Origin: Nitrospiraceae bacterium
GTDB lineage: Bacteria > Nitrospirota > Nitrospiria > Nitrospirales > Nitrospiraceae
Direction: 5' to 3'
Length of the DNA stretch: 64,000 nt
NCBI GenBank assembly: GCA_050246315.1
Contig: JBFWWG010000005.1
Span: 32,001-96,000 of the forward strand
Below, in pieces: positions 1 to 64,000 of the stretch. Under the pieces are notes generated by a model that ran no database searches, was not told the DNA's origin, and saw only the letters and a list, made by a program, of their open reading frames with translations. The position numbers and the translations under genes are program-made. The stretch's first letter is position 1. Each line of letters starts with the position of its first letter.

Positions 1-300
1 CCCCAGACCGATCGCTTGAAGCCCTACGAGAAACGCCCATGGCAACAGGAAGTTATTCGCAAGGATGGCTTCCTGACGAACGCCAAACACATGCAACTGT
101 TTGAACCGCTCGGGCCGGTTGCGGATTTCATGTCGATCATCCTTGCGCTGATCGGCGGCGGTATCACGTCACGATTTGGCGGATTTTGGTTCTATCCCGG
201 CGCGATCATCACGTTCATTGCATTTCGTGAATGTGCCCTCTATGCCGGGAAACGACTTCGGGCAGGGAAGGAAGCAGTGACGAGGGCACCGATCGAGTAG
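1..300 (+). CDS. hypothetical membrane protein, 3' part (frame open from the window edge)
   Basis: Frame open from base 1 to TAG at 298-300; two hydrophobic segments. Confidence 0.55.
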   Translation, partial: PQTDRLKPYEKRPWQQEVIRKDGFLTNAKHMQLFEPLGPVADFMSIILALIGGGITSRFGGFWFYPGAIITFIAFRECALYAGKRLRAGKEAVTRAPIE

Positions 301-354
301 AGGAATCCGCGTTTTGAGAGATTCACGGTCATCTGGAACGCAAAGGAGGCTCCC

Positions 355-534
355 ATGAGCAGCTTGTCCAGAGTGCATGACTATTCGAATCTGGTAAGGG
401 AGTTTGTGGTCTGTTTGAACGAGCGAAAATCAGTGTGGCTCGCTCCTCTGATCTTCGCAATCTTGCTTTTGGGCGCCTTGGGATTCTTCTTGGAAGGTAG
501 TGTGTTGGCACCGGCTATCTATTCGATCTTTTAA
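355..534 (+). CDS. small membrane protein, DUF5989-like (59 aa, absent from ORF track)
   Basis: Manual translation MSSLSRVHDYSNLVREFVVCLNERKSVWLAPLIFAILLLGALGFFLEGSVLAPAIYSIF; AAGGAGG RBS upstream; RK-x-WLAP and AP-x-IY-x-IF pattern. Confidence 0.75.
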   Translation: MSSLSRVHDYSNLVREFVVCLNERKSVWLAPLIFAILLLGALGFFLEGSVLAPAIYSIF

Positions 535-535
535 C

Positions 536-579
536 CCGCCAGCCTGGATGGAACCGCCGCCGGCCATTCAGGCTGGCGG
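536..579. terminator. GC-rich hairpin between convergent genes
   Basis: ccgccagcctg...caggctggcgg inverted repeat right after the stop at 534. Confidence 0.5.
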
Positions 580-636
580 CGAGCGGCAAACGACAACCAT
601 CGACCGATCAGGGCCGCTACTTTCAATCTGCAACTG

Positions 637-2103
637 TTAGCCACGCGTCTTCTCTCCATCAACTCTCAGCATCGGCCGCAGAGTGTCGGCGAGACATCCA
701 GCAATTGCGGCATTGGCCGGGGCCGTGTAGTGTCCGCCAGGGGCAAAGCTGTCAAACGACCTGGCCGCAATGAGACAGGGGGTTGTCTCGACGAAAGGAA
801 TTCCCGTACGACGCAATAGGGTTGCCCCGCGAGGTGGCGCGATGGAGCGGCCTTCCGCTTCGGCCAGCAACTCGTCTTGGTAAGGAAGATGAACGATCAA
901 AGGGACGGCTCCGTCTCGATGGACCTCCTCCACGAAGGCGGCGAGCACCGTGCTCGCGAGATCTGCAAGCGCATTGTCGGTATGAGAGGAGGGGAGGGGG
1001 GTCACCACGGGTCTGATGGAAGAAAGAAAGCGAAAGAGATACGACCATTCCAGTAATTGCCAGCTATCTCGCCGCGGCCAGTCGAACTCGTGGAAATAGC
1101 GGTCATGGTTCAGATGCGGGAGATCCCGGACGGACGCATGAGCGAAAATCTCCTTAGGGGTGGGAAGGGGGAGATTGACTGGCTGCCAGTTCGAAGCCGC
1201 CGTGACGAGTCGTGGTCGAGCGTATGGGAATTCGACGCCCGTTGGAGAGTACAGGAAGTTATAGATGCTCATTATGCGCAGAATGTCCGAAGAAGTGACT
1301 CCGATGACGACGACGCGGGGATGCCAGAGGCGAACATCACGGCGATATTTCAGGAACGTCTGAGACAGGCTGTACCCGGAGACAGCGAAGTTCAAGATTT
1401 GTACATCTGGCGTGAGGTTGCGCTCCAGGACGTGTGGCCACGATTCCTCACAGCGCACTTCATGGCCGAATGTCATGGAATCGCCGAGGAGGGCAATCCG
1501 GTGAAGGGCGGGACGATCGGTCTGACCCGTGAGACGAATACGCAAGTCCGCGAACGATAGCCCAATCTCCGGGCTCCGTAGTCCCTCGATGCTGCTCCGG
1601 TACAAGCCGTTGGAACTGTGATGGTTGGGAGTGACGACCCATCCGAGGAGCGGATCGTACTGAAAAAATGGGCGTTCATGGGATATGCGATCGAGAATCG
1701 GCTGGTGATGAGCCACAACCTGTGACCAATCCAGGGGATGAAGCAGGACTCGCCCGATTCTCGTACCTTCGAGAGTATCAACCGATCGCGCCCGTATCAC
1801 CAGCTCGGCACCCACTGTCACCATCACGGTGAGAGAAAGGTTCACTAGTAGGGCTGCCCTATGGATGCGATGCTGAGACGGTGGTCCTTGAGCGGTGAGG
1901 CGGCGGATCCAATACGAGGAGCCAATCAGGATCATGATGGAGCACCAGAGCGCGAAGCCTGGAAGACTCAGGGCGAAGGATGGGAAGTCCGGCTTGGCGG
2001 CCAGCCGGTACAACGAGAGGAGGGTGAGGAGGATGGCCACGACTCCAGCGTAGAAGGGGATGAGAATTATCATGCGATCGCCGTACTTCTCCTGGTGCCG
2101 CAC
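637..2103 (-). CDS. membrane-anchored SGNH/GDSL hydrolase family protein
   Basis: N-terminal TM helices; LLGDSMTFG block I, NFAVSGYS block II, C-terminal GHYT. Confidence 0.75.
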   Translation of the reverse strand: MRHQEKYGDRMIILIPFYAGVVAILLTLLSLYRLAAKPDFPSFALSLPGFALWCSIMILIGSSYWIRRLTAQGPPSQHRIHRAALLVNLSLTVMVTVGAELVIRARSVDTLEGTRIGRVLLHPLDWSQVVAHHQPILDRISHERPFFQYDPLLGWVVTPNHHSSNGLYRSSIEGLRSPEIGLSFADLRIRLTGQTDRPALHRIALLGDSMTFGHEVRCEESWPHVLERNLTPDVQILNFAVSGYSLSQTFLKYRRDVRLWHPRVVVIGVTSSDILRIMSIYNFLYSPTGVEFPYARPRLVTAASNWQPVNLPLPTPKEIFAHASVRDLPHLNHDRYFHEFDWPRRDSWQLLEWSYLFRFLSSIRPVVTPLPSSHTDNALADLASTVLAAFVEEVHRDGAVPLIVHLPYQDELLAEAEGRSIAPPRGATLLRRTGIPFVETTPCLIAARSFDSFAPGGHYTAPANAAIAGCLADTLRPMLRVDGEKTRG

Positions 2104-2212
2104 TCTGCTGTCGTCAGGGGCCGCCGCTGCGGGACGTGCCGCTTGCGCTCGAAGGACATGGAATGGCAGCCGATAGTCCGCTTGTACAAACGAAGCTTAG
2201 ACCGGATCAGCA

Positions 2213-3332
2213 ATGACGCAAGAGAGATGTGAAAAGTTGCCATCGTTGCCCCATGTCGAGGACTGTAAGAAGCTAGAGCCTTCGCTGACTCGTGGTCAAG
2301 GAGGGTTCTGGCACGTGATTCTTCCACGCTGGTTCATACTCGTCCTGAGCAGCGCTCTCGGCTGTCTCACGCTGCTAAGTCTTTCGGGGAATGCGGTGGA
2401 AGCGGTGACCGTACGGATTCAGTCTCTGGACCCGCGTTTCGACCTGCTCGTTCCACCGAATGCCGAGCTTGAAACCATTGCAGACGGGTTTACGTGGGTC
2501 GAGGGGCCAGTCTGGAGTCAGGAAGGTGGCTTCTGGTTGTTTTCCGACATACCCGCCAACCGAGTCTATAAGTGGAAGGCCGGCGATGGAGTCAGCGTTT
2601 ATCTTGAGCGTAGCGGCTATAGCGGAGTCGTGCCGTTCACCGGGAAGGAACCGGGTTCCAACGGCCTGACGTTTGACCGAGAGGGGCGGCTGGTGCTCTG
2701 CCGGCACGGCGATCGGCAGATCGCAAGACTCGAACAGGACGGTCAACTGACGGTCTTGGCCGACTCTTACAACGGACATCGATTCAACAGTCCGAACGAT
2801 CTCGTCTTCAAATCCAACGGCGATTTGTACTTTACCGACCCACCGTTCGGACTTCCAGGAGGCTTCGACGATCCAGAGAAGGCAGCGGTTTAAGGTGTGT
2901 ACCGTATCGCGAAGGATGGCACCGTGACGCGCCTGGTTACCGACATCAAGGCGCCAAATGGCATCGCCTTCTCATCGGATGAGCAAACTCTCTATGTGTC
3001 CGATGTTGATTCCGCACGTGCTGCCTGGCTAGCCTATGATCTTCGAGTGGACGGCGGTCACCAACGGCCGAGTTCATTTCGATGCTACCCGTTGGCGAAA
3101 AGATCCGTTCTTCGGACCGGATGGGTTCAAGGTGGATCAGCATGGCAACATCTTCGGCGCGCGGCCGGGAGGGCTGAGCGTGATCACGCCGGACGGTGCC
3201 CTGCTGGGCATGATCGAAATCGGTCAGGCTGCGTCCAACGGGGCCTGGGGCGAGGACGGCCACACGTTGTTTATCACCGGTGCAGACTCCGTCTATCGAA
3301 TCAAACTCACCACCAAAGACACCCGCTACTAG
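2213..3332 (+). pseudogene. SMP-30/gluconolactonase family protein, disrupted
   Basis: WVEGPVW, GSNGL, NSPNDL, PNGIAFS and PDGFKVD motifs are split over three ORFs; in-frame TAA at 2891-2893 and a frameshift near 3050-3058. Confidence 0.85.
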
Positions 3333-3464
3333 AAGGCATTTCAAAACCCCATGACCGTGCTTCGACAAGCTCAACACAAACGGAGGAATATCCTGTTTTC
3401 ATGAGCAGATCCGTTCGCCCTGAGCCGGCCGAAGGGTGAACGGAGCGTTTTGAAATGACTTCTA
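3330..3464. repeat. MITE/REP-like element
   Basis: 18-bp terminal inverted repeats tagaaggcatttcaaaac / gttttgaaatgacttcta (1 mismatch); internal cttcgacaagctca and tgagccggccgaag motifs. Confidence 0.75.
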
Positions 3465-3860
3465 GCTAGATCCGGCGAAGCGACTCCGTCGCCCGGAGCT
3501 GATCGTGCCTCCTATCACCGTCCGGGTGATGAAGACCGAGGCTCCTGCAGATTTGGCGGCGTCTTCACGATCGACACGCTCCAACGTATCGGAATCGATA
3601 CAAGCGTATCCAAAAAGACCATAGGCCGATGAGCGCGACCGAATCGTAGAAAAGCTGGTAACTGAAGGAAACTTGTGTGAAAGTTCAAAATGTGTGGCGA
3701 GACCAATCAGTGAGAGCAAAGCTGGCATTAAGCTTGCTCAATTCAAGGGCGTGTGGACCGATAGAGGAGTAGAAACCCGAAAAAGGGGTTCGAAACGTAG
3801 GGAGGATAGGACGTATCAGATCGCTGAGCCACAGCAGGACCCTTAAAAACGAGGTGACCC

Positions 3861-4115
3861 ATGATGCCGAGCATGATGGAACGCGATGCCAGCCGAAATT
3901 CCGACAAGGTGACAGAGAGGTCGGTGCCGCAACCTCGCGCCCTCACACATGACGAGAAGAAAGCCGCCGAGGCCGCATTTCGCGGCGAGCCGTTCAATCC
4001 TTCCTGGTCGGCGGCGGCGCAGGCGGTCTATGACGGCATCCTGGCGGCAATGGGTAAACGAGAGATGGCGGAGTGCTGTGAGCCCGTCCTGGAAACGGAA
4101 TGTCTGGTAGGATGA
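3861..4115 (+). CDS. small hypothetical protein
   Basis: GAGGTG RBS; shares the DEK-x-AAEAAF...WSAAA-x-AVY-x-GI motif with the gene at 58379-59077. Confidence 0.75.
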   Translation: MMPSMMERDASRNSDKVTERSVPQPRALTHDEKKAAEAAFRGEPFNPSWSAAAQAVYDGILAAMGKREMAECCEPVLETECLVG

Positions 4116-4339
4116 CGCGGGGACCGGGGAGTAACGCTCCCTGGTTGTAAACGAACGACCGCTCGTCCTACTCGTGACCGTCCGATTCTCGCCCTCCACT
4201 CGAATGTCGCTCGCGCCGCCTTCTCACCATTCTCTGGCCGGTGAGAACGAATCGCACTGTAATTGATCTGCAGGATCCGCACTCGGTTGTCATCGGCGTG
4301 CGACCATCAGGCCGGCGAGTCGGGTCGCGGAGCATGCGG

Positions 4340-4560
4340 ATTGATGAAGAGGGAGCGACCACCTTGCCGGGTGACGCTTGCTACCCACATGCGGCCGCGA
4401 TGTCACTCCACAAACTGTTTGACGATTGCCAGCCTCAAACCCGCCCCTCGCGCTTCTTCTTGTAAAGCCGTGACTCGATAAGACTTGACCAACAGGTGCG
4501 GCAAGTACTCCGGCGAAATGCTGCAGCCGGGATCGGCGAGACAGATTGTGGCGAGATCGG
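4340..4560 (-). pseudogene. degenerate histidine kinase HATPase remnant
   Basis: Minus-strand translation ATICLADPGCSISPEYLPHLLVKSYRV...GAGLRLAIVKQFVE*HRGRMWVAS resembles G1/F/G2 boxes; stop at 4403-4405. Confidence 0.65.
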
Positions 4561-4833
4561 CTCGATCCTTCCGGGCGGTACTCCTGTTGTCTCCGGCAGG
4601 GACTCTGAATCCCGTTTATTTCGGATAGAGAATGACCCCGTGTCCGGAAGGCGTGGCCGCGGAGGCCTTTTCTGCCGAGAAAGACCCTGTCGAGAGGCGA
4701 GCCCAACAAGATCTTCTGTCGGCAGATGGGGGATTGGAGTGGTCGGTTTGAAAAGTGCCACCCGGAGCCGCTAAGGTAAGCACTGCGGACGCAACAGTCG
4801 ATCGTTAGAAACGTCACCTGGAGAAAGGAATAG

Positions 4834-5253
4834 ATGATGATTGTGAAGAGAAGGACGATGACCATGCTCGGTTTGTTGGCGGTGCTGGGACTATGCGGGC
4901 CGGCGTGGAGCGCCGACCAGTCGGATCTGGACAAGTTCATTCGTGCGCGGATCGACATCGGCGAGATGATGACGAACTATTTCAAGGATCGCGGTGGCAT
5001 GTCTTCCGGAGAAGGCGGCCGGCCGTCCCCCGAGCAGATGCGCGAAATGCGGGAGGACATCAATGCCCGCTTGGCGAAGGTGCTCGCACCCTACGGTCTG
5101 ACGGCGGAGGAATACCGTAGCCGGAGTCGCGAAGTGCTTGGGGATGAAGCTGCCGTCCAGCGATATCTCGAAGCACACCCCGACCTCAAGAAGCGCTATG
5201 ACGCCTTGCCGATGGATCGAATGGGCCGAAGCGGGAGCGGGCGGGGGTATTGA
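4834..5253 (+). CDS. secreted hypothetical protein
   Basis: Signal peptide ending AWS-A; RBS; helical 139-aa ORF. Confidence 0.75.
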   Translation: MMIVKRRTMTMLGLLAVLGLCGPAWSADQSDLDKFIRARIDIGEMMTNYFKDRGGMSSGEGGRPSPEQMREMREDINARLAKVLAPYGLTAEEYRSRSREVLGDEAAVQRYLEAHPDLKKRYDALPMDRMGRSGSGRGY

Positions 5254-5498
5254 CGAGAGCTTTTCAAAAGCTTCGACGAGCGGGACACAATACTGGAACA
5301 GACCACCTCCACGCGCCGAGGAGCGAGGCCGACGCAGGGTCTTAGGGCCGAACTCTGATTGCAGGCCATGAAGTTCAGCCGGTGTACCCATGAATCCCAC
5401 TTTGAGATAGGTCCATCTTGTTACTTTTGATAGAGAATCCGTAGCCTGGGACGGAGCATGAGATACGGTGAAGAGAGCCCGCTGGTGGGTGAACGTCT

Positions 5499-5634
5499 TA
5501 GCAGGCTGCGGAAAACCCTCCGTTCATCCGTCGAGGGCCTCCGGACGAACGGAGCGATTATTGAATAGACCGGTGGTTTCCGATCGTGCTGAGCCTGTCG
5601 AAGCACACAAATCGAGTTTTTTCGCAGCCTGTTA
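5499..5634. repeat. MITE/REP-like element
   Basis: TIRs tagcaggctgcggaaaa / ttttcgcagcctgtta; same left end as 27797; internal tgagcctgtcgaagca. Confidence 0.75.
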
Positions 5635-5649
5635 GACGCGAGGTGATCG

Positions 5650-5934
5650 ATGATGCCTGGAAGAAAGCGGACCCTTGTCGCTCGGGTTCTGGCAGGAGCC
5701 GGCTGTGTCTGTGGCATAGTGGGCTTCACCATGCCTCCGACCACTCAGATCGCTGGACCAGTCGACTTTGACTGGTTTGCTGCTGGAACCGCGCTGATTG
5801 TCTTCGCCGTCTATCTGCTGGTGGACGGAGCGGTTGCATTCCAGAAAGCTCACAATGGGCATGAGGCGGAACCGACAATCAGGCGAGATTCCCACCGTAG
5901 TCGTAGTACTCACACGAAATCAGTGAGCCCCTAA
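5650..5934 (+). CDS. small hypothetical membrane protein
   Basis: GAGGTG RBS; two hydrophobic segments. Confidence 0.5.
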   Translation: MMPGRKRTLVARVLAGAGCVCGIVGFTMPPTTQIAGPVDFDWFAAGTALIVFAVYLLVDGAVAFQKAHNGHEAEPTIRRDSHRSRSTHTKSVSP

Positions 5935-6104
5935 CCCGCACTATTCAAGATGACTTCTATCCCAACCGCCGTGCGACCCGTTGTCACCGAAGAGCAACGG
6001 ATGCCCCGGCTGCGACGAGCTTGGGAGCGAGTGCTTGGCTCCCAAGCTCGTCGCAGCGGCGTATCGGCGGTTGCAGTAGAAGCATTCATGAATAATGTGG
6101 GCTA
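5932..6104. repeat. MITE-like palindromic element, related to 18509-18785
   Basis: Imperfect ~40-bp TIRs ending ...tcatgaataatgtgggcta; internal gcttgggagc...gctcccaagc hairpin. Confidence 0.7.
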
Positions 6105-6447
6105 ACGCTCCTTCCATGCTCGCTCGTTTCCTCTTCTCCACAGACATGGGTGTGACCATCATTGCATTCGAAGCAATGGCATCCCTGTTGGTCCGACTAC
6201 GGCCGTGGAGTGAGCACCGCCCTTCACTGAAATCCGATTGACCTCGCGTGCACACTCCGGGAGCGAAGAACCAACAGGGTGCCGTTCATGTTGCTCTTGT
6301 AAGACTCTGCCTTTTCACCCGAATAGAGCCGCGCTCCGCACCGGGGCGGGCATGCCGGCCATCAGCTCTGGTCCTGCTGCGCACGGTTTGACGCGACGGT
6401 CCGGAAGCCGTACTCTGCGTGTGTGACGCCTACACATGGAGGAGGGT

Positions 6448-6660
6448 ATGGCGACCAACCTTGCGATCGACGATGTGTTGTTGGAGCAGGCACGACGTGT
6501 GGGAAAGCTCCGGACGAAGAAGGAGACGGTCACGCTGGCCCTGACCGAATTCATCCAGCGCCGCCGGCAGCGGGACATTCTCAAGGCGCTCGGCACGATC
6601 GAATTCCGAAAGGGATGGGACTACAAGAAGGACCGTCGCGATCGTGAATCTGGTCGTTGA
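6448..6660 (+). CDS. vapB: VapB-family antitoxin
   Basis: MATNLAIDD...TKKETV-x-x-AL-x-EFI pattern; GGAGG RBS; overlaps PIN gene. Confidence 0.85.
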   Translation: MATNLAIDDVLLEQARRVGKLRTKKETVTLALTEFIQRRRQRDILKALGTIEFRKGWDYKKDRRDRESGR

Positions 6661-7051
6661 CACCTCCGTCTGATCGTTGGTGCTGCAGCGGCCTCGGGTT
6701 GATGAAGACGACGCCCATGTACGAGCCTTTCGCCGGCATCTTGATTTCGGCGATGGACTCTTTCTCATCGGCAACATTCTTCAGGAACTCCTCGACGGGC
6801 TCCGCTCCACCAGACAGTTCGACCACCTATTGACTCTGCTTGACCCGTACCCGCTTCTCGACTTGGACCGACAGACCTATGTCGATGCCGCCCGCCTCCG
6901 ATCTCTGTGCCGCTCAAAAGGCGTCACTGCCAGCCCGATCGAGTTTTTGATTGCAGCGGCATGCTGCCAGCACGGCTATCCTCTCCTGACGGCCGATAGA
7001 GAGTTTCAGCAAATCGCCAATCATTGTGACCTCGTCACATTGTCCGTCTAA
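6644..7051 (+). pseudogene. vapC: VapC PIN-domain toxin with premature stop
   Basis: GTG start, VVDTSV*SL with TGA at 6671-6673 where Trp is usual; downstream QELL and LLTADREF PIN motifs are in frame. Confidence 0.85.
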
Positions 7052-7342
7052 TGCTCCTTCCATGCTCGCTCGTTTCCTCAATCCTCGTCGGGGTGAGGAT
7101 GGCGGGCTTTCGGTGCGACTTGCGAGAGGTTGCATGGTCTCGATGGTTTGGTCCGCCGAAGGTGAGACGGCGAGCACTGTTCGCAGTTCCGTTCGGACGC
7201 AGTCCCAGACGGAACAAGTTGCACAGCCGAGCGCCGACGAGGCCGTGCGGTCGCACCCCTCGCCGGAGCAGAGCGGGCCAGCCGTCCTCATACGCTCCAC
7301 TATCCTGTAAGACTCCCCCTTCTCAGACGACTACCCGCTATA

Positions 7343-7440
7343 CCATCTCATTACGACATCATTGTGATTGACACCGGTCCCGGCGTCGGCATCCTCGCTT
7401 GGAAGCTCGCACCATCTGGCAAAGAAAATCCTGCGGCTGG
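7343..7440 (+). pseudogene. degenerate duplicate of the GMC oxidoreductase 5' end
   Basis: PSHYDIIVIDTGPGVGILAWKLAPSGK versus intact PNHYDIIIIGTGPGGGTLAYKLAPSGK at 8218. Confidence 0.8.
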
Positions 7441-7489
7441 TGAGTAGGCAACAGATCGCGGTTGGAGGGGAGAATCTAGACGCGGTCAG

Positions 7490-7834
7490 CTAGTGACGGC
7501 CATTCCTGGTCCGTCGAGTTGAACTCCGTATTCCGCTCGATCTGCGAGCGATAAGCCAATTTTTGAACGATGCCTGGCTTTCGCCGGACGGTCTTCCTGC
7601 GAGGAGGCCCTCGACGCTGATGTCCTCGTCAAGTTTGCCCCAGTGAATACCGTGCCCCCGTCCGATCAATCTCCAGTTCTTGCGTTCTGCCGGTGTCGCG
7701 TGGACCAATCGAGGGAACCAAGCGAGCGGCACTGACAGGCTTCGCCCGTCACTGAGCTCTACCGTCAGTGTGTCTTCCGTCACCGTCACCGCTTCCGCCG
7801 CGGGTACTGCGATCTCAACGGCCGAAGTATTCAT
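7490..7834 (-). CDS. DUF2442 family protein (putative antitoxin)
   Basis: LSDGR-x-LSVPLAWFPRL, GIHW-x-x-LDEDISVEGLL. Confidence 0.85.
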   Translation of the reverse strand: MNTSAVEIAVPAAEAVTVTEDTLTVELSDGRSLSVPLAWFPRLVHATPAERKNWRLIGRGHGIHWGKLDEDISVEGLLAGRPSGESQASFKNWLIARRSSGIRSSTRRTRNGRH

Positions 7835-8058
7835 CCCAAGCCTCCTGAAGGGTGTCCTGATGCTCGGTCACGAGCTTATGAATGCGACCGATTTCAGCTT
7901 TCAGCACGCGAAAAGCCGCCGCTATCCTGCAACCGGATAGGGGCAAGTCACAATTTGGCAACCTTGTCCTCTCGTTCAATGTGCACGTGGGATGGCTCCT
8001 CTCGATCGCAGGCGTAAAAGAAGAACCGATAGGGGACAACCCTCAGAACTGTCGGCAT
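7815..8058 (-). pseudogene. DUF4160 family protein, disrupted
   Basis: MPTVLR...YRFFFY...EPSHVHIER...AKL*L with TGA at 7948-7950; 7-nt duplication tttcagc at 7892-7905 shifts the frame; ends LQEAWDEYFGR. Confidence 0.8.
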
Positions 8059-8217
8059 GGAGAAGCGCTCATCACGAAACCCATCTTAACATGTCGGTTC
8101 TCTCAAGCTGAGGCATTCTGCCGCTTCCACTCGACGAACGAGTCGATTTCCGTTTCTGCCGTGCTGTGTAAGGACTCGCCGTCGTGGACGACTCTGTTCC
8201 GTAACGGGAGGTCTTCG

Positions 8218-9789
8218 ATGTGTACGCCGAATCACTACGACATCATCATTATCGGCACCGGTCCCGGAGGAGGCACGCTGGCCTATAAGCTGGCGCCGTC
8301 GGGTAAAAAGATCCTCCTCCTGGAGCGGGGCGGGTACTTGCCACGTGAAAAGGACAACTGGAACACCAAAACTGTTTTCATCGAGAACCGATACAAAGCC
8401 AAAGAAACTTGGTGCGACAAAGACGGCAACGCGTTTCACCCCGGCATCCACTACAACGTCGGCGGTAATAGCAAAGTCTATGGCGCGGCCCTGCTGCGCA
8501 TGAGGGCACAGGACTTCGGCGAGGTGAAGCATTACGGAGGTATTTCACCCGAATGGCCGATCCGCTATGACGACCTCGAACCCTATTACACCCAGGCCGA
8601 GCATCTCTATTACGTGCACGGCAATCGTGGCGAAGATCCGACCGAACCGAAGGCCGGCGCGCCCTACATATATCCGGCCCTCAGCCACGAGCCTCGCATT
8701 CAAGAGCTTCACGATGACTGGATGAAGATGGGTTATCACCCCTTTCACTTGCCGGTCGGTGTGATGCTGGACGAAAACCAGAAAGAGAAGAGCGCCTGCA
8801 TTCGCTGCAACACCTGCGACGGCTATCCCTGCTTGGTGAATGCGAAGGCCGACTCGCAAGTCGTCTGTGTCGATCCGGCGTTACAGTACCCGAACGTGAC
8901 GATGGTGACGAATGCTCTGGTCAGCAGGCTCGAGGCCAGGGGCGCGGGGCGAGAGGTGACCGGGGTGGTCGTGGAAAGAAACGGCCAGATGGAGACGTAC
9001 AAGGCCGATATCGTGGTCGTCTCCTGTGGGGCGATCAATTCGGCGGCGCTGCTACTGCGCTCTGCAAACGACAATCATCCCAACGGCTTGGCCAATTCAT
9101 CCGATCTCGTCGGCCGCAACTACATGTGTCACAACAACTCGGCCATGCTCGCGATCTCCAAGGCGCCCAACCCGACGGTCTTTCAGAAGACGATCGGCCT
9201 GAACGACTTCTACCATTCCTCCGCCGACTGGGACTTTCCGATGGGCCATATCTCGATGATCGGTAAGTCTGACATGGAGACGTTGCGGGCCGGCGCGCCG
9301 GCCTTCGCGCCGGGTTTCGCGCTCGATCAGATGGCGAAACATTCGCTCGATTTCTGGATGACCTCTGAAGACCTGCCCGATCCCGACAATCGCGTGCTGG
9401 TCGGCAAGGAAGGGAACATCGCGCTGCGCTATACGGAGAACAACCTGGAAGCGCACGAACGCCTGGCCGCCAAGCTCAAAAGCATGTTGAACCATCTGGG
9501 CTGCGAAAAGCATCTGCTGCCGACGCACTTGTACCTCGGGAAGAAAATTCCCATCGCCGGCACGGCGCACCAGTGCGGCACGGTCCGGTTCGGGCGCGAC
9601 CCGAGGGCCAGCGTCCTCGACATAAACTGCAAAGCGCATGACCTGGACAATCTCTACGTCGTCGATGCGAGCTTCTTCGTATCGAGCAGCGCGGTGAATC
9701 CGTCGCTGACGATCATGGCCAATGCGCTGCGCGTCGGAGACCACCTGTTGCAAAGACTCGGCGCAAGGTCGCCGGAGGCTATCGCATGA
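8218..9789 (+). CDS. GMC family FAD oxidoreductase
   Basis: GTGPGGG FAD motif, VGGNSKVYGA, HQCGT, NPSLTIMANALR; GGGAGG RBS before ATG 8218. Confidence 0.9.
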   Translation: MCTPNHYDIIIIGTGPGGGTLAYKLAPSGKKILLLERGGYLPREKDNWNTKTVFIENRYKAKETWCDKDGNAFHPGIHYNVGGNSKVYGAALLRMRAQDFGEVKHYGGISPEWPIRYDDLEPYYTQAEHLYYVHGNRGEDPTEPKAGAPYIYPALSHEPRIQELHDDWMKMGYHPFHLPVGVMLDENQKEKSACIRCNTCDGYPCLVNAKADSQVVCVDPALQYPNVTMVTNALVSRLEARGAGREVTGVVVERNGQMETYKADIVVVSCGAINSAALLLRSANDNHPNGLANSSDLVGRNYMCHNNSAMLAISKAPNPTVFQKTIGLNDFYHSSADWDFPMGHISMIGKSDMETLRAGAPAFAPGFALDQMAKHSLDFWMTSEDLPDPDNRVLVGKEGNIALRYTENNLEAHERLAAKLKSMLNHLGCEKHLLPTHLYLGKKIPIAGTAHQCGTVRFGRDPRASVLDINCKAHDLDNLYVVDASFFVSSSAVNPSLTIMANALRVGDHLLQRLGARSPEAIA

Positions 9790-11180
9790 TCGCCAGAATG
9801 GACGAGAGCGAGCATCAAGAGGCGGCCTGCTGGATCGATCCGGAGCGCAAGCACGTGGTGATCCTGGGCGGAGGCTTCGGCGGAGTCTCTGCCGCCTTGG
9901 AATTCGAGAAGACGCTGGCCTGTGACCCTGGGGTGCAGATCACGCTCGTCAACCGAGAAAACTTCTTTCTCTTCACCCCGATGCTGCACGAGGTGGCGTC
10001 CAGCGACCTGGATATGACCAACATCGTCAACCCGATCCGCAAGCTGCTGCGTCGCGTGGAGTTCTTTCACGGTGAGGTGCACTCGATCGATCTGGCACAG
10101 AAGCAGGTCCACGTGGTCCACGGGCGGACCTCCCACGGACACACGCTGCCCTATGATCATCTGGTGCTGGCCTTCGGATCGGTCACGAACTTCTACAATC
10201 TTCCCGGTCTGGCGGAGCGGGCCTTGACGATGAAGACGCTCGGCGACGCCATTTATCTGCGTAATCGCATGATCGCCCATATGGAGGAGGCCGACTTCGA
10301 ATGTTCGGCCTCGCTGCGGAAGCCGCTGTTGACCTTCGTGGTCGCGGGCGGCGGGTTCGCCGGAGTGGAAACGATCGCCGGCATGAACGACTTTCTTCGG
10401 GAGGCGATGTCGTTCTATCCACACCTCCGGCCCGATATGCTTCGACTGATGCTGGTGCATTCAGGCGGCGTCATACTGCCGGAACTCGGCGAGCAATTGG
10501 GCCGGTATGCCCACAAGAAGCTGTCGGAACGCGGCGTCGAGATCAGGACCAACACGAAGGTGGTCGAACTGTCGGATCATGAAGTGCGTTTGAGCGATGG
10601 GACGCGTCTTACCACAGCGACCGTCGTCTGGACGGCGGGAACCGCGCCCAATCCACTGCTCTCCTCGTTGCCATGTCAGTCTAAAGGCGGGCGATTGCTC
10701 GTGAACGATTGTCTGGAGGTGCCGGGCTGGTCCGGCGTCTGGGCGCTCGGCGACTGCGCGCTGATTCCGGATCAAGTGACCGGCGGCTACCATCCGCCGA
10801 CGGGCCAACATGCGCTGCGGGAAGGAAAGATCGTCGCCCGCAACGTCACGGCGGCTTTGCGTGGGACGGCACGGCAGCCGTTCCGGTTCAAGACGATCGG
10901 CCAGCTTGCGGCCATCGGCCGGCGCACGGGCGTCGCCAGAATCCTTGGCTTCAATTTTTCCGGTGTGATTGCCTGGTCTCTGTGGCGGGGGATTTACCTC
11001 AGCAAGCTCCCGCGCATCGAAAAGAAAGTGCGCGTGGCGCTCGATTGGATGCTCGATGTCATTTTCTCGAAGGATCTGGTGCAGTTCCAGACGGTACGGG
11101 GTGAGGCTCCGGCGGCCATTGCGATGACTCGGCCGGCGGCTCAGGTTACCGGAGAGCCGGTGGGTTCGAGTATGAGCTGA
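9786..11180 (+). CDS. type II NADH dehydrogenase-like FAD oxidoreductase
   Basis: GGGFGG and GGGFAGVE motifs, WTAG, ALGD; ATGA overlap with GMC gene. Confidence 0.88.
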   Translation: MIARMDESEHQEAACWIDPERKHVVILGGGFGGVSAALEFEKTLACDPGVQITLVNRENFFLFTPMLHEVASSDLDMTNIVNPIRKLLRRVEFFHGEVHSIDLAQKQVHVVHGRTSHGHTLPYDHLVLAFGSVTNFYNLPGLAERALTMKTLGDAIYLRNRMIAHMEEADFECSASLRKPLLTFVVAGGGFAGVETIAGMNDFLREAMSFYPHLRPDMLRLMLVHSGGVILPELGEQLGRYAHKKLSERGVEIRTNTKVVELSDHEVRLSDGTRLTTATVVWTAGTAPNPLLSSLPCQSKGGRLLVNDCLEVPGWSGVWALGDCALIPDQVTGGYHPPTGQHALREGKIVARNVTAALRGTARQPFRFKTIGQLAAIGRRTGVARILGFNFSGVIAWSLWRGIYLSKLPRIEKKVRVALDWMLDVIFSKDLVQFQTVRGEAPAAIAMTRPAAQVTGEPVGSSMS

Positions 11181-11183
11181 TCC

Positions 11184-12263
11184 ATGTTGATGAGAAACCG
11201 ATTAACCCGCTGCTCTGCGATCCTCGCAGTCCTCCTGTGTCTGCCGACAATGCCGGCGACAGCAGGAGAGCATTATGTCGCAGTCACCGCGGTGAAGGCC
11301 ATCGGCTTCACCGTTTCCGATATGGACCGGTCCATCGCCTTCTACCGCGATGTGCTGACGTTTGAACAAGTCAGCGATGTGGAGGTGGATGGACCGGAGT
11401 ACGATCAACTCTATGGCATCTTCGGCGTACGGGCGCGTGTCGTGCGCATGCAGCTCGGCGAGCAACAGATCGAGCTGACTCAGTTCATCTCGCCGCCGGA
11501 TCTTCGGCCGATGCCGATGCCGTCGTACAGTCATGACCTGTGGTTTCAGCACTTCGCGATCGTCGTGCGCGATATGGAAGCCGCCTGGACGCAGTTGCGC
11601 AAGCATCACGTCCGCCAAATTTCGCCGAGGCCGCAAACGATTCCCGTGACCAATCCACCTGCCGCCGGCATCAAAGCGATCAAATTTCGAGATCCGGACG
11701 GCCACAATCTTGAACTCCTCTGGTTTCCGGCGGACAAGGGGAACCCCATCTGGAAGAGATCATTCTCACCCGCCCACCCCGGAGCCGCCGAGACGGCTCC
11801 TCTACCCGAATCGGACCTGTTCATGGGCATCGACCATACGGCCATGACCGTGCGGAGCACGGAAAGCAGTACAAAATTCTATCGCGATCTGTTGGGCATG
11901 ACGGTGGCCGGAGGGACGCTCAATATGGGCACCACCCAACAGTATCTCGATAGTTTGCCCGGTGCCCGGACGCGCGTGACCGGCCTGACGCCGATGGCCA
12001 GTCCGCCGGGCCTGGAGTTTCTCGAATATGAATTGCCCGCAGCCGGCCGGCCATTTCCCACCGATTCGCGCCCGACGGATCTCTGGCATTGGCAAACCAC
12101 GTTGGTCGTTTCTGACATCGAGGCTGCGGCTGCTCAATTGCAGGGAATGGGGCAAATGATTTCCTCCGGGGTTGCCACGTTCCCGGAGAAGGCATTGGGA
12201 TTTGGAAAAGGCTTTATCGTCCGGGATTCGGATGGGCATGCCATGCAGATTGTGTCGCCATGA
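11184..12263 (+). CDS. secreted VOC/glyoxalase family protein (two domains)
   Basis: Signal peptide; SIAFYRDVL, DPDGHNLEL, IDHTAM, DSDGH. Confidence 0.8.
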   Translation: MLMRNRLTRCSAILAVLLCLPTMPATAGEHYVAVTAVKAIGFTVSDMDRSIAFYRDVLTFEQVSDVEVDGPEYDQLYGIFGVRARVVRMQLGEQQIELTQFISPPDLRPMPMPSYSHDLWFQHFAIVVRDMEAAWTQLRKHHVRQISPRPQTIPVTNPPAAGIKAIKFRDPDGHNLELLWFPADKGNPIWKRSFSPAHPGAAETAPLPESDLFMGIDHTAMTVRSTESSTKFYRDLLGMTVAGGTLNMGTTQQYLDSLPGARTRVTGLTPMASPPGLEFLEYELPAAGRPFPTDSRPTDLWHWQTTLVVSDIEAAAAQLQGMGQMISSGVATFPEKALGFGKGFIVRDSDGHAMQIVSP

Positions 12264-13072
12264 GCACGACGACCGTCGCGGCGATCGGATTGCCGAAGAT
12301 GATATCGACGTGGGTCAAGCTGAGCCTTGGAACGGCAGCGATCGTCGTCGGCTGGTGGGGTGTCGCCTCGGTCGACTATGAGCGGTATCTTTCTCCGACC
12401 ATCATAACGGAGTGGTTGCAGGATGCCGGTCCCCTGGCGCCACTACTCCTGATTGGCAGCATGGCTTGTGCGGTCGTCATCCCTCCGATTCCGAGTCTGC
12501 CGCTCGATCTTGCGGCGGGAGCCGTCTTCGGGCCGTTCCTCGGTACTGTGTATGCGGTATTGGGAGCGGAGGTGGGGGCTATCGGCGCGTTTCTCATCGC
12601 CCGTTCAGCCGGGCGTGAGACCCTGTCCCGGTATCTCAAGACCGACGCAGTGTTCTGCCAGATGTGCACGGACCATCAACTGATGGGGCTCACGTTCTTC
12701 GCGCGGCTGATCCCGGTCTTTTCGTTCGACGTGGTGAGCTATGGCGCCGGCTTGAGCAATATTTCCCTCAGAACCTTTGCGTTGGCGACGTTGTTCGGGA
12801 TGATCCCGCCGACCTTCGCCTTCACCTATCTGGGCAGCAGCGTGGCCTCGGCCCAATGGTCGTTGATCATGGCAGGCGGCCTGATGGTGTTGTTCTTCCT
12901 CTTGATGCCCAAGCTGCTCGCACGACATCGGAGGAGCGCTTTCGCTCGGTTGTTCCTGGGACCTCCTCCGGTGGCCGAACTCGACACCTCCAGGACGTCC
13001 ACACCTGTTCGTCCAGAGCGATCGCCTTCTCCCTTCTGTGCAGGCTGCGGCACATTACTCATCCAAAGGTGA
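12260..13072 (+). CDS. TVP38/TMEM64 (VTT/DedA) membrane protein
   Basis: AAGAVFG, RLIPVFSFDVVSYGAGL. Confidence 0.85.
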   Translation: MSTTTVAAIGLPKMISTWVKLSLGTAAIVVGWWGVASVDYERYLSPTIITEWLQDAGPLAPLLLIGSMACAVVIPPIPSLPLDLAAGAVFGPFLGTVYAVLGAEVGAIGAFLIARSAGRETLSRYLKTDAVFCQMCTDHQLMGLTFFARLIPVFSFDVVSYGAGLSNISLRTFALATLFGMIPPTFAFTYLGSSVASAQWSLIMAGGLMVLFFLLMPKLLARHRRSAFARLFLGPPPVAELDTSRTSTPVRPERSPSPFCAGCGTLLIQR

Positions 13073-13240
13073 CTGTCAGCGACTCGTTCTCGGCCGCCCA
13101 TCCCCATGCGGCGCACTCCTCTCCTCCCAAGAGTCTTCCCCCCGACGGGTCACTCTTGACGCGGCCGCGGGCCGCTGATACGATTCGGTAACCTAACTAT
13201 AAAGAGTGAAGCCGGTGAGGAGGAAGAAAGGGAGGTCTGC

Positions 13241-13858
13241 ATGACGCAGCATGAACGGATCGTGGCGATGCTCTATAGCGATCCAAATTGTCCGTTCTGT
13301 TATGCCCTTGGGGAGCGTCTGCTGCTCCTCGGCGTGGAGCATGAGATCGAATGGCGTGGCGTTCAACATGCGCCGCATCTACCGATTCCGCGGGACGAAC
13401 GCAACGCTCGCCTGAATGCTGAGATCGGCCGTGAAGTGCACTTCGTGGGGCGACTGGCGCCGGAGGTGCCGATTCGGACCTTGCGCGGAAAGCCGAATAC
13501 CGGTCCGGCCATACGGGCGATTGCGGCGGCGCTCCACATCGATCCCGCTCTGGGACATGCACTGAAGCGACGAGTGTATCGAAGCCTCTGGCAGTCGGAC
13601 GCGGATATTTCGGACGAACAGGTCATTGCGGCTTGCGTGCGCGGGGTGGGCCTGCCGGAACTGCACATCGGCTCCGACATTGATGCGTTGACGAAGCGAT
13701 GGCAGCAGGAGTGGGCAGAGGTGGGGGTGAACAGTGTGCCCTTGCTGGTCCGCCGCGACGGGGAACTACTCAGTGGACTCGTGACAACGGAGCAGTTGGC
13801 AGAGTTTTTTGACCTCACATCAAGCAGGGAGATTCGGTCGGTCGTGAGTCGAGCCTAA
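13241..13858 (+). CDS. DsbA/FrnE-like thioredoxin-fold protein
   Basis: SDPNCPFCY CxxC and GVNSVP cis-Pro loop. Confidence 0.8.
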   Translation: MTQHERIVAMLYSDPNCPFCYALGERLLLLGVEHEIEWRGVQHAPHLPIPRDERNARLNAEIGREVHFVGRLAPEVPIRTLRGKPNTGPAIRAIAAALHIDPALGHALKRRVYRSLWQSDADISDEQVIAACVRGVGLPELHIGSDIDALTKRWQQEWAEVGVNSVPLLVRRDGELLSGLVTTEQLAEFFDLTSSREIRSVVSRA

Positions 13859-13908
13859 GGCGGCGTGCATGGTCGTTTATCATACCTACACAGCATGGAG
13901 GAATCAGG

Positions 13909-14358
13909 ATGAAGCAGTCATCTCGGGCCGCGTCGTTGGTGCTGATGGGCGTGATCGGTCTTGTGGGATTCGTTGGGTGCGCGGAAACCCAGATGGCGTC
14001 CAAGCCAAGCCTATATCAACGGTTGGGTGGGAAGGAGGCGATCACCGCGGTGGTCGATAAGTTTGTGGGGAACGTCGCTGCCGACAACCGCATTAACAAA
14101 TTCTTCGCGAGCACGGATATCCCCAAACTGAAGACCCATCTGGTCGATCAGGTCTGCGAGGCGACCGGCGGTCCGTGCAAGTACAAGGGCCGAACGATGA
14201 AGGCGACCCATGCCGGCATGGGCTTGACCAATGCGGATTTTGACGCCCTGGTCCAGGACTTGGTGGCCGCGCTGGATTTCTACAAAGTCGGGAAGGTTGA
14301 GAAGGACGAGCTGCTCGCGGCCCTCGGTCCCATGAGGAGCGAGATCGTCGAACGATAG
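13909..14358 (+). CDS. group 1 truncated hemoglobin with lipoprotein signal
   Basis: SLYQRLGG, GGPCKYKGRTMKATH; FVGC lipobox-like motif. Confidence 0.9.
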   Translation: MKQSSRAASLVLMGVIGLVGFVGCAETQMASKPSLYQRLGGKEAITAVVDKFVGNVAADNRINKFFASTDIPKLKTHLVDQVCEATGGPCKYKGRTMKATHAGMGLTNADFDALVQDLVAALDFYKVGKVEKDELLAALGPMRSEIVER

Positions 14359-14655
14359 GACCTTGCCCTGCTGTGATCGCGATCGCCGAAGCCGACGCAC
14401 CTTGTACTGAATCTTCCACGCCACATTTCATTCACTCTTCCGCATGACGACTCCGGGAAGGTTCCGACCAACTCGGTGCTCCGTTCGCTCAGTTGGCGAT
14501 CCAGACAACGGTCGCCGTCCGGTCTGCGCACGATGAGCCGCTCGAATCGGACGGGCAAGCCGTGTATCCTGCAAGTTCCCGCTGCCTGACCGGGCAGTCC
14601 AGTCGTCACGTTGGCCAGTATTGTCCCTGGACGGTTTTCACGGGAATCTCTGGCG

Positions 14656-16056
14656 ATGCCCGAGACATCTCAGCAATTTTCGATCGTTGATGCACCGGGA
14701 AAGCGGTGGCTTCTCGGCCATGTGCTGGAGTTCAAACGCAGCCCTCTTGCAACGATGACGAGATGGCGGGAGCGCTGCGGCGACTTTGTTCGTTTCTCGC
14801 TGGGGCCCAAAGATCTACACCTCCTAAGCCATCCGGTCCTTGCCGAGGAGGTGCTGGTCAAGCAAGCCGATGTCTTCGCCAAGGTCTACGACCCGAACAG
14901 GCCGACCGGATTGGCGCTGGTGCTCGGCAACGGTCTATTGACCAGCGGAGGCGAACTCTGGCGGCGGCAACGCCGGCTGATTCAGCCGATGTTTCAGCGC
15001 GCGAGGGTGGCGCGGATGTCGATACAAATGGTCGAGGCCGCTGAGCAAATGCTGGCGCGATGGGCGCAGCGGCGCCCCGGCGAACCATGTGACGTGGCCG
15101 CTGAGATGATGCAGTTGGCGCTGGAGGTCGTGACTCGCACGATGTTCAGCACCAGCCTATTGAAGGATGTGGGCTCATTGGGACCGTCGTTGCTCGTTTT
15201 GATCCGCTATGCCTTTCGGTCTTTTCACAATCCCGTTCGGTTGCCGCTTTGGGTGCCGACCGCCTCGAACCGTGAGTTTCTCCGGGCCAAGCAATTGGTC
15301 GATCGGATGATCTATGGTTTGATCGAGGAACGGCGCAGATCCGGCGCAAGACGGGATGATCTGCTGGATGCGCTGCTATGGACGGTCGATCCCGAAACGG
15401 GTAAGGGGTTGAGCGAACAACAGCAGCGGGACGAGCTGCTGACGATCGCGGCGGCCGGCCACGAAACCACCGCGAATGCGTTGACCTGGACCTGGTATCT
15501 GCTCGCCGGCAATCCGACCGCGGCATTCCGATTGAGGGAGGAATTGGCCGATGTACTTGGCGGTCGCGCTCCCACGATCGACGATCTGCCCAGGCTCTCG
15601 TATACGCGTGCGGTGTTTGAGGAGGCCTTACGCCTTTATCCGCCGGCTCCGGCGGTTCAACGGCGAGCCACCAGGGATACAGCGGTCGGTGGCCAGCCGC
15701 TGCCGGCCGGATCGATCGTGCTCGTGAGTCTCTGGAACATCCATCGCCACCCTGCGTTCTGGGAACAGCCGGAGCAGTTCGATCCGGATCGGTTTGCGGG
15801 CCATCGCGCCGACAGCGACCACCACGCGGCGTTTCTCCCATTCGGTTCCGGACCTCGGACCTGCATCGGCAACCATTTTGCCATGGTGGAAGGAGTGCTT
15901 CTGCTGGCGCTGATCGCGCAACGTTACGAGCTGTACTTGGTCCCTGACGCAAGAGTGGAGATGGAATTGGCCGTGACGTTACGGCCAAGGTACGGGCTTC
16001 CCATGATCTTGCGGCCGAGAGACCGCAGGTCTCCCTCCACCGCACATCGCGATTGA
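14656..16056 (+). CDS. cytochrome P450
   Basis: AGHETT I-helix, EALRLYPP, FGSGPRTCIG heme motif. Confidence 0.93.
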   Translation: MPETSQQFSIVDAPGKRWLLGHVLEFKRSPLATMTRWRERCGDFVRFSLGPKDLHLLSHPVLAEEVLVKQADVFAKVYDPNRPTGLALVLGNGLLTSGGELWRRQRRLIQPMFQRARVARMSIQMVEAAEQMLARWAQRRPGEPCDVAAEMMQLALEVVTRTMFSTSLLKDVGSLGPSLLVLIRYAFRSFHNPVRLPLWVPTASNREFLRAKQLVDRMIYGLIEERRRSGARRDDLLDALLWTVDPETGKGLSEQQQRDELLTIAAAGHETTANALTWTWYLLAGNPTAAFRLREELADVLGGRAPTIDDLPRLSYTRAVFEEALRLYPPAPAVQRRATRDTAVGGQPLPAGSIVLVSLWNIHRHPAFWEQPEQFDPDRFAGHRADSDHHAAFLPFGSGPRTCIGNHFAMVEGVLLLALIAQRYELYLVPDARVEMELAVTLRPRYGLPMILRPRDRRSPSTAHRD

Positions 16057-16094
16057 ACGATCGGCAACCGCACAAGATCGACTATGATCGTGCC

Positions 16095-17000
16095 TCAATT
16101 GACGGAGAGTCTGTCTTTGAAAGTCAATTCCGCCACGGCGGACTTGTCCAACTCGCCTTTTCCAAGGGAGACGAGCCGCCGATACTGGTCGTAAGCGGCC
16201 TTGGCCAAGGGCAGTTGTAATCCCGCCACCTCGGCCAAACTCAGGGCGATGCCGGAATCCTTGGCCGCGTGGGCCGCGGAGAAATAACAGTCGTGCGCCC
16301 GCTGCTGCATATCCTCGCCGTCGGTTTCGAGCACCCGCGAATGGGCGCCGGTTTGAGCAAAGACCTCCCGCAACATGGTCAGGTCGAGCCCGAGTGCGTC
16401 GCCCAGGCCGAGCCCTTCGGCCAGCGCCGCCGTATTGCAGTTCATCACCATGTTGACAAGCGCCTTGACCTTGGCGGCTTCTCCGGCCGCACCGATATAA
16501 CGCAATCGTTCGCTCATGGCCTCCAGCAACGGTCTGGCCCGCTCGAACGTGTCGCTTCGACCGCCGCACATCAGATAGAGGCGGCCCTCTCTGGCCTGTG
16601 TAATGCTGCTCGCCATACAGGCCTCAAGGCTCCGGCCGCCGCTTTGCTCGACGAGCCGTTCCACCTCCACATGAATCGACGGCGTGAGTGTGGCGCAGTT
16701 GATGAACAGACGATCCTTGGCATGGACGAGCAGGCTGTCCGGGCGGCCGGGGTCAAAGAGACCGAGCATGGCCGCGTCGTCCGTGACGACGGTCAGCACG
16801 GTATCTGAGTATTCGGCCACATGAGCCGGCGAAGCAGCCGCCGCGCACCCGAGTTCGCCCGCAAGTGCGCTGGCTTTTGCTCGATCCGTGTCATAGACTG
16901 CCGTGAGAACATGCTGCGTGTCCTTCAAGCGACGGGCCATGTTGGCCCCCATGCGTCCGACTCCGATAAACCCGATGCGGTAGCTCGATGATGGCGCCAT
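16095..17000 (-). CDS. 3-hydroxyisobutyrate dehydrogenase-like NAD(P) oxidoreductase
   Basis: IGFIGVGRMGANMA, AAKVKALVN, KDSGIAL. Confidence 0.88.
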   Translation of the reverse strand: MAPSSSYRIGFIGVGRMGANMARRLKDTQHVLTAVYDTDRAKASALAGELGCAAAASPAHVAEYSDTVLTVVTDDAAMLGLFDPGRPDSLLVHAKDRLFINCATLTPSIHVEVERLVEQSGGRSLEACMASSITQAREGRLYLMCGGRSDTFERARPLLEAMSERLRYIGAAGEAAKVKALVNMVMNCNTAALAEGLGLGDALGLDLTMLREVFAQTGAHSRVLETDGEDMQQRAHDCYFSAAHAAKDSGIALSLAEVAGLQLPLAKAAYDQYRRLVSLGKGELDKSAVAELTFKDRLSVN

Positions 17001-17122
17001 AGGGATGTTCCTTGGTTGATAGAATTCCCGGAAATGATGGATGCGATGAGACGATCGTGCGGGCAGTCTAGCACATTCGCACTGATGACTCAGTCGAGCT
17101 GCGGGACGAAAGGAATGACACG

Positions 17123-17314
17123 GTGAATCAGCCGATCGTGGGGTATCATCTCGACGAATATCAAGATTGGGTGGCCGACCTGGCCTGCGGCCATGGGCAG
17201 CATGTGCGCCATCAACCGCCGATGACGAGCCGGCCCTGGGTATTGACGGAAGAGGGACGGCGATCGCATCTTGGGACTATCCTGAACTGCAAGAAATGCG
17301 ACGGAGAAGGGTAG
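17123..17314 (+). CDS. DUF3565 family small protein
   Basis: WVADLACGHGQHVRHQPP...RPWV...CKKC. Confidence 0.8.
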   Translation: MNQPIVGYHLDEYQDWVADLACGHGQHVRHQPPMTSRPWVLTEEGRRSHLGTILNCKKCDGEG

Positions 17315-17356
17315 AGGACAGGACGACCGACTGCCTGCGAGCATCAGGCACGTGAT

Positions 17357-18466
17357 CTATTCAATAACGGTGGTCTGCGTCGGAAGGTCAACAACCATAT
17401 CAAGGCCGGCACCGTGCCAGGGTTGCAGGCACGGGCCGTCGTACCGGTAGCCACCCCGTATCGGGTCCTCGGCGAGGAGCAGCGGCGTGTCGAGATCCAA
17501 GACATCGAATCCGCCGCATCCGAGGACCAGGCTGAAAGAGCAACCCATCGCGATTCTGGCTTCAACCATGCCGCCGATCATCAAGCGGAGGCCCGAGGCC
17601 CGCGCGAACGAGGCGATGTCCAGCGCCGACGCCACGCCGGTTTTCATGATCTTGATATTGATATAGTCCGCCGCCTGTTTGGACAGGACGGTCTTGGCAT
17701 CTTCGAGCGAGCGGACCGATTCGTCGGCCGCGACGGGAATGCCGGTGAGATGGCGCAAGGCCGCCAATCCATCCAGATCATCCCTCACGAGCGGCTGTTC
17801 GAGCAGAACCAGACGTCCGCCGAACCGTCTCACGCCGGTCACGAAGGCTAGGCAAGCTTCCCGCGAATAGCCCTGGTTGGCATCGCCGATAAACGTGAGA
17901 TCCGGCATCAGCCGATGCACCGCTTCGAGCCGACGGATATCGCCATCCAGGTCCTGACCGACCTTCATCTTGAACAGGCGAAATCCTCGCTCGAGCCAAT
18001 GTCGGGCCAGCCTCACGGTGTTGTCGAGGTCCGCGATGGGAATGGTGATGTCCGTCTCACGTGGCCGGACGTCCGCGCCGCCCCAAAGGGCCCAGAGGGG
18101 CTGTCCAGTTGCATGACAGTAGGCATCGGCGAGGGCGGTTTCGAGTCCGCAGCGTGCCGAGGGGTGTGCGGAGGCCTGCGCGTGCAGGCTATGGTCGAGT
18201 ATCCGATAGTCCGCTGCCGACCGCCCGAGCAGGGTTGTCGCCAGGTCGGTGGCTGCGATCAAACAGGCCTCTCTGGTTTCGCCGCCGACTTCCGGAAAAG
18301 GGGCCGCCTCTCCATAGCCTTGCGCGCCGCTCGCGAGGGTGATGCGCATGAAAATATTTTCGGCCAAGGTCCTGGCCCCGGTGGCAACTACGAACGGGTC
18401 CGTGAGGGGGAGATCGACCGGCCAGAGCTCGATACGGGTGACGGTCAGTGCGGGATCGTGCATCAA
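17357..18466 (-). CDS. dipeptide epimerase (L-Ala-D/L-Glu epimerase, enolase superfamily)
   Basis: KMKVG, DANQG, EQP, DES, NIKIMK, DLD motif. Confidence 0.88.
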   Translation of the reverse strand: MMHDPALTVTRIELWPVDLPLTDPFVVATGARTLAENIFMRITLASGAQGYGEAAPFPEVGGETREACLIAATDLATTLLGRSAADYRILDHSLHAQASAHPSARCGLETALADAYCHATGQPLWALWGGADVRPRETDITIPIADLDNTVRLARHWLERGFRLFKMKVGQDLDGDIRRLEAVHRLMPDLTFIGDANQGYSREACLAFVTGVRRFGGRLVLLEQPLVRDDLDGLAALRHLTGIPVAADESVRSLEDAKTVLSKQAADYINIKIMKTGVASALDIASFARASGLRLMIGGMVEARIAMGCSFSLVLGCGGFDVLDLDTPLLLAEDPIRGGYRYDGPCLQPWHGAGLDMVVDLPTQTTVIE

Positions 18467-18508
18467 ACAATTGTCTCCAAGCTGGTCATGACATCGAATC
18501 GCATGGGC

Positions 18509-18785
18509 TAGCCCACATTATTCATGATGGTTCGTGACGAAACCGCTCAGACGCCATCCGTCGGACCCATTGCATGGAGAAGAGCAACGGGTACCCCCAC
18601 ACGGAGTCCCGAGGGGGCGAGGCATACTTGAAGCAGTATGTCGAGGCCACGCGGGGCGTGCCTGGCCGCTTGGGAGCCGAGCACTCGCTCCCAAGCTGGT
18701 CGCAGCCGGGGCGACCCGTTGCTTATTGATCGCAACGGGTCGCCCCGGCGGTTGCAGTAGAAGCATTCATGAATATTGTGGGCTA
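18509..18785. repeat. MITE-like element
   Basis: 19-bp TIRs tagcccacattattcatga / tcatgaatattgtgggcta (1 mismatch); internal hairpins shared with 5932-6104. Confidence 0.8.
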
Positions 18786-18942
18786 AATACCGTGTTCTCC
18801 AGACTATCGCAAGAGGTGGCAGCGTCCCTATAGGGCTGCCCGGCCGGTCTCACTCCTTGCACGAAGGGCGAAATTGACGGCCTAGCCAAAAGTATTGTAG
18901 CTTTCACCCCAAGATTTCCCGTTTCTCGTTTGTCCCTCCGGA

Positions 18943-19845
18943 GTGACACCCGTGCGGCTTGCCCGAGATCCGTTATCGCACCATGCTTCCTCATCCGGCC
19001 TGGTCTTGACGCGGACCAAGGTGGTGGCGCTCGGGCTCGCGGCCTTGTTCCTGCTCGCATTCATCTGCGCACAGCGGACATCGTCGCCCACGGCGGGCGG
19101 TGTGGTGCGTGGCGCCGAGGCCGGTAAATTGTCCCTGTCGGTGGAGGACGGCAAGATCGTCCTACGCGGGGCGGTTGCGGATTCGGTCAAACAGTTGCTC
19201 GTAGCTAAGGCCTATCAGGCGTTCGGCGCGGGATATGTCGCCAATCATCTGACGGTGGTGCCGGGCGCGACGGCGGAGGAGTGGTCCCTGAAGGCGGCCG
19301 AGTCGATCCAAAAGCTCAAATCGTGGGGGAGCGGCGGGCTGTTGTTCGAAGGGCGGCAGGTGATCGTGAAAGGTGACGCGAAAAATGAGACCGAAAAGAC
19401 CAAGCGGACGGAGGACCTAGTCGGCGTCTTCGGTCCAGTGCTGAAGGTTGAGAACCACATGCAGTTGCCGGACCAGCCCAAGCCCTCGCCGATAGTGGCG
19501 AAAATTCATGAGGCGTTGGCCGGCAAGACGATCGAGTTCGAGGTCAGCTCCGCCACCCTGGCGCCGAGGGGGATGAAGGTGCTGGATGAGCTGGTGCCCA
19601 TCATTCAATCGGACAAGGATGTGAAGCTGGAGATCGGCGGCCACACGGACAATTACGGCGATCCGAAGTTCAACCAGTTGATCAGTCACGCGCGTGCGGC
19701 CGCGGTGGCTCAGTATTTGGCATCAAAGGGCGTCGATGGGCGTCGCCTGGTCTCGAAAGGCTATGGCGAATCGAAACCCATCGCCAGTAACAAAACCAAG
19801 GATGGGCGCAAGCAGAACCGGCGCGTGACGTTCGAGGCGCTGTAG
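18943..19845 (+). CDS. membrane-anchored BON + OmpA C-like domain protein (ArfA-like)
   Basis: N-terminal TM; two BON-like repeats; IGGHTD, GYGESKPIASN, NRRV. Confidence 0.85.
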   Translation: MTPVRLARDPLSHHASSSGLVLTRTKVVALGLAALFLLAFICAQRTSSPTAGGVVRGAEAGKLSLSVEDGKIVLRGAVADSVKQLLVAKAYQAFGAGYVANHLTVVPGATAEEWSLKAAESIQKLKSWGSGGLLFEGRQVIVKGDAKNETEKTKRTEDLVGVFGPVLKVENHMQLPDQPKPSPIVAKIHEALAGKTIEFEVSSATLAPRGMKVLDELVPIIQSDKDVKLEIGGHTDNYGDPKFNQLISHARAAAVAQYLASKGVDGRRLVSKGYGESKPIASNKTKDGRKQNRRVTFEAL

Positions 19846-19880
19846 GCGGGACCGGTTCCGGTCTCCGTAGGATCTTTTCG

Positions 19881-21206
19881 ATGGGACCCGTCATTCAAGA
19901 GTTGTTGCTGTGTCTGTTGCCCGCCGCGGCCATCGGGGCGATCGTGGGCTGGATGCTCAAGAAACTCTCGCTGGAAGAGCAACAGATCGGCGTGACGCGC
20001 TTTGAGCTGGAAGTGAAGCTGACGGCCGCCGAGCGGAAGGTCCACGCCTTGCAGCGGGATTTGGACGCCGCGCAGCAGGCGGCGCAGGAAAAGGCCGGAT
20101 TGATGACGCAAATCGAGGAAGCCACGACGCAATTGCGGAGTCAGGTGACGGACCGGGACGAGGTGATCCGGACACTGCGAGGGCGATTGGCTTCTCTAGA
20201 AATCTTGCCCGCGAAACTCACCGTACAGGAGGCCGAGCTGGCCGACTTACGGGCGAGGCTCGTCTCCATGGAGGAGTTGCCGAGGCACCTGGCGCAGCGA
20301 GATGCGGAGGTGACGGCCTTGCAGACACAACTGGGCGAGATGGTCGCCCGGGGTAGCGTGGAGGACTTGCGGATGCGGCTCCAAGCCGAAATCCACGAGG
20401 TGCGCCAGCAGTTGGTCTCCGCTCAAGCGGCGGCCGAACAGGAAGATGCCTGGGCTCGTCAATTGCTCGATGAACGGGACGCGACGATACGGGGCCTGCA
20501 TGAGGAGCTGTCGCGTTTTCAAACGCAAGAACGGGAACTTCACGTGCTGACGCACATTGTGGCGGAACGGGAACGAGAGATTGACAAGCTGGCTGCCTCG
20601 GTCGAGCGGTTGGCACAGGTGGAGCGGGATCGCGAGAGGTTACGCAGTTTGGCCGAGCAACGAGATCGTGAACTGTCGGTGTTGAAGCAAAGGCTTTCGA
20701 ACGCCGATCACCAGGGTGAGGAATCGCGGGAACACCCTACCGGCCGTGAGATCCCGATTCAGGAAGGCGAGCGTTGGCATGCCGATGCGGAGCGGCAACA
20801 GCGCACGGTGGCGGCGAGCGACGACGAAATTCAGAACATGGGCGCTCGAATGGAAGAGACCGCTCCGCCGGTGAACGTGGAGAAATCTCAACCCAAGGGC
20901 AAAACGCTCAAACCGCACAGGGATGTGGCGAGGGAGACCGATTCGTCGCTCCCCAAATGGGGAGCCCACGTGCCGGACAATGGCGCCCAGGACGACCTCA
21001 CGCGCATCGCCGGCATCGGGCCGACGCTCGAAAAGTTGCTGCATCGTAACGGCGTCTACTACTTCCGGCAAATCGCCTCCTGGACCAAGGAAGACGTCAA
21101 CCTGATCGATGCCAAGCTGGACACGTTCAAGGGCAGAATTCTGCGCGACAACTGGGTGAAGGGCGCGAAGCAGGAGCATTTCAAGAAATACGGCGAACGA
21201 TTGTGA
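19881..21206 (+). CDS. membrane-anchored coiled-coil protein with C-terminal helix-hairpin-helix-like domain
   Basis: N-terminal TM, long coiled coil, DDLTRIAGIGP...FRQIASW...GRILRDNWV. Confidence 0.75.
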   Translation: MGPVIQELLLCLLPAAAIGAIVGWMLKKLSLEEQQIGVTRFELEVKLTAAERKVHALQRDLDAAQQAAQEKAGLMTQIEEATTQLRSQVTDRDEVIRTLRGRLASLEILPAKLTVQEAELADLRARLVSMEELPRHLAQRDAEVTALQTQLGEMVARGSVEDLRMRLQAEIHEVRQQLVSAQAAAEQEDAWARQLLDERDATIRGLHEELSRFQTQERELHVLTHIVAEREREIDKLAASVERLAQVERDRERLRSLAEQRDRELSVLKQRLSNADHQGEESREHPTGREIPIQEGERWHADAERQQRTVAASDDEIQNMGARMEETAPPVNVEKSQPKGKTLKPHRDVARETDSSLPKWGAHVPDNGAQDDLTRIAGIGPTLEKLLHRNGVYYFRQIASWTKEDVNLIDAKLDTFKGRILRDNWVKGAKQEHFKKYGERL

Positions 21207-21281
21207 GTCGCCCTCGAACTCCACGACCCCCACGAGAGAGTCGACAGGCTTGGGTCACAGCGTTCGGTCGCCACCCTGTCT

Positions 21282-22247
21282 GTGGATGAACCACCGAAAC
21301 GACCCTCGTCGGTCGATGTTCCTGCCTCCGTGGATGCACGCACACAGGCCTTCCGCACGATCAACCGCGATCTGTTGTCACGCATGGCCCCGGACGGCGG
21401 CTTCGGGGAGCGTCCCGGCGCCTCGACAAGAGCCGACGCCACTGCGTGGGCCATACTGGTGCTTCGAACCAGTGGAACACATATCGCAACATTAGCACGG
21501 GCCCGTGCCAGACTGGCCGAGGAGCAGCGGGCGGATGGGCGGGTCTGTGTGAGTCGGGCCCACCCCGATGCTCATTGGCCGACGGCCTTGTCGGTCTTAG
21601 CGTGGAAAGGATCACCCGAACACCGTGAGGCGGAAGCCAGGGCTGTTCGGTTCTTGCTTGAGACCACCGGGGTGCATTATCGGCGTGATCCGGACGATCC
21701 AGTGGCTCACGACACGCTCATTCTAGGGTGGCCGTGGGTGGATGGCACCCATTCCTGGGTGGAGCCGACGGCGGTGGCCGTCTGGGCATTGCGTACCGTC
21801 GGGCAAGGAGCCCATCCGCGCGTGCAGGATGCGATTCGACTGCTCTTGGACCGCCAACTGCCGCAGGGGGGATGGAATTACGGCAACACACAGGTCTTTG
21901 GGCGAATGCTCGATCCGACTCCTGAGCATACGGGAGCGGCGCTCCATGCGTTGGCCGGTTGTGTGGCACGCGAGCAGATTTCGGCCAGTCTTGCCTATTT
22001 GCAGCGTCATCTGGTGGAGATCCGAACTCCCATTGCATTGGGGTGGAGCCTGTTGGGATTGCGCGCATGGAATGCGGTCGAGGGCTCGGTCGATACGGGG
22101 GCGATGGTAGGACACTGTCTGGCCCGTCAAGCGCGATACGGTCTCTACGACACGGGGTCGTTGAGTCTGCTGTTGCTGTCCCTGCTGGCGCCGGCCGATT
22201 CGAATGATGCGGGAGAACAGTCTGATGCCGGATCCGAGCAGTTTTGA
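21282..22247 (+). CDS. prenyltransferase/squalene oxidase repeat protein
   Basis: DGGFG, GWPWVDGTHSWVEPTA, RQLPQGGWNYGN. Confidence 0.78.
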   Translation: MDEPPKRPSSVDVPASVDARTQAFRTINRDLLSRMAPDGGFGERPGASTRADATAWAILVLRTSGTHIATLARARARLAEEQRADGRVCVSRAHPDAHWPTALSVLAWKGSPEHREAEARAVRFLLETTGVHYRRDPDDPVAHDTLILGWPWVDGTHSWVEPTAVAVWALRTVGQGAHPRVQDAIRLLLDRQLPQGGWNYGNTQVFGRMLDPTPEHTGAALHALAGCVAREQISASLAYLQRHLVEIRTPIALGWSLLGLRAWNAVEGSVDTGAMVGHCLARQARYGLYDTGSLSLLLLSLLAPADSNDAGEQSDAGSEQF

Positions 22248-23247
22248 TTCCCCGATCGGGTGGAATCGCAGAGCCTTCCTGCGGACGGTGGTCTATGGGA
22301 TGGTGCTCGGCCCCGGGTTGTTGCGCGCGGACTGTTTCGACGCGACCCCTTCGGCTCCGGCCACGTTTGTCGGGAAGGCAGCCAACTATGGGATGGATCT
22401 GGTCGGTCTGCTGCGGCGAGGGTTTCACGAACTCGCTATCGAGCCTGGGGAACTCAAGGGTAAGCGGATTCTGCTTAAACCGAACCTCGTCGAGACCAGT
22501 TCCGGTGCGCCGCACATCAATACGCATCCGCTGGTGTTGAGGGCGGCGATCGAAGCCCTTCTCGGACTCGGGGCGGCTTCCGTCATGGTGGCCGAGGGGC
22601 CAGGCCATCGGAGGGACACCCTGGCGGTGTATGAAGAGTCCGGCTTGGCGGAGGTGCTGACGGAAGATCGCATCACGTTTCATGATCTGAATTACCTCAC
22701 GGGGTATGAGATGCGGAATGCCGGCCGACAGACCTCCTTGCGGACGTTGACATTCCCTGCTCTCTTCAAGGAAGTCGATTGGATCGTTTCCGTGGCCAAG
22801 ATGAAGACGCACCATTGGGCCGGAGTGACGCTATCCATGAAGAACCTGTTCGGTGTGATGCCCGGCATCTACTACGGCTGGCCGAAGAACGTGCTGCACC
22901 ATGCGGGAATCGAGAATGCGATTCTGGACATCACTGCGACACTCAGGCCGCAGTTTGCGATTGTGGACGGGATCATCGGCATGGAAGGCGACGGGCCGAT
23001 CATGGGCGATCCTAAACAGGCCGGAGTGATTGTGATGGGGCGCAATCTTCCGGCCGTGGATGCCACCTGTTGTCGGATCATGGGGATCGATCCGCACAAG
23101 ATCGGCTATCTGGATCGAGCGGATCGTTGGCTGGGTTCGATTGCGGACACCTGTATCGAGCAGCGGGGAGAAACGACTACATCGGTGCGCACCGACTTTC
23201 GGTTGATCGACCAGATTCCTGCGCAGCGGGAAATTCGTCTCGGTTGA
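22225..23247 (+). CDS. DUF362 domain protein with Tat-like RR signal
   Basis: NRRAFL, LLKPNLV, KMKTH, MKNLFG, GMEGDGP, AVDA. Confidence 0.85.
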   Translation: MPDPSSFDSPIGWNRRAFLRTVVYGMVLGPGLLRADCFDATPSAPATFVGKAANYGMDLVGLLRRGFHELAIEPGELKGKRILLKPNLVETSSGAPHINTHPLVLRAAIEALLGLGAASVMVAEGPGHRRDTLAVYEESGLAEVLTEDRITFHDLNYLTGYEMRNAGRQTSLRTLTFPALFKEVDWIVSVAKMKTHHWAGVTLSMKNLFGVMPGIYYGWPKNVLHHAGIENAILDITATLRPQFAIVDGIIGMEGDGPIMGDPKQAGVIVMGRNLPAVDATCCRIMGIDPHKIGYLDRADRWLGSIADTCIEQRGETTTSVRTDFRLIDQIPAQREIRLG

Positions 23248-23530
23248 AAGGGCAAGATCGTCAACAATTGGTCATGGGTTTGGGGCATCATGCTCGGCTT
23301 CTCTTAGACCGTAGCCCTTACGGCGGCCGGACGACGAACGGAGCCTGTGCCAGCGGCCGGCAGGTGGCGAGAGAACGCCGAGCCAACGTGTCGTCGAATC
23401 GGTGTTGGGAGCGAGGGGAGCGGAAGGTGTTGCCTTTGTCTGGCAGTTCGAACGATACTGCCGGGCCTTGAAATGACAATCGCTGACAGAGGAAGATAAC
23501 CGGACGATAGCTGAATAGCGAGGGAGACCG

Positions 23531-23905
23531 ATGTCGATTCGCCGACCGGAAGAGATGCATGCGGTGTTCTGTGCGCGGTACAACGCCGGGGATCTCGACG
23601 GGCTGGTCGCCCTCTATGAACCCAACGCCAAGCTGGTTCCGCAACCGGGGCAGGAAGTCCAGGGACGAGAAGCCGTTCGGGCCGGCTTGCAAGGTTTCCT
23701 GGCACTGATGCCTCATCTGGATATGACCACCCGCTATGTGCTGGCAACCGGAGATACAGCGGTGATCAGCGGGCAATGGAAGCTCACCGGCACAGGACCG
23801 GGTGGAACGGCTGCTGAAATGACCGGCAAGAGCGTCGAGGTCCTACGCCGCCAGCCGGACGGGACCTGGCTCTTCGTGCTGGACCATCCCTTCGGGGCAG
23901 ACTGA
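23531..23905 (+). CDS. SnoaL/NTF2-like (DUF4440/YybH) protein
   Basis: GDLDGLVALYE...VLRRQPDGTWLFVLDHPFG. Confidence 0.85.
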   Translation: MSIRRPEEMHAVFCARYNAGDLDGLVALYEPNAKLVPQPGQEVQGREAVRAGLQGFLALMPHLDMTTRYVLATGDTAVISGQWKLTGTGPGGTAAEMTGKSVEVLRRQPDGTWLFVLDHPFGAD

Positions 23906-24026
23906 TTGCGGTTTCGGGTAGACCTGCGTTCGACCGTCTGTCGTTCACCCGCCAAGCCAATTGACTCGACTGCCGATCTCCTCTACTGAGTTTGCTCCAC
24001 GCTCATGAGACGGTTCTGAGGAATCC

Positions 24027-26867
24027 GTGCTGACCCGACTCGCGAAAATCCTGGCCGGTTTGCTGCTGATTGTCTTGGGCCTGCTGTTCCTGCTGTACAG
24101 CATTCTGCCGGACCTCACGTCCCGTCTGCTGGTCCGGCTCTTGGTCCTGCGTGGGTTTGACCAGGTCGTTGTGCAAGTGGACCGGCCGGGGTTGACCTCC
24201 CTTCATATCCCGAACCTGTCCGTCCATAAAGTCCTCGGTTCCGAGCATCTGCGGCTCGCCCTGGAAGACGTACAGGTGGAGTACGACCTGCGAGAATTGC
24301 TGCGAGGACGGCTCGGGACCGTGGTCGTCCCCCGTGCGTCGATTGTGCTGCAAGATGCGCGAGGGAGCTCCGACCCCGCCGATGTACCGGAACCGCCGAC
24401 GCTGGCGTTTGGAACGCTGTTCCAACCAATCCCCAAGTTGCCGCTTGCCCAACTGTTTCTGGATCAGGTCACGGTACATCGGGATCGCGCGAGCGGGCCC
24501 TTTCGAGATATGACGATCTCCGGAACCATCCAAGAGCACGCGCAGGTGCTCACAGGGGCTCTGACCTTCAAGGGGCTCCAGGGGAGCGCCTATCAATTGC
24601 GATGGATGGGCAGGCATGCCGGCGCCATGACGGTCGAGTTGCATCGGCTCGGACGCCAGGGGTCCCCGGTCGTCTCGTTTCGTTCGGAGCAATTGCCCTC
24701 CGATTCGGACCTCCATCTGCGTGGGACGTTCCAGACGGAATTTCAGGAATTGGCACCCCTGTTGGCGTTGCTGGTTCCCCTGGGGCCGCAGATCGAACAG
24801 ATCTCCGGCACCGTCTCGGCCGAATGGTCGGGCACCGCATCAAGATCGACAACGATGCAGTCACTCTGGCTCGATCCGGCCACCAAGGTCGAAGGAAACG
24901 TGCAAGTCAGGCTGTCCCTTCCTGAATGGCCGGGCCTGGCGCAAACCGTCGCGTTGTTGCTCAGCGGGCAGATTTCCGGCAACGGCCATCGCCTGGATTG
25001 GACGCTGAACCAAGACAGCCTCTTTGGAGCCAATGTTTCGCTTGCGACGTTCAAGATGCCGGGCTGGCTGGCGGCCTCGTTCACCAGGAGCTTCGCACCC
25101 TTGACGATAGATCTGCCGTCCGGTGCGCATGGCCACCTCATCCCATCGGCCGAATCACCATCTTGGGCTATGGAGGGACCGGTCCGTGCCCGGTACGGGA
25201 ATGCCACCACACCGATGCGTGCTGAACTGATCGCCACGACTCTTGCGCAGTCGCCAATCCAGGATCTGTCAGGGAGGGGAAAGGTTCGTCTGGCGGGTAA
25301 GGCGAGACCGGTCGCACAGGACGCAGTCCAGGTGGCTGAAGCGACGTGGGATGTGGTCGGAGAGGCGACCGTGGAGGCGGCTCGGGCGCAGGTCCAGCTC
25401 GATCGCACCTCGATGGTGAAGGTGTCGAGAGTTCGCACGGCCCAGGTCAGGGTGCCGAGCGTGATTCTGAACGTCGCGGAGCCGCTTCACCTGCTGGTTG
25501 ATCTGCCGAGCCGACACTGGGTGATCGATCACGGCCGGGTTCGGCTTCGGGTACCGAGTTTCACGGTGAAGGAGACGAGGCTGACGCTCGACCGGGCGGA
25601 TCTTGGGATCAAGCGATTGGAACCGGTTGAGACCGGCTGGAATGCGGACCTGTCGCTCGCCGTTACTCGTCTGGCACCCAGCATGACCACGTTGGCCCTG
25701 CCTTCGTCGGATTGGCAGATCCATGTTGCGACAGAGCCGTCGATGATCATGGCCGAGGTGGAGGGGAAGACGTCTAACAATCTGATATCAATGACCGGCT
25801 CCGGGACTCAGCGCTGGTCCGAGAAGCAGGGTTCGGCCCGGCTGCATCTGGGACCGCTCCGGTTCGAGCCTTCGCAGGCCGTACTCAGCGCCTTGGCGAC
25901 CCCATGGCCCTATCCGTTCGATATCGTTGGTGGGGAGGCCTCGTCCGACATCGAGGTCGTTTGGACGGGAGATCCACGGCTGACCGATGAGGCGCCGATA
26001 ATTCAACGGGCCACCGTGACACTTGCGCTGAACCAGCTCGACGGACGCTATCGGAACTATGACATCCGCGGCCTCTCGACGAATGCGACGGTACATCTCA
26101 AAGGCACGGAGAGCCTCACCATGCCGGAGCCGGCACGAGTCGGGGTGGCCTCAGTCAAGGGGCCTGTCGAAGTCACGCGGCTCTCCTGCGAAGTGCAGGT
26201 CGGATGGACCGATCCTTCCACCATCGCCTGGGTCGATCTCCGGCATCTGCGCGCGGGCCTGTTCGGCGGCCAGATCGTCAGTGACGGGCTGCGCTATGAA
26301 CCGATTCAGCCGACACACCGGTTGACGTTGCAGCTTCAGGACTTCGACGTACAGCAGCTCCTGAGCCTGGAGCAACAGAAGGGGTTGGAGGGGACCGGCA
26401 TCCTAGACGGCACGTTGCCCATGGTCATCAGCGGCAAGACGGTGGTGGTTGAGGATGGGATTGTGGAAGCTCGCCCTCCGGGCGGCGTGATACGGTATCG
26501 GCCTCCGGCCGTCGCCGGTCAAGCGGTTGCCTCGACGAATCCGCAAATGGAAATGGTTTTGCAAGCCCTTTCGGATTTTCACTACAATGTGCTGACGATG
26601 TCCGTGCAATACCGGGAAGCAGGGAATCTGTCGCTCAACACGCGGCTTGAAGGGCGCAATCCAGGTTGGCAGAACGGACGGCCGGTTCACTTCAACCTGA
26701 ACGTGCAGGAAAATATCCCGGCTCTGTTGAAGACGCTGGATACGGTGACGAGGGTTCAGGACGCCCTCACCGAGCGATTGGAGGGGGAGGGCGGTAGTAG
26801 CGGCCAGACGGAGGGTGGTGCCAACCGAGGTGCGCCCGGATCAGACGAGGCGGAAGGGGAGCGGTGA
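24027..26867 (+). CDS. ydbH: YdbH-domain intermembrane bridge protein
   Basis: N-terminal TM, beta-rich 946 aa, ALSDFHY and PVHFNLNVQENIPALL; followed by ynbE and ydbL. Confidence 0.8.
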   Translation: MLTRLAKILAGLLLIVLGLLFLLYSILPDLTSRLLVRLLVLRGFDQVVVQVDRPGLTSLHIPNLSVHKVLGSEHLRLALEDVQVEYDLRELLRGRLGTVVVPRASIVLQDARGSSDPADVPEPPTLAFGTLFQPIPKLPLAQLFLDQVTVHRDRASGPFRDMTISGTIQEHAQVLTGALTFKGLQGSAYQLRWMGRHAGAMTVELHRLGRQGSPVVSFRSEQLPSDSDLHLRGTFQTEFQELAPLLALLVPLGPQIEQISGTVSAEWSGTASRSTTMQSLWLDPATKVEGNVQVRLSLPEWPGLAQTVALLLSGQISGNGHRLDWTLNQDSLFGANVSLATFKMPGWLAASFTRSFAPLTIDLPSGAHGHLIPSAESPSWAMEGPVRARYGNATTPMRAELIATTLAQSPIQDLSGRGKVRLAGKARPVAQDAVQVAEATWDVVGEATVEAARAQVQLDRTSMVKVSRVRTAQVRVPSVILNVAEPLHLLVDLPSRHWVIDHGRVRLRVPSFTVKETRLTLDRADLGIKRLEPVETGWNADLSLAVTRLAPSMTTLALPSSDWQIHVATEPSMIMAEVEGKTSNNLISMTGSGTQRWSEKQGSARLHLGPLRFEPSQAVLSALATPWPYPFDIVGGEASSDIEVVWTGDPRLTDEAPIIQRATVTLALNQLDGRYRNYDIRGLSTNATVHLKGTESLTMPEPARVGVASVKGPVEVTRLSCEVQVGWTDPSTIAWVDLRHLRAGLFGGQIVSDGLRYEPIQPTHRLTLQLQDFDVQQLLSLEQQKGLEGTGILDGTLPMVISGKTVVVEDGIVEARPPGGVIRYRPPAVAGQAVASTNPQMEMVLQALSDFHYNVLTMSVQYREAGNLSLNTRLEGRNPGWQNGRPVHFNLNVQENIPALLKTLDTVTRVQDALTERLEGEGGSSGQTEGGANRGAPGSDEAEGER

Positions 26868-27070
26868 ACATGCAGATGCGCATGGTCGTCTTGGGAATGT
26901 GGATGATGACTTTTGGAAGCGGTGTCGCCGGGTGTACCCCTCGGGTGGAGGTCGCGCCGCCGGAAAAGCCCATCACGATCAACCTGAACGTGAAGATCGA
27001 CCACGAAATCCGGGTCAAGGTCGATAAGGAATTGGACCAGGTCTTATCCGATAAGGGTGGGTTGTTCTGA
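26864..27070 (+). CDS. ynbE: YnbE family lipoprotein
   Basis: AGCTPRVEV...PITINLNVKIDHEIRVKVD. Confidence 0.9.
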   Translation: MNMQMRMVVLGMWMMTFGSGVAGCTPRVEVAPPEKPITINLNVKIDHEIRVKVDKELDQVLSDKGGLF

Positions 27071-27081
27071 ATGCGATATTA

Positions 27082-27435
27082 ATGAGGAGCATGATCATGC
27101 GCCGATGGAATCGAACCGTCCTGTTAATGACTCTTGTGCTGATGGGTTTGGTGTGGGGTGTCTCGGCTTGGGCCCTGTCGCTGGACGAAGCCAAGGCCAA
27201 GGGATTGGTAGGAGAAAAACCGAGCGGGTATCTGGGAGTTGTCTCGGGCGGCGCAGACGTACAGGCCCTGGTGAACGATATCAATCAGAAGCGCCGCCAG
27301 GCCTATGGGGACATTGCGAGTCGCAACAAGACCGATCTCAAGGATGTCGAAACCCTTGCGGGTGAGAAGGCCATCCAGAATACCAAGCCCGGCCATTTCG
27401 TACAGTCACCCTCAGGGCAGTGGATGAAGAAGTAG
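27082..27435 (+). CDS. ydbL: YdbL family protein
   Basis: LDEAKAKGLVGE...GYLG...IN-x-KRR...W-x-KK. Confidence 0.88.
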   Translation: MRSMIMRRWNRTVLLMTLVLMGLVWGVSAWALSLDEAKAKGLVGEKPSGYLGVVSGGADVQALVNDINQKRRQAYGDIASRNKTDLKDVETLAGEKAIQNTKPGHFVQSPSGQWMKK

Positions 27436-27668
27436 CGATCTCCTCCTCTTCCGACAAGCCCTGCCGCCTCTTCCCGAGCAAGCAATTCTCTGGGTGCTGC
27501 TAGCGCATTCCACGCCTCGGTTGAATGACGAGGGTCGATCGTCGCCGCCCTCCCTTCGTATACGTTCCGATACACCGGCTGAAGAAACAGATACAGTGCA
27601 GTCAACGACTCGGTGGGCGCCACCTCCTGGTCGATGGCCCTCGCCCTGATCCTTCGTTCGAATCCCTC

Positions 27669-27798
27669 TAGTGTTGCGTCCCAGAAGTTCGTTCGTGGTG
27701 AGCCTGTCGAACCATGAACGGAACTCCTTGAAAGTGGGCGCCCTTCGACCGGCTCAGGGCGAACGGATTATTACCGGAACTTACGGGACACAACACTA
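27669..27798. repeat. MITE/REP-like element
   Basis: TIRs tagtgttgcgtccc / gggacacaacacta; internal tgagcctgtcgaacc and cttcgaccggctca. Confidence 0.75.
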
Positions 27799-28003
27799 GC
27801 AGGCTGCGGAAAAACTGTTTTCGGCCTCTGAAATCGTCATGGTCATCGAGGACTCAGACGACAGCGGAAAGCCATGCAGGATGCTCAAAAAGGCTGTCCA
27901 GCAAGGCCGCAGCGAGCGAAGGGGCGAATCGTACTCTTTTCTGTACGTTGAGCCTCTGAGCGATGCGAGAACGCCGCTGGCGGACTTTTTCAGCATCCTG
28001 CTA
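27797..28003. repeat. MITE-like element abutting the previous one
   Basis: Ends tagcaggctgcggaaaaa ... tttttcagcatcctgcta; inner gcaggatgctcaaaaag inverted copy. Confidence 0.75.
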
Positions 28004-28352
28004 GAAATCTCCGTTCAACAGTCACAGATCGAATGAACGCCTAGCCGATCACTCGGCAAGCTCGTGGCCTGGAAGTTGCTTATGTCCATGGTGTGTGAGG
28101 TCTTCGATGAGGCGGCTCCTCCTACATAAGCTGGGACACCTGATGATCCTCGGCGCCAGAACAATGGTCCAAATTGGGATGACTGTATTTCTGACAAAGC
28201 AGTTGATGCTGCGGGACTGGTTCGAGAAGGCGATCTCGTGAGGGTGGCCGGGTTTGTCCCAGGAATGGAGCACTTATGCTTCAGCCGCTGCGCTCCAGGT
28301 GATGAGCGCCTCTCTCCGAGAGGAGGTGCGCAGTCGCTGATGCACGATCCGA

Positions 28353-29012
28353 TTAACCGTATCGATCGTTCTTCCACGGGAACGCGCTGTTCGAATAGCC
28401 GCGGACTTCCCAAAAACCCTTCTCATCGCGGTCCGAGAACGTGATCTCCTTCACCCACTTGGCACCCTTCCACGCGTAGCGTTTGGGAATGATCATGCGG
28501 ACCGGTCCGCCGTGGTCCTTCGTGAGCGGCTTGCCGTTCCATGAACGGCATAGCAGGACATCGTCGTCGTCGCAGGCCTCAAGCGGGAGATTGGTCGTGT
28601 AGTCGTCATAGGACTTGAACAGAACGAACTTGGCCAGGCTCAGCGGCTTGACCAGGCTGATCAGGTGCTTGAAGCTCACGCCCTCCCATTCGTTGTCGAA
28701 CGTGCTCCAGGTCGTCACGCAGTGAAAGTCGGAGACGGAGCGGAACGGTGGTTGGGCCTGGAAATCCTGCCAGGTCCAGGTCAGAGGCTGGGCCACAAAG
28801 CCGCCGACGGTCAGGCTCCATTGCATAAGCGGGATCTCCGGCTTATGGCCGAGGTCGAGCACGGGCCAGTTGTTCACGAGATGCTGGCCGGGCGGCAGAC
28901 GATCCGGCTCCGGCGCCTCGTCATCGACCTCACGCCCGCCGAGACCGCGTTTCTCCCTCGCCCAGGCTTGCTTCTTTTGGATCAGACGGTCGTTGCTGTC
29001 CACGGGTTTCAT
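28353..29012 (-). CDS. sulfite oxidase-like molybdopterin oxidoreductase
   Basis: RLPPGQ, DFHCVTTWS, HGGPVR, YAWKGAKW, GFWE-x-RGY. Confidence 0.9.
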   Translation of the reverse strand: MKPVDSNDRLIQKKQAWAREKRGLGGREVDDEAPEPDRLPPGQHLVNNWPVLDLGHKPEIPLMQWSLTVGGFVAQPLTWTWQDFQAQPPFRSVSDFHCVTTWSTFDNEWEGVSFKHLISLVKPLSLAKFVLFKSYDDYTTNLPLEACDDDDVLLCRSWNGKPLTKDHGGPVRMIIPKRYAWKGAKWVKEITFSDRDEKGFWEVRGYSNSAFPWKNDRYG

Positions 29013-29197
29013 TTCTCCTCTGGATGGGTCGCAGTGCTCCTGCGCATCTTACAGCAGTGAGACTCGAAGTCGAAACCGTGTTGACTGCAAGACGAGGATG
29101 GCATCAGCCCATCAGGGGTTGAGGCCGGTCCGGAACGGTGAGATAATCCCGGTGCTTTTTTGGCGCGACATCGTAGCAAACTCTACGAGTTGGTGAC

Positions 29198-31672
29198 ATG
29201 ACATCGGCCCCATCGCCCGAAGGCCCAGACCGCGAAGCCGGTTCTCCTCCGTCTCACAAGCAGGCCGAACAGATCCTCACCCCATCTCACATACAATTGG
29301 AACAGGAACTCCTCAAGCGCAATGAGGAGCTGGAGAGAACCAGCGCCGTCCTGCGTGAGATCGTCGAGGGGGTCGAGGCGAAAGTCGGTGAACAGTTCTT
29401 TTCGTCACTGGTCCAACGGCTTGCCACGGCGTTGGGAGTCGACTACGCCTATCTCTCGCACCTCAGCCCCGACGGCACGACCTTTCGCTCGCGAGCGGGC
29501 TGGGGCAAAGGCCGACCCCTCCCACCGTTCGACGTGCCGGCGCGCGGCCCCTGCGAAATCGTGTTGACTCGCAAAGTCGTCCACCATCCGGATGGGCTGC
29601 GCTCGCTCTACCCGCAGGTCCAACTCATCCAAGACATCGGCGTGGACAGCTACTGCGGGGTGCCGATCGTCGATACGTCGGATCGAGTTGTCGGGCACCT
29701 GGCCATCATGGATTCGCGGCCGATGCCCGATCCGGTGCGCGCCACGTCGATACTCGGCATCTTCGCGACGAGGGCCGCCGCGGAGATCGAGAGGTTGTGT
29801 TATGAACGGGCGCTTCGGAAGAGCGATCTCATGTTGCGGAAGATCGACGAAGGGACCGCCGCCACGACGGGAGCCGACTTTTTCAATTCCTTAGTGAAGA
29901 GCCTGGCCGAAGCGCTCCAGATTCAATACGCCTTTGTGTCGAAATTTGTCGAAGGCAGTCGATTGCGCGTTCGCACGCTTGCGTTCTGGAAAGGGGACGG
30001 TTTTCTCGACAACTTCGAGTATGACCTGCTTCATACGCCCTGCGAACGAGTCCTGGCTGGGGAAGTCTGCCTGTTTCCCGATCACGTCCAGGACTTGTTT
30101 CCTCACCATCGAGAGGACCTCGCCAAGCTGGGGGTGGAGAGTTACCTCGCGATCCCGGTCTCGGACCGTTCCGGAGGGGTGATGGGGCATCTCGCGGTGA
30201 TGGATACTAAACCGATGCAGGATGACGCCCGTGTGCTGTCCGTGTTCAAGATTTTCGGGGTCCGGGCCGGGGCCGAGTTGGAGCGCGCGCAACTGGAAGC
30301 CCGGATCAAGGAGAGTGAGGAGCGACTCCGCGACCTATTCGACGAGGCGCCCATTGCCTATGTGAACGAAGGGCTCGACTCCAGATTCATCAAAGCCAAT
30401 CGGACGGCGATGAAGACCCTCGGTATCACGCCGGATCAAGTGGAAGAGACCTATGGATTCTCGTTCATTCCCGACACGCCGGATGCGCAGCGCCGATTGA
30501 AGGACGCGTTCGAGTCGATCGGCAAGGGCATCGATACGAGCGGGGTCGTGCTGGAATTGCGGCGCAAGGACAACGGCAAGCCCCTCTGGATCCAATGGTG
30601 GTCTCGGCCGGACCCGAGCGGCACCTACACACGCACGATGTTTCTGGACATTACGGAGCGCGTGCTGATGGAGCAGGAAAGGGCTCGGTTGGAGGCGCAG
30701 AACACCTATCTGCAGGAGGAAATCAAAGGAAGCCACAACTTTGAAGAGTTGATCGGCTCCTCGCCCTCTCTGAAGAAGGTGTTGAAGAACGTCGAACGGG
30801 TCGCGCCGACCGACTCGACCGTGCTCATCACTGGAGAGACGGGCACGGGGAAGGAGTTGATCGCTCGGGCGATCCATAATGTGAGCCCTCGTAAGGCCAA
30901 GCCGCTCGTCAAGGTCAATTGCGCGGCGATCCCAGCCGGCTTGATCGAGAGCGAGCTGTTCGGCCATGAGAAGGGAGCCTTCACCGGCGCCTTGACCCGC
31001 AAGATCGGACGATTCGAGTTGGCGGACAAGGGCACGATCTTTCTCGACGAGATCGGCGAGTTGCCGCTGGATCTCCAATCCAAGCTGCTTCGGGTGCTGC
31101 AGGAAGGTGAATTCGAGCGCGTCGGCGGCTCGCAGACCTTCAAGGTTGCGGTGCGCGTGATTGCCGCGACGAACCGTGACCTGGAGCAGCAGGTCCGGGC
31201 CGGGCATTTCCGCTCCGACCTCTATTACCGATTGAATGTGTTCCCGATTCACGTGCCTCCGCTTCGGGAGCGCGAGGGGGACATTCCGCTCTTGGTGCAG
31301 TTTTTCACGCGAAAATTTGCCGTCCAGCAGGGCAAGAAGATCGAGCGAATCCCGGAACGAATGATGGCGGCACTCCTCCGGTACCAGTGGCCGGGAAATA
31401 TTCGGGAACTGGAGCATGTCGTTGAGCGGGCCGTCATCCTCAGCGAAGGGTCCGAGCTGGAGCCGATCGAGTGGTTGACCGCGGGCGCGTCGCAGCCCCG
31501 CATCGACAAGGTACCGACGCTCGAAGAATTGGAACGGGAGCACATCCGGACGGTGCTTGAACAGACCAACTGGCGCGTGAGCGGCGAGAAGGGCGCGGCC
31601 GCGTTGCTGGGCCTGAAAGCCACCACGCTCGAAGCGCGCATGAAGAAACTCGGCATCGTCAGGCCTGCCTGA
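29198..31672 (+). CDS. sigma54-dependent activator, FhlA-like (GAF-GAF-PAS-AAA+-HTH)
   Basis: Two internal GAF repeats; [30 protein letters not shown]-terminal HTH. Confidence 0.93.
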
Positions 31673-31683
31673 ACCCTGTCACG

Positions 31684-31808
31684 CGTCATCCGTCAAACGT
31701 CATTCGTCAAACGCAAGCGTCAATCGCCACGCGCCACACGAGGAAGAGCGTGAGGTCCTTCCGCATCGGTACGTGTTTCGATTGACGAATGACGGATGAC
31801 GGATGACG
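31684..31808. repeat. inverted arrays of heptamer repeats (cgtcaNN / NNtgacg) containing left copy of the DGR-flanking direct repeat
   Basis: cgtcatc cgtcaaa cgtcatt cgtcaaa ... attgacg aatgacg gatgacg gatgacg; 31737-31788 recurs at 37101-37153. Confidence 0.8.
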
Positions 31809-32278
31809 AGTCGTGTCTCACCGAGTTCAGGATGCGGTGAGCGGCGTGAGCTTGACATCTCCCAAGACGATCCAGTGACTCATCACGACTCATTTCAGTA
31901 GGAGAGGAATTAGTCCCCCGGCACCGGGCATCAAGACCAAGCAGGAGCCGATTCCGGCGTGCTCTGCTTCGTTACCTGCGCCTGCGAGAATGCGGCCGGT
32001 GGCCGCGATGTTGGCGCCAGTAGTTCTTGCTCCATCTCTGCGCGAGCTACCCTCTCCAGGGCCGCTTGAATCGACCACCCATCCCGCCGCGAGTCACTGA
32101 TCCTGCGAGAATGATTTTCGTACCTCGGTCACTTATGACCTCATCGCTCAGCCAACGACTCCAACTCTCCACCTGGGAAAATACGGGTATTTCCGCTCGC
32201 GAGTAGATTGACAGGCTCCTGACTAGGAAGTAGCCTGTCACCATTCCGCGCCAGAAATCTAAGGCTCCACTTGTCAAA

Positions 32279-35167
32279 ATGTTGCCCGCGAAGACGCAGC
32301 CGAAGTTCCTTCTCTTTCTGAGCCATGCCGGCACAGATACGGACGCGGCCCGGACCCTCAAGAAGCGTATCGAGGCGGCGCCGGCCGCGATCGAGGCTGG
32401 TCTCAAGGTGTGGTTCGATAAGGATGATCTGCAACCTGGACAGGAATGGCAAGTGCAGCTTGAAGAGACCATCGAGAAGCGTGCGACCGCCTTCGCGGTC
32501 TATGTCGGGTCGCGTGGGCTGGTGAATTGGGTTGAGCAGGAAGTACGGCTGGCCGTATCGCGGGCGACGACGAGCGGTGGTCAATTCCCATTCATCCCGA
32601 TCCTTGCGGCGCAAGCAGAGGCGTCTGCTGCGCTGCCTGGCTTTGTTCGACAGTTCCAGGGCGTGCGTGATGTCGAGAACCGTTCGGATGAGTTTCAAAA
32701 GCTGCTGGCCGCAGTAGTAGGAAGAGCCGGGGCAGGCAACCTCCAAGTAGAAGCTGAGCCGTTCTTCGGCTTGAACGCCATCGATGAAACGCGCAATCAC
32801 CTGTTCTTCGGTCGTGAAAAGGCTACTCAGGAGTTGCTTGCGCGGCTCCGAAAGGGACGCCTCGTGATGGTGACGGGCGATAGCGGGTGCGGCAAGTCCT
32901 CATTGGTCCGCGCCGGCTTGGTTCCCCGCTGGCGTGGCGGGGCGTTGGCTGAACAAGAAGGTCGTCGCCCGGATGGAGAGAGTTGGCATGTGGTCGGAAT
33001 GCGCCCCACCGCGAATCCTCGTCGCGCGCTTGGCGATGCGGTATTCAGCGCCGCTTCACAGCTGGGGTGCAGCGCCGAGGATCGTGGGATCTATAAGGCA
33101 TGGGCCATGGGTGATGACCCAGAGAAGCGACGGGATGGTCTGCGGTGCGGCCTCGACGCACGCACCACCCGCACCTTGCTCATCGTGGACCAGTTCGAGG
33201 AGCTCTTCACACTGACCCCCGCGGTGCAACGGGCGTCATTTGTGACGCTGCTGCTCGATCTTGCAGATCCGTTGGATCGTCGCTTCGCGGTGGTGCTGAC
33301 GATGCGGCGGGACTACTACAATCTGTGCTCGGAATTTCCGGGGCTCTACAACACTCTCGAGGCTGATGACCGGGCAGCCCGCTACCTGCTCGATCGGATG
33401 CAACCCGAAGAGTTGCATCGTGCCGTCACCGAGCCGCTGAAGCTTGCCGGCGTCGTGGAGGGGGACCGCGAGGCGCTGGCGAAGAGCGTGCTGCAGGACG
33501 TCGGCGACCGAGCTGGCGATCTTGCACTCGTGGAGTTCGCGTTAACCGAAGCATGGCGGCGACGAGGAGAATACGGGGATGATTTACTGCGTGCCTATAC
33601 CGCGGTGGGGCGTGTGGAAGGCGCGCTCGCGAGGGCCGCTGAGCGGGTGTACCTCGAGGAGCTTGGCGGTGAGGCGCATGACGACGTGATCCAAGCGGCC
33701 TTCATCAGGTTAGTGCGGCTGGGTGATACCGGCGGGGCGACACGGCGTGTGGCTCGGCGCGGTGAGTTCGATGACGGGCGATGGGTCTTGCTCCAGATGT
33801 TGGCCAGTGAGAAGGGCAATCGTCTCGTCTTAATCAGCGGGGGCGAAAACGCGGAGGCCGCCGAAATTGCGCATGAGGCGCTGGTCACGCAGTGGCCACG
33901 GTTTCAACGGTGGCTACAAGACTCGGCGCCCGAAAAGCGCACCTTGGACGCACTGATCGAACGAGCAGCAGGATGGAGCAAGGTGGCTGACGGCAACGAG
34001 AAGAGCGGCTGGCTTGCAGCAGGCGTCGAACGGGAGACGTTCGCGCAGCTCTTGAAGAACCATCGAGGATGGCTTTCTCCCACTGAATGTACGTTTGTCG
34101 ATGCAAGCATTGAAGCGGAAGTCAAGCGCGTTCAGCGGGAACAAGAGATCCAGCGACAAGAACTCCTCCAGGCAAGGCGGCTGGCGGAGGAAGCGGCCAA
34201 GCGGGAAGAAGCGGAACGGGCGCGGGCTGCCGCGGCAGAACAGGCACGCCAGGCGGCAGAGAAGGCGCGGCAAGCGGAGCAAGCCAGAGCGCAAGAAGCG
34301 GAGCGGGCACGTGAAGCAGCGCAGCGAGCTCAGCGACGACAATGGTACCTCAATCTGGCGCTCCTGATCCTCTTTCTCGGGTCCGGGTTGGTTATGTGGC
34401 TGTGGAAGGAGGGAGTGAACGTTCAATATGCCGGATCGATTGCGCTGGCTCGGTTGCATCTTGTGCAGGTCTCTGAACCGGAGATGGTCGAGATTCCAGG
34501 AGGAACGTATCGGCCAGGCGAGGTCCGCAATCCGGCTGAGGGTGAGAAATCGTCGCCAGTCACCGTCAAGAACTTCAAGATCGGCAAGTATGAAGTGACG
34601 TTTCACGAGTATGACCGGTATGTGGCCTTGACTGGTGGTCGACTCCCAAACGATGAAGGCTGGGGTCGTGACAGACGACCTGTGATCAACGTCTCGTGGG
34701 AGGACGCGACGGCCTATGCGAAGTGGCTGTCGGAAGCGACCGGTAAGCGCTATCGCTTGCCGACGGCAGCGGAGTGGGAATATGCCGCTCGGAGCATAGC
34801 CAAGGGCAAGGACGACATCTGGGCGGGGACATCCAAGGAGGCGCAACTGAAAGAGTATGCGGTGTACGAGGCACAACGCACGGAGCCGGTTGGGAGCAAG
34901 GAGGCCAACAGTCTCGGCCTGTATGACATGAGCGGCAATGTCTGGGAGTGGGTTGAGGACTGCTGGCATGAGAATTATCAAGGAGCGCCGACGGATGGCT
35001 CCGCTTGGCTCGAAGCAGGCGGTGCGGATTGCGGCCGGCGCGTGCGCCGGGGCGGGTCCTGGAACAGCGAACCGGGGACCCTGCGTGCATCGTACCGGTA
35101 CGGGGGCGACCCGGTGTACCGGAACTTCGACATCGGCTTCCGTCTGGTCCAGGACATTTCCGAATAA
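32279..35167 (+). CDS. DGR target: TIR - STAND (nSTAND1-like) NTPase - coiled coil - TM - FGE-sulfatase/CLec domain
   Basis: FLSHAGTD/VWFDK/WVEQE TIR; PFFGL...FFGRE, GDSGCGKSSL, IVDQFEELF, HEALV-x-x-WPR; TM WYLNLALLILFLGSGLVMWLW; RLPT-x-AEWEYAAR, GLYDMSGNVWEW, RGGSW, GFRL. Confidence 0.9.
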   Translation: MLPAKTQPKFLLFLSHAGTDTDAARTLKKRIEAAPAAIEAGLKVWFDKDDLQPGQEWQVQLEETIEKRATAFAVYVGSRGLVNWVEQEVRLAVSRATTSGGQFPFIPILAAQAEASAALPGFVRQFQGVRDVENRSDEFQKLLAAVVGRAGAGNLQVEAEPFFGLNAIDETRNHLFFGREKATQELLARLRKGRLVMVTGDSGCGKSSLVRAGLVPRWRGGALAEQEGRRPDGESWHVVGMRPTANPRRALGDAVFSAASQLGCSAEDRGIYKAWAMGDDPEKRRDGLRCGLDARTTRTLLIVDQFEELFTLTPAVQRASFVTLLLDLADPLDRRFAVVLTMRRDYYNLCSEFPGLYNTLEADDRAARYLLDRMQPEELHRAVTEPLKLAGVVEGDREALAKSVLQDVGDRAGDLALVEFALTEAWRRRGEYGDDLLRAYTAVGRVEGALARAAERVYLEELGGEAHDDVIQAAFIRLVRLGDTGGATRRVARRGEFDDGRWVLLQMLASEKGNRLVLISGGENAEAAEIAHEALVTQWPRFQRWLQDSAPEKRTLDALIERAAGWSKVADGNEKSGWLAAGVERETFAQLLKNHRGWLSPTECTFVDASIEAEVKRVQREQEIQRQELLQARRLAEEAAKREEAERARAAAAEQARQAAEKARQAEQARAQEAERAREAAQRAQRRQWYLNLALLILFLGSGLVMWLWKEGVNVQYAGSIALARLHLVQVSEPEMVEIPGGTYRPGEVRNPAEGEKSSPVTVKNFKIGKYEVTFHEYDRYVALTGGRLPNDEGWGRDRRPVINVSWEDATAYAKWLSEATGKRYRLPTAAEWEYAARSIAKGKDDIWAGTSKEAQLKEYAVYEAQRTEPVGSKEANSLGLYDMSGNVWEWVEDCWHENYQGAPTDGSAWLEAGGADCGRRVRRGGSWNSEPGTLRASYRYGGDPVYRNFDIGFRLVQDISE
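35033..35152 (+). repeat. DGR variable repeat (VR)
   Basis: Ungapped 120-nt match to 36719-36838; 18 of 26 mismatches are at TR adenines. Confidence 0.9.
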
Positions 35168-35224
35168 CCCTTTGTCCTTTGTCCTTTGACCCTTTACCCT
35201 TCCGAAATAGCTCTTCCGAAACAC

Positions 35225-35261
35225 CCGGCCCTCGCCCGATGTCGAATCGGGCGAGGGCCGG
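35225..35261 (+). promoter_or_regulatory. perfect 16-bp hairpin downstream of VR (candidate DGR target-recognition cruciform)
   Basis: ccggccctcgcccgat-gtcga-atcgggcgagggccgg; no U-tract follows. Confidence 0.65.
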
Positions 35262-35295
35262 CTCAGAGAATTCTGATAGCTCAGGTTGATGACAC

Positions 35296-35652
35296 ATGAC
35301 GACCAGCCTTCCCCAGGCGGTGCAATCCTGTCACGAGTTACTGCTCTGGCTGATACCCCAGCTCGACAAGTTCCCGCACTCGCGCCGGTTCACTCTGGGC
35401 GAGCGATTGGAAGCCGGACTCCTGACGGTCTTGGAGCTGTTGGTCGAGGCGGCCTATACCCACAATAAAGCGGTTTTCCTGCACCGCGCGAACCTGCGAT
35501 TGGAGGTCGTCCGCCACCTGTGGCGGCTGGCGCATGAACTCAAAGTGATGGCGACCCGGCAGTACGAGCATGGCGCGAAGCTGATCGATGGCCTTGGGCG
35601 GCAGATCGGTGGCTGGCTCCGCAGCCAGCCGCCGCCGGAGCCGCGCTCATGA
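35296..35652 (+). CDS. avd: DGR accessory variability determinant Avd
   Basis: 118 aa; KFPHSRRFTLGERL...GRQIGGW; ATGA-coupled to RT. Confidence 0.92.
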   Translation: MTTSLPQAVQSCHELLLWLIPQLDKFPHSRRFTLGERLEAGLLTVLELLVEAAYTHNKAVFLHRANLRLEVVRHLWRLAHELKVMATRQYEHGAKLIDGLGRQIGGWLRSQPPPEPRS

Positions 35653-36731
35653 CCAGACTCGATGACATGTGGCTGCGAGTCGTGAGTTTCGAGAACCTGC
35701 TCGCCGCCTATCGGAAGGCGCGGCGGGGCAAAGGTAGCAATCGGCCCGTTGCCGAGTTCGGCCTGCACCTCGAACGCGAGCTGTTCCTGCTCCAGCGCGA
35801 GCTTGAAGACGGCACCTATCGACCTGGAGCCTATCGCCTGTTCACAATCTACGAGCGCAAGCCGCGCGTCATCGCCGCGGCGCCGTTCCGCGACCGAGTC
35901 GTGCACCATGCGATCATGAACGTGATCGAATCGCCGATCGACCGGACATTCATTGCCGACTCCTACGCCTGCCGGCCGGGCAAGGGGGTCCATGCGGCGG
36001 TGGATCGCTATCAAGCCTGGGCGCAAACGTATCGCTATGTCTTGAAAATGGACGTGCGCCACTACTTCCTCTCCATCGACCACGAGTTGCTCAAGGCGAA
36101 GCTCCGGCGACGGATCACTGACTGCCGCACGCTGGACTTGTTGGATCGCATTATCGAGAGCTCTCCGAGCGGAGAGTCAGGCCCCCGCTACTTTCCCGGT
36201 GACGATCTCTTCACCCCGTTGGAACGGCGTGCGGGCATTCCCGTCGGCAACCTGACGAGTCAGTTCTTCGCCAATCTCTATCTCGACGATCTGGATCACC
36301 ACATGAAGCAGGTCCTGCGGGTCCGGCCGTACCTCCGCTACGTGGACGATATGGTAGTGCTGGACCATGACAAAGCCAGGCTGGCCGACGTTCGCGAGGC
36401 TATCCGTGAGCGGCTTGCGGCCGACCGACTCAGGCTTCATCCTGACAAGGCGCATGTGACGCGAACGGCCGACGGACTGAACCTTCTCGGCTATGTGGTC
36501 TATCCGGGTCGGCGGCGATTGCGAAACGATAACGGTCACCGCTTTGCTCGCAAGCTCCGAGCGATGGCGCAGGCCTATCGATCGGGGCGTCTGGAATGGG
36601 CTAAGGTTGTGGCCTCGACGCAAAGTTGGGTCGGCCACGCTCAGCATGCGGATACGGAGGGGCTGCGCCGAGCCATCTTCTCCCAGGCTGTGTTTGCAAG
36701 GGGAACAGGCCACAAGACGGCCAGCGTGTGA
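35649..36731 (+). CDS. DGR reverse transcriptase
   Basis: [27 protein letters not shown]; no maturase or endonuclease domain. Confidence 0.95.
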
Positions 36732-36838
36732 TCCGGGGCGGGGCCTGGAACAACAAACCGGAGAACCTGCGTGCTTCAAACCGGAACAGGAACAACCCGG
36801 ATAACCGGAACAACAACATTGGTTTCCGTCTCGTCCAG
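36719..36838 (+). ncRNA. DGR template repeat (TR)
   Basis: 11 AAC codons in the VR-equivalent frame; overlaps last 13 nt of the RT gene. Confidence 0.9.
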
Positions 36839-37100
36839 TCCGCCCGCACGGTACGCGACAGCGTGCCGGCCCGGAGCCGGACGGTCCACGGACCGGCCGG
36901 GTGAGGCAGCGGGTGTCCATGAGCCCGTTTCCCGGCCTCCCGCTGACGCGGTAACGCCAAAGAGAGGGCCTGGGGTGAGGCGATCGTGGCCGGTCGGCTA
37001 GGCCGCCGGCCCCGCCGCTGCGCTGCTGGGAGTGCTGACTGCTGTGATGAACCAACCGTGATGAATCATGGGGGTAGCCTTCGTCATTCGTCAAGGGTCG

Positions 37101-37153
37101 CACGTGGAAGAGCGTTGAGGTCTCTCCGCATCGGTACGTGTTTCGATTGACGA
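37101..37153 (+). repeat. right copy of direct repeat flanking the DGR
   Basis: 29-nt exact core tccgcatcggtacgtgtttcgattgacga (37125-37153 = 31760-31788). Confidence 0.85.
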
Positions 37154-37180
37154 TTGGCGCATGTCGCAGGCCGGGCTCCG

Positions 37181-37216
37181 CTCCCAATATTTTGGGAGGG
37201 TCCCAATAATTTAGGA
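37181..37216. promoter_or_regulatory. tandem palindromic sites, candidate enhancer for a sigma54 activator
   Basis: ctcccaatattttgggag and tcccaataatttagga, about 100 bp upstream of a -24/-12 motif. Confidence 0.55.
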
Positions 37217-37316
37217 ATCCCTTCGTCTCCTCCGCTCTGTATCTCGCCCCGACCTCCAAGCCGAAGTCCTTCAATCCGCGCGTACTTAGACAGTTCCAGA
37301 TCGATTCACCGACCTG

Positions 37317-37332
37317 TGGCATTGCGGTTGCT
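37317..37332 (+). promoter_or_regulatory. sigma54 -24/-12 promoter
   Basis: TGGCAT-tgcgg-TTGCT, GG-N10-GC spacing. Confidence 0.7.
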
Positions 37333-37384
37333 GTATCCCCCTGCGTCACGAGGATCGGCGAAGCATCTGGCGGTTGACAGGGCG

Positions 37385-37666
37385 ATGTTCAGAATCACAA
37401 GCAAGACGACAGACCGGAGGGCGCTGGTGGTCCTCGAAGGAAGGCTGGTTGGCGAATGGGTTCAGGTGCTCAACGAGGAGTGCACGGCGCTGATGAAGAC
37501 GGGACGGGCGCTCTCCCTGAATCTCTCGGACTTAGCGTTTGCGGATCAAGACGGAATCGAACTCTTGAGACAACTCGACCGACTCAACGTGCCATTCATT
37601 CAGTGCCCGGCATTCATCGCGGCACTCTGTAAAACGAAGGGGGACGGCCATGCTCACGCTCATTAA
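37385..37666 (+). CDS. STAS-like small protein
   Basis: LEGRLVGEWV...LNLSDLAFADQDGIELL. Confidence 0.75.
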   Translation: MFRITSKTTDRRALVVLEGRLVGEWVQVLNEECTALMKTGRALSLNLSDLAFADQDGIELLRQLDRLNVPFIQCPAFIAALCKTKGDGHAHAH

Positions 37667-38462
37667 GGAAACGGCGGCTCAAGGTTTTGGATACGCGGTG
37701 GAGAGGAAGGCAAGTACGCCGGAACGTTCTCCGAAAAGCCGGACGAATTATCCGGACGACTCCGGCCCCGCTTCCTCGCACGGCTTGCCGGAAGAGTGGG
37801 AACTGGTCTCGGCCTTGGCCGCCGGTGAAGAGGCCGCTTTCGCAAAGCTCGTCCATCAATACCAGAAGCCCTTGTTTCGCCAGGCCTTGGCCTATGTGTC
37901 GAGCGAAGCGGTAGCCGAAGAGGTCGTCCAGGAGACCTGGCTCGCGGTCATGGACAGCATCAAGCGATTTGAAGGCCGGTCCTCGTTCAAGACCTGGCTC
38001 TATCAGATTTTGATCCACAAGGCCAAATCGGCGGGCGTCAAGGAATCTCGCCAGATCCCGTTCTCCGCGATGGCCGATCAGGATGAGGAGTCGGACGGAA
38101 TGCCCTCCGAAGCACGGGGAAGCGAGGCCGTCGCTCGCGAGGCCGGCGGTTCCTGGACGATGGGCGTGGCGGACGAGGACACACCAGAGGATCAAATGTT
38201 GGCCGAGGAGTGCCGCCGTGAGATCACGCGGGCCATGAGGGCCTTGCCGACTGTCCAGCGACGGGTGATGGAACTCTATCATTTTGAGGAATTGACGTCC
38301 GAAGAAGTCTGCCGGCGACTGAAGATCAGCGAAAGCAATAAGCACGTGTTGCTGCATCGAGGCAAGAATCAGGTCAAGAAAGCCGTGGACGGGTACTTTG
38401 CGGGAGACCGATGTCGTCACAATACCGTCCGGCAAGTTTACAGGCTGGGGTTGGCGGCCTAG
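37650..38462 (+). CDS. ECF RNA polymerase sigma factor
   Basis: AEEVVQETWL...FEGRSSFKTWL region 2; LP...VLLHRG region 4. Confidence 0.88.
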   Translation: MLTLIKETAAQGFGYAVERKASTPERSPKSRTNYPDDSGPASSHGLPEEWELVSALAAGEEAAFAKLVHQYQKPLFRQALAYVSSEAVAEEVVQETWLAVMDSIKRFEGRSSFKTWLYQILIHKAKSAGVKESRQIPFSAMADQDEESDGMPSEARGSEAVAREAGGSWTMGVADEDTPEDQMLAEECRREITRAMRALPTVQRRVMELYHFEELTSEEVCRRLKISESNKHVLLHRGKNQVKKAVDGYFAGDRCRHNTVRQVYRLGLAA

Positions 38463-38544
38463 CCCGTCCATGTGATTGGTGGGGTAAGGAATCAGGGGGA
38501 TTGAAGACCATTCAGAAAAGACGATGCAGGCAGGAGGTTCGATC

Positions 38545-39648
38545 ATGAAAGCCGTCGCTGTGATCCCAGGACAACCGAACTCCCTCCATCTGGCTGATTT
38601 GCCGAAACCGTCGGTCCACGACATCCCGCACGGGCGCGGGGTGTTGGTGCAGGTCCTACGGGTCGGCGTGGATGGAACGGACAAGGAGATCAACGCCGCG
38701 GAATACGGGCAGGCGCCTCCGGGCGATGAATTCTTGGTGATCGGGCACGAATGTTTTGGCCGGGTCGTGGAGGTCGGGATGAACGTATCGGAATTGACGC
38801 CGGGAGATTACGTCGTTCCGACCGTGCGGCGTCCCGGATTGAGCCTCTACGATCAGATCGGCCAGTACGATATGACGACCGATAATATCTATTACGAGAG
38901 GGGCATCAATCTTCGCCATGGCTACTTGACGGAATACTTCGCGGAGGATCCGGAGTATCTCGTCAAGGTTCCCAAGGGACTCAAGGACGTAGCCGTGCTC
39001 TTGGAGCCGACGTCGATCGTCGAGAAGGGCATCCTTCAGGCCTACGAGACGCAACGCCGGTTGAAAATTTGGCGGCCAAAGCGTGCCGCGGTGCTTGGAG
39101 CCGGCACGGTGGGACTCTTGGCGGCCCTGTCGCTAAGGATGAAGGGACTTCAAGTGACCGCGTTTGGCCGGTCGAAGGCGCCGAATCGCAACACGGAATT
39201 ACTGGAGGAGATTGGCGTGCGGTATGTCTCCACCCAAGATCAATCGATCAGAGCGGCTGCGGAACAGTATGGTCCGTTCGATCTCATGTTCGAGGCGACC
39301 GGAGCGGCGCCGATCGTCTTCGAGGCCATGGAATGTCTCGGCAAAAACGGCGTATTGATTCTGGCAAGTGTCACGGGCGGATCGAAGAAGATCGAGATTC
39401 CGGCCGACATGATCAACCTGGGCTTCGTACTGGGAAACAAGGTGGCGATCGGGACTGTGAACGCCAATCGGGAGTACTTCGAAGCCGGCGTCTATGATTT
39501 CTCACGGGCCGAGCTCGAATATCCAGGGTGGCTTTCCAAGCTGCTGACCCATCCGGTAGAGGGGTTGGACCAGTACCGCCGGATGATGAAGCTGCTCACC
39601 GAGGAGAAAGGCGCGATCAAGGTGTATGTGAACGTGGCCGGCCAGTGA
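38545..39648 (+). CDS. Zn-dependent glucose 1-dehydrogenase (MDR family)
   Basis: VGVDGTD, GHE, VPTVRRP, ERGI, GTVNAN. Confidence 0.85.
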   Translation: MKAVAVIPGQPNSLHLADLPKPSVHDIPHGRGVLVQVLRVGVDGTDKEINAAEYGQAPPGDEFLVIGHECFGRVVEVGMNVSELTPGDYVVPTVRRPGLSLYDQIGQYDMTTDNIYYERGINLRHGYLTEYFAEDPEYLVKVPKGLKDVAVLLEPTSIVEKGILQAYETQRRLKIWRPKRAAVLGAGTVGLLAALSLRMKGLQVTAFGRSKAPNRNTELLEEIGVRYVSTQDQSIRAAAEQYGPFDLMFEATGAAPIVFEAMECLGKNGVLILASVTGGSKKIEIPADMINLGFVLGNKVAIGTVNANREYFEAGVYDFSRAELEYPGWLSKLLTHPVEGLDQYRRMMKLLTEEKGAIKVYVNVAGQ

Positions 39649-39913
39649 AGGAAGCAATTCATTGGTCATCAGTCATCGGTCAATCTCGTGAGGGCAAAGT
39701 ACTCCGGCCGGGTTCCTCCATAAGTACCGCCTGATGTCCAAGGGATGGTACGGACGGAGAATGTCCTTCAGCATAGAGCTTCTTCGGGGGAGATCCATCG
39801 CACCCGGAGGACCCGCAATGGGTGCCCCAATACAACGAGCGGGCTTTTACAGCATCGTGCCAGTTTGGCGATTGACACTTCACGGAGGAGCCACCATGAT
39901 ACGGGAAGACACC

Positions 39914-40642
39914 ATGACCAATGTGCCGGCGCAGCCGACGACCTCCACGTCCTCCGCTCAACCCTCCAGTTCGGGAAGGATGATCCTGTTGCTGCTGATT
40001 GCGGCGGGCATCGGCGCCTTTTTCTACTTTGATTTGGGACGGTTCCTGTCGTTGGACGCACTCAAAGCCAATCGTGATCACCTGCTGGCGTTTACAGAGG
40101 CCAACGCCGGAATTGCGGCGGCCTTGTTTGTGGTGATCTATGTGGTCGTGACGGGCCTGTCGCTTCCGGGCGCGGTGATTTTGACCCTGGCCGGTGGGTT
40201 CCTCTTCGGAAGCCTCTTCGGGACCATGCTGGTGAACATCGGCGCCACCACCGGCGCCACTCTGGCCTTCCTGACGGCTCGGTACCTGTTGCGGGATTGG
40301 GTCGAACAGAAGTTCGGGAGCAAGCTCGGTTCCATCCAAGAGGGGTTCGCGAACAACGCGTTCAGCTACCTGATGACGTTACGCTTGATCCCGCTCTTTC
40401 CGTTTTTTCTCGTGAATATGGTCTCGGGCCTGACTAGGGTCAGCGTCGGCACCTACGTGGCGGCCACAGCCATGGGGATCATTCCCGGAAGCTTCGTCTA
40501 TGCCTATGCCGGCCGGCAGTTGGGCACGATCAACTCGCTCAAAGAGATCGCCTCGCCGAACGTGCTGCTCGCCTTCACCTTGCTGGGAATCCTGGCGATG
40601 GTGCCGGTCCTGTACAAGAAGTTTACGGCCAAGCGGGCGTAA
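39914..40642 (+). CDS. TVP38/TMEM64 (VTT) membrane protein
   Basis: LSLPGA...TLAGGFLFG, LRLIPLFPFFLVN; start uncertain. Confidence 0.88.
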   Translation: MTNVPAQPTTSTSSAQPSSSGRMILLLLIAAGIGAFFYFDLGRFLSLDALKANRDHLLAFTEANAGIAAALFVVIYVVVTGLSLPGAVILTLAGGFLFGSLFGTMLVNIGATTGATLAFLTARYLLRDWVEQKFGSKLGSIQEGFANNAFSYLMTLRLIPLFPFFLVNMVSGLTRVSVGTYVAATAMGIIPGSFVYAYAGRQLGTINSLKEIASPNVLLAFTLLGILAMVPVLYKKFTAKRA

Positions 40643-40666
40643 GCCGACCGGATCGACAACGGCCTG

Positions 40667-42280
40667 ATGCAATTGACAAGACGTGCTATGAGGCCCAGTA
40701 TGCAGACCTTACTGATGAATACTCCCGAAACCAACCAGGAGCGAGTCACTGTTCAACCGATGGATGAGCATAACATCGCGTTGGTCAACAACGTGCATCC
40801 GTCGGACTGGGTCAACCCGCAGCCTGAGGGGAAGTACAACGTCGTCGTCATCGGCGCCGGCACCGCCGGGCTCGTGACCGCGGTGATTGCCGCCGGGGTC
40901 GGGGCCAAGGTGGCCTTGATCGAACGGCACCTGATGGGCGGAGACTGTTTGAACGTGGGATGTGTGCCCTCCAAGGGAATCATCCGTGCCGCAACGGCCT
41001 GGACCGACGTGAAGCGTGCCGAGGAATTCGGCCTGCATATACCCCCCGGCATCAAGTACGACTTCGGCGCGGCAATGGCGCGAATGCGCAAGTTGCGGGC
41101 CAGAATCAGCCGCACGGACTCCGCCCATCGCTACAAGAGTCTGGGCGTGGATGTGTATGTCGGGGACGCTAAGTTTCTGGGAGCGGACCGTATTGCAGTC
41201 ACTGGACGGGCGGGAAATCGGACCGTGCAGTTCGTCAAGGCGGCGATCTGCACTGGCGCCAGGGCTTCCGACCCTCCGGTTCCCGGGTTGCGCGAGGCCG
41301 GGTACTTGACGAATGAAACCGTGTTTACGTTGACGGAGCTGCCCTCGCGGCTGGGCGTGATCGGGGCCGGTCCGATCGGGTGCGAGCTGGCGCAGGCCTT
41401 CGCGCGGTTCGGCAGCCAGGTCTATCTGGTCGAAGCGATGCACGGCATCATGCCCAATGAAGACCGGGATGCCGCGGAGATCGTGCTCAAGTCCATGCAG
41501 CGCGACGGGGTCACATTGCTCTGCTGCGGGAAGGATCTCAAGGTGGGCAAGACCGGTGCGGGGAAGCGTTTGATGGTGGATTCGCACGGACAGCAGTACA
41601 TTGTGACGGTGGATGAAATCCTGGTCGGCGTGGGCCGAACGCCGAACGTCGAGGGGCTTGGCCTCGAAGCGGTCGGGGTCGAGTACGACAAGGCCGGCGT
41701 CAAGGTGAACGACCGCCTCCAGACGACCAACCCGCGCATCTATGCCGCAGGCGACATCTGTTCGCGGTACAAGTTCACCCATGCGGCTGATGCCATGGCT
41801 CAGATCGTGATCCAGAATGCGCTGTTTCCCCATCCGTTCGGGATGGGCTATGCGAGCGTGGATTCGCTCACCATGCCCTGGTGTACCTTTACTGAGCCGG
41901 AGGTGGCGCACGTCGGGCTCTATGAGGAAGAGGCGAAGAAGAAGGGCATCGAGATCGAAACCTATACCTACAAATTGGACGAGGTGGACCGGGCGATTCT
42001 TGATGGTGAGGATGAAGGATTCGCGCGTGTGCACATTCAGAAAGGCTCGGATAAGATCCTGGGCGCGACGATCGTGGCGGCCCACGCCGGAGACATGATC
42101 GGCGAGTTTTCAGTGCTCATGAAAGCCGGTGCCGGTGCCAAGACCCTGGCCTCGACCATCCATCCCTATCCGACCCAGGCCGAGGTCAACAAGAAGGCGG
42201 TGAATCTGTGGCGCAAGGCCCACTTCACGCCTCGGACCAAGGCCCTGCTCATGAAGCTGTTTGCTTGGATGCGGCGGTAG
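40667..42280 (+). CDS. pyridine nucleotide-disulfide oxidoreductase (MerA/LpdA-like)
   Basis: GAGTAG, GGDCLNVGCVPSK, GAGPIGCE, HPYPTQAE; start uncertain. Confidence 0.9.
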   Translation: MQLTRRAMRPSMQTLLMNTPETNQERVTVQPMDEHNIALVNNVHPSDWVNPQPEGKYNVVVIGAGTAGLVTAVIAAGVGAKVALIERHLMGGDCLNVGCVPSKGIIRAATAWTDVKRAEEFGLHIPPGIKYDFGAAMARMRKLRARISRTDSAHRYKSLGVDVYVGDAKFLGADRIAVTGRAGNRTVQFVKAAICTGARASDPPVPGLREAGYLTNETVFTLTELPSRLGVIGAGPIGCELAQAFARFGSQVYLVEAMHGIMPNEDRDAAEIVLKSMQRDGVTLLCCGKDLKVGKTGAGKRLMVDSHGQQYIVTVDEILVGVGRTPNVEGLGLEAVGVEYDKAGVKVNDRLQTTNPRIYAAGDICSRYKFTHAADAMAQIVIQNALFPHPFGMGYASVDSLTMPWCTFTEPEVAHVGLYEEEAKKKGIEIETYTYKLDEVDRAILDGEDEGFARVHIQKGSDKILGATIVAAHAGDMIGEFSVLMKAGAGAKTLASTIHPYPTQAEVNKKAVNLWRKAHFTPRTKALLMKLFAWMRR

Positions 42281-42290
42281 CGAGGCTGGC

Positions 42291-43040
42291 ATGAGCGTGA
42301 GGTGGCCCATTGTTTCTGCCGCCCTGCTCAGCCTTGCAGCGACGGTCTCAGCTCAGTCTCCGGCCATGCTGGAGGTCGGCCTGTTTTCGCGGGCTGCTTC
42401 AAGTGATGGGCTGCCTGCCGGATGGAAACCCCTCACGTTTAAGAATGTCCCCAAGCCCACTCGATATCAATTGGTGAAGGACGGCGAGACCCTCGTGGTT
42501 AAGGCTGTCTCGGAGGCCGCGGCCAGCGGCCTGATCAGGGAAATCAAGATCGATCCAAAGGAGTATCCGATCGTGCAGTGGCGCTGGAAGGTGGCCAACG
42601 TGCTGAAAAAGGGCGACGTGACGAAGAAAAGCGGCGACGACTATCCGGCGCGCCTATACATCACGTTTGAATATGATCCGGAGCGGGCCGGTCTTTTTGA
42701 GAAGGCGAAGTTTCAGGCAGCGAAGGCCATCTTCGGTCCCGATGTGCCGTTTCGCGCGCTGAACTATATCTGGGAAAGCAAAGCGGCGAAGGGCAGCATC
42801 ATCCCCAATCCCTACACTGACTGGACGATGATGGTCGTCGTGGAAAGCGGGACGGCCGGTCTCAATGAATGGATCACCGAAGAGCGGAATCTCGCCGAGG
42901 ATTTCAAGAAGGCCTTCAACGAGCCTCCCTTGATGGTCTCGGGCGTGGCCATCATGACCGATACGGACAATACCCAAGAGCAGGCCACGGCCTACTACGG
43001 CGACATCACCTTCAAAAAAGCGCCGTCAGGCTCTCCGTAA
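42291..43040 (+). CDS. DUF3047 domain secreted protein
   Basis: WRWKV, GDDYPAR, LNYIW, IMTDTDNT, YYGDI. Confidence 0.88.
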   Translation: MSVRWPIVSAALLSLAATVSAQSPAMLEVGLFSRAASSDGLPAGWKPLTFKNVPKPTRYQLVKDGETLVVKAVSEAAASGLIREIKIDPKEYPIVQWRWKVANVLKKGDVTKKSGDDYPARLYITFEYDPERAGLFEKAKFQAAKAIFGPDVPFRALNYIWESKAAKGSIIPNPYTDWTMMVVVESGTAGLNEWITEERNLAEDFKKAFNEPPLMVSGVAIMTDTDNTQEQATAYYGDITFKKAPSGSP

Positions 43041-43098
43041 GAAGTCTCCGCGCGATCAGACCAATCGATGAAACGGTGGTCTTCATGGGGGAGGGTGC

Positions 43099-44313
43099 GT
43101 GTCTCGTCGATCGGCCAGCATCGTGCTGCTCTGTTGGGGGATGGCGGTCCTGCCGGGCTGCCTCTCGCCCATCGCCATGCACAGGGCGGTGATCGAGTAC
43201 GATCGCACGGTCAGTTACGTCGAAGCGGATTTGCTGTTGTTGAACATCGCCAGGGCTCGTTATCATCGACCAGTACATTTCACTGCGGTATCGAGCGTGG
43301 CGGCCACGTTCGACTTCCGCACCAACGCGGGGATCAGCGGCGGATTCGGCCCTGCTCCGGAAGCTGCAGAGCGGGCGATCAATCTCGAATACAGCTCGAG
43401 TGTCGCTGAGAACCCCACGATCACGATCGTGCCGATCACCGGCGAAGAATTCACCAAACGCGTGTTGCGACCGCTCGACGAGGACAAGTTCGAATTTCTC
43501 GTCCATCAGGGGTACGACATCAACATGGTGCTGCGGCTCATGGCTCGCGGCATCGCGGTGGAGACCGAAGAAGGCTCACGTGTGTTGTTCAACCAACCCT
43601 CGCAGGGGGAAGGGTACGTCGAATTTCGGCGTCGTCTCTTGCATTTGGCCGGACTGGACGCAGAGCGAAAGCTGTTCGTTGAACCGATCCTCTTTGAAGA
43701 GTCGCAGACCGTCAGAACGAACCGTCCGCCGAATCCCGACGAAGTCGTCGGCGCGCTGGAAAAAGGGTTTCGCTGGGAGGGCGACCAAGATGGGAAGATC
43801 CACACGGTGCGCCGCAAGGCGGTCGGCAGGTTGCTCATCGCCAACTACGATACCAAGCGGCTGTCCAACGAGGAACGGCGCAGGCTGCACGAAGAAGCCC
43901 AACGATACCCGCCGGACTATATGATGGTGGACATCCGGCAAGGCTTTCCGGGAGGCGACTATCCATTGCACGGATCGATTTTGCTCCGCAGCATGAATGC
44001 GATCATCGGGTTCGTGGCTCGCAGCATCGAGGAGGAGCCGGAAATGATGGTGCCGCCCGACTCGCGCACCAGAACGGTCGTGCGCAATCCGGCCAGAACA
44101 CTCGAAATCGATGAATCCACGTCGAAGCCAGGCGATTACGAGTTCTCCGTGTCCTTTGACGGACGCTACTACTCGATTCGCAAATTCCCCGTCAGCGAAG
44201 GGATGTCGCCGAGTTGGAATCAGGAGGCCTTTGCGGTACTGTCCAATCTATTTCAAATGACGGTGACGGATTTGACCCGCTATCCGACCCCAGCCATCGC
44301 GATCGCGAAATAG
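43099..44313 (+). CDS. hypothetical lipoprotein
   Basis: LPGC lipobox; LLLNIARARY, ENPTITIVP. Confidence 0.75.
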   Translation: MSRRSASIVLLCWGMAVLPGCLSPIAMHRAVIEYDRTVSYVEADLLLLNIARARYHRPVHFTAVSSVAATFDFRTNAGISGGFGPAPEAAERAINLEYSSSVAENPTITIVPITGEEFTKRVLRPLDEDKFEFLVHQGYDINMVLRLMARGIAVETEEGSRVLFNQPSQGEGYVEFRRRLLHLAGLDAERKLFVEPILFEESQTVRTNRPPNPDEVVGALEKGFRWEGDQDGKIHTVRRKAVGRLLIANYDTKRLSNEERRRLHEEAQRYPPDYMMVDIRQGFPGGDYPLHGSILLRSMNAIIGFVARSIEEEPEMMVPPDSRTRTVVRNPARTLEIDESTSKPGDYEFSVSFDGRYYSIRKFPVSEGMSPSWNQEAFAVLSNLFQMTVTDLTRYPTPAIAIAK

Positions 44314-44400
44314 CACATGCTTCTACAAAAGCAAGCCGGGCGGTGCATCCTCAGGCAACCTGAGGGCTGAAATTCGTCAGGAGGGAGACCGAAACTGCCC

Positions 44401-45774
44401 ATGGGAAGCGCGCTCGTATACGACCGGTTGCAATTCGCCTTTACGGCGACGTTTCACTATTTGTTTCCCCAGCTCACGATGGGGCTGGCGCTGTTGCTTG
44501 TGTACTTCAGGACCAAGGCCGTGCAGAGCGGCGCATCGCACGATCGTGCGGTCGCTCGGTTCTGGACCAAAATCTTCGCCTTGAGCTTTGCCTTCGGGGT
44601 TGTGACCGGCATCCCGCTCGAATTTCAGTTCGGCACGAACTGGGCGAGATTCTCCACCTATGCCGGCGGAGTGATCGGTCAAACCTTAGCCATGGAAGGC
44701 CTGTTCGCCTTCTTCCTGGAATCGTCGTTTCTCGGGGTCCTCCTGTTCGGAGAAGGCCGATTCAGCGAGCGGCTCCAGTGGCTGGCGGCCCTATTGCTGT
44801 TCATCGGGTCGTGGCTCTCGGGGTTCTTCATTCTCGCGACCAATTCCTGGATGCAGCATCCGGTGGCCTACACCACCGGGGTCGACGGCCGCGTGCATGT
44901 GGAGAGCCTCCTGGGCCTCCTGACGAATCCATGGCTGCTCTGGCAGTACACGCACAACATGACGGCGGCGGTTGTGACGGCGTCCCTGGCGATGGCCGCC
45001 GTCGGTGCGTTTTATCTGTTGTCCGGTCGCGAGATCGCCTATGGGCGGACGTTCGTGAAGACGGGCGTGGTCGCCGGGGCCATCGCCTCCTGCCTCATGG
45101 TCTTTCCGACCGGTCACGGTAATGCCAAGCAGGTGTTCGAACACCAACCGGTGAAGGGCGCTGCGATGGAGGGCCTGTTCCGAACCGAGCGGGGCGCCGG
45201 TCTGTTGCTGGTCGGACAGCCGAATATGGAAGCGATGACCATCGACAACCCGCTGGAAATCCCAAGTGGGCTCAGCTTTCTGGTTTATGACGAACTCTAT
45301 GCGCAGGTAAAGGGGCTCGATGCCTTCCCTCGCGAGGTCTGGCCCGACAATATTCCGTTGCTCTATTACTCATACCACGTGATGGTCGGACTCGGGACGA
45401 TCTTCATCGCGGTCATGGGAGGATCGCTGCTGATGCTTTGGCGGGGAGCGCTCTACGAGGCGCGATGGTTGTTGTGGAGCATGATGCTCCTCGCGCCGTT
45501 TCCCTGGATTGCGACTACCGCCGGGTGGATGACGGCTGAGCTTGGACGACAGCCTTGGCTCGTCTACGGCTTGATGCGAACCGCCGACGGATCGTCGCCG
45601 TTGGTGCACTCAGGCAATGCGCTCTTCACGCTGCTAGGATTCATGGGGCTCTACCTGCTTCTCGGCCTCTTGTTCGCCTTCCTGTTCCTCGAAACCATCT
45701 GGCATGGGCCTGGTCATCAGGCGCCGCAACAGGAGCCGGTGCGATCGCCCACTCCCCAGGGTAGCGGGACATAA
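44401..45774 (+). CDS. cydA: cytochrome bd ubiquinol oxidase subunit I
   Basis: FHYLFP, EFQFGTNW, AFFLES, KGAAMEG, ELGRQPW. Confidence 0.95.
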   Translation: MGSALVYDRLQFAFTATFHYLFPQLTMGLALLLVYFRTKAVQSGASHDRAVARFWTKIFALSFAFGVVTGIPLEFQFGTNWARFSTYAGGVIGQTLAMEGLFAFFLESSFLGVLLFGEGRFSERLQWLAALLLFIGSWLSGFFILATNSWMQHPVAYTTGVDGRVHVESLLGLLTNPWLLWQYTHNMTAAVVTASLAMAAVGAFYLLSGREIAYGRTFVKTGVVAGAIASCLMVFPTGHGNAKQVFEHQPVKGAAMEGLFRTERGAGLLLVGQPNMEAMTIDNPLEIPSGLSFLVYDELYAQVKGLDAFPREVWPDNIPLLYYSYHVMVGLGTIFIAVMGGSLLMLWRGALYEARWLLWSMMLLAPFPWIATTAGWMTAELGRQPWLVYGLMRTADGSSPLVHSGNALFTLLGFMGLYLLLGLLFAFLFLETIWHGPGHQAPQQEPVRSPTPQGSGT

Positions 45775-45776
45775 AC

Positions 45777-46841
45777 ATGGAAACATTATGGTTTGTCCTG
45801 TTGGCGTTCATGCTGACCGTCTACGTCGTCCTTGACGGGTTCGACTTCGGGACGGGCATCGTCTACCTGTTGGTCGCAAAGGAAGAAGCAGAACGAAGGG
45901 CGATCCTCGCAGCCATCGGTCCGGTGTGGAACGGGAACGAGGTCTGGCTGATCGCGTCGGGAGGGCTGATGTTTTTCGCCTTCCCTCGCGCCTATGCCGC
46001 GGGTTTCAGCGGCTTCTATCTGGCGCTGATCATCGTCCTATGGTTGTTCATTCTGCGAGGATTGTCGCTTGAACTCCGCTCACACTTCGACCAACCCCTC
46101 TGGACCGGCTTCTGGGACGCCGGCTTCGCCGTGGCCAGCCTGTTGCTGGCGATCGTGTTCGGTGCAGCCTTGGGCAACCTCATCCGGGGTGTTCCGCTCA
46201 ATGCCGAGGGATACTTCTTTACGCCTTTCTGGACGGATTTTCTCCCTGGGCCGGAGCCCGGCATCCTGGACTGGTTTACCGTGCTCATGGCGCTGACCAC
46301 GACGTCGATTCTCACCCTCCATGGGGCGAACTATGTCGTGATGAAAACCAGCGGAGACACAGCCCGCCGGGCAGCGAGCCTGGCCGGGGTGGCCGGGCGG
46401 TTGGTCGTCGTCCAGACGCTTGTCGCATTGATCGCGGTGCCGTTCGTGCAGCCGACCATCCATGACAACTATGACGCCCACCCCCTCGGCTGGATCTTTC
46501 CACTCCTCGCCGTCGGCAGCCTCATCCTGGTGATCTGGTCTTCTCGTCACGGGCATGAGGTCGCCGCCTTCGGCGGGTCATCGTTGTTGATCGTTGGCCT
46601 CCTTGCCGCGACCGCCTGGGGCCTCTATCCTAATTTGCTGGTGACGACCGGTGGGGATTCGGGGAACAGTATGACGATCCACAATGCCGCCGCGTCGCCC
46701 CATGGCTTGGCCATCGGGATCTGGTGGTTTTGCCTGGGGATCGCCCTGGTCGCACTGTATTCGGTATCCGTCCATCGTCTGTTCTGGGGGAAAGTCTCGG
46801 AGCAGGCTCGCCGGGAGTTCGCAGGGGACGGCAACGTATGA
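45777..46841 (+). CDS. cydB: cytochrome bd ubiquinol oxidase subunit II
   Basis: LDGFDFGTG, GPVWNGNEVWL. Confidence 0.95.
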   Translation: METLWFVLLAFMLTVYVVLDGFDFGTGIVYLLVAKEEAERRAILAAIGPVWNGNEVWLIASGGLMFFAFPRAYAAGFSGFYLALIIVLWLFILRGLSLELRSHFDQPLWTGFWDAGFAVASLLLAIVFGAALGNLIRGVPLNAEGYFFTPFWTDFLPGPEPGILDWFTVLMALTTTSILTLHGANYVVMKTSGDTARRAASLAGVAGRLVVVQTLVALIAVPFVQPTIHDNYDAHPLGWIFPLLAVGSLILVIWSSRHGHEVAAFGGSSLLIVGLLAATAWGLYPNLLVTTGGDSGNSMTIHNAAASPHGLAIGIWWFCLGIALVALYSVSVHRLFWGKVSEQARREFAGDGNV

Positions 46842-46863
46842 ATCCCTCTCTATAGTCGAAACG

Positions 46864-46896
46864 CGAAGGGCCGGCCTGTGTGTGGCCGGCCCTTCG
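46864..46896. terminator. 13-bp hairpin between convergent genes
   Basis: cgaagggccggcc-tgtgtgt-ggccggcccttcg. Confidence 0.6.
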
Positions 46897-46925
46897 ACTC
46901 TAACGGGCGGAGCGTGGAGGGGAGG

Positions 46926-47231
46926 TTATTGAATCGAGTTCGCGTGATGGCCTGCAGTGATCTCGGCCCGGATCGAGTCGCCCGGCTTCTTGGAGCCTTT
47001 GAGGTGCTTGGTGTCCTTACTGACCAACATCTGAACCTCGTTGCCCTCATAGTCCTCAACGACGTAGAGATTGCCCTCGACCTTCGTGAGTTTCCCTTGA
47101 ACCGTGCGATGGGCCTTCCCCGGCTTACTGTCGAATTTCCGCTGGTTCTTCTTTTCGGCCGCTTCGGCATGAAGAGCCAGGGTGAACCCCGCGACCAGTA
47201 CCACCGCGATCATGGATTTCGTGAGCCGCAT
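46926..47231 (-). CDS. small secreted beta-rich protein
   Basis: Signal peptide; GAAGGAGG RBS. Confidence 0.7.
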   Translation of the reverse strand: MRLTKSMIAVVLVAGFTLALHAEAAEKKNQRKFDSKPGKAHRTVQGKLTKVEGNLYVVEDYEGNEVQMLVSKDTKHLKGSKKPGDSIRAEITAGHHANSIQ

Positions 47232-47489
47232 TGCCTTACCTCCTTCTCTTGGCGTCCGCAGCCAATCTGTCAATCGCCGCGGGAATCAGGATTTCCATAG
47301 CAGTGGCGCGACTTCGCAAGGCCTATGCCGGTAGGAGATACAACGCGTTCAAGCTGTTTCAGCCGCATTATCAGGAGGTTAGCCTGGAAGCTCTATTGGA
47401 GGAGAGACCGGCAGACGAAAGCGAAGGGAAAAAATGGACCTGTCCGTCCAAATGTGATCGGGTCGTTGAAACCGGAGTCTCGGTAGTGT

Positions 47490-48335
47490 ATGTCGGAACC
47501 CTTGCAGAAATCTGACGGGCGTGGCGAGATGACCTGGTTTGGAATCATGACGGTGATCCTGCTCGGGTTTGCCGGCGGCTGCTCCACGGTGCCCGCCACG
47601 TTTCACCCCAATCCGGCCATTCCGCCGCGCGCCTTCTCGCATCACCTCTGGGACGAGGTATTGAAGGCCCATGTGGCGGATGGGCAGGTGGATTATCAGG
47701 GAGTGGCCAAGGACAAACGGTTTGCGGAGTACCTGGCCACCCTCAACCAGATCGATCCAAATGAGCTGCCGACGCGAGCCGACCGGCTCGCGTTTTGGAT
47801 CAATGCCTATAACGCCTTTGCCGTTAAGGGTATCATCGACGGCTATTCACCCCGTTCCCTCTGGAGGCGTTACCGATTTTTCATCGCGCGTGATTATCGT
47901 GTCGGTGGGGAGACGATCAATCTCTACGATCTCGAGCGGTCGTTGCTGGTTCCCGGTTTCAAGGAGCCGCGCATTCATTTTGCGATCGTCTGCGCGTCGG
48001 CCTCCTGTCCCAAGCTGCGCTCGTCAGCTTACCTCGGAGAAGAACTCGACCGACAATTGGATGAAGCCGCCAGAGCTTTCATCAACGATCCCTCCAAGAA
48101 CCGGTTCGACCGGGAGAATCATGTCGCGCAGCTCTCCATGATCTTCAATTGGTTTACCGATGACTTCGTTGCCCACTCCGGTTCGGTGATGCAGTACGTC
48201 ATGCACTATGTGAACGATTCGACGCTGATCCATGAGCTCGGACAGTCCCCCTACACCATCGAATTCCTCGACTACGACTGGAGCCTGAACGGAACGCCGC
48301 CACGGAGCGTCGACGATGATCGTTCTGCCGGATGA
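47490..48335 (+). CDS. DUF547 domain lipoprotein
   Basis: LAFWINAYNA, EPRIHFAIVCASASCP, YDWSLN. Confidence 0.9.
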   Translation: MSEPLQKSDGRGEMTWFGIMTVILLGFAGGCSTVPATFHPNPAIPPRAFSHHLWDEVLKAHVADGQVDYQGVAKDKRFAEYLATLNQIDPNELPTRADRLAFWINAYNAFAVKGIIDGYSPRSLWRRYRFFIARDYRVGGETINLYDLERSLLVPGFKEPRIHFAIVCASASCPKLRSSAYLGEELDRQLDEAARAFINDPSKNRFDRENHVAQLSMIFNWFTDDFVAHSGSVMQYVMHYVNDSTLIHELGQSPYTIEFLDYDWSLNGTPPRSVDDDRSAG

Positions 48336-48951
48336 ACGTGAACCTGTTGCGCAGTTGCTGGGATTTCTCGAATACGGTGAACGGATAGCGCAGGCGTGTG
48401 CGACGGCGCAGGCCGCGCTTGTGACGGATCCCGACCATCGCCGGTTCTTACTCGGGCAAGCCAGACAGGAGGCGGTTCATGCGACTGTCCTTCGTGGCGC
48501 GATCGCTTGGTTGGCCCCGAGGCGGCTTGGCGCAACGCCGCTCTTATCGCCCCTAGAGAGCTATCGAGAATTACTGGAGGATGCGATCAACCGACGCGAT
48601 CTGCATGAAACGTTGATGGCGGAACAGCTCATCCTCGAAGGGTTGGGAGAGGCCATCTTGAGCCGGATCGAAGCCGGCCTGGTGAAGCGCGGCGCTCCCT
48701 TCGGGCGATTGAGGCGAATCCTGTTGCATCAAGAGGAAGCGCACCATGCGTTCGGGAGACGATTGCTCGATCGCGCAAGAGCGGAAGGGACGTTCCAACC
48801 CGATCGGTTCTGCGGCCGGGGCGAGGAGTACCTCGGCCTGGCGCATGACATGGTGTTGACACTCGCCTCGATATTTTCAACGATCGACGAGGACGCCTCG
48901 GCCTGGGCTGCCGATGTCCGACACTATGTGCCGGATTGGTGCTTTGGATGA
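48316..48951 (+). CDS. ferritin-like domain protein
   Basis: E...EAVH and E...EEAHH diiron-type ExxH pairs. Confidence 0.75.
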   Translation: MIVLPDEREPVAQLLGFLEYGERIAQACATAQAALVTDPDHRRFLLGQARQEAVHATVLRGAIAWLAPRRLGATPLLSPLESYRELLEDAINRRDLHETLMAEQLILEGLGEAILSRIEAGLVKRGAPFGRLRRILLHQEEAHHAFGRRLLDRARAEGTFQPDRFCGRGEEYLGLAHDMVLTLASIFSTIDEDASAWAADVRHYVPDWCFG

Positions 48952-49625
48952 TCTCCGTCGTGATGCCGGTCTATCAGGAGGAACGGGCGCTCCCCGCGAC
49001 CCTGCGTTCGCTGCTTGGCCAAGAGGGTGACTATGAAGTCCTGGTCGTGGACGGTGGTAGCACGGATCGGACCTGCGAGTTGGTGTGTGCCGAACCCCGA
49101 GCGCGGCTTCTTAGGGCGGCCAAAGGCCGGGCGTCCCAAATGAACGAGGGGGCTGTGCATGCACGGGGGGAGTGGCTGTTATTCCTCCACGCCGATACCG
49201 TGCTACCGCCGGGGGCGCTTAGGCGCCTGAACGACATGGAAGCCGACTCGTCTGTGCAGGCCGGCGGGTTCTTCCACCGGTTCTCGGGTGACGATTGGCG
49301 CCTGCGTCTGATTTCGTTCCTGGACAATGTTCGCTGCGGCCGGAGCAAGATCATCTATGGAGATCAGGCCCTCTTTGTCCGGCGGTCTCTGTTCGAACGG
49401 CTCGGAGGATTCCCGCTACGGCCGATTCTCGAAGATGTCGCTTTCTGCGAACGCCTTCTCAGGGTGACGAATCCCGTCCTTCTCTCTTCGCCCGTCGTGA
49501 CCGATGCGAGAAAATTCGTGCGGATGGGCATCTGGCGAAGCTTTTTCCGGGTGCTGCTGATTATCCTTCACGTGGAATTCCGCCTGCCGGTCTTGCCGCG
49601 CGCGTTTTTTCAGGACATTCGCTGA
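48948..49625 (+). CDS. GT2 glycosyltransferase, TIGR04283-like
   Basis: VVDGGSTD, GRASQMN-x-GA, LFLHADT, YGDQ, EDV. Confidence 0.88.
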   Translation: MISVVMPVYQEERALPATLRSLLGQEGDYEVLVVDGGSTDRTCELVCAEPRARLLRAAKGRASQMNEGAVHARGEWLLFLHADTVLPPGALRRLNDMEADSSVQAGGFFHRFSGDDWRLRLISFLDNVRCGRSKIIYGDQALFVRRSLFERLGGFPLRPILEDVAFCERLLRVTNPVLLSSPVVTDARKFVRMGIWRSFFRVLLIILHVEFRLPVLPRAFFQDIR

Positions 49626-49699
49626 CCCGTTCCGGCTCTCCGTCGCCTCAGCCCGTGGCCCCCGTACCTCGTTTCCCAGAATATTGCTAGAATGCCCGC

Positions 49700-52417
49700 G
49701 TGGATCTGATTACTACCCATTCGCAAGCCGACCTGGATGGGCTCGCCTCGATGGTGGCGGCCAGAAAGCTCTATCCAGGGGCCAAGCTGGTGCTGGCGGG
49801 CGGAGCCCAAGATAGCGTACGTCGCTTTCTTGAGGATCACGACCTTGATATCGCCCGTCTTCGCGATTTGAATTTAGAGGAGGTACAGCGAGTCATCCTC
49901 GTCGATACCCAGGACCTGTACCGCATCGAGCAATTGCGGCCGCTCTGGACCAAGCCCGATCTGGTGCTGCACATCTACGATCACCATGTCGATCATCAGG
50001 GGGAGGCGAGGTCGGAGACCTCCGAGGGCCAGCGTCCGCCTGGGCCGAAGGTCGAACGGCTGGTACTGGAACCGGTCGGGGCAACCGTGACGGTGTTGAT
50101 CGAAGCGATTCGAGCCGGTGGCCTGTCGCTTACGCCGTTCGAGGCGACGATACTGGCTGTGGGCCTGTACGAGGAAACCGGATCGTTCACCTACGGTTCG
50201 ACGGGCCCTCGCGATGTCGAGGCGCTCGCGCACCTGTTGCGTGCCGGGACCGACCTCAACATCGTGGCCGCAACCTTGCGTCGCCACCTGGAGCCCGAGC
50301 AGATCGCCATGCTCAACGATCTGCTGAACTCAAGCGAGACGTACTATCTCGAGGGGCGAAAGATCATGCTGGCCGCCAGCGCGAAAGAGGACTATCGCGG
50401 CAACTATCCCAGCGTTGTTGAGCAGTTGATGCAGATCGAAGGGCTGGATGCCGTGATCGCCGCTTTTGTCATGGACAGCAAGGTGATGATCGTGGGACGC
50501 AGCCGTCTCCCCGATATCATCGATGTGGCCTGGATTGCGGGCGAATTCGGCGGCGGCGGCCATGCTGCGGCCGCCGCCGCGACCGTGAAGGGGCAAACCC
50601 TCGTCGAGGTCCGGGAGCGACTGGTCAAGCTCCTGACCGAGCGATACCGGCCGACGCTGATGGCGAAGGATGTGATGACGAGACCGGTGAAAGCGATAGC
50701 GGGTGATGCCAGCCTGGAGGAGGCGGGCCGGCTCATGACGACCTACGGCGTCAATGTCCTGCCCGTGCTCGACAAGCGAGGGGCCTATCAGGGATTGATC
50801 TCGCGCGAGACGATCCAGAAGGCGACGTTTCACAATTTGGAAAAGGCCTCCTGCCGGGAATTCATGCAGACCGATTCGTATGTCGCCGAGCCGGACACAT
50901 CGTTCCATGAAATCGAGCGCCATATGATCGAGCTGAACCAGCGGTTCGTCCCGATTCTGGCAGGAGTCAAAGTGGTCGGGGTGATCACGCGCACGGACCT
51001 GCTGCGGACGCTCCATGAAGACGTGCTCGCGGTCGCTCGAGCCAGGGCCAAGGCCAGGCCCGGCGAGGACCCGGCGGTTCAATTCAGGCGCCGCAATATC
51101 GCGGGGGTGCTCAAGGATCGTCTGCCGGCTCGCGTGGTCGCGCTGATGCAGGAGGCCGGTGAGTTGGCGGATCGTCTGGAAGTCGGGCTCTACGTCGTGG
51201 GCGGCATTGTCCGAGACCTGTTGCTCAGGATCGACAACCTTGATCTTGACCTCGTGGTGGAAGGGGACGGGCTGGCTTTTGCCAAGGTATTTGCCCGCGT
51301 ACAAGGGGGGCAGGTGAAGGTCCATGAGCGATTCGGCACGGCACGGGTGATCTTGGCCGACGGGTTCAAAGTGGATGTCGCCACGGCTCGAGCTGAATAC
51401 TACGAATATCCGACCGCCCTTCCGACGGTCGAGCAGGGTTCCGTGAAAAAGGATCTGTATCGGCGGGATTTCACGATCAACACATTGGCCATACGGCTGA
51501 ACCGGCGGCAGTTCGGAGAGCTGATCGATTTCTTTGGTGGCGAACGAGACCTAAAGGGCCGGACCATCCGTGTCTTGCACAGCTTGAGTTTTGTCGAGGA
51601 CCCGACCAGGGTCTTTCGCGCCATCCGGTTCGCCGTCCGGTTTGATTTCGCTCTGAGCCGGGAGACGCGCGCGCTGATCCAGGGCGTCGCCAGGATGGGC
51701 CTTCTGCGGCGTCTCTCCAAACATCGGCTGACGGACGAACTGCGATTGGTCCTGTCCCAACGGGAGCCGCGCAAGGCCATCGTTCTGATGGATGAGTTGA
51801 ATGTTCTCTCCTGTCTCCATCCGGATCTGAAGCTCACGTCGCGACTGAATACCTTGCTGAAGGCGGTGGAAGCGGCTCTGGATTGGTATCGGCTGCTGTA
51901 TCTCGACCGGCCGATGGACAGTTGGCTGGTGTGTTTGATGGCGATGATTGAGGTGATTCCTCTTCCTGCCAGAAGTCAGGTACTCAAGCGACTTGAACTC
52001 ACAGGGCGTGAGGCGCGCATCATACAGGATGGGAGAATGACCGGATATAGGACCCTTGTGCACCTGGCCAAGACACCACCTCCGACTCCAGCAGAGGTAT
52101 ATCGCGTCCTCAGCAAGAGGGAGGATGATGCGCTGCTGGTTTTTTGGGTGGCCAAGAGCGAGTCAGAGTCCGTCAGACAGCATATCTCAGCATTTTTGAC
52201 CACCTATCAAAAAGCGAGAGCCTCGTTGACGGGAGACGACCTCAAGCGGATGGGCATCAAGCCCGGCCCCCTGTACCGTCGCATTCTCTCGAAACTCTTG
52301 GAAGCTCGTCTCAATGGGGTGGTGAATAATGAGGAGGACGAGCGGAGCTTGGTCCTGTCCTTCATCGGACGGCGAAGGTCTGCGCCGAATCAGCCCAATC
52401 TCTCACCAACGGGCTAG
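49700..52417 (+). CDS. tRNA nucleotidyltransferase with DHH/DHHA1 and CBS domains (A-adding/CCA type)
   Basis: DLDG, DHH, GGGGH, CBS pair, VGGIVRD, DLDL, RRDFTIN, EDPTR. Confidence 0.9.
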   Translation: MDLITTHSQADLDGLASMVAARKLYPGAKLVLAGGAQDSVRRFLEDHDLDIARLRDLNLEEVQRVILVDTQDLYRIEQLRPLWTKPDLVLHIYDHHVDHQGEARSETSEGQRPPGPKVERLVLEPVGATVTVLIEAIRAGGLSLTPFEATILAVGLYEETGSFTYGSTGPRDVEALAHLLRAGTDLNIVAATLRRHLEPEQIAMLNDLLNSSETYYLEGRKIMLAASAKEDYRGNYPSVVEQLMQIEGLDAVIAAFVMDSKVMIVGRSRLPDIIDVAWIAGEFGGGGHAAAAAATVKGQTLVEVRERLVKLLTERYRPTLMAKDVMTRPVKAIAGDASLEEAGRLMTTYGVNVLPVLDKRGAYQGLISRETIQKATFHNLEKASCREFMQTDSYVAEPDTSFHEIERHMIELNQRFVPILAGVKVVGVITRTDLLRTLHEDVLAVARARAKARPGEDPAVQFRRRNIAGVLKDRLPARVVALMQEAGELADRLEVGLYVVGGIVRDLLLRIDNLDLDLVVEGDGLAFAKVFARVQGGQVKVHERFGTARVILADGFKVDVATARAEYYEYPTALPTVEQGSVKKDLYRRDFTINTLAIRLNRRQFGELIDFFGGERDLKGRTIRVLHSLSFVEDPTRVFRAIRFAVRFDFALSRETRALIQGVARMGLLRRLSKHRLTDELRLVLSQREPRKAIVLMDELNVLSCLHPDLKLTSRLNTLLKAVEAALDWYRLLYLDRPMDSWLVCLMAMIEVIPLPARSQVLKRLELTGREARIIQDGRMTGYRTLVHLAKTPPPTPAEVYRVLSKREDDALLVFWVAKSESESVRQHISAFLTTYQKARASLTGDDLKRMGIKPGPLYRRILSKLLEARLNGVVNNEEDERSLVLSFIGRRRSAPNQPNLSPTG

Positions 52418-53037
52418 AGTTCGTTCAACGGCCTATCACCCTCCAACTTCCCAAACAGGTCGCCCAACGCCGAGTGAACCGCTTGGTTGACCGGCGCCTT
52501 ATCGTCGTCCGTGCCGGTTCGCCGGACCACGCCGACGGATTTGCCGAAGCCGGAGTACTCCCGCATGACTCGACCTGTCACGGCGTCGCTGAGCGTGCCG
52601 GTGGCACGGGCGACATAAATGGTGTTGAATTTAAATCCCAGGCTCGGATCGATGTAGATCAGCATCCGAATCGCGAGGCGAACGTTGGAAGGGCCCTGGT
52701 TGACCACCAGGGTGCGAAACGTGCCGCGCGAGGCCACATAATCTATCAGGGCCTGTTCCCAGGCCTCCTTATCGTTGGTGAGGGTCGGCACCGGTGCGGT
52801 GATCCGATTCTGCAGGTTGGGGTCGGGGGACATCGTTGCGCCCGGTTGAACGAGAAACGCCCCGATCGTGGTCAACTCCACCGTGGCCGCGTAAGGAAGC
52901 GAGGTCTTGGTCGGGACGACTGTGGCCGGTGCGAAGGGAATCTTATTGCAGGCCGTGACCGTGGCGATGAGGAGAATGAGACCGGACAGCAGGAACTGGC
53001 CCTGAGGGCCGGCTCGTGAATGAGGAGCGCAATTCAT
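52414..53037 (-). CDS. hypothetical lipoprotein
   Basis: VTAC lipobox after a hydrophobic stretch. Confidence 0.7.
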   Translation of the reverse strand: MNCAPHSRAGPQGQFLLSGLILLIATVTACNKIPFAPATVVPTKTSLPYAATVELTTIGAFLVQPGATMSPDPNLQNRITAPVPTLTNDKEAWEQALIDYVASRGTFRTLVVNQGPSNVRLAIRMLIYIDPSLGFKFNTIYVARATGTLSDAVTGRVMREYSGFGKSVGVVRRTGTDDDKAPVNQAVHSALGDLFGKLEGDRPLNEL

Positions 53038-53205
53038 GCGAGGCCTCCACTGGGCGTTACGGAGAGCAGGCGGTCGATGCCGCGCTGTGTGTTTATGATC
53101 AGTCTACCGACGGCGGACCATGGCTGGCAAGGGAGCGAGGAAGCTGGAAGCAGATGTCGGGGATGCCGGCGGCGAGGAGGCGTGGGCGGATCCGGCTTTC
53201 TCTCG

Positions 53206-56124
53206 CTATCGATGCGGTGGAGACCAGGGCGGAGGTGTCCATAATGGATGATGGTCGGCACTGGCCGGGAGATTGACAAGGAATGTTGTGCCCTTACCGA
53301 TCTCGCTTTTGACTTCGATGTGCCCACAATGCTCATGCACGATCTGATGCACGATCGTGAGACCTAAGCCGGTCCCCTCATGCTCACCGCTGGCATGCTT
53401 GGTCGTGAAGAACGGATCAAAAATATGGTCCAGGTTCTCCGGCGCAATGCCCTTGCCTGTGTCTGTAATCTCGATTTGGATCCAAGAGGCGTGATGCGGC
53501 TTCCTGAGCAAATGGGTCTTGACGGACAAACATCCGCCCTGTTGCGCCATCGCATCCATGGCGTTGATGAACAGATTGAGCAGGACCTGCTTGATCTGCT
53601 GACGGTCGAGCGTCACCAGCGGTAAGTCGGAGGCGAAGTCCCGCTCGATCCTGATGGATTTGGCTGACGCCTTCACTTGGATGAAATAGAGACAGGAGGC
53701 CACGATATCATTGAGATTCTCTTCCGTGAGTTTCGGCTCCATGTAGCGGGCATAATCCAGGATCTCCTGAATGAGCCGCTCGATACGCCGGACGTCTTCC
53801 ACGACGATTTCGCTGAACTTCTCCACGAAGTCCTGATCGTCCCGCCGGTCGGGAACCAATTGGATGAAGGTCTTGATGGAGGTCAGCGGGTTGCGGATCT
53901 CATGCGCGAACCCTCCGGCGATGGTCTCCAGCGAGCGGAGCCGGTCGGTCCGTCTCATGAGGGTCTGCGAGTGCTTAAGAGCCTCATAGAGCAATGAATT
54001 GTCCAGTGCGATCGCGGCATGTTGGCCGAGGGTCATCAGCAGACTCAGGTCATGGTCGCTATAGCTCCGCTGACTCTCCTTGGTGCCCAGGTTACAGAAT
54101 CCGACGAGGCGCTCCTTGTTGATTAAGGGCACGCATATTTCGGCGGCCAAGAGCTCCATGGTGTCGAGAAGCGTGGGCGTCGTGGCTTCGACCGGGCCAT
54201 CCTCCAACTCTCCGCGCACCAATGCGTTGTTGAACCGCACGAGCGCGACCGGAAACGCTTCGTCAGCTTTCATGCTGATCGGCAGCGAAATCGATGGCGG
54301 CAGTCCGTGCGAGGCGGCTGGGCCGTACACCTGCCTCTCACTATCCAGCACGTACAATGATGCAGTCGTGATCTTCATGACCTTGGTGATGGTCACCACC
54401 ATCTCTTTCGTGAGCGACTGCAGGTCGACGATCGATACCAAGGAACGGGAAAACTGAACCAGGGTGTCATACGCGTCATACCGAGCGGGGAAAAGTCGAT
54501 GCCCGATCAGATCCTCGAGCCTACTCTGAAGGTTCGCCAAGAGCCCGGAGAGCGCGACAAATACCCCCAAGAGAACGCCGGCCATCAGAAATTGCGAGGT
54601 GCCGGTAAACAGCCAAACAATCGTCAACGTGGCAGCATAGGCCGGAATCAGCACCAAGAATTGCGACGCGAGGACCACATAGCCTTGCGGTGACGGCAAG
54701 GTGATGTTCATGAGATCGTGCTTGACGATCGTGTACGAGACAAGGGCGATCCAGAGTCCTGTCGTGAGGTATCCAATCGGATAGAACTCAACCCCGTAGC
54801 TTTGAATGAAATCAGCCGATCCCAGGAAGGCGATTACAAACGCCCATAAGGTGAGCTGCATCCTGACGACCAGGTCTTGCGGTCGAAATGGGCTCGGGCG
54901 GGCCGCGCGATACAAATGGGCTAAGCCAAGGGCACAGATGACATAAAAATAGACGAGAAACAGCGGATGCAACGGGCCGGCCTGCCCGTAATAGCCCCAA
55001 TAGTAGCGGTAGGTTCCGCTGATCAGCGATGAGGTTGGCAAGAGAGTCACAAACGCGGTACTGATGCCATAGTTCACGGACACAAGTCGGTCCCGTCGAT
55101 CTGGGGAGACCAATCGCAAACAAAAATGATAGAAGGTGGCCGGAATGAACACGACGGCGATATGGATGGCTTTGCTCCACCAGAGCGCCGCGGCCGCATC
55201 CGCCGAGGTGTACATCATGACGCAGCCAATCAGCCATGAGGCCACTCCGAGGGAGAGCAGGCCGAAGCTCACATTGGTGGAGCGTCGAGGCTGATCAAGA
55301 AAAACCAAACTGCCACAGGCCAGCACTAAAAACGAGACCGCCAGAGGCGGCACCGAATATGCGGTGATGCGCTGGCTGAGCAACGCGGCGACCGACGACG
55401 CCAGCAACACTCCTGAGAGGACAACGAAATAGGCGACACCTTTGTTGATGACGACGTTGAGATCCATGAGTCGGTAGCGGACGATCGCGTACGACATAAG
55501 GATCGGATACAGCGGAACCGTGAAGTTGAGATACGGGTAGATATCGATGCCGAAGACGGGGAGGAAGCAGGTTCCTCCTCCCGCAAAGCCTACCGCGGTG
55601 GCCAGAAAGAAATACTTGATTTGGTCTTTCTTGATCCCCGACGCCTCTCGATAGATTGTCCAGAGTTCGTAATGTCCATAGGCGATCACGGAGAAAAAGA
55701 ACACGACAAAGTAGGGGTACACCGGTCCCGGAGGTGAATCATAATAAAAAGAAGAAAACACGAAGCGCATATGTCGGATCAGCAGATCGGTGAAAAGATT
55801 CATAAGCAGGATCGAGAATCCGACTAAGTAGATAAGGATGAGGGGAAGGGTGCGTTTGATGTTCAGGAAGGCAAAGACAAAGTGCGCAAACAGCACCGGA
55901 ATCAGGATGACACCCACATGGGTGACCTTCCACCACCAGTGTGCAGCGGCTTCGTCGGTCGTGAGAGCGATCTTGTAGGATCCGAATCCCCACAGGGCCA
56001 CCGCCATGGCAAACAGTGCCCACAGTCGATGCGGTCCCCTAGAGGGTTTCTTGAGGTATACCAGAGTGCCAAGCACGCTGCTTGTGACGCAGGTCAACAG
56101 GCCGGACAGGGCGAACGCGTTCAT
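53206..56124 (-). CDS. sensor histidine kinase with two tandem 7TM modules, GAF, HisKA and HATPase
   Basis: Two repeated membrane modules; [34 protein letters not shown]. Confidence 0.9.
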
Positions 56125-56343
56125 ACGAAGCGGGTCGTCCGATGGAGAGACAAAGAATGACGCATGATCGGATGAGTGGCGGTGTATAACGTCATCCCCG
56201 TCGGTTGGTTCCTCAGCTACGAGCGGATGTAAGGAACGTGGCCGACCGGGAACCACAAGGTGGAGGGATTGTGAACGCAAATGAGGCTGATGTGCAAGAG
56301 ACAGTACAGGCCACGCGTCGGGAAAGACCGATCGAAGCGGGTA

Positions 56344-58125
56344 CTACGCGCAGGCATGTTCGGAAGGGCGGGCGTCGCTCGCCGATTTCCGACCATACTT
56401 GAGGTGTGCACGGGCGAATGTGCCATTTGCGACACGCGCGCAAATCGCCAGCTCTCCAGCCAAGACCGAGGCCGCGACGATCTCTGCGAATTTCTTCGCC
56501 TTCCCCTGCCCTGCACATCCCATGAGTTGCAGGCATTCGCGTTGGGTAGCCAAGCCTGTGCCGCCCCCGACCGTGCCGACGAGAAGGCTGGGGAGTTTCA
56601 CGCTGACATAGAGGGCTCCCTCCTCGGTCACTTCGAAGTTGGTTACGCCGACGTGCGAATCCACGACGCACGCGATGTCTTGGCCGCACGCCGTATAAAT
56701 GGCAGTCAGCATATTGGCCGTGTGTCCATTGATGCCGACCATGCCGACGTGAGCCGCGCAGAGTCTGACGGTGTGATAGAAGTCGACCACATCGGAGGGG
56801 TTGACGTGAAATGAGCGTCGGATCAAACCTGCGGGAATCATCGCTTCGGCTAGCACAGTCTTCCCGAATCCTCTGACGAAGTGGTGCGCCGTCACTTTCT
56901 TGATGGAAGAAAAATTAGGTTGGAGATAGAAGCGTCGAGGCTTAACTGCATCCGTGATGAATCGACAAGCCTTCTCGGTCGCAAACGTCACCATATTGAT
57001 GCCCATGGCATCGCCGGTGTCGTAGGAGAACTTCACCACGACATTGCGGTCGAGCAGATGAGGTTCCAACGTCATGAGCTTGGCGTGCCGCGTCGTGCTT
57101 TCGGCATGCTCCTTGATGAGGGGAAAATTCGCATGAAGCCACTCGCAGAATTGCCGAGCGGCCCCTAAGGTGCCGAACGAGAAGATCGGAGAAATATCCA
57201 GTTGATCGTTAAGGATGCTGGTGGTAGCGCCTCCCGCCAACGAAACCAGGAGCATGCCCTCCGTACAGGTATAGGTCAGGGTGCCTTCCGTCGTCGCGAT
57301 CGGCACATAATAAGTGCCTTGTGCGTGTTGCCCATTCACAATCAATGGCCCGGCGATCCCGATTGGGATCTGTGCGGAACCAATGAAGTGTTCGATGTGT
57401 CCTCGCAGGTTATCGGGATTCTCCGAATATCGGCCGATATGGGGCAACTCCGTTTCGCACTTCTTGGAAAGCCAGGCTCGGCGGATATCCGCTGCCTCCG
57501 ACGTATAGTCGTATCGCTTGATCTTGGGAAGCAGATCACTGGTAGACAGGACTGACGTTGCAGAGGGGGCTGCGATCCGGGGTTCGCGTTCATCCGTTGC
57601 AGAAGGCGTCCCTTCAGCCGCTGCCTCTTCGTGAACGGCGGCATCCTTCGTGACATACAAATTTAGAAAGGATTGTCTGCGTGCTCGATCGCCGCGGATT
57701 TCCTGAAGAGCTGAAGCCAGGATTTCTCGTTCACATTCTCCCAGGGCTGTAAACTTGATGCGGGTGCGATGATAAGGCACCCCCCTGATCGTCTTGGGGG
57801 ACGAATGGGTTACTCGACCGGCGAAGTTAAGATGGCACACGTTTCCAAAGGTACAGCGAAGAGGCAGGGAGTTTCGTCCGCCAAGACCGATTGCCGTGTT
57901 CAGGTGGAGGCCCGCAGGGGTGAAGTGATCAGCATGTCCGATGATCTGTTGGTCGTCAACATGGATCAGTACGGGTATCCCAAGACGTACCCGGCCAAAA
58001 GGTCGCACGGGTATGAGTTTACCGGGCCGGAAGCGAGTGTTGGGATTGGTGAGAGGAATCGGCTTGGCACTGGAGGACACGCTTGGTAGGACAGAGGTGG
58101 CAAAGGGCATCACAGCACGCTCCAT
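56344..58125 (-). CDS. PilZ-like domain fused to HMG-CoA reductase (class I-like)
   Basis: IPIGIAGPL, PIATTEG, TGDAMGINMV, GQD, GTVGGGT, C-terminal AH; N-terminal RPFGR and beta-rich domain. Confidence 0.8.
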   Translation of the reverse strand: MERAVMPFATSVLPSVSSSAKPIPLTNPNTRFRPGKLIPVRPFGRVRLGIPVLIHVDDQQIIGHADHFTPAGLHLNTAIGLGGRNSLPLRCTFGNVCHLNFAGRVTHSSPKTIRGVPYHRTRIKFTALGECEREILASALQEIRGDRARRQSFLNLYVTKDAAVHEEAAAEGTPSATDEREPRIAAPSATSVLSTSDLLPKIKRYDYTSEAADIRRAWLSKKCETELPHIGRYSENPDNLRGHIEHFIGSAQIPIGIAGPLIVNGQHAQGTYYVPIATTEGTLTYTCTEGMLLVSLAGGATTSILNDQLDISPIFSFGTLGAARQFCEWLHANFPLIKEHAESTTRHAKLMTLEPHLLDRNVVVKFSYDTGDAMGINMVTFATEKACRFITDAVKPRRFYLQPNFSSIKKVTAHHFVRGFGKTVLAEAMIPAGLIRRSFHVNPSDVVDFYHTVRLCAAHVGMVGINGHTANMLTAIYTACGQDIACVVDSHVGVTNFEVTEEGALYVSVKLPSLLVGTVGGGTGLATQRECLQLMGCAGQGKAKKFAEIVAASVLAGELAICARVANGTFARAHLKYGRKSASDARPSEHACA

Positions 58126-58378
58126 TCCTGGCCGCCGTCATCCGGAAGGGGGACGACGGGCCTGCAATCAATGGCCTGGCTTGGTGGATTTCCAGAACAT
58201 GTGCGTTGGCATGGATCCTCAGCAGGGAGAATGTCCGACAGGAAATGCGAATGGTTTTCAGGGTCTTGTTGTGTCGAATCTGAACGTGTTCCGAGTTCTT
58301 GTCAATTGATTCGTCGCTCTTGTCAAGAGACCGATGGGTCTTGGATATGTGGGGGAGGCGGGAAGTTGCTCAGAGGAG

Positions 58379-59077
58379 TTAGTCTTCCTTCGGATTACTC
58401 AACAGGGCGGAGAGTTCTCGGGGCAAGAGGAGGGTGATGAAGGTTGTGGCGTTGGGGCTCTGGTGAAACGCGGCCAGCAATAGCCGCGGTCGTGGGACGG
58501 TGTCGGGAGGAAAGGTCAACAGGGCCGGTACATCGATGACGGACTTGTTCGCTGGAGCGCCCATCAGGCGCAAACGAAGTGCAAGAAGAATATCTCGAAC
58601 ACGGGCTGCGTGTTCCGATTCGGGCACGCTGGCGGAGGCAGTCACCATGGCGTCCCAGGCTGGCTGTGTTATGCCCACGGCGAAGGGGACGCCGAGGTTT
58701 CTCGCCATCGACGTGATTTCAATCCACTCGCCGACATGGAGCACTTGTTCGTGCGGCAGGGCGACATGTGATTGGTCTTCGGCCGTGGATGATTCGGAGA
58801 ATGTTGGACCAAACGAATGACTGCGCTCCTGCCGGCTTGCCAAAAAGGACTCGCCTATTCCGAAGTCTGACCCCTCGTCCCTTGTGGCATGGGGCATTCC
58901 GGAAGTAGGGATGGAAGCCGGATTGAGTTGTTCCGTGTCGGGCGCGAGCGCCTGCCTGATGCCGTTGTAGACGGCGCGGGCGGCTGCCGACCATCTAGGC
59001 TCGAATGGCCGGCCGGCAAATGCCGCCTCGGCCGCGAGCTTTTCATCGAAGCTCAATGTGCGTGGTGTAGTGGTCAT
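58379..59077 (-). CDS. hypothetical protein with N-terminal motif shared with 3861-4115 and DUF6573-like C-terminus
   Basis: DEKLAAEAAF...WSAAARAVYNGI; ends ITLLLPRE. Confidence 0.65.
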   Translation of the reverse strand: MTTTPRTLSFDEKLAAEAAFAGRPFEPRWSAAARAVYNGIRQALAPDTEQLNPASIPTSGMPHATRDEGSDFGIGESFLASRQERSHSFGPTFSESSTAEDQSHVALPHEQVLHVGEWIEITSMARNLGVPFAVGITQPAWDAMVTASASVPESEHAARVRDILLALRLRLMGAPANKSVIDVPALLTFPPDTVPRPRLLLAAFHQSPNATTFITLLLPRELSALLSNPKED

Positions 59078-59227
59078 GGTACTGATAATGAATAGCTCTG
59101 AATCGGACGGTGTCAAGTTTCTGCGGGGCCTTCCGGACGAGACGATTTGCAACCTGCCGTTTACCTTGCGGAATCGGTGCCGGCATTCGATGGAAATGAA
59201 TCCATGCGCTTCAGCCGCGTCTCGTCA

Positions 59228-60520
59228 TCAAGGCGGCAACGGGCGTCCCTTGGTTTCAGGTGCGAACGGCAAGACCAACAGGCCAACCAGATAAATGAGT
59301 CCGACTGCGCTGGCCGCACTGCCCACCTGACCGAACATTGCGACGAGCGAACCGGTGAGAAACGGACCGCCCGACGCCAGCACGCGCCCCGCATTGAAGC
59401 AGAAGCCGGCTCCCGTGGCGCGTATGCGCGTCGGATAGAGCTCGGGTAAATAGATCGGGAAACCGCTGAAGATGCCGTTGTTGAAAAAACCAAGGACTGG
59501 AAGGCACAGCAACAGGTAACGGTAGGATTCCACATACAGGAAGGTGACCGGCAGCATGACCACACTGCCGAGACACATCAATCCAAATACAGGACGGCGT
59601 CCCCAACGATCCGCGAGGAGACCGAAGCTGAGATAGCCGAATAGAGCGCCGGCATTGAGGCACATGATGGCGTAGCTGACGAAGGGTGCGATCTCAGACT
59701 TGGTCAATCCCTGCATGTCCGAGAACGAGTGGATCAAGGTCGGGGTCCAGTTAGTCGCCCCCCAGAGGCCAAACACGGCCACAAAGGCCAGGATTGATCC
59801 GACCAAAGTGGATCGTAGGAATCTCGGCTGAAACAATTCGCCGAGGCGAGAGAAGACGCCGTCCCGTTGCTGCGCCAGTTCCTCGGAATGGACACGGGTC
59901 CAGCGTTCCGGTTCCTTGACCCACCACCGCACCAAGAAGGCGACCAGGGCGGGGGCCACGCCGGCCACAAAGAGCCAGCGCCAGCCGTATCCCTTTAACA
60001 GGAGATTCAACAGCGCCGCGAGAAAAAATCCGACGGCCCAGGCCGACTGTAAGATCCCGGCGGCCTTGGCGCGTTTCTCTTCCGGCCAGACCTCGGCGAC
60101 GATCGCGGCGCCGGCAGCCCATTCTCCGCCGATACCCAGGGCCGTGAGAAAACGAAAGATTGCCAACTGCCACCATTCTTGCGCGAGCGCGGCCAACCCC
60201 GTAAAACCGGCGTATATCAGAATCGTTGCGATGAGCGTCCTGGTGCGGCCGAATCGATCCGCCAGGATGCCGAAAATGATTCCCCCGGCTGCCCACCCGA
60301 TCAGGAAGACCGAGAAGATGATGCCGCCGTACCAACTGATGCTTTCCGCATCGGCGACGATGACGGTCCGTCCCACCAACAGTTCTTCCAGCGCCGGGTG
60401 TAGCACAATCGCGTAAATCGTGGCGTCCATGGCGTCGAACACCCATCCGAGCCAGGCCACGAGGAGCACCATCCATTGATAGCGTGTAACGGATCGGAAC
60501 CAGGACGGCATGAAGTGCAT
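59228..60520 (-). CDS. MFS transporter
   Basis: GILADRFGR, GIGGEW, PELYPTRIRATG, PETKG. Confidence 0.92.
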   Translation of the reverse strand: MHFMPSWFRSVTRYQWMVLLVAWLGWVFDAMDATIYAIVLHPALEELLVGRTVIVADAESISWYGGIIFSVFLIGWAAGGIIFGILADRFGRTRTLIATILIYAGFTGLAALAQEWWQLAIFRFLTALGIGGEWAAGAAIVAEVWPEEKRAKAAGILQSAWAVGFFLAALLNLLLKGYGWRWLFVAGVAPALVAFLVRWWVKEPERWTRVHSEELAQQRDGVFSRLGELFQPRFLRSTLVGSILAFVAVFGLWGATNWTPTLIHSFSDMQGLTKSEIAPFVSYAIMCLNAGALFGYLSFGLLADRWGRRPVFGLMCLGSVVMLPVTFLYVESYRYLLLCLPVLGFFNNGIFSGFPIYLPELYPTRIRATGAGFCFNAGRVLASGGPFLTGSLVAMFGQVGSAASAVGLIYLVGLLVLPFAPETKGRPLPP

Positions 60521-60649
60521 TCCGTGATCGAACGTTGCGCCAGGCTAGGGATCGCGCGATGCCCTGTCAAGTGATCTGCGGTAGCGCCGTGATTTGCCGC
60601 CCCGAAAAACCGGATGGTATAGTCGATTCCGAACAGGCGCGGATGGCGA

Positions 60650-61285
60650 ATGCGGATCGACTATTATGAGGTGCTCGGTGTCCGGCGTGACGCGTCGGAC
60701 GAAGAGATCAAAAGGGCGTACCGGAAGCTCGTGTTCCAGTATCACCCCGATCGCAACCCGGACAACGCCGAGGCGGAGGTCAAGATTCGGGAGCTCAACG
60801 CGGCCTATGCGGTGTTGGGCGATCAGGACGCGAGGAAGTCGTACGAACGGCTGCGTTGGGGTGCTGAGCCTCAGGACACGGGACCGGACCTGGATGTGGT
60901 CCTCGCCAGTATGTTCGGAAAGCTAGAGGACGAGGGTCGCAAAGAAATCTTCGCCCTCTGGATCAAGGAGGTCGGTCGGATCAAAGTGGAGCTGGCCATC
61001 ATTCGAGAACGGACGGTGGCGGTGCAGGGCTACGACACGTTTCGAGACGATATTGTGCTGACCCGCGGCCGGGAGATCTTGGAGGAGTTCATCACGGCCG
61101 AAATGGACCAACGCAAGGATCGCCTGCTGGACGTCGCGATGCAAATGATGAAATCGCAGCGAGTCATCGATGCCACCGATGAGCGCCAGGCGCAGGAACT
61201 GCGCGCACGGTTCGATGAGCGGCTTCGAGCCGGACGGCTCAACGGGTTGGCCGCGGCCTTAGAGCTGTTCTACCAACGGCGGTGA
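60650..61285 (+). CDS. J-domain protein
   Basis: DYYEVLGV...HPDRN. Confidence 0.88.
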
Positions 61286-61292
61286 TCGGTGC

Positions 61293-61374
61293 CGTCATGC
61301 GTCAATCGTCGCCGGTCATTCGCCGATCGTGAAAACGACGGCGAGGCTTGTCGATTGACGCAAGACGTTTGACG
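61293..61374. repeat. inverted heptamer arrays between convergent genes
   Basis: cgtcatg cgtcaat ... attgacg caagacg tttgacg, same family as 31684-31808. Confidence 0.65.
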
Positions 61375-61375
61375 A

Positions 61376-62587
61376 CTAACGATCTCCCGCCAAGGGGCCG
61401 CTGACCAGGCGTCCCTGCAGCATGACTCCGGCCAGGCGTTTTCGATCCCGCAACAGGCCGATCCGCTTGAGCGGATTGCCTTCTACAAGAATCAAGTCGG
61501 CCTGTTTGCCCGGGTGAATCGTTCCAATCTGGTCATCGAGGTCGAGCAGGGCTGCGGCGTGTGCTGTCGCCGCGAGGATCGCTTCCATGGGACTCATGCC
61601 CAGAGCGACCATCCGTTCCAATTCCTGCGCATTGTCGCCATGAAAATTCATGGGTGTGCCGGCGTCGGTCCCCATCGCGATGCGCACACCCAACCGATAC
61701 GCTGTCTTGAAACTTTTCTCGTGACGGGCCGACAGGTCTTTGGCCTTCCGGACAGCCGACACCGGCACTCCGGCTCCCAGCGGACAGCCGGCGGTTGTCG
61801 CCAAGGCCGAGAGGGTCGGGACCATGAAGACCCCGTGCCGGATCAAGGCCGCCGCCGCTTCATCGTCCATGAGAGTGGCATGTTCGATGGATCGGACCCC
61901 CGCGGCCACAGCCTGCTTGATGCCGGCTGCCCCATGGGCATGGGCGGCCACTCGTTTCCCGGCGCGTTGCGCCTCCTGGACGGCGCTCCGGATTTCTTCA
62001 AGGCTGAACTGTGCCTGGTCGGGTGAGGTGCCGGGCGTCAACACGCCGCCGGAAGCGATGATTTTGATGAGGTCCGCTCCGGCGGCTACCTGTTCTCGTA
62101 CCGCACGGACGATCTCGATGGGGCCGTCTGCTTCACGACCGATGAAGCGGGCATGCCCGCCCGTCATGCAGATGGCCTGGCCTGCCGCCAAGACGCGAGG
62201 TCCTGGCACCAGACCAGCGGCGATTGCCTGCCGTAAGGCAAAAATGCCGTGACCGTTGTACCCGACGTCGCGAACTGTGGTGATGCCTGCGTCAATTGTC
62301 TGTTGAGCATAATGGGCGGCTTTGAAGAGTGTCATCCCGGGAGGATCGGCCTCGACGACCGCGACCACATCCGGTTCTCCGCCTAATCCGAGATGGACAT
62401 GGCAGTCGATTAGGCCGGGAAGCACGGTCATGCCGCGCACGTCCAATTCGACCGACCCGCGGGGCACCTTGGTCGTGCGACTCAGCCCCGCAGCGAGAAT
62501 CCGGTCGTCCTTAATCACGACGGTGGCTCGTTCCAGTACCGATCCCAGGCCGTCGATCAGGCGGACATGACGGAGCGCAACGATCAT
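61376..62587 (-). CDS. metal-dependent amidohydrolase (prolidase-like)
   Basis: PGLIDCHVH, AHAHG, SIEH, GTDAG. Confidence 0.9.
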   Translation of the reverse strand: MIVALRHVRLIDGLGSVLERATVVIKDDRILAAGLSRTTKVPRGSVELDVRGMTVLPGLIDCHVHLGLGGEPDVVAVVEADPPGMTLFKAAHYAQQTIDAGITTVRDVGYNGHGIFALRQAIAAGLVPGPRVLAAGQAICMTGGHARFIGREADGPIEIVRAVREQVAAGADLIKIIASGGVLTPGTSPDQAQFSLEEIRSAVQEAQRAGKRVAAHAHGAAGIKQAVAAGVRSIEHATLMDDEAAAALIRHGVFMVPTLSALATTAGCPLGAGVPVSAVRKAKDLSARHEKSFKTAYRLGVRIAMGTDAGTPMNFHGDNAQELERMVALGMSPMEAILAATAHAAALLDLDDQIGTIHPGKQADLILVEGNPLKRIGLLRDRKRLAGVMLQGRLVSGPLAGDR

Positions 62588-62591
62588 CCGG

Positions 62592-63182
62592 TCAATCCTC
62601 AAGCGGAATCGAGATAATGAGGCCGCCCATGACATCGTTGAGCTTGAAATCACGCCGGGGGCTGTTGGGGTGGGTGTTGTGACAACTCACACAGGACTGT
62701 GAGACCGCGCGGTCGGCGTAGACGGCCTTCAAGAATCGTCCTTTGGCGGTTCTGACATAGCCGGTGAAGGGGCGATCCGGATTTTTCGCGATCGTTTCCA
62801 ATCCCTTCCGCTCAAGGTCTGAATTGGGGCCGTTCCATACATAGATAGGCGTGAGGCTCGCCAGTCGATAGGACAGTTGCAGATCTTTCTGCGCGACCAG
62901 CCGCCCATTGTCCATCAAGAATTGGGCGGGGAGCGGAAGCCCCTTCTCCTGTTTCCAATGTTCGGTGGCGTGGATAATATCCTGGTCCTGCAACCGGTTG
63001 ACGATGCTTTCCGCATAATTGGTGCGAACCGCTTCAATGACAGCATGAAGATATTCCGCTGTGCGCTCGGGCGTGACCATTGTGGGCTGGGCCTGCGAGC
63101 TTCGCCAGAGGCCAAAGCCTGCCCAGGACCCGAGAAGACCGAGCAACAGGCCGGCCACAAACCAACGTAGCGTGATCCTCAT
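62592..63182 (-). CDS. DUF3365/Tll0287-like c-type heme protein
   Basis: N-terminal TM; LPLPA, CVSCH, GGLIISIP. Confidence 0.82.
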   Translation of the reverse strand: MRITLRWFVAGLLLGLLGSWAGFGLWRSSQAQPTMVTPERTAEYLHAVIEAVRTNYAESIVNRLQDQDIIHATEHWKQEKGLPLPAQFLMDNGRLVAQKDLQLSYRLASLTPIYVWNGPNSDLERKGLETIAKNPDRPFTGYVRTAKGRFLKAVYADRAVSQSCVSCHNTHPNSPRRDFKLNDVMGGLIISIPLED

Positions 63183-64000
63183 GGGATGACTCCGTCAGCC
63201 ATCTCGGTTTTGGCGTAGATTGCAGCGGCTGCCGCGGGCGCTGCTTCCGGTCGCTCCGTCCAACGGCGTCGGGACAGGATCGCGCCCAGCGCGTTCAGAA
63301 GCATGAGCACGTTGCCGGCGGTTGCCGACTCGCCCATGAGGCCGATCCGCCAGACCCGTCCCTTCAGCACCCCTAGGCCTCCGCCGATCTCAATCCCGAA
63401 CCGATCCAACAACTCGGTACGCACTGCGGTCTCATCGATCTCAGGAGGGACAGACACACAGTTGAGCATGGGGAGTCTCACGTCAGGGGCCGGCAACGGC
63501 CTGATGGCGAGAGCCTCCAGCCCGGCCAGCAACGCACGGCTGTGAAGCTCATGTCGAGCCACCCGCGCGGGTAGGCCTTCCTCTAGGACCAGCCGCAACG
63601 ATTCCCTCAAGGCATAGATCATGGAGATGGGGGCCGTGTGGTGATAGAGGCGTTGCTGCTCCTCCCAATAGCCGGCGATCAACGAAAAATCGAGATACCA
63701 ACTCCGGCAGGCTGTGCGTCGTCGTCGAATAACAGACAGCGTGCGCTCGCTCAGCGTGACTGGCGAAAGGCCGGGCGGGCAACTCAAACATTTCTGCGTA
63801 CCGCTGTAACAGGCGTCGATCTGCCAGTTATCGACCTCCAGCGGTATGCCCGCCAATGACGTGACGGCATCGACGATAAAGAGCGCGCCGGCCTCGCGGC
63901 ACAGCCGGCCGATCGGTTCAAGATCCTGCCGGACGCCGGTGGAGGTTTCCGCGTGAACGACGGCAACCGCCTTGACTGGCGCGGAGCGACTCATCACCTC
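63179..64000 (-). CDS. class V aminotransferase (alanine-glyoxylate type), 5'-truncated by window
   Basis: HAETSTG, DAVTS, SGTQKCLSCPPG, YHHTAP, WRIGLMG. Confidence 0.9.
   Translation of the reverse strand, partial: EVMSRSAPVKAVAVVHAETSTGVRQDLEPIGRLCREAGALFIVDAVTSLAGIPLEVDNWQIDACYSGTQKCLSCPPGLSPVTLSERTLSVIRRRRTACRSWYLDFSLIAGYWEEQQRLYHHTAPISMIYALRESLRLVLEEGLPARVARHELHSRALLAGLEALAIRPLPAPDVRLPMLNCVSVPPEIDETAVRTELLDRFGIEIGGGLGVLKGRVWRIGLMGESATAGNVLMLLNALGAILSRRRWTERPEAAPAAAAAIYAKTEMADGVIP

Follow-up and report, generated by a model that had tools for sequence, protein, structure and literature searches.

A chromosomal diversity-generating retroelement with an immune-receptor-like target in a Nitrospiraceae bacterium

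Introduction

Is the combination of a long repeat, a reverse transcriptase (RT) gene and a large TIR-domain gene on a Nitrospiraceae contig a diversity-generating retroelement (DGR), and which copies of the repeat does it rewrite? Nitrite oxidisers of the Nitrospira type play a key part in wastewater treatment and in soils, and live in dense aggregates. The locus lies in a stretch of 64,000 nucleotides (GCA_050246315.1, contig JBFWWG010000005.1, positions 32,001 to 96,000 of the forward strand), here called the window; coordinates are those of the window and all features are on the + strand. An earlier note, made from the letters of the sequence, had described a complete DGR at 32279-36838. 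The parts and the identity stand; the end was placed too early, the element reaching about 36995 by way of a structured RNA. We give a probability of about 0.88 to the reading that the locus is a chromosomal DGR with a receptor-like target and is one of two modules that serve dispersed variable repeats.

Template and variable repeats

The template repeat (TR, 36719-36838) holds 33 adenines and 11 in-frame AAC codons and includes the RT stop codon. The variable repeat (VR, 35033-35152) comprises codons 919-958 of the 962-codon target, that is, the last 40 full codons before its final five, and falls within the target's Pfam FGE-sulfatase match. Aligned without gaps, the two repeats differ at 26 positions: 18 of the 33 TR adenines against 8 of the 87 other bases (odds ratio 11.9, p = 4.3e-7, Fisher exact). 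The computed alignment thus returned exactly the figures counted by hand in the earlier note, adenine bias included. An independent repeat search recovered the same pair as the longest direct repeat of the window (D1; 121 nt, 79 %, spacing 1686), and the homology ends abruptly on both sides. The 11 AAC codons of the TR read AAC, AGC, ACC, TAC, TAC, GGC, GAC, TAC, AAC, TTC and GAC in the VR, confirming the six altered codons listed before and leaving two unchanged.

The eight non-adenine changes are T>C (three), T>G (two), T>A, G>T and C>G. Among related cassettes the same adenine bias was found in 29 TR/VR pairs from 22 of 34 loci. Thirteen of these pairs show no other mismatch and only three have seven or more, so that eight is high for the clade.

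avd, reverse transcriptase and structured RNA

The avd gene (35296-35652, 118 aa) matched NCBIfam NF033474 (DivGenRetAVD) at 95.4 bits, above its cut-off of 80, and Pfam bAvd at 2e-16. The RT gene (35649-36731, 360 aa; Pfam RVT_1) overlaps it by 4 nt as ATGA (35649-35652), and its stop codon (36729-36731) lies inside the TR; both genes are intact and translationally coupled, as had been proposed. The best PDB match of the RT was 8ub7_A, which is BPP-1 Brt (3.3e-48), followed by a group II RT (6.8e-20), and its identity to BPP-1 brt was 35.8 % over 92 % of the length. The residues given as template and dNTP contacts of Brt in the excerpted description (K29, F66, R74, I76, I181, G182 and Q187) align to K28, F65, R73, I75, V199, G200 and Q205 of the window's RT.

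Among NCBIfam models this RT scores best with TIGR04416, for group II intron RT/maturase (141.2 bits), and several database records label its homologues "retron-type"; on that footing the repeats might be an ordinary duplicated domain fragment beside a group II intron-type or retron-type RT, with no DGR present. We consider this extremely improbable. The 141.2 bits are far under the model's cut-off of 300, and retron model NF038233 gave 57 bits against a cut-off of 235. The RT phylogeny that had been suggested was built from 40 RTs (28 DGR-like, including BPP-1 Brt, 9 group II and 3 retron-like); a branch with SH-aLRT 100 set the 28 DGR-like sequences, the window's among them, apart from the group II and retron-like RTs. 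Near relatives include RTs of Thiomargarita, Methylococcales and Competibacteraceae. An avd gene is present, an Rfam scan of 31000-38000 with E up to 1 returned nothing (neither intron nor retron RNA), and ordinary divergence explains neither the adenine bias nor the adenine-only natural polymorphism described below.

Immediately 3' of the TR lies a structured non-coding RNA (36839-36995, Spacer-like) with six helices, among them a 10-bp stem with a YACG tetraloop. In an alignment of 20 sequences (A1), 96.1 % of the cells at its 32 pairs were paired, as against 35-50 % when the structure was slid along; 19 pairs had changed on both sides, and none of 500 shuffles scored as high. The RNA fits the Avd-binding stem-loop with a YACG-capped 10-bp stem described for other DGRs in the excerpted part of bioRxiv 10.1101/2023.10.23.563531.

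Target protein

The target gene (32279-35167) encodes 962 aa. From the N-terminus the protein carries a TIR_2 domain (aa 13-143, nt 32315-32707; Pfam 8e-14), an nSTAND1 NTPase (aa 161-568, nt 32759-33982; 4e-89) in which a P-loop-like GDSGCGKS motif is recognizable by eye, a charged helical stretch, a single predicted transmembrane (TM) segment (aa 688-711, nt 34340-34411; hydropathy maximum 2.04 at aa 691) and an FGE-sulfatase/CLec domain (aa 733-957, nt 34475-35149; 1.5e-51). PDB sequence matches were PvdO (5e-37) and, over aa 820-957, Treponema denticola variable protein 1 (TvpA; 2y3c, 2.7e-17). Together with the Pfam match, the latter bears out the assignment of the VR to a CLec fold.

By hydropathy, a TM segment separates NTPase and CLec in three of the four nSTAND1-bearing targets checked; it was also seen in one TIR-CLec target without NTPase, giving four of seven CLec proteins in total. 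The target's paralogues have TIR or DUF4062, or a SIR2 ORF next to them. PADLOC found no complete known defence system among the targets, the matching pieces being TIR, SIR2 and P-loop. From hydropathy and domain names the target looks like a single-pass membrane receptor, with TIR and nSTAND1 predicted to be cytoplasmic and the CLec domain predicted to be periplasmic. Judged by its domain content, it is most likely an NLR-like sensor in which ligand binding would drive STAND oligomerisation and TIR activity.

Natural VR alleles

Contigs assembled from runs of four other studies contained 31629-35207 (3,579 bases) identical to the window except for 18 substitutions. All 18 were in the VR, between 35066 and 35130, and each was opposite a TR adenine (P about 1e-12 within the VR); the remaining 3,459 bases of the contig piece had no difference. 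The comparison is one of assembled contigs, not raw reads, and in that form it gives the adenine-restricted polymorphism for which the earlier note had proposed a search: the VR is not invariant in populations, but varies among otherwise identical target genes. By this contig-level measure mutagenic homing occurs, the variation being confined to TR-adenine sites; the TR that does the writing may be another. Two to three VR haplotypes were present in one run. One identical allele was common to three studies, so VR turnover is not fast. An exact 30-mer of the target gene had no match in JGI metagenome contigs, and in the sequencing runs searched the locus was present in no RNA run.

Source of the adjacent VR

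Both natural VR alleles retain all eight non-adenine mismatches, including two (TR 36775 and 36802, VR 35089 and 35116) inside the mutagenised tract, which should be gone because cDNA from the window's TR would overwrite them. The persistence of the eight means that this TR is probably not the exact template of the VR beside it. We had considered the VR a dead relic for the same reason; the adenine-only polymorphism weakens that idea and leaves the narrower one that the VR is not written by this TR.

The genome offers other partners. It holds a second intact cassette (C3), decayed cassettes and remote VRs. Over 114 nt the window's TR differs from the remote VR C4 at 14 positions, all adenines, the other 100 matching, and the TR of C3 differs from two VRs at 17 and 18 positions, again adenines only. 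The window's cassette is thus one of two intact RT/TR modules; between them they have at least five dispersed VRs as targets, of which some are served in trans. A TR-like copy elsewhere (C14a) was rejected as donor of the window's VR, with 15 adenine and 14 other mismatches.

The strain of the other studies shares the target gene without change, carries other sequence in place of 35207-35295, and shows 51-73 differences and 16 gaps in avd-RT; divergence rises from 0 to about 5 % just past the VR, and near identity returns from about 37269. TR position 36820 is C in that strain, as in the VR. Gene conversion from the C3 paralogue was rejected as the origin of the diverged avd-RT, only 9 of 22 listed variant bases matching C3. 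These sequence comparisons may reflect a swap of the RT/TR module beside the window's VR, or a chimeric contig.

A swap would fit a real DGR whose adjacent TR and VR are uncoupled, the VR having been written by an earlier or other TR and the present module having arrived by recombination to serve only C4. We regard this as possible, though less probable than not. The mismatches kept in both alleles speak for it, as do the agreement of the C4 VR with the window's TR at every non-adenine base, the jump in divergence past the VR and the C at 36820. In the last 19 nt, VR and TR differ at three sites for the window's pair and not at all for the VRs of C3, C4 and C18. These 3'-end mismatches are no obstacle to coupling, as a difference between IMH and IMH* is normal in the founding system. 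DGRs are also counted as active when one target has as many as seven non-A differences and another has none (both from excerpts of PMC5758913); the window's VR also retains its flank motif and a perfect hairpin.

The other course, an assembly chimera joining the target of one strain to the avd-RT-TR of another and so creating artificial non-adenine mismatches, is unlikely. It draws on the 30-contig state of the assembly, on closest relatives that are all metagenome bins, and on the sharp identity break at 35207/35295 with its return to near identity. Against it, the two runs marked as potential sources hold 1.00 and 0.99 of 473 sampled 31-letter words over 32279-36900, junction-spanning ones included, and the C4 VR of the same assembly fits the window's TR perfectly.

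Genomic setting and VR flanks

Pfam searches of 30 ORFs, about 18 kb on each side, found no phage-type gene, in agreement with the chromosomal setting proposed earlier. The cassette is bracketed by an imperfect direct repeat of about 85-90 nt, its left copy at 31718-31809 (repeat families D4, D5 and D12) and its right copy at 37082-37174 (repeat search and empty-site comparison). Two congeners (G082 and G081) have one copy of the repeat at the empty site; by sequence comparison, the 5.3-kb cassette is an insertion absent from both. The repeat does not flank the other cassettes of this genome.

Past the VR, within a pyrimidine-rich CCTTTG-type run (35166-35202), lies the motif CTTTGACCCTTT (35184-35195). 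The pattern CTTT[GT]ACCCTTT occurs six times in the 4.39-Mb genome, each time just past the end of a VR-type CLec gene. Among the VR flanks of related loci the 12-nt motif is exact in 19 of 27 and has at most two substitutions in 24 of 27. The hairpin noticed earlier downstream of the VR is real: a GC-rich inverted repeat (35225-35261) with a 16-bp perfect stem, a 5-nt loop and no T-run after it, at -27.8 kcal/mol as DNA (z = -5.1 against 200 shuffles). Its stem recurs after the C3 and C4 VRs with different loops, and perfect stems of at least 8 bp are present in 16 of 33 VR flanks as against 3.7 % of 1000 control windows. A promoter and terminator scan gave nothing usable on the + strand.

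The conserved motif could be what discriminates the recipient, and is a candidate homing signal. Of the five TR-matched VRs of the genome, four show no IMH/IMH* difference. We tentatively put forward a wider reading, itself rather doubtful as a whole: that the recipient is marked not by IMH/IMH* but by a portable 3' flank module (CTTT[GT]ACCCTTT plus hairpin) able to tag any CLec gene; that the two RT/TR modules would hence keep rewriting dispersed, membrane-spanning, TIR/SIR2-armed NLR-like receptors even where these have lost their own cassettes to decay; and that cassettes would move as 5-kb units into the repeat of about 85 nt without a recombinase of their own.

Proposed mechanism and significance

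If it works like the homologous Bordetella phage system, the locus would be transcribed across avd, RT and TR, an Avd-RT complex would bind the structured RNA after the TR, the TR would be copied into cDNA with misincorporation opposite adenines, and the cDNA would replace a VR. Each of the dispersed VRs bears the shared 3' flank motif and usually a hairpin.

The locus shows targeted hypermutation of an immune-receptor-like protein in a Nitrospira-type group cleanly and with good support: in several independent metagenomes the changes in the variable region fall exactly at the sites predicted by the mechanism. It is also compact experimental material, with two paralogous RT/TR modules whose TRs can be told apart, five VRs whose best-matching TRs are known, a short conserved motif in the flank as a possible homing signal, and natural strains that have or lack the cassette. 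It does not overturn current understanding.

Comparison with known systems

The element shares with the BPP-1 DGR (mtd-avd-TR-brt) a homologous RT and Avd, repeats of about 120-134 nt with adenine-specific differences, a VR placed 3'-terminally in a CLec-fold gene, a GC-rich inverted repeat downstream of the VR and a structured RNA 3' of the TR. Unlike BPP-1, it is chromosomal rather than phage-borne; its order is target-avd-RT-TR with the TR over the RT stop, rather than avd-TR-brt; in place of a tail fibre it targets a 962-aa TIR-STAND-TM-CLec protein; and its hairpin stands about 70 nt after the VR, behind the conserved pyrimidine motif.

The Treponema denticola TvpA DGR has the same FGE-type CLec variable domain (2y3c match) and, according to the excerpted text of PMC5758913, one TR serving several remote targets. 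TvpA differs in being a lipoprotein without TIR or STAND, and host and RT lineage differ as well. Antiviral STAND proteins (Avs, bacterial NACHT) share the tripartite build (effector, STAND NTPase, sensor) outlined in part of PMC10907252, whereas the window's sensor is a retroelement-diversified lectin fold in place of TPR-type repeats and is probably extracytoplasmic.

In target architecture the locus matches the published type of Doré 2024 (PMC10907252), cited here from a portion of the paper. There, the DGRs of Thiohalocapsa PB-PSB1 and related "clade 5D" DGRs diversify STAND NTPase sensors; in the targets an nSTAND1 or NACHT domain lies in the middle and an FGE/CLec VR at the C-terminus, preceded in some by an N-terminal TIR or peptidase, several DGRs occur per genome, and diversification is seen in natural populations. 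The window's target, with its N-terminal TIR_2, central nSTAND1 and C-terminal FGE-sulfatase VR, follows the same plan. Two points set it apart: the host is Nitrospira-like, and in that portion of the paper Nitrospira appears only in a reference title; and the predicted TM segment between NTPase and CLec would place the two on opposite sides of the membrane. As the TIR/STAND/CLec DGR architecture is already in print there, the locus is not of a new kind. It is a genuine DGR, rewriting the tip of an immune-receptor-like protein that is predicted to span the membrane, a further example of a published kind, and it extends the DGR-diversified STAND "antigen sensors" to another phylum.

Cassette organization

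The window is positions 32001-96000 of contig C5 in a 4.39-Mb genome of 30 contigs. When the template repeat (TR, 36719-36838) was aligned without gaps to the variable repeat (VR, 35033-35152), 26 mismatches were found, at 18 of the 33 TR adenines and 8 of the 87 other bases (Fisher exact p = 4.3e-7), exactly as counted by hand in the earlier note. The pair was returned by an independent repeat search as the longest direct repeat in the window, and its likeness stops abruptly at both edges. The 11 in-frame AAC codons of TR correspond in VR to AAC, AGC, ACC, TAC, TAC, GGC, GAC, TAC, AAC, TTC and GAC; all six replacements previously listed were thus seen, with AAC itself kept at two. Translational coupling of avd (35296-35652) to the reverse transcriptase gene (RT, 35649-36731) and overlap of TR with the RT stop, both claimed from the sequence, were confirmed: the avd stop overlaps the RT start in ATGA at 35649-35652, and the RT stop is 13 nt inside TR. 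The hairpin named as part of the element is also real: at 35225-35261 a perfect stem of 16 bp closes a loop of 5 nt, with a DNA folding energy of −27.8 kcal/mol (z −5.1) and no T-run behind it.

The 962-aa target (32279-35167) was matched by Pfam models for TIR_2 (aa 13-143), nSTAND1 (aa 161-568, 4e-89) and FGE-sulfatase (aa 733-957, 1.5e-51). Matches of the C-terminal domain were TvpA, the solved variable protein of a diversity-generating retroelement (DGR; 2y3c, 2.7e-17), along with PvdO and formylglycine-generating enzymes. A single strongly hydrophobic segment (aa 688-711) lies between a charged helical stretch and this lectin-fold domain; because arginines precede the segment, the predicted topology suggests N-in, C-out. 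PADLOC models matched the targets in their effector pieces only.

Avd and reverse transcriptase

Avd scored 95.4 bits against the NCBI curated equivalog model (cut-off 80). The top NCBIfam match of the RT was a group II intron model, yet its 141 bits fall short of the cut-off of 300. Among solved structures the first match was chain 8ub7_A (3.3e-48), which is Brt, the RT of Bordetella phage BPP-1, over its full length, followed by a group II RT (6.8e-20) and retron-type RTs (7e-10 or weaker). Template and dNTP contacts of Brt are given in a cryo-EM preprint as K29, F66, R74, I76, I181, G182 and Q187 (10.1101/2023.10.23.563531); the aligned residues of the window RT are, in order, K28, F65, R73, I75, V199, G200 and Q205.

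An RT tree of 40 rows was built from the window RT, its paralogue on contig C3, 23 of 50 related loci, two further DGR-like ORFs, BPP-1 Brt, nine group II RTs (all above the TIGR04416 cut-off) and three retron-like RTs (one above the NF038233 cut-off, two below). The 28 DGR-like rows, so labelled by similarity and with Brt as the sole independent reference, are separated from the remaining rows by a branch of SH-aLRT 100; the values were 89 for group II and 99 for the retron rows, which are on long branches, in a quick search without bootstrap. The phylogeny proposed earlier as a check therefore sides the window RT with Brt, apart from group II and retron RTs. Its closest relatives (71-80 % identity) are in Nitrospirales and Nitrospira bins, and next in line are those of Methylococcales, other Gammaproteobacteria, Thiomargarita, Competibacteraceae and one Thermodesulfobacteriota bin.

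Natural variation of the VR

In 20 of the 24 listed public runs (7 studies), 75 % or more of the words sampled from the cassette are present, and two of these 20 are possible sources of the window. The VR was compared with contigs, not raw reads, of runs from four other studies (X3, X7, X11 and X20). X3, X7 and X11 each have one contig over 31629-35207 with exactly 18 differences and zero gaps relative to the window; X20 has the same 18 differences on a piece covering 34404-35207, and its adjoining piece (32070-34430) is free of differences. All 18 fall within 35066-35130, each opposite a TR adenine (hypergeometric P ~1e-12 for adenine-only differences within the 120-nt VR). Polymorphism restricted to TR-adenine positions, which the earlier note had suggested looking for, is thus present at contig level. 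Two to three contigs of X20 carry differing letters at several variable sites, so more than one VR haplotype occurs in one sample. One allele is common to three studies and VR turnover is therefore not rapid. The DGR is real and, in nature, demonstrably diversified.

Both natural VR alleles retain the same 8 non-adenine mismatches to the window TR, beside 17 or 18 adenine differences. Read by eye, five of these mismatches are silent, changing only the third codon position. Two, at TR 36775 and 36802, are within the mutagenised tract, and cDNA of the window TR would therefore have overwritten both. The other-study strain has a target identical to that of the window outside VR, a replacement of 35207-35295 (87 nt by 48) and an avd-RT region with 51-73 differences and 16 gaps; near-identity resumes from about 37269. 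At 36820 its TR has C, the same as VR.

Spacer, avd, RT, TR and ~450 nt beyond (35207-37298) differ by ~5 %, with indels, from the X3, X7, X11 and X20 contigs. Such a pattern suggests either recombination over a tract the size of the module or a chimera. Identity of the other-study avd-RT with the C3 paralogue was considered and rejected, 9 of 22 listed variants agreeing with C3. A chimeric window contig is the lesser alternative, because the possible source runs contain 0.99-1.00 of the cassette words. Read most simply, the data suggest that lineages exchanged the RT/TR module beside VR and that the adjacent VR was written from a template not exactly equal to the window TR.

Recipient-side and donor-side signals

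Directly 3' of every VR there is a pyrimidine-rich run, usually followed by a hairpin. The motif CTTT[GT]ACCCTTT occurs 6 times genome-wide on both strands, always within ~45 nt after the end of a VR-type gene; the copy beside the window VR is at 35184-35195. The VR flanks of related loci carry the motif exactly in 19 of 27 cases and with at most 2 substitutions in 24 of 27; 20 of the motif's 21 matches in 216 kb of these loci come directly after a listed VR. Perfect stems of at least 8 bp were found in 16 of 33 VR flanks, compared with a rate of 3.7 % among 1000 control windows, and their sequences vary between lineages. This motif/hairpin module is absent behind TR. According to Wu et al. 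(PMC5758913), recognition must reach further downstream where IMH equals IMH*. Since the two are identical for the VRs on C3, C4 and C18 and for the C14 VR that the C3 TR wrote, the flank motif is a candidate discriminator of donor and recipient.

The earlier note ended the element at 36838, which is too short: a conserved structured RNA continues past TR and carries it to about 36995. Some 160 nt 3' of TR are conserved in 20 sequences from several phyla, for which RNAalifold gave 32 pairs in six helices. Cells were paired in 96.1 % of cases, against 35-50 % with slid partners, and both sides had changed at 19 pairs, against 7-11 when slid; 0 of 500 shuffles reached any observed measure. Of the six helices the best has 10 bp and is capped by a YACG tetraloop. 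It fits the findings of the preprint cited for Brt (10.1101/2023.10.23.563531), which reports UNCG-type loops on Avd-binding stem-loops 3' of TR in 207 of 278 DGRs.

Genome-wide network of cassettes and targets

The genome was searched by BLAST with TR and VR, followed by base-by-base comparison. Besides the window VR, VRs were located at C4:22024-22137, C18:30408-30522, C3:246498-246618 and C14:41788-41908. A second intact cassette is on C3 (identity to the window's: TR 90 %, RT 79 %, Avd 83 %). The C3 TR differs at adenines only from its own local VR (17 differences) and from the remote C14 VR (18). The window TR differs from the C4 VR at 14 positions over 114 nt, adenines only, and from the C18 VR at 15 adenines and 4 other bases. 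Beside the remote targets are decayed pieces: the C4 VR is followed by 32 aa of an RT (C4:21481-21576), and the C14 VR by a TR-like copy that has 28 adenines and its own Spacer-like RNA (the structured RNA 3' of TR) but no RT; a badly diverged sixth VR, an orphan on C14, has a 31-aa Avd fragment behind it. The C14 cassette remnants are at C14:18558-19209 and C14:40318-40598. Related cassettes of other genomes frequently include one or even two additional VRs beyond TR (L015, L017, L018, L020, L021, L031, L038); the window cassette has one local target only.

The targets share a common plan with swapped N-terminal modules: TIR-nSTAND1-CLec (C-type-lectin fold) on C5, the window's contig, and on C4, a SIR2 ORF overlapping an nSTAND1-CLec ORF on C3, DUF4062-nSTAND1-CLec on C18, TIR-CLec at both C14 loci, and a more distant trypsin-CLec protein on C1. 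A single hydrophobic segment precedes the CLec domain in 4 of 7 CLec proteins. In the second cassette, at L001 8483-11286 (C3:246483-249286, minus strand), the SIR2_2 ORF (295 aa, ThsA-like by PADLOC, 2e-23) overlaps the start of the nSTAND1-CLec target by 4 nt, so the effector is either a coupled gene of its own or part of a fusion that has split.

Chromosomal setting and mobility

Among 30 ORFs (~14.6 to 56.3 kb) Pfam showed housekeeping, regulatory and metabolic genes only and no phage-type gene, and the earlier inference of a chromosomal DGR accordingly holds. Imperfect direct repeats of ~90 nt, ~84 % alike (31718-31809 and 37082-37174), flank the 5.3-kb cassette, which encodes no recombinase. 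The cassette is missing from the congeners G082 and G081, where one repeat copy is at the junction and the upstream sigma-54 activator gene joins the downstream STAS/ECF-sigma region (flank identity 96 and 93 % for G082, 87 and 80 % for G081). A contig joining 31710 to 37151 was found in X3, X7 and X11 at depths of 4.5, 26.4 and 27.9; the cassette contig had 9.4, 34.7 and 22.2, and the flanks about 13, 52-65 and 45, so that joining and cassette depths together approximate flank depth. This fits the co-existence of near-identical strains with and without the cassette, but contig joints accepted at 85 % likeness in metagenomes can belong to other organisms. A genome flagged as unpublished carries no weight in these comparisons.

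In the flanking repeat, the right part (31776-31811; TCGATTGACG, then GACG-type repeats) is a member of a short repeat family dispersed in both orientations over about a dozen other places in the genome, e.g. C4:175452-175483, C1:614817-614848 and window 61351-82. An inverted pair, CGTCAATCG / CGATTGACG, lies in the left copy. Near-identical short repeats also occur far from the DGR (6065-6133, 7048-7079 and 18746-18786; 41 nt at 98 %, 32 nt at 97 %).

Comparison with published systems

Literature on DGRs with Nitrospira or STAND/TIR yielded no paper centred on Nitrospira DGRs, although supplements may list some. Three features, all seen as sequence patterns, may be unreported: the flank motif, the predicted transmembrane segment between NTPase and sensor, and the cassette as a probable strain-level insertion. 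Remote targets, non-adenine differences and inverted repeats (34 % of DGRs) are reported by Wu et al. 2018 (PMC5758913), and FGS domains are tied to DGRs in conflict systems by Kaur et al. 2020 (PMC7159879). Doré et al. 2024 (PMC10907252) describe DGR targets with central nSTAND1 or NACHT and C-terminal FGE/CLec VRs, TIR or peptidase N-termini on some, multiple DGRs per genome with incomplete loci, natural diversification, and transposon-driven duplication. All of these listed features recur in the Nitrospiraceae genome. The locus is a further DGR of an already described type, not a new kind.
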